This document shows positions 1-16,107 of a stretch of 16,107 bases of DNA, piece by piece; within the stretch, counting starts at the first letter, position 1; every line of letters begins with the position of its first letter. The position numbers and the translations under genes were made by a program. The DNA is taken from contig JAZDMQ010000089.1 in the NCBI GenBank assembly GCA_043800755.1, positions 1 through 16,107 on the forward strand, written 5' to 3'. This DNA is from a bacterium (GTDB taxonomy: Bacteria > Methylomirabilota > Methylomirabilia > CAVQYV01). Below the pieces are notes generated by a model. It was not told where the DNA came from. It searched no databases and worked only from the letters and a program-made list of their open reading frames with translations.

Positions 1-1663
1 TGACCTTCTCCAAGACCTGCCCCCGGGGCAGTTTCCATTCCTCCCCGGTTTTCCGCCAGCGGATCTCTACCAGCCCTTCCCGCAGGGCCCGGGGCCCGAT
101 GGTGATGCGCACCGGAATGCCGATCAGATCCGCATCCTTGAACTTGCCGCCCGGGCGCTCGTCCCGGTCATCGAGCAGGGTCTCGATCCCCTGCCCGGTC
201 ATCTCCCCATAGAGATCTTCCGCCATCTCTTGCATCGCGGGCTCCTTGAAGTTGACCGGAAGGATGAGAACCTGGAAAGGGCTGATCGCTCGGGGCCAGA
301 TCATGCCATTCTGATCGTGGCTCTGCTCGATAAGAGCAGCCGCAATGCGCGCAGGTCCGATACCGTAGGACCCCATGACGATTGGCCTTTCCTTTCCCGA
401 TTCGTCCAGGTAGTAAGCCTTCAAGGGCTCCGAGTACTTGGTCCCCAGCTTGAAGATATTGCCCACCTCGATGCAGCGCAAAAAGTCCAATTCTGCCGGG
501 CAACTGGGACAGAGATCCCCTTTCTGCGCCGAGCGGATATCCGCGAAGCGAGCCTGGGAGTGCTCTTGTGGCTTGACCCCTCGCAGGTGAAAGCCGGACT
601 TGTTGGCCCCTGCCACATAGACCCCCTCCTGCAGACAGAGGTCCGCGATCTTGGGCAGGTCCAGATCGACCGGGCCGAGGAAGCCGGCCTCCACCCCTCC
701 CCATTCCATGACCTCCTCACGATGGGCAGGCCTGAACTCCCCGACCAGGCGGGTCAGCTTGGCGGGATGCAGCTGCTGATCGCCCCTCACCATGGCCAGC
801 ATGGGACCATCTTGGGTGACGACCATGATGGTCTTGATCAGCAGCCGGGGGTCGATCTTGAGAAAGGCGGAGACCTCCTCGATGGTGCGGGCCTCGGGGG
901 TGGCGACCTTCTGCAGGGGGACCTCCTGGAAATCGGGGAGGCGGACCTGGGAGACGGCCAGCTCGACATTGGCAGCGTAGCCGCAGGAGGGGCAGAGGGC
1001 GACCTCATCCTCCCCGGCCTCGCTGGGGGCCATAAACTCGTGGGCCCCGGCCCCACCCATCATCCCCGGATCGCTCTCCACCACATAGAACTTCAACCCG
1101 CAGCGGGAGAAGATTTGCCGATAGGCCTGAAGGTGTTGTTGATAGCTCCGCTCCAGCCCTTCCTCATCTTGATCGAAGCTGTAAGAGTCCTTCATGATGA
1201 ATTCGCGGGTGCGGAGCAGGCCGCTCTTGGGCCTGGCCTCGTCCCGCAGCTTGGTTTGAATCTGATACCAGATCTGGGGCAAGTCGCGGTAGGAACGGAT
1301 CTCCCGGGCCGCCAGCCAGGTCATGATTTCCTCATGGGTCATGCCCAGGGCCATATCTCGCCCGCCCCGATCCTTGAGGCGGAACATCTCCTGGCCGATG
1401 TCATACCACCGCCCCGTCTGCTGCCAGATCTCGGCGGGGTGGAGCACGGGCATGAGGAATTCCTGGGCGCCGATGGCCTCCATCTCCTCCCGGATGATCT
1501 GATGGATCTTCTCCATCACCCTCCAACCGAGGGGAAGATAAATGTATAAACCCGCAGCCAACTGTCTGATGAGGCCCCCGCGAACCATGAGTTTGTGGCT
1601 GACGGATTCCGACTCCGCGGGATCCTCCTTCAGGGTGGGGATTAGATAATTAGACCAGCGCAT
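1..1663 (-). CDS. proS: Proline--tRNA ligase, bacterial type; 3' end lies beyond the left window edge
   Basis: Absent from the ORF track because no stop is in the window. Manual translation from ATG at 1663: MRWSNYLIPTLKEDPAESESVSHKLMVRGGLIRQLAAGLYIYLPLGWRVMEKI. The left end reads LLDDRDERPGGKFKDADLIGIPVRITIG (anticodon-binding domain) in the same frame. AAGGAG RBS upstream. Overlaps the ispG stop by 14 nt. Confidence 0.97.
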   Translation of the reverse strand, partial: MRWSNYLIPTLKEDPAESESVSHKLMVRGGLIRQLAAGLYIYLPLGWRVMEKIHQIIREEMEAIGAQEFLMPVLHPAEIWQQTGRWYDIGQEMFRLKDRGGRDMALGMTHEEIMTWLAAREIRSYRDLPQIWYQIQTKLRDEARPKSGLLRTREFIMKDSYSFDQDEEGLERSYQQHLQAYRQIFSRCGLKFYVVESDPGMMGGAGAHEFMAPSEAGEDEVALCPSCGYAANVELAVSQVRLPDFQEVPLQKVATPEARTIEEVSAFLKIDPRLLIKTIMVVTQDGPMLAMVRGDQQLHPAKLTRLVGEFRPAHREEVMEWGGVEAGFLGPVDLDLPKIADLCLQEGVYVAGANKSGFHLRGVKPQEHSQARFADIRSAQKGDLCPSCPAELDFLRCIEVGNIFKLGTKYSEPLKAYYLDESGKERPIVMGSYGIGPARIAAALIEQSHDQNGMIWPRAISPFQVLILPVNFKEPAMQEMAEDLYGEMTGQGIETLLDDRDERPGGKFKDADLIGIPVRITIGPRALREGLVEIRWRKTGEEWKLPRGQVLEKV

Positions 1664-2804
1664 CGGATTTGACTCCTTTTCGTAGCTGTTCTACTGCTTC
1701 CAGCAGGGCATCGACCAGTTCGGCCTCAGGGACCTTCTTCAGGATCTTTCCCCTGCAGAAGAGGATTCCCACGCCCCTGCCTCCCGCAATCCCCAGGTCC
1801 GCAGCCCGGGCCTCCCCCGGCCCATTGACCGGGCAGCCCATGACGGCGATATGGAGAGGATCCGGGATGTCCTTCAATCTCTGTTCTACCTCCCGGGCCA
1901 GGGCCTGGATGTCGATCTCGGCCCGTCCACAGGAGGGACAGGAGATCAGCACCGGACCCCTCTCCCGTAGCCCCAGGGAGCGCAGGATCTCGTAGCCGAC
2001 CCTCACCTCCTCGACCGGGTCCGCGGTCAGGGAGACCCGGAGGGTGTCCCCGATTCCTTCTGCCAGTAGGATCCCCAGGCCGATGGCCGAGCGGATGCCC
2101 CCGCCAAACGCTGTTCCCGCCTCGGTGATCCCGAGATGCAAAGGATAGTCATAGCGCTCGGAGAAGAGGTGATACGCGGCGACGGTGAGGGAAATGTTGA
2201 ACGCCTTCAGGGAGACCTTGATCCGGTCGAAGCCCAAGTCCTCGAGGATCGAAAGGTGCCGGGCCGCGCTCTTTACCATCGCCTCGGCCGTGGGCTGGCC
2301 ATGCCGTGCCAGAAGGTCCTTCTCCAACGAGCCGGCGTTCACCCCGATGCGGATGGGGACCTGCCGCTCCTGGGCAGCCCTGACCACCTCTTCTACCTTC
2401 CAGCGGGCCCCAATATTGCCCGGGTTGAGGCGTAGACCGTCCACTCCTGCCTCCAAGGCGGCCAATGCCAGGCGATGGTCGAAATGGATATCGGCGACGA
2501 TCGGGATGCGGACTTGAGCCTTGATCTCCCTCAGGGAATCCGCCGCAGATGCGTCCGGGACGGCCACGCGGACGATCTCGCAGCCTGCGATTTCCAAGGC
2601 CCTCACCTCTCTCAGGGTGGCCTCCATATCCTCGGTGTCGGTCTTGGTCATCGATTGCACCGAGATCGGAGAATTCCCGCCCACCGCTACCTTCCCCACC
2701 CAGATCTTCTTGGTCTTTTTCCGCGGATGGGGGATCGTGGAAAGATGGCAGGAAGAGTCACCAGGCGGGAGATTGGCGCTTGGTCTGGGGTGTCGGTTCC
2801 TCAC
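1650..2804 (-). CDS. ispG: (E)-4-hydroxy-3-methylbut-2-enyl-diphosphate synthase (GcpE/IspG)
   Basis: Motifs ISVQSMT, ADIHF, RLNPGN, RIGVNAGS, GIGDTLRVSL and the Fe-S cysteines CPSCGR...MGCPVNGPGEA. The likely start is the GTG at 2804, which overlaps the rseP stop (GTGA) and has GGAG upstream. The listed 581-aa ORF over-extends into rseP. Exact start uncertain. Confidence 0.95.
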   Translation of the reverse strand: MRNRHPRPSANLPPGDSSCHLSTIPHPRKKTKKIWVGKVAVGGNSPISVQSMTKTDTEDMEATLREVRALEIAGCEIVRVAVPDASAADSLREIKAQVRIPIVADIHFDHRLALAALEAGVDGLRLNPGNIGARWKVEEVVRAAQERQVPIRIGVNAGSLEKDLLARHGQPTAEAMVKSAARHLSILEDLGFDRIKVSLKAFNISLTVAAYHLFSERYDYPLHLGITEAGTAFGGGIRSAIGLGILLAEGIGDTLRVSLTADPVEEVRVGYEILRSLGLRERGPVLISCPSCGRAEIDIQALAREVEQRLKDIPDPLHIAVMGCPVNGPGEARAADLGIAGGRGVGILFCRGKILKKVPEAELVDALLEAVEQLRKGVKSDALV

Positions 2805-3856
2805 GGGCTGCTCCAGAGGCGAAAGAGGTCGTTGTAGAAGGCAAAGATCATCAGGGCCACCAGGAGAATGAGCCCGACCTGCTGGGCCAGCTCTCGCTTC
2901 CGCAGGGCGATGGGCTTTCCTCTGATTGCCTCCAACAGAAAGAAGAGGAGGTGGCCACCATCCAAAATCGGGATGGGAAGGAGGTTCAAGATGGCAAGGT
3001 TGATGCTCAGGAGGGCGGTGAAAAGGAGTAGGTGGATGAGGCCCATGCGGGCTTGTTCTCCCGCCAACTGGGCGACCAGGATGGGCCCTCCGATGGTCTT
3101 TGCCGGTATTTTGCCCTGTATCAGGCGAACGATGGAGACCCCTATGAGGGCAGAGACCTCCCAGGTGCGGTAGAGGCTGAGGTAGAGGGCGCGGAAAGGA
3201 TTGATCCTCTCGATGACGAATTCTTGGGAGGGGACTATACCGAGGAGGCCGACCTCTACCTCTTCCCCCAGGATAGTCTTCTGTTTGGAGGCCTGGGGGG
3301 TGAGGGTCAGCTCTTGCCGTTTTCCTTCTCGCTCCAGGGTAATCCGGAGCGGCCTTCCCGGGGCGTCGTGGATGCGGAACGCCAGATCGTTCCACCGTTG
3401 CACCCCTTCTCCATTCACGGCCACGATGCGGTCCCCCGCCTTGACCCCTCCCTTGGCTGCCGGAAAGCCCTCTTTGACCTCGCCGATCTTGGTGGTCAGG
3501 GCTGGAATGCCAATGACGAAGCAGAACCAGAATAAAAGCACGGCCAGAAGCAAGTTAAAGGCAGGACCCCCAAAGACGATCAGCGCCCTCTTGCCCACGC
3601 TCTTCTGGGAGAAGGACTTCTGGAGATCGGGCGAAGCCTCTGCCGGGTCCTCACCCACCATCTTGACATAGCCCCCGAGGGGGATCGCGGAGACCAGGTA
3701 TTCGGTTTCGCCCCGGCGAAACCCAAAGAGCTTGGGGCCGAAGCCGAGGGAAAATTTTTGAACCCCCACGCCAGATCGTTTTGCCAGAAGGAAGTGTCCG
3801 GTCTCGTGAGCAAAGATCAAGACGCCCAACACTAAAATGGCCGCAAGGATGCTCAT
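2801..3856 (-). CDS. rseP: RIP (site-2) zinc metalloprotease RseP, M50 family with one PDZ domain
   Basis: HETGH (HExxH), FSLGFGP, IPLGGYVKM, GGPAFN and NLLPIPILDGG motifs; sits between dxr and ispG; ATGA overlap with dxr. Confidence 0.96.
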   Translation of the reverse strand: MSILAAILVLGVLIFAHETGHFLLAKRSGVGVQKFSLGFGPKLFGFRRGETEYLVSAIPLGGYVKMVGEDPAEASPDLQKSFSQKSVGKRALIVFGGPAFNLLLAVLLFWFCFVIGIPALTTKIGEVKEGFPAAKGGVKAGDRIVAVNGEGVQRWNDLAFRIHDAPGRPLRITLEREGKRQELTLTPQASKQKTILGEEVEVGLLGIVPSQEFVIERINPFRALYLSLYRTWEVSALIGVSIVRLIQGKIPAKTIGGPILVAQLAGEQARMGLIHLLLFTALLSINLAILNLLPIPILDGGHLLFFLLEAIRGKPIALRKRELAQQVGLILLVALMIFAFYNDLFRLWSSP

Positions 3857-5016
3857 TTAATCCTCTGCTCCGCCTCTATTTGCCGACGGATTGCCTGGTC
3901 AATCTCCAGGACCTCTTCCAATTCTTTTGCCGGCCGAGGCTGATGGGCGTCTAAGGTCCGACGAATGAGGATGGGAATTCCCTCAAAGGGGATCTTTCTT
4001 TCCAGAAATAACTTCACCGCCATTTCGTTCGCTGCATTGAGGACCACGGGTATGCTGCCTCCCCTGCGGGCCGCCTCATAAGCGTAAGAGAGGCACGGAA
4101 AGCGCTCTCCGTCCAACTCCTCAAAGGTGAGAGGGGAGAGATCGGAGAACTTGAGCGGGGTCCGCCCGCTGCGGAGGCGATGGGGATAAGAAAGGGCATA
4201 AAGGATCGGTAGCTGCATATCGGTAACGGCGAGTTGGGCAAACACGGAACCATCCACAAACTCGACCATCGAGTGAATAATGCACTGGGGATGGATGATT
4301 ACATCGATCCGGTCGATCTCCAGATCAAAAAGCCATCTGGCCTCTATGACCTCCAGGCCCTTGTTCATCAGGGTGGAAGAATCGATGGATACCTTGCGAC
4401 CCATGGCCCAGGTGGGATGGTCCAAGGCACGATCGGGCGTGATTGCGGAGAATTGCTCGCGGGGTAAGCTGCGGAAGGGACCGCCCGAGGCGGTTAAAAT
4501 GATGCGTCGAAGATCCTCCTTATACCTCCCCTCCAAACACTGAAAGATGGCCGAGTGTTCACTGTCGATGGGCAGTATCCGGATCTTCCGCCGGGCAGCC
4601 TCCGTCATGATTAACTCGCCCGCCATCACCAAGCCTTCTTTGTTGGCCAAGGCGACATCCTTCCCCGCGCGCATGGCCTCCAAAGTCGGCTGCAACCCCG
4701 CCGCCCCTACGATGGCCGAAACGACCAGATCGGATAGGGGGTGGGTGGCCACCCCTAATAGGCCTGGGGTTCCCCACTCCACCTGCACCGCATGGGTTGG
4801 GTACTGATTTAGCCGTGATTGCAACTCCTCCGCCGCTTCCCTCGTTTCCATAGAGACCAGTCGGGGCGAAAAGCCCCGAACCTGCTGCTCCATGAGCGGT
4901 ACATTCGACCCCGCAGCCAGGGCGACTACTTCAAATTGCTCGGGATAAAGGGAGGCCACTTCCAAGGTTTTCTTGCCGATGGATCCTGTAGAACCAAGAA
5001 TGGCGAGCTTCTTCAT
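3853..5016 (-). CDS. dxr: 1-deoxy-D-xylulose-5-phosphate reductoisomerase
   Basis: LGSTGSIG, ALANKE, LPIDSEHSAIFQ, LTASGGPF, HPTWAMG and NKGLEVIEA motifs; AGGAG RBS upstream. Confidence 0.98.
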   Translation of the reverse strand: MKKLAILGSTGSIGKKTLEVASLYPEQFEVVALAAGSNVPLMEQQVRGFSPRLVSMETREAAEELQSRLNQYPTHAVQVEWGTPGLLGVATHPLSDLVVSAIVGAAGLQPTLEAMRAGKDVALANKEGLVMAGELIMTEAARRKIRILPIDSEHSAIFQCLEGRYKEDLRRIILTASGGPFRSLPREQFSAITPDRALDHPTWAMGRKVSIDSSTLMNKGLEVIEARWLFDLEIDRIDVIIHPQCIIHSMVEFVDGSVFAQLAVTDMQLPILYALSYPHRLRSGRTPLKFSDLSPLTFEELDGERFPCLSYAYEAARRGGSIPVVLNAANEMAVKLFLERKIPFEGIPILIRRTLDAHQPRPAKELEEVLEIDQAIRRQIEAEQRIK

Positions 5017-5046
5017 TCAGTCTCCTAACCCTTTGCCTTTGTGGCT

Positions 5047-5167
5047 TTGCCTCCAACGGGAAGGACCTTCAGAGGTGCCCTTTATCGGGTGTAGTAAAGG
5101 GCAGTGGGGATCGTCAGCGAGACTTCCTGAAGGTTGCAAGATCCCCGCCGCCTTGGACACCAGGCAA
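5047..5167. other. Structured intergenic element (candidate cis-regulatory RNA or ncRNA) between ftsB and dxr
   Basis: Nested complementary arms: 5047-5051/5163-5167, 5052-5056/5153-5157, 5057-5060/5144-5147, 5065-5072/5127-5134, and a perfect 9-bp hairpin 5076-5084/5095-5103. An alternative helix is 5106-5112/5140-5146. No family recognised. Confidence 0.35.
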
Positions 5168-5350
5168 CTCACGATTGACTCAAATAATGTCTTATGTACC
5201 AGCAGATATGCTAGCAACAGGTATTTTCCGAGGGCCGAACTCCAAGGATAAAGGGGAAAAAGAGAAGCTACAGACAGGTATGGAAAGGCACCGAGTTTCA
5301 ATTTCTCGGGACCTCTTTCCCGGCTGGTACCTCGAGGATGGACCTGGGGT

Positions 5351-5635
5351 TCAAAACTGATAAACGGTCTCTCCTGGCTTCACTAAGCCCAGCTCATCCC
5401 TAGCCACTTTTTCTATTCTTCCCAGATCCTCCTGCCAGGAAGCAGCTTCCTCTTTGAGGGCTGCGTTCTTTGCCTTCGACTCTGCGATCTGAAGATGCAG
5501 ATGCTGCTCAGTTCGATAGAGCCGATAAAGGCTGAGAATGCCTCGGCTGCTAAAGAGAGAGAGGAGAAAAAGCAGAAGGAAAAAAAATCCTACCCACAGC
5601 AAATACCTGCGTGCGCCACCCTTCCCCTTATCCAT
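5351..5635 (-). CDS. ftsB: Septum formation initiator, FtsB/DivIC family
   Basis: N-terminal TM helix, coiled coil, IEKVARDELGLVKPGETVY signature; conserved position downstream of eno. Confidence 0.88.
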   Translation of the reverse strand: MDKGKGGARRYLLWVGFFFLLLFLLSLFSSRGILSLYRLYRTEQHLHLQIAESKAKNAALKEEAASWQEDLGRIEKVARDELGLVKPGETVYQF

Positions 5636-5652
5636 GACGATTCGTTGCCTTT

Positions 5653-6975
<1,323 letters not shown>

Positions 6976-8400
6976 TCAGGAATAAATGAGATCTTTCCCA
7001 GCCGCGAGCAGCCGATCCATTTGGGCCTCGTCCCTTGCTTCCACATAGAGGCGAGCGACTGGCTCGGTTCCGGACACCCGGAAGAGCACCCAGCTTCCGT
7101 CATCGAAGAGCAACTTCATTCCATCCAGATCCCTTAGATCGACCACCTTTTGTCCTCCCAAGGTCATGGGTGGGTAGCGAAGCCTCTCTCGCAGTCGATC
7201 GAGCACCTCTGGTTCCAAGTGGAAGTTCACCCTTCGCGTGAGGATCGGACCGCCCACCTCCACAAAGAGATCTTGGAGCAGTTGACGGAGACGGGCCTTG
7301 TCTGCCTGGGCCAGCATCTCTGCCACCAGGAGACAGGCGAGAATGCCGTCTTTCTCGGGGATATGGCCTTTAATCGAAAGCCCAGCGCTCTCCTCTCCGC
7401 CCAAGATGAGGCGATCTTTGGAGATGAGCTCCCCAATGTACTTGAAGCCCACCGGGGTTTCGATCACCGGAATTCCATACCTCCTAGCCACCGCATCGAT
7501 GAGATGCGTGGTGGCCACAGATCGCGCTACAGCCCCCTCCCATCGGCGGGATTGGACCAGATGTTTGAGCAGCAATGCCAGAATGTAATTGGGCAAGATG
7601 AAGGTGCCATCCGCGTCTACGATCCCGAAACGATCCGCGTCCCCATCTGTGGCCAGACCCAGATGAGAACCGGTTTCCATCACATTGAAGCCGAGTTCCT
7701 TCAGGTTCTCTTCTGAAGGCTCCGGGGCCGCATTCCCGAAGTATGGATCTCGCCAATTGTGGAGAGACTTCGTCTGGCACCCTGCATCCTGGAAGGTTTT
7801 ATCCAAGTAACCCCGAGCGGTCCCATAGAGGGAATCGACCACGATCTTCAGGCCGGAGGAAGCGATGATCCCGAGATCCACAATTTCCCCGAGCCTCTCC
7901 AGGTAAGGCTTCTGAGGATCTACTCTCTCCAATATTCCCTGAGATTCCGCCTCGGCCATGGAGATCTCGTGAAAATGGAAAGGTCCGAGAAACTCCTGGA
8001 CTCGGACCTCGATCCTGCGCGTAACCTGGGGAAGGGCCGGCCCCCCGCTGGGGGAGGAGAATTTCAAGCCGTTATATTCTGCGGGGTTGTGGCTGGCGGT
8101 GATATTGATCGCCCCGCCTGCCCCCCTCCGAATAATCTCGTAAGCAATGGCGGGGGTGGGGGTTGCCTGGGTGCAGAAGAAGGTATGAATGCCATTGGCA
8201 GTCAGGATCTTAGCCACCTGATGGGCAAAGGCCTCGGAGAGGAAACGCGTATCGTAGCCCACGACGATCCCTCTTCCTCCCAGGCCCTCTGCAAGAAGAT
8301 ACTCTGCAATGGCCTGGGTGACGATCCGAACGTTGGTGAAGGTGAAATCGTCCGCAATAACTCCACGCCACCCAGATGTACCGAACCTGATCTGCGCCAT
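6976..8400 (-). CDS. Phosphoglucomutase/phosphomannomutase family protein with intact catalytic motifs
   Basis: FGTSGWRG, phosphoserine loop ITASHNP, metal loop TDGDADRFG, sugar loop GGEESAG and phosphate loop RVSGTEP. Confidence 0.93.
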   Translation of the reverse strand: MAQIRFGTSGWRGVIADDFTFTNVRIVTQAIAEYLLAEGLGGRGIVVGYDTRFLSEAFAHQVAKILTANGIHTFFCTQATPTPAIAYEIIRRGAGGAINITASHNPAEYNGLKFSSPSGGPALPQVTRRIEVRVQEFLGPFHFHEISMAEAESQGILERVDPQKPYLERLGEIVDLGIIASSGLKIVVDSLYGTARGYLDKTFQDAGCQTKSLHNWRDPYFGNAAPEPSEENLKELGFNVMETGSHLGLATDGDADRFGIVDADGTFILPNYILALLLKHLVQSRRWEGAVARSVATTHLIDAVARRYGIPVIETPVGFKYIGELISKDRLILGGEESAGLSIKGHIPEKDGILACLLVAEMLAQADKARLRQLLQDLFVEVGGPILTRRVNFHLEPEVLDRLRERLRYPPMTLGGQKVVDLRDLDGMKLLFDDGSWVLFRVSGTEPVARLYVEARDEAQMDRLLAAGKDLIYS

Positions 8401-8424
8401 AGCGTCTCCCTTTGGGGGCTCAGA

Positions 8425-10920
8425 CTACAGCCAATTCTTGATCTTTTCCCGAAATTGGCAAACCAAAGCCTCGGCGCGCGGTCTCTGATCCCCTTCCGCC
8501 GTAATATGAAAGAAGGGCTTATCCTGATCAGGGTAAAGGAGCACCCAATCCTTTCCGAAATAGACCTTGATGCCGTCTATCAACTCTACATTCTCCGTCT
8601 TCGTCTCCTCGATCAGATTACGCATCATAGTTCCCTTGGATTCCCAGGGGCAGGGGATTTGGTCGCGGAGGAGAAAGCGCTCCGGGACCGAGCGAATCAA
8701 CTGGTGGAGCCGTAGCTCCTGAGAGGCCATCATCTCGAGGATCTTCAGGGTCGCCGTCATACCATCGAAGGCCGGCTGGAATTGGGGGAAGATGAAGCCT
8801 CCGAAGGCGTCGCCCACAAAAACCACACCTTCCCGGGCGGCAGCCTCCATGAGGGATCGAGATGAGGTCTTGGTGCGAATCACCTGAAACCCGTAACGCG
8901 TCGCCAGATCCTCTATGACGCTGGAGGCGACCACTGGGACTCCAATGATGCCAGGGGGATGGGTGCGGAGCACCAAAAGGGTGATCAGAGCGAGAGCCAG
9001 GTCATCCGAAAGGATATCCCCCTTGTCATCGACCAGGAAGATTTTTTCAGCCCCGGTGTCCAGCATGATCCCCAAGTCGGCGTTCAGGGTGCGCACGATC
9101 TCCGCCAGTTGCCGGAGGGAACGGCGAAACTCCTCGGCGGTCTTCGTCACTTTCGTCTCGTCCATATAGGCGTTCAGGGCAATGACCTCACACCCCAGAT
9201 CTCCCAACAAGGAGGGGAAGATGGTAGACGAACTCCCGTAGGAATAATCCATGACGATCTTCAGGTGGGCCTCGCGAACCACCTTGGGGTTGACGAAACT
9301 CATCGCCCCTTCCTGGTAATATTCAATCCCGTGCTCCAGGATCGAGAGCCTGCCAGTTTCTTCCATCTTAGCCCTGCGAAAGTCCTCCCGGAAAAAAAGC
9401 CGCTCGATGGTCCTCTCCTTCGCCGAAGAGATGTCCATTCCCCGCTCATCAAAGAACTTGATGTCAATGAGTTCCGGATCATAGGGCGATTTGCGGACGT
9501 GCACGCCGCTCACCGCTCCCTGGGCGTCCATTTGATAACGAACCACGGGAATCGGGATGATCCGGAGGTCGTGAACATTAACCCCGGCGGAGAGTAAGCC
9601 CGAGATGATGGCCCGATTGACCATCCGGGAAGTCTTGTGGGAATCGCGACTGGTACGGACAATGGCATTCTCCCGAAGAGAGGCACCAAAACAGGCCCCT
9701 AACTTAGCAGCGAACTCTGGGGTGACCTCAATATTGCCCAGGCCCGTGACCCCCTGCCCCCCGAAGACGGACTTGCTCCATCTCTCTCCCCAGATGAGCG
9801 AGGTCGCCAGGGTTGCCCCGTCCTCCACCACCTTATAAGGCCAGACCTTCACATTGGCTTTGAGGACAGATCCCTCGCCGATTTTACAATGATCGCTCAC
9901 CAAGGCCCCCTCAAAAAGGGAAGCGAATGCCTTGATCTCGCTGCCCTTGCCGACCACATTCTCCCGCAGAGAGGCGCCCTTGCCGACATAAACCCCATTC
10001 CAGATAATCGAATCGGCAATGGAGGCGCCTGCTTCAATAACGCAATCGTCCCCTATGACCGAGTTGACGATCCTGGCTTCTGGGCCCACCTGGGAGCCTT
10101 TTCCAATCAAGACGGAGCCCTCAAGGGCTGCGGTAAAATCAACCCGGCAGTCTTGATCCAACCAGATCTCCCGGTCGGGCCCCTCCAGCCTTCTCCCGGG
10201 GAACTTCACCTTTACCTTTCCGGAGAGAATATCGCGATGGGCGATTCGGTATTCCAAGAGGTCCCCAATATCCCTCCAATAGCCAGAGGCGGTGTATCCA
10301 TAAAGGGGCACCCCTTCCTGCAGGAGGCGAGGGAAGAGGTCTTGGCTGAAGTCAAACTCCCTGCGGGCGGGGATGTACCCGAGGACCTCGGGCTCGAGGA
10401 TGTAGATCCCGGTATTGATCGTGTCAGAGAAGACCTCACTCCAATTCGGCTTCTCCAAGAACTTCCGGATGCGGCCTTCTTCGTCGACGATGACGACACC
10501 ATATCGGAGGGGGTCTTGGACTCGCGTGAGGACAATCGTGGCCATGGATTTTTGGGCACGATGAAAGGAGATGGCCTCCTTGAGGTCAAAGTCCGTGAGC
10601 ACATCCCCACTGATGATGAGGAAGGTGGAGTTCAACCGATCCGCTGCCCCTTTGACGGATCCCGCGGTTCCCCAATCCTCTTCCGCTGAGAGGTAAGAGA
10701 TATTTACCCCGAACTCCTCGCCTCCCCGAAAATACTCCTCAATGGCCTCAGGTTGAAAGTAGAGCAGGGCGACCAGCTCCGTGATCCCGTTGGCCCTCAG
10801 CAGTTCAACGATATGCTCCATCACTGGCTTGTTGGCCATGGGAATCATGGGCTTGGGGATGTTATTGGTGAGAGGCCGGAGTCGAGTACCGAATCCGCCG
10901 GCCATGATCAGGGCTTGCAC
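8425..10920 (-). CDS. Mannose-1-phosphate guanylyltransferase-like fusion: nucleotidyltransferase + left-handed beta-helix + phosphomannomutase-like domain
   Basis: MAGGFGTRLRPLT...PKPM, GTAGS, FLEKP and YWRDIG motifs; hexapeptide repeats; C-terminal PGM/PMM-type fold. GTG start with GAGGAG RBS. Sugar specificity is inferred. Confidence 0.88.
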   Translation of the reverse strand: MQALIMAGGFGTRLRPLTNNIPKPMIPMANKPVMEHIVELLRANGITELVALLYFQPEAIEEYFRGGEEFGVNISYLSAEEDWGTAGSVKGAADRLNSTFLIISGDVLTDFDLKEAISFHRAQKSMATIVLTRVQDPLRYGVVIVDEEGRIRKFLEKPNWSEVFSDTINTGIYILEPEVLGYIPARREFDFSQDLFPRLLQEGVPLYGYTASGYWRDIGDLLEYRIAHRDILSGKVKVKFPGRRLEGPDREIWLDQDCRVDFTAALEGSVLIGKGSQVGPEARIVNSVIGDDCVIEAGASIADSIIWNGVYVGKGASLRENVVGKGSEIKAFASLFEGALVSDHCKIGEGSVLKANVKVWPYKVVEDGATLATSLIWGERWSKSVFGGQGVTGLGNIEVTPEFAAKLGACFGASLRENAIVRTSRDSHKTSRMVNRAIISGLLSAGVNVHDLRIIPIPVVRYQMDAQGAVSGVHVRKSPYDPELIDIKFFDERGMDISSAKERTIERLFFREDFRRAKMEETGRLSILEHGIEYYQEGAMSFVNPKVVREAHLKIVMDYSYGSSSTIFPSLLGDLGCEVIALNAYMDETKVTKTAEEFRRSLRQLAEIVRTLNADLGIMLDTGAEKIFLVDDKGDILSDDLALALITLLVLRTHPPGIIGVPVVASSVIEDLATRYGFQVIRTKTSSRSLMEAAAREGVVFVGDAFGGFIFPQFQPAFDGMTATLKILEMMASQELRLHQLIRSVPERFLLRDQIPCPWESKGTMMRNLIEETKTENVELIDGIKVYFGKDWVLLYPDQDKPFFHITAEGDQRPRAEALVCQFREKIKNWL

Positions 10921-10956
10921 CGGGGCTCCTCCCTCATGAGACTAAATCTTAGGCCT

Positions 10957-10986
10957 AATATAAGGGCTCGATCGCTTGATCGTCAA
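10957..10986 (-). promoter_or_regulatory. Sigma70-type promoter for the leftward operon
   Basis: TTGACG-N18-TATATT on the minus strand; the -10 element ends ~36 nt upstream of the GTG at 10920. Confidence 0.55.
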
Positions 10987-11189
10987 GACCTTTTTGGCTG
11001 ATGGCTGATGGGGGCAGGCTGCGCTCGAAATGGACTGTAAATCGGGCGAAAAGAGGGATGATGTGGGCAAAAAAAGAATTAAGAAACGATAATTGCCAAA
11101 AAACAGAGAAAAACATCAACAATATTCATCCTCAGTGCCAATTTGCCCTTTTCCTGTGCAGGGGAACCCCATTATTCGAAAATCGAATT

Positions 11190-11217
11190 TTGAAATTTGC
11201 GCGAGTTCCGCTATCTT
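11190..11217 (+). promoter_or_regulatory. Probable groESL promoter
   Basis: TTGAAA-N16-TATCTT immediately upstream of the CIRCE element. Confidence 0.55.
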
Positions 11218-11226
11218 AGGGTCAGT

Positions 11227-11253
11227 TTAGCACTCATCGTATGAGAGTGCTAA
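11227..11253 (+). promoter_or_regulatory. CIRCE element (HrcA operator)
   Basis: Perfect TTAGCACTC-N9-GAGTGCTAA upstream of groES. Confidence 0.97.
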
Positions 11254-11421
11254 CAGAGCGATTTAACTTATTGATTCTTATTGATCTTTGGTGTGGAGTA
11301 CCGATGGGGTAAGGAGGTGAAAAAGGAACATCGCATACGCGCTGGCGTGTCGCAGGAAGGCCTTGAGGGGATAGGCCTTGCTGCGCTTGGTTCACAAAAA
11401 TTGTGAGGGAAGGAGCATTCA

Positions 11422-11712
11422 ATGAAGATTCGACCCCTGCAGGATCGCATCTTGGTGAAACGGCTGGAAGAGAAAGAGAGCAAGAAGGGCGGTATTATCA
11501 TCCCGGATACCGCCAAAGAGAAACCGCAGGAGGGAGAGGTCGTTGCCGTGGGCGCCGGAAAGATCGGAGAGGATGGAAAGAGACAGGCGTTGGAGGTCAA
11601 GAAGGGGGATAAGATCCTCTTCGGAAAATATTCCGGCACTGAGGTGAAGATCGAAGACGAGGAATATCTTATCATCCGCGAGGAAGAGGTACTGGGGATT
11701 ATCGAAAAGTAA
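11422..11712 (+). CDS. groES: Co-chaperonin GroES
   Basis: [28 protein letters not shown] and GKYSGTEV motifs; AAGGAG RBS. Confidence 0.99.
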
Positions 11713-11737
11713 TTGTGGATTTAATCTGAATCGATGA

Positions 11738-13378
<1,641 letters not shown>

Positions 13379-13478
13379 AGGATTGGATGAAGGAAAGACC
13401 CTCCTTCGCTTGACTTGACGCAGCCTGTCCTTCGGATTGGCCTTCGACTGAGGGGGGTTTTGGAAACTGATCAGAGTA

Positions 13479-13512
13479 GGGCCCCTTCCCACTTGGGGAG
13501 GGGCCCCTTTTA
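13479..13512 (+). terminator. Intrinsic terminator of groESL
   Basis: 12-bp GC-rich stem GGGCCCCTTCCC-ACTT-GGGGAGGGGCCC (one G.U pair) followed by CTTTTATTCCTTTT. Confidence 0.8.
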
Positions 13513-13525
13513 TTCCTTTTATTCC

Positions 13526-13554
13526 TTGACAAATATGGGGGTTTTTAATAAGAG
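13526..13554 (+). promoter_or_regulatory. Possible sigma70 promoter, perhaps the native hemL promoter
   Basis: Consensus TTGACA at 13526-13531 right after the terminator, followed by an AT-rich tract. The -10 at 17-nt spacing (TAAGAG) is only partial. Confidence 0.4.
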
Positions 13555-13616
13555 AGATTAAACCACTCGCAGATCCCCGCCGTGGGCGGGCAGAACCTTC
13601 CCGTATGACCCATAGT

Positions 13617-13674
13617 CGCGATTCTTGCTGCTGCTCTACGCCGGTGAAGCTGGAAGAGAGCGGCAGGGATTGCG
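13617..13674 (+). other. Long G.U-rich hairpin, core of a candidate structured RNA
   Basis: 16 contiguous pairs 13617-13632/13659-13674 (four G.U), then 13634-13637/13655-13658 and an apical stem 13641-13644/13650-13653. Confidence 0.4.
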
Positions 13675-13746
13675 CCCGCGGTCTATTCCTTCATTCATTA
13701 CGACCTCATATTATGGGTGGTTCGCCTTGGAGTTAGTTTTGGCGTA

Positions 13747-13790
13747 TTAACGCGGCTCTAACGCAGAATAAACTTTAGGCGTGGTAAAAT
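13747..13790 (+). promoter_or_regulatory. pdxS promoter: extended -10 preceded by 11-bp-periodic direct repeats
   Basis: TGGTAAAAT (TGn + TAAAAT) at 13782-13790; TTAACGC (13747), CTAACGC (13758) and degenerate TAAACTT (13769). Confidence 0.5.
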
Positions 13791-13827
13791 CCAATTGGTT
13801 GATATTTTCTTAAAGAAGGAGCAAGAT

Positions 13828-14721
13828 ATGGAAGCGACACCTGTTACCGGTACATTTGCGGTCAAGAAGGGTCTGGCTCAAATGTTGAAGGGCGGCGTGA
13901 TCATGGACGTGGTGACGCCGGAGCATGCCAAAATTGCCGAGGATGCGGGCGCGTGTGCGGTGATGGCGCTGGAGCGCGTGCCGGCGGATATCCGCGCACA
14001 GGGCGGCGTGGCGCGCATGAGCGACCCTGACTTGATTGAGAAAATCATGGCTTCTGTGACCATCCCGGTCATGGCGAAGTGCCGGATCGGGCATTTCGTG
14101 GAAGCGCAAATTCTCGAGGCGATCGGCGTGGACTACATAGACGAATCCGAAGTGCTGACTCCGGCCGATGAGGAACATCACATCCTGAAGCATAATTTCA
14201 AGGTGTCGTTCGTGTGTGGATGCCGCAATCTGGGTGAAGCGCTGCGGCGTATCGGCGAGGGCGCGGCGATGATCCGCACGAAGGGAGAGGCCGGGACCGG
14301 CGATGTGGTCGAGGCAGTCCGTCATGGCCGCACCGTGCTGGGCGAGATCCGCCGGCTGCAGACGATGGCGGATGAGGAGCTGATGCGTTATGCCAAGGAG
14401 ATCGGTGCGCCGTATGAACTGGTCAAGGAGACCAAGGAACTGGGACGCATGCCGGTGGTCAACTTTGCCGCGGGTGGGATTGCGACCCCGGCTGACGCGG
14501 CCCTCATGATGCAGATCGGCGTGGACGGTGTGTTCGTCGGCTCGGGAATTTTCAAGAGCGGCGACCCTGCCAAGCGCGCGGCCGCCATTGTTAAAGCGAC
14601 GACACACTTCAACGATCCTGCGATCCTGGCCGAAGTCAGCCGCAACCTGGGCGAGCCAATGGTCGGGCGGAATATTTCGCAGATGCCGGAAGGCGAGAAG
14701 ATCGCCGGGCGCGGGTGGTGA
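13828..14721 (+). CDS. pdxS: Pyridoxal 5'-phosphate synthase lyase subunit PdxS
   Basis: [57 protein letters not shown] and [11 protein letters not shown] motifs. The ATG at 13828 follows an AAGGAG RBS and is preferred over the TTG at 13795. Confidence 0.98.
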
Positions 14722-14777
14722 TTAGGTTTTCCTGATTTCCTCGTCGCCTGATCCCGAACTACCTTTATTGCACACAC

Positions 14778-15359
14778 ATGATAAGAATTGGTGTCCTTGC
14801 GCTGCAGGGCGACTTCGCCGAACATATCGTGATGCTCAAGCGTCTGGGTGTGACACCTGTCGAAGTGCGTCTGGCAAAGCAGCTTGAGGGTTTGAACGGG
14901 CTGATCATCCCCGGTGGCGAGTCGACGACCATTGGCAAACTCGCGGTGGACTTTGGCTTGATGGAGCCGCTGCGTGCGTTTGGCAAGTCACACGCCGTCT
15001 GGGGCACCTGTGCAGGTGCCATCTTTCTCTCCAAGGATGCCCGCCGCCATCAACCCTTGCTCAGTATTATGGATATCACTGTTGAGCGTAATGCCTTCGG
15101 CCGGCAGGTCGATTCGTTCGAGGCCGACCTCGACATTGAGCCGCTCAAGCAGGCAACCCAAACATCCACGCCGTACCATGCCGTGTTCATCCGCGCGCCG
15201 ATCATCCAGTCGGTCAGCGGCCATGCGAAAATCCTTTCAGCGCTGCCGGATGGCCGCATTGTTGCGGCACAGGAAGGAAAACTGCTGGCGACCTCTTTCC
15301 ACCCGGAACTCACTGAAGACCTTCGTTTTCACGAGTATTTTATTTCGCTCACAAAATAG
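14778..15359 (+). CDS. pdxT: Pyridoxal 5'-phosphate synthase glutaminase subunit PdxT
   Basis: GVLALQG, IIPGGESTT, catalytic GTCAG, RNAFGRQVDSF, VFIRAP and SFHPEL motifs; directly follows pdxS. Confidence 0.98.
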   Translation: MIRIGVLALQGDFAEHIVMLKRLGVTPVEVRLAKQLEGLNGLIIPGGESTTIGKLAVDFGLMEPLRAFGKSHAVWGTCAGAIFLSKDARRHQPLLSIMDITVERNAFGRQVDSFEADLDIEPLKQATQTSTPYHAVFIRAPIIQSVSGHAKILSALPDGRIVAAQEGKLLATSFHPELTEDLRFHEYFISLTK

Positions 15360-15435
15360 AAAATGAACATCAACGGCTGACGAATATTCCTGCCCCTTTT
15401 GAGCGACTGAAAAGATTGCTGCGACAAGAAACAAT

Positions 15436-16038
15436 ATGTCCTCCCATCCCCTCGATCTGCTCGATCTGCCCACGCTCTACCGTTTTCGCGGCGAGGCCGT
15501 CAGCCTGGACTCTGCCCGTCTGCTGACACGCGGCAACCCATTGGGTGCGGCGGGGTTCCTGTCCTATTTCAATCCGGCGCGCCATCTTTACACGGCCATC
15601 AGTCAGGAAAACGGGACGACGTTATTTGGCGGCATCCTGCATACGAACGGGGACTCGTTCGCCAGGCTGGTGTACATCGCACCCGCCGCACAACTGTCTC
15701 ACCCCGGCCTGCCGCTGTTGATTGAGCACCTCACCGCTGAAGCGGGCAAGTGGGGTGCGTTCCACATCCTGGCCGAAGTGAATGAGACCAGCGATGCTTT
15801 CTCTGCCCTGCGCATGGCAGGCTTTGCCGTCTATGCCTGGCAGCGCATGTGGGATGTGAGCCACATCGCCCCTAGCTCCTCTGCCAGCGGATGGATGCGG
15901 GCGCAATCCGCCAACCTGCCTGCCGTGCAATCCCTACACCATGCGTTTTCCCTAACCTTTTTCCAAAAGGAGCGAATTTGGGAGATCGTTCGAGGCAACT
16001 CTTTGAGGAAGCGAAGCGCTATCTTCCCGGGGGAGTAA
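15436..16038 (+). pseudogene. Hypothetical protein (possibly GNAT-fold-like), apparently truncated at ~15942 and running on into unrelated sequence
   Basis: The first ~168 codons look like a real globular protein (HILAEVNE...LRMAGFAVYAWQRMW). The tail [16 protein letters not shown]... reads through a pyrimidine tract, the hemL RBS and 61 nt of hemL in another frame. Family assignment is tentative. Confidence 0.55.
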
Positions 16039-16107
16039 ACAGCCCGGTACGGTCCTTCAGGGCGGTCGGGGGAACTCCCCTCTTTATTGAACGGGGCAAG
16101 GGCTGCA
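15978..16107 (+). CDS. hemL: Glutamate-1-semialdehyde 2,1-aminomutase, 5' fragment running off the right edge
   Basis: Not in the ORF track. TTG at 15978 after AAGGAG (15967-15972) translates as [43 protein letters not shown], with the hallmark PGGVNSPVR. Confidence 0.93.

Follow-up and report, generated by a model that had tools for sequence, protein, structure and literature searches.

A fragment of 2243 bp, derived from a member of the Anaerolineae (Chloroflexota) and carrying intact pdxS and pdxT genes together with the first part of a third gene, interrupts the hemL leader downstream of groEL in the 16,107-nucleotide stretch of Methylomirabilota DNA analysed here (the window). This arrangement most probably reflects the capture of genes across phyla via illegitimate end-joining, an event that is recent and still polymorphic. 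The original prediction of a recent cross-lineage illegitimate insertion is supported by the PdxS identities, the distribution of the third gene, the gene order in a same-family genome (G001) and the existence of contigs in which the site is empty. The features of the window are presented in Table 1.

Table 1. Features of the insertion and its flanks (all on the + strand; positions are those of the window).
Feature	Position	Strand	Remarks
groES	11422-11712	+	Pfam Cpn10
groEL	11753-13378	+	Pfam Cpn60_TCP1
groESL terminator hairpin and T run	13479-13506	+	terminator-like; 12 pairs, 10 of them G-C
Putative hemL promoter-like element	13526-13560	+	TTGACA at 13526-13531; columns conserved with the G001 spacer; called by eye, unreported by the scan
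Host part of the hemL leader ahead of the insertion	13561-13698	+	present in X1, X2 and X4 contigs with the empty site (X4 to 13691)
Inserted foreign fragment, 2243 bp	13699-15941	+	13698 to 15942 joint; 13700-15942 fits equally (1 nt ambiguity)
Left 47 nt of the insert	13699-13745	+	unmatched to L123, other donor loci and G001
Donor pdxS upstream region	13746-13827	+	TGGTAAAAT at 13782-13790, AAGGAG at 13816-13821; alignment with L123
Intact pdxS (297 aa), encoding the lyase subunit of PLP synthase	13828-14721	+	Pfam SOR_SNZ, 2-207 of 207, 369.7 bits (cut-off 27)
Intact pdxT (193 aa), encoding the glutaminase subunit of PLP synthase	14778-15359	+	Pfam SNO, 1-184 of 188, 198.4 bits (cut-off 27)
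Truncated third gene	15436-16038	+	codons 1-169 (to 15942) of a ~305-aa Chloroflexota protein; stop at 16036-16038
hemL leader and codons 1-43	15942-16107	+	GGAG at 15969-15972, TTG at 15978; runs off the contig end

Limits of the insert and the uninterrupted site

The uninterrupted site is present in contigs of three public runs (X1, X2 and X4) belonging to three studies. Position 13698 is joined to 15942 in the X1 and X2 contigs, which skip the 2243 bp, with one letter fitting both sides. In X1 the contig measures 841 nt (depth 15.1) and extends over 12879-13698 and then 30 letters from 15942, that of X2 (427 nt) includes 81 letters up to 13698 followed by 15942-16107, while the X4 contig (690 nt) comprises 13442-13691, twelve other letters and then 15942-16107. 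The shorter side of the joint measures 81 letters in X2, 166 in X4 and only 30 in X1. As these contigs run from 13698 (13691 in X4) to 15942, the host flanks represent adjacent bases in the empty site, and there is thus no target duplication. The occurrence of uninterrupted-site contigs in three runs further indicates that the insertion is not fixed. A block extending from 13730 to 15942 had originally been proposed; the right end is exact to the base, while the empty-site contigs move the left end 31 nt further left, to 13699. A left boundary at ~13584, suggested by comparison with G001 alone, was rejected, as the same contigs make 13584-13698 host DNA. The left 47 nt of the insert are presumed to be donor intergenic DNA; translated comparison of 13501-13800 against 80 donor loci yielded nothing below E 0.35 and this end of the insert therefore stays unmatched.

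The insertion allele is represented in X1 by four block contigs with 0-1 differences from the window. One of these (15520-15971; 0 differences) crosses the right junction and reaches 30 letters into the hemL leader, one short of the bridging rule of 31 letters on both sides, and at neither junction of the insertion allele is this rule satisfied by any contig of the four runs. The left junction (13699-13830) is uncovered in all four runs, with a depth of 0 at 13710-13830 in X1, and the window contig is its sole witness. Furthermore, a 9-nt indel and two letters distinguish the empty-site contig of X1 from the left flank of the window, so that the left flank belonging to the insertion-bearing strain itself is not seen in X1. 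This evidence consists of the contigs of four public runs rather than raw reads, with X1 possibly being the source sample of the window; runs X5-X24 contained 0.16-0.21 of the sampled words, and the junction comparison rests on the four other runs. Among the runs on record, 0 were of RNA.

Affiliation of the host and the donor

The host is, on the basis of sequence comparison, an NC10/Methylomirabilota-type bacterium. Its GroEL shares 93% identity with that of G001, and the best named relatives of this protein (~83%) are Candidatus Methylomirabilis and candidate division NC10. The window is collinear with G001 between 5348 and 13377, and in this one same-family relative hemL is found 250 nt after groEL, which answers positively the earlier question of whether groEL directly precedes hemL in relatives. 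A hairpin occurs in G001 at the place homologous to the groESL terminator. The hemL fragment matches TIGR00713 at positions 2-40 (51 bits) and, over its start (window 15968-16107), shares 78.6% identity with the beginning of hemL in G001. The GroEL identities and flank synteny thus follow NC10-type relatives, in agreement with the earlier view that the flanks are not Anaerolineae-like.

The affiliation of the insert is different. Its PdxS shares 91-98% identity with the 119 metagenome proteins among the matches listed, with the two organism-named entries among these 119 labelled Chloroflexota and Anaerolineales, while identity to PdxS of the host's own phylum does not exceed 75%. Real PdxS matches occur in 21/40 host relatives, all 21 belonging to families f2 and f5 (at most 75% identity), and none were found in the nineteen genomes of families f1, f3, f4 and f6. 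The PdxS tree (78 rows) places the window protein as sister to that of L123, an Anaerolineae MAG, with support of 100/90 and nested in the Chloroflexota, while eleven rows from the host phylum form a separate clade (100/99). PdxS is thus grouped with the Chloroflexota by its tree, and GroEL with NC10 relatives by its identities. At the DNA level, L123 shares 95.04% identity with the window over 2197 nt (13746-15942), and the PdxT proteins of the two are 97.4% identical. The gene order pdxS-pdxT-third gene, which had been suggested to be Anaerolineae-like, is indeed found in 65/70 Anaerolineae loci with sufficient upstream DNA. These sequences identify the donor as an Anaerolineae (Chloroflexota) bacterium, with a PdxS phylogeny in conflict with that of the host.

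Gene content and codon use of the insert

Both PLP synthase subunits (DXP-independent B6 pathway; 2zbt, 2ywd, 2nv2) are full length and alignable end to end, with PdxS aligning at residues 5-297 of 297 with the solved PdxS 2zbt and PdxT at residues 4-191 with the solved PdxT 2ywd. What we take to be the catalytic Lys motifs of PdxS and the Cys-His-Glu triad of PdxT are present in the alignments with the solved enzymes. The proteins themselves are ordinary; what is unlike the usual PdxS/PdxT is their genomic home, in a lineage otherwise relying on PdxA/PdxJ. The pdxS upstream region aligns with L123 in 78 identical columns (82 window and 81 L123 bases), and the columns of TGGTAAAAT are invariant in two donor alignments. 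The extended -10 promoter claimed for the block is supported by this invariance, but not by a promoter scan of 13300-16107, which returned 0 sites, and both the pdxS and hemL promoters are therefore calls made by eye or from conservation. As had been noted, pdxT lacks a strong ribosome-binding site, with no GGAG ahead of its ATG, while pdxS is preceded by AAGGAG.

The foreign-looking codon choice of pdxS relative to groEL, first seen by eye, was borne out by codon counts. AGA, AGG and CGA account for 0/18 Arg codons in pdxS, with GCG making up 22/39 Ala, GGC and GGT 22/32 Gly and CCC 0/13 Pro codons, whereas groEL employs AGA, AGG or CGA for 7/23 Arg, GCC for 29/56 Ala and GGG or GGA for 24/50 Gly. 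Among 1903 ORFs of at least 150 aa in the 2.43-Mb genome, pdxS and pdxT fall, respectively, at percentiles 100 and 99 for NCG/(NCG+NCC), 0 and 1 for the proportion of Arg codons that are AGA, AGG or CGA, and 4 and 0 for GGR Gly, while the third ORF is an outlier for Gly only (percentile 5). An NCG share above 0.55 combined with an AGA/AGG/CGA Arg share below 0.12, thresholds which were set after the data had been seen, is found in pdxS and pdxT only (2/1903 ORFs). The block does not stand out in general codon log-likelihood calculated with the genome model (percentiles 39, 17 and 41 for pdxS, pdxT and the third ORF), and thus only directional codon measures separate it; the G+C and skew profile likewise has no step at the block boundaries. 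The block is therefore atypical of the recipient in Arg and NCG choice, and not in general codon likelihood or G+C. The L123 copies of pdxS and pdxT match the codon values of the window (0.64/0.11/0.28 and 0.57/0.09/0.06). The event is considered recent on the basis of this unchanged donor codon signature and the 95% DNA identity to the closest sequenced donor relative.

The reading frame of the third gene continues for 32 codons in host DNA, over the ribosome-binding site and start of hemL, before reaching a stop. All similarity to seven homologues (291-307 aa) is lost past residue 169, and a search of the host genome did not find the C-terminal part. Members of this protein family occur in 0/250 other host-phylum genomes, while all 80 family loci kept carry Anaerolineae or Chloroflexota-type labels. 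The family corresponds to no Pfam family. A weak GNAT hint was obtained for one of three members (PF18014; E 0.12), and GNAT domains occur in 23-45% of the members of its Atlas neighbours (0.93-0.95).

Mode of integration and its consequences

The absence of an integrase, transposase, tRNA or terminal repeat, as claimed in the original prediction, was confirmed. No integrase, transposase or recombinase domains were detected in the sixteen ORFs scanned, the window contains no tRNA genes and has 0 Rfam matches over its whole length, and neither direct nor inverted terminal repeats are present at the insert ends. Donor similarity ends at 13746 and 15942, host similarity extends to 13698 and resumes from 15942, and the two do not overlap. 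The sequence shared at the junctions amounts to at most 1 nt, which agrees with homology-independent integration, where only few bases are shared; at the right junction, the window was compared in one alignment with a donor relative and a host relative. No homology anchor of the kind associated with homology-facilitated illegitimate recombination exists at either end, and the host leader (13584-13698) has no significant similarity to the block or L123 on either strand (the observed score is attained in 5-183 of 200 shuffles).

Carriage by a mobile element, be it an IS, a composite transposon, an integron cassette or an integrative element, whose marks have since disappeared or are situated beyond the block, is very improbable. 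A DDE transposase gene (PF01609 and PF13808) in L123 does end just 18 nt before its similarity to the window begins, but the left 47 nt of the insert are unlike the end of that element, the other end of the insert cuts a gene at codon 169, and the window is devoid of the domains, tRNA, terminal repeats and target duplication that such elements leave. The block resembles genomic islands in being foreign, atypical in codon use, missing in relatives and situated between conserved housekeeping genes. It differs from them in its size of only 2.2 kb, the lack of integrase, transposase, tRNA, direct repeats and target duplication, and the location of one end inside a gene, and qualifies as neither a mobile element nor a genomic island. 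A native, vertically inherited pdxST, lost in relatives and with the empty-site contigs as deletion variants, is scarcely credible. PdxS does occur in families f2 and f5 of the same class, but in a distinct clade of at most 75% identity, and a native origin sits poorly with the 95% DNA identity of the block to an Anaerolineae MAG, the foreign codon signature, the missing third-gene family in the host phylum and a host PdxA/PdxJ route like that of its nearest relatives. This candidate was rejected on the strength of the PdxS tree and the truncation of the third gene.

An assembly chimera, whereby the assembler threaded an Anaerolineae fragment into an NC10-type contig, is likewise improbable. 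In its favour are the depth of the block contigs in X1 (2.2-5 versus 15-17.5 for the flank contigs), the uncovered left junction and dominant contigs skipping the block, the end of the window contig 166 nt past the right junction, and the recording of the exact PdxS protein on one contig only, compared to five for the exact GroEL. However, two false joins would be needed, both falling on host bases that are direct neighbours (13698 and 15942), with just 1 nt shared and no shared repeat at the join, and de Bruijn assemblers join through shared words only. In addition, the separate X1 contig at 15520-15971 holds words spanning the right junction, and the donor relatives continue differently past 15942. 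The original prediction had left open an assembly or splice chimera, which is disfavoured by the adjacency of the host flanks and by this independently built contig carrying the right junction.

Under the preferred explanation of gene capture by end-joining, a linear chromosomal fragment of 2243 bp from an Anaerolineae bacterium would have been joined into a break within the leader of hemL, 36 nt upstream of the start codon, without homology or mobile-element function; no host base was lost. This fragment carries both complete genes, pdxS and pdxT, behind the pdxS promoter region, and breaks off after codon 169 of the gene that follows. Joining may have followed DNA uptake, and ComEC and DprA homologues are present in the host genome; such homologues are found in most bacteria. 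Ku (PF02735) was not found in the host genome, and classical bacterial NHEJ is therefore without a candidate enzyme here. Huelter and Wackernagel reportedly measured double illegitimate recombination of foreign DNA in the natural transformation of Acinetobacter baylyi. The window insert is similar in that fully heterologous DNA has been integrated with neither a homologous anchor nor a mobile element and with no or minimal junction microhomology, and differs from the laboratory process in stemming from a natural, uncultivated population. The short-patch form (SPDIR), as described in a preprint (bioRxiv 10.1101/2023.11.22.568220), relies on (extended) microhomologies, involves patches of 3 to ~100 bp and occurs at laboratory frequencies of ~1e-13 to 1e-12; the present insert, at 2243 bp and sharing no more than 1 nt, falls outside that description.

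Horizontal transfers are mostly inferred long afterwards, by which time the junctions, the donors and the intermediate frequencies have disappeared. The locus can be regarded as a natural example of illegitimate integration since the exact junctions, an empty allele, a 95% identical donor relative, a halved gene and the lack of a mobile element can all be read from it. The process is a known one, with an extremely low laboratory frequency, and the locus illustrates it cleanly in nature. Tentatively, it may represent inter-phylum transfer at its earliest stage, an element-free and homology-independent capture of naked chromosomal DNA that segregates as a low-frequency variant among wild sediment bacteria and is perhaps already under selection; as part of this speculative reading, the 95%-identical donor relatives would live in the same sample type. 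Among the matches listed in a literature search on Methylomirabilota-Chloroflexota horizontal gene transfer, no title dealt with this event. With sediment time series, the locus is suited to following the frequency, expression and fitness of a new metabolic operon. As regards the curation of genomes, the odd block in this MAG is probably biology and not contamination, with the representative genome carrying a minority allele that most cells of the species in nature lack.

The host genome contains matches to PdxJ and two to PdxA, while PdxH (TIGR00558), the canonical last enzyme of the PdxA/PdxJ route, was found in 0/3 genomes. Through the insertion, the genome would gain a second, one-step PLP synthase alongside the PdxA/PdxJ route it already possesses, in a lineage where no PdxH was found. 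A hybrid transcription unit can be envisaged, comprising the hemL promoter, the pdxS promoter, pdxS, pdxT, the truncated gene and hemL. The PLP synthase would in that case share one transcription unit with hemL, the product of which itself needs the B6 cofactor.

Host context and gene content

The host genome is metagenome-assembled (166 contigs, 2.43 Mb), and one of its contigs (16107 bp) makes up the entire window. The host GroEL shares 93 % identity with that of G001, the single other genome of its family, 79-83 % with those of families f3-f6 of the class and at most 77 % with those of f2, and the nearest named proteins (~83 %) are labelled Candidatus Methylomirabilis, Methylomirabilaceae or candidate division NC10. 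G001 is collinear with the window over 5348-10932 (74.5 % DNA identity) and matches 11404-13377, the groES-groEL region, at 82.2 % DNA identity. Its hemL starts 250 nt past its groEL and matches window positions 15968-16107 at 78.6 %, with the local alignment of this region extending back to 15943. The closest relative thus has groEL followed directly by hemL, which answers positively whether relatives show this order without the block. The tallies across relatives (PdxS, third ORF, GroEL and the phylum scan) include two unpublished genomes, G030 and G039, on which no claim rests.

Gene content of the window
Feature	Position	Strand	Basis
proS	first in order	minus	Pfam scans
ispG	1650-3395 (ORF as listed)	minus	Pfam scans
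M50/PDZ protease	2801-3856	minus	Pfam scans
dxr	after the protease	minus	Pfam scans
ftsB/DivIC	after dxr	minus	Pfam scans
eno	after ftsB/DivIC	minus	Pfam scans
phosphoglucomutase	after eno	minus	Pfam scans
nucleotidyl-transferase/PGM fusion	8425-10920	minus	Pfam scans
groES, groEL	11422-11712, 11753-13378	plus	Pfam scans
pdxS	13828-14721	plus	Pfam scans
pdxT	14778-15359	plus	Pfam scans
third ORF, without assigned family	15436-16038	plus	Pfam scans
hemL, first 43 codons	TTG at 15978, exits contig end	plus, frame differs from third ORF	

The hemL gene is spread over two contigs, with codons 1-43 at 15978-16107 of the window, TIGR00713 positions 242-421 at 1-540 of contig C59 and about 200 codons unassembled in between. 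The fusion gene encodes 831 aa, combining a nucleotidyl-transferase, a left-handed beta-helix and four phosphoglucomutase domains; it is covered throughout by DNA similarity to G001, where an 896-aa ORF lies upstream of a phosphoglucomutase-sized ORF. The listed ispG ORF (581 aa) overlaps that of the M50 protease and its GcpE match begins only at residue 228; its true start is probably well downstream.

Boundaries of the insert and the question of a chimera

Similarity of the third ORF to its family ends at residue 169, its homologues being ~135 residues longer, and the missing C-terminal part was found nowhere else in the host genome. All donor-type loci lose their match to the window at 15942 and continue with their own gene, and host-like sequence begins at 15943. 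In contigs of three public sequencing runs, from three studies, the groEL side is joined straight to the hemL side: a 427-nt contig of X2 has 81 letters up to 13698 followed by 15942-16107, a 690-nt contig of X4 has 13442-13691, 12 other letters and then 15942-16107, and an 841-nt contig of X1 (depth 15.1) has 12879-13698 followed by 30 letters from 15942. The join skips 2243 nt and one letter is compatible with both sides; the insert therefore comprises 13699-15941 (or 13700-15942), with no host bases lost or duplicated at the site. Its first 47 nt (13699-13745) have no match among the donor and host sequences compared. A left end at ~13584, taken from the comparison with G001, was ruled out by the public-run contigs, 13584-13698 being host leader that is missing from G001.

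The block very probably represents a real insertion. An assembly chimera, in which block and host were falsely joined, is improbable: in the uninterrupted allele the two host flanks directly abut, which is the pattern of an insertion, unlike two independent false joins, and a single letter is all that host and block have in common at the junction, leaving no repeat for a graph assembler to cross. Run X1 also carries four pieces of the block (0-1 differences to the window, depths 2.2-5), one of which, a 452-nt contig identical to 15520-15971, extends into the hemL leader by 30 letters. There it meets a contig beginning at 15942, the depth of which (17.5) is close to 15.1 + 4.1. Contigs built from 31-letter words normally overlap by 30 letters where the path forks, and each word of a contig comes from reads; bridging was defined as 31 letters on both sides, and the 452-nt contig falls short of this and was not counted.

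The left junction is covered by contigs of none of the runs compared, which leaves some room for a chimera, as do the derivation of all junction evidence from contigs, the possibility that X1 is the source sample of the window, the discrepancy of a 9-nt repeat unit and two letters between the left flank and the X1 empty-site contig, and the end of the window contig 166 nt past the right junction. Taking the insertion as real, contig depths suggest that the form bearing it is a minority in X1, in a qualitative sense as such depths do not measure proportions of cells; five recorded contigs carry the exact GroEL and one the exact PdxS, which points in the same direction. The 9-nt unit occurs in two tandem copies at 13510-13527, just past the groESL terminator, and the X1 contig is 9 letters shorter at 13506, so that the copy number of this unit is polymorphic among host strains.

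Origin of the block

PdxS shares 91-98 % identity with 119 listed metagenome proteins, among which the only two organism names are Chloroflexota bacterium and Anaerolineales bacterium. Within the host class, real PdxS matches occur in 21/40 relatives, all in f2 or f5 and at no more than 75 % identity, and the 19 genomes of f1, f3, f4 and f6 gave only weak matches of ~60 residues (E 1e-4 to 1e-5). The family of the third ORF (1887 members, typical length ~305 aa) is absent from the 40 relatives and from 250 other genomes of the host phylum (251 scanned including the host, 104 of them at least 90 % complete). All 80 loci kept from a scan of species-representative genomes carry Anaerolineae/Chloroflexota-type titles (Anaerolineae, Anaerolineales, Anaerolinea, Anaerolineaceae, Chloroflexota, Chloroflexi or 'Chloroflexia'). 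The closest, L123 of an Anaerolineae bacterium MAG, matches 13746-15942 at 95.04 % DNA identity over 2197 nt, with mostly synonymous codon differences (synonymous versus nonsynonymous: pdxS 34 vs 7, pdxT 19 vs 5, third gene 18 vs 5). The PdxS tree (78 rows) places the window protein and L123 as sisters (100/90), several nodes inside Chloroflexota, and the 11 host-phylum rows form a separate clade (100/99). The order pdxS-pdxT-orf3 is found in 65 of the 70 loci whose upstream sequence spans 1700 nt or more, bearing out the Anaerolineae-type gene order suggested in the original prediction.

The unusual codon choice of pdxS relative to the flanking genes, likewise predicted, was confirmed by codon counts and genome-wide percentiles. 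None of the 18 Arg codons of pdxS is AGA, AGG or CGA, GCG accounts for 22/39 Ala codons and CCC for 0/13 Pro codons, whereas in the flanking genes GCC, CCC, ACC and GGG are the preferred codons and AGA/AGG/CGA are in regular use. Among 1903 genome ORFs of at least 150 aa, pdxS and pdxT lie at percentiles 100 and 99 for NCG share, 0 and 1 for AGA/AGG/CGA share and 4 and 0 for GGR Gly, and they alone pass two codon thresholds, which were fixed after inspection of the data. Other measures do not single the block out: its three ORFs are unremarkable in general codon likelihood (percentiles 39, 17 and 41), the G+C profile shows no step at the block, and codon use of the third ORF is ordinary apart from Gly. 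The L123 copies have the same codon values as those in the window; the signature was therefore imported along with the DNA.

At L123, a DDE transposase gene (1122-2294; PF01609 + PF13808) ends 18 nt before the similarity to the window begins, and at its position L043, L044 and L054 have a divergent ORF which, by eye, resembles a GntR-type regulator. The third-gene family (L123:4001-4918 and 79 loci, L124-L202; ~305 aa) has no Pfam family and weak GNAT hints; its place after pdxT in 65/70 Anaerolineae loci suggests a tie to B6 metabolism.

Predicted function and probable route of integration

Neither PdxS nor PdxT is truncated, both aligning over their whole length with PLP synthase subunits of solved structure, and the fragment brought along a conserved TGGTAAAAT element of its own as well as a strong pdxS ribosome-binding site. 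Upstream of the insertion is an element (13526-13560) that contains TTGACA and is conserved with G001, downstream is the ribosome-binding site of hemL (GGAG, 15969-15972), and no strong terminator follows pdxT; hemL is therefore probably co-transcribed with the block. Judging from the reading frame, translation of the truncated third gene would run across the hemL start to a stop at 16036-16038. The host encodes PdxJ and has two PdxA matches, a route likewise present in G001, G013 and G019 (G017 has PdxS and lacks PdxJ), and the function of the new operon is thus already present. A search with TIGR00558 for canonical PdxH gave no hit in three NC10-type genomes (the host, G001 and G013, one of them single-contig), and with this query the last step of the PLP route is unaccounted for in all three; because of this, the imported operon may benefit its host.

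As predicted, the block bears no mobility signature: neither an integrase, a transposase, a tRNA, a terminal repeat nor a target duplication was found at it. No homologous anchor for integration was found, and the right end falls inside a gene. The absence of mobility marks and of an anchor, together with the gene-internal end, is typical of a random piece of chromosome that was integrated illegitimately, in the manner of end-joining. Together with the Chloroflexota-nested PdxS and the empty-site contigs, the absent mobility marks support the cross-lineage illegitimate insertion proposed originally. The block is a new natural case of a known process, unusually well resolved, and no new kind of system. 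The proposed route is DNA uptake followed by enzymatic joining; ComEC and DprA homologues are present in the host genome, as in 10-11 of 14 control genomes, and Ku was not found in it. Among laboratory processes, double illegitimate recombination following natural transformation comes closest; in older Acinetobacter work it reportedly involved longer segments. For its short-patch variant, one preprint gives patches of 3 to ~100 bp and a frequency of ~1e-13 to 1e-12 (bioRxiv 10.1101/2023.11.22.568220).

The two arms of a perfect inverted repeat of 13 nt each lie to the left of a junction, one in the host (13667-13679; 19 nt from the left junction) and one in the insert (15897-15909; 32 nt from the right junction). 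The orientation of the repeat does not fit a simple annealing or integration model, and in a post hoc, location-matched test a comparable repeat arose at random site pairs of the host genome in 84 of 200000 trials.
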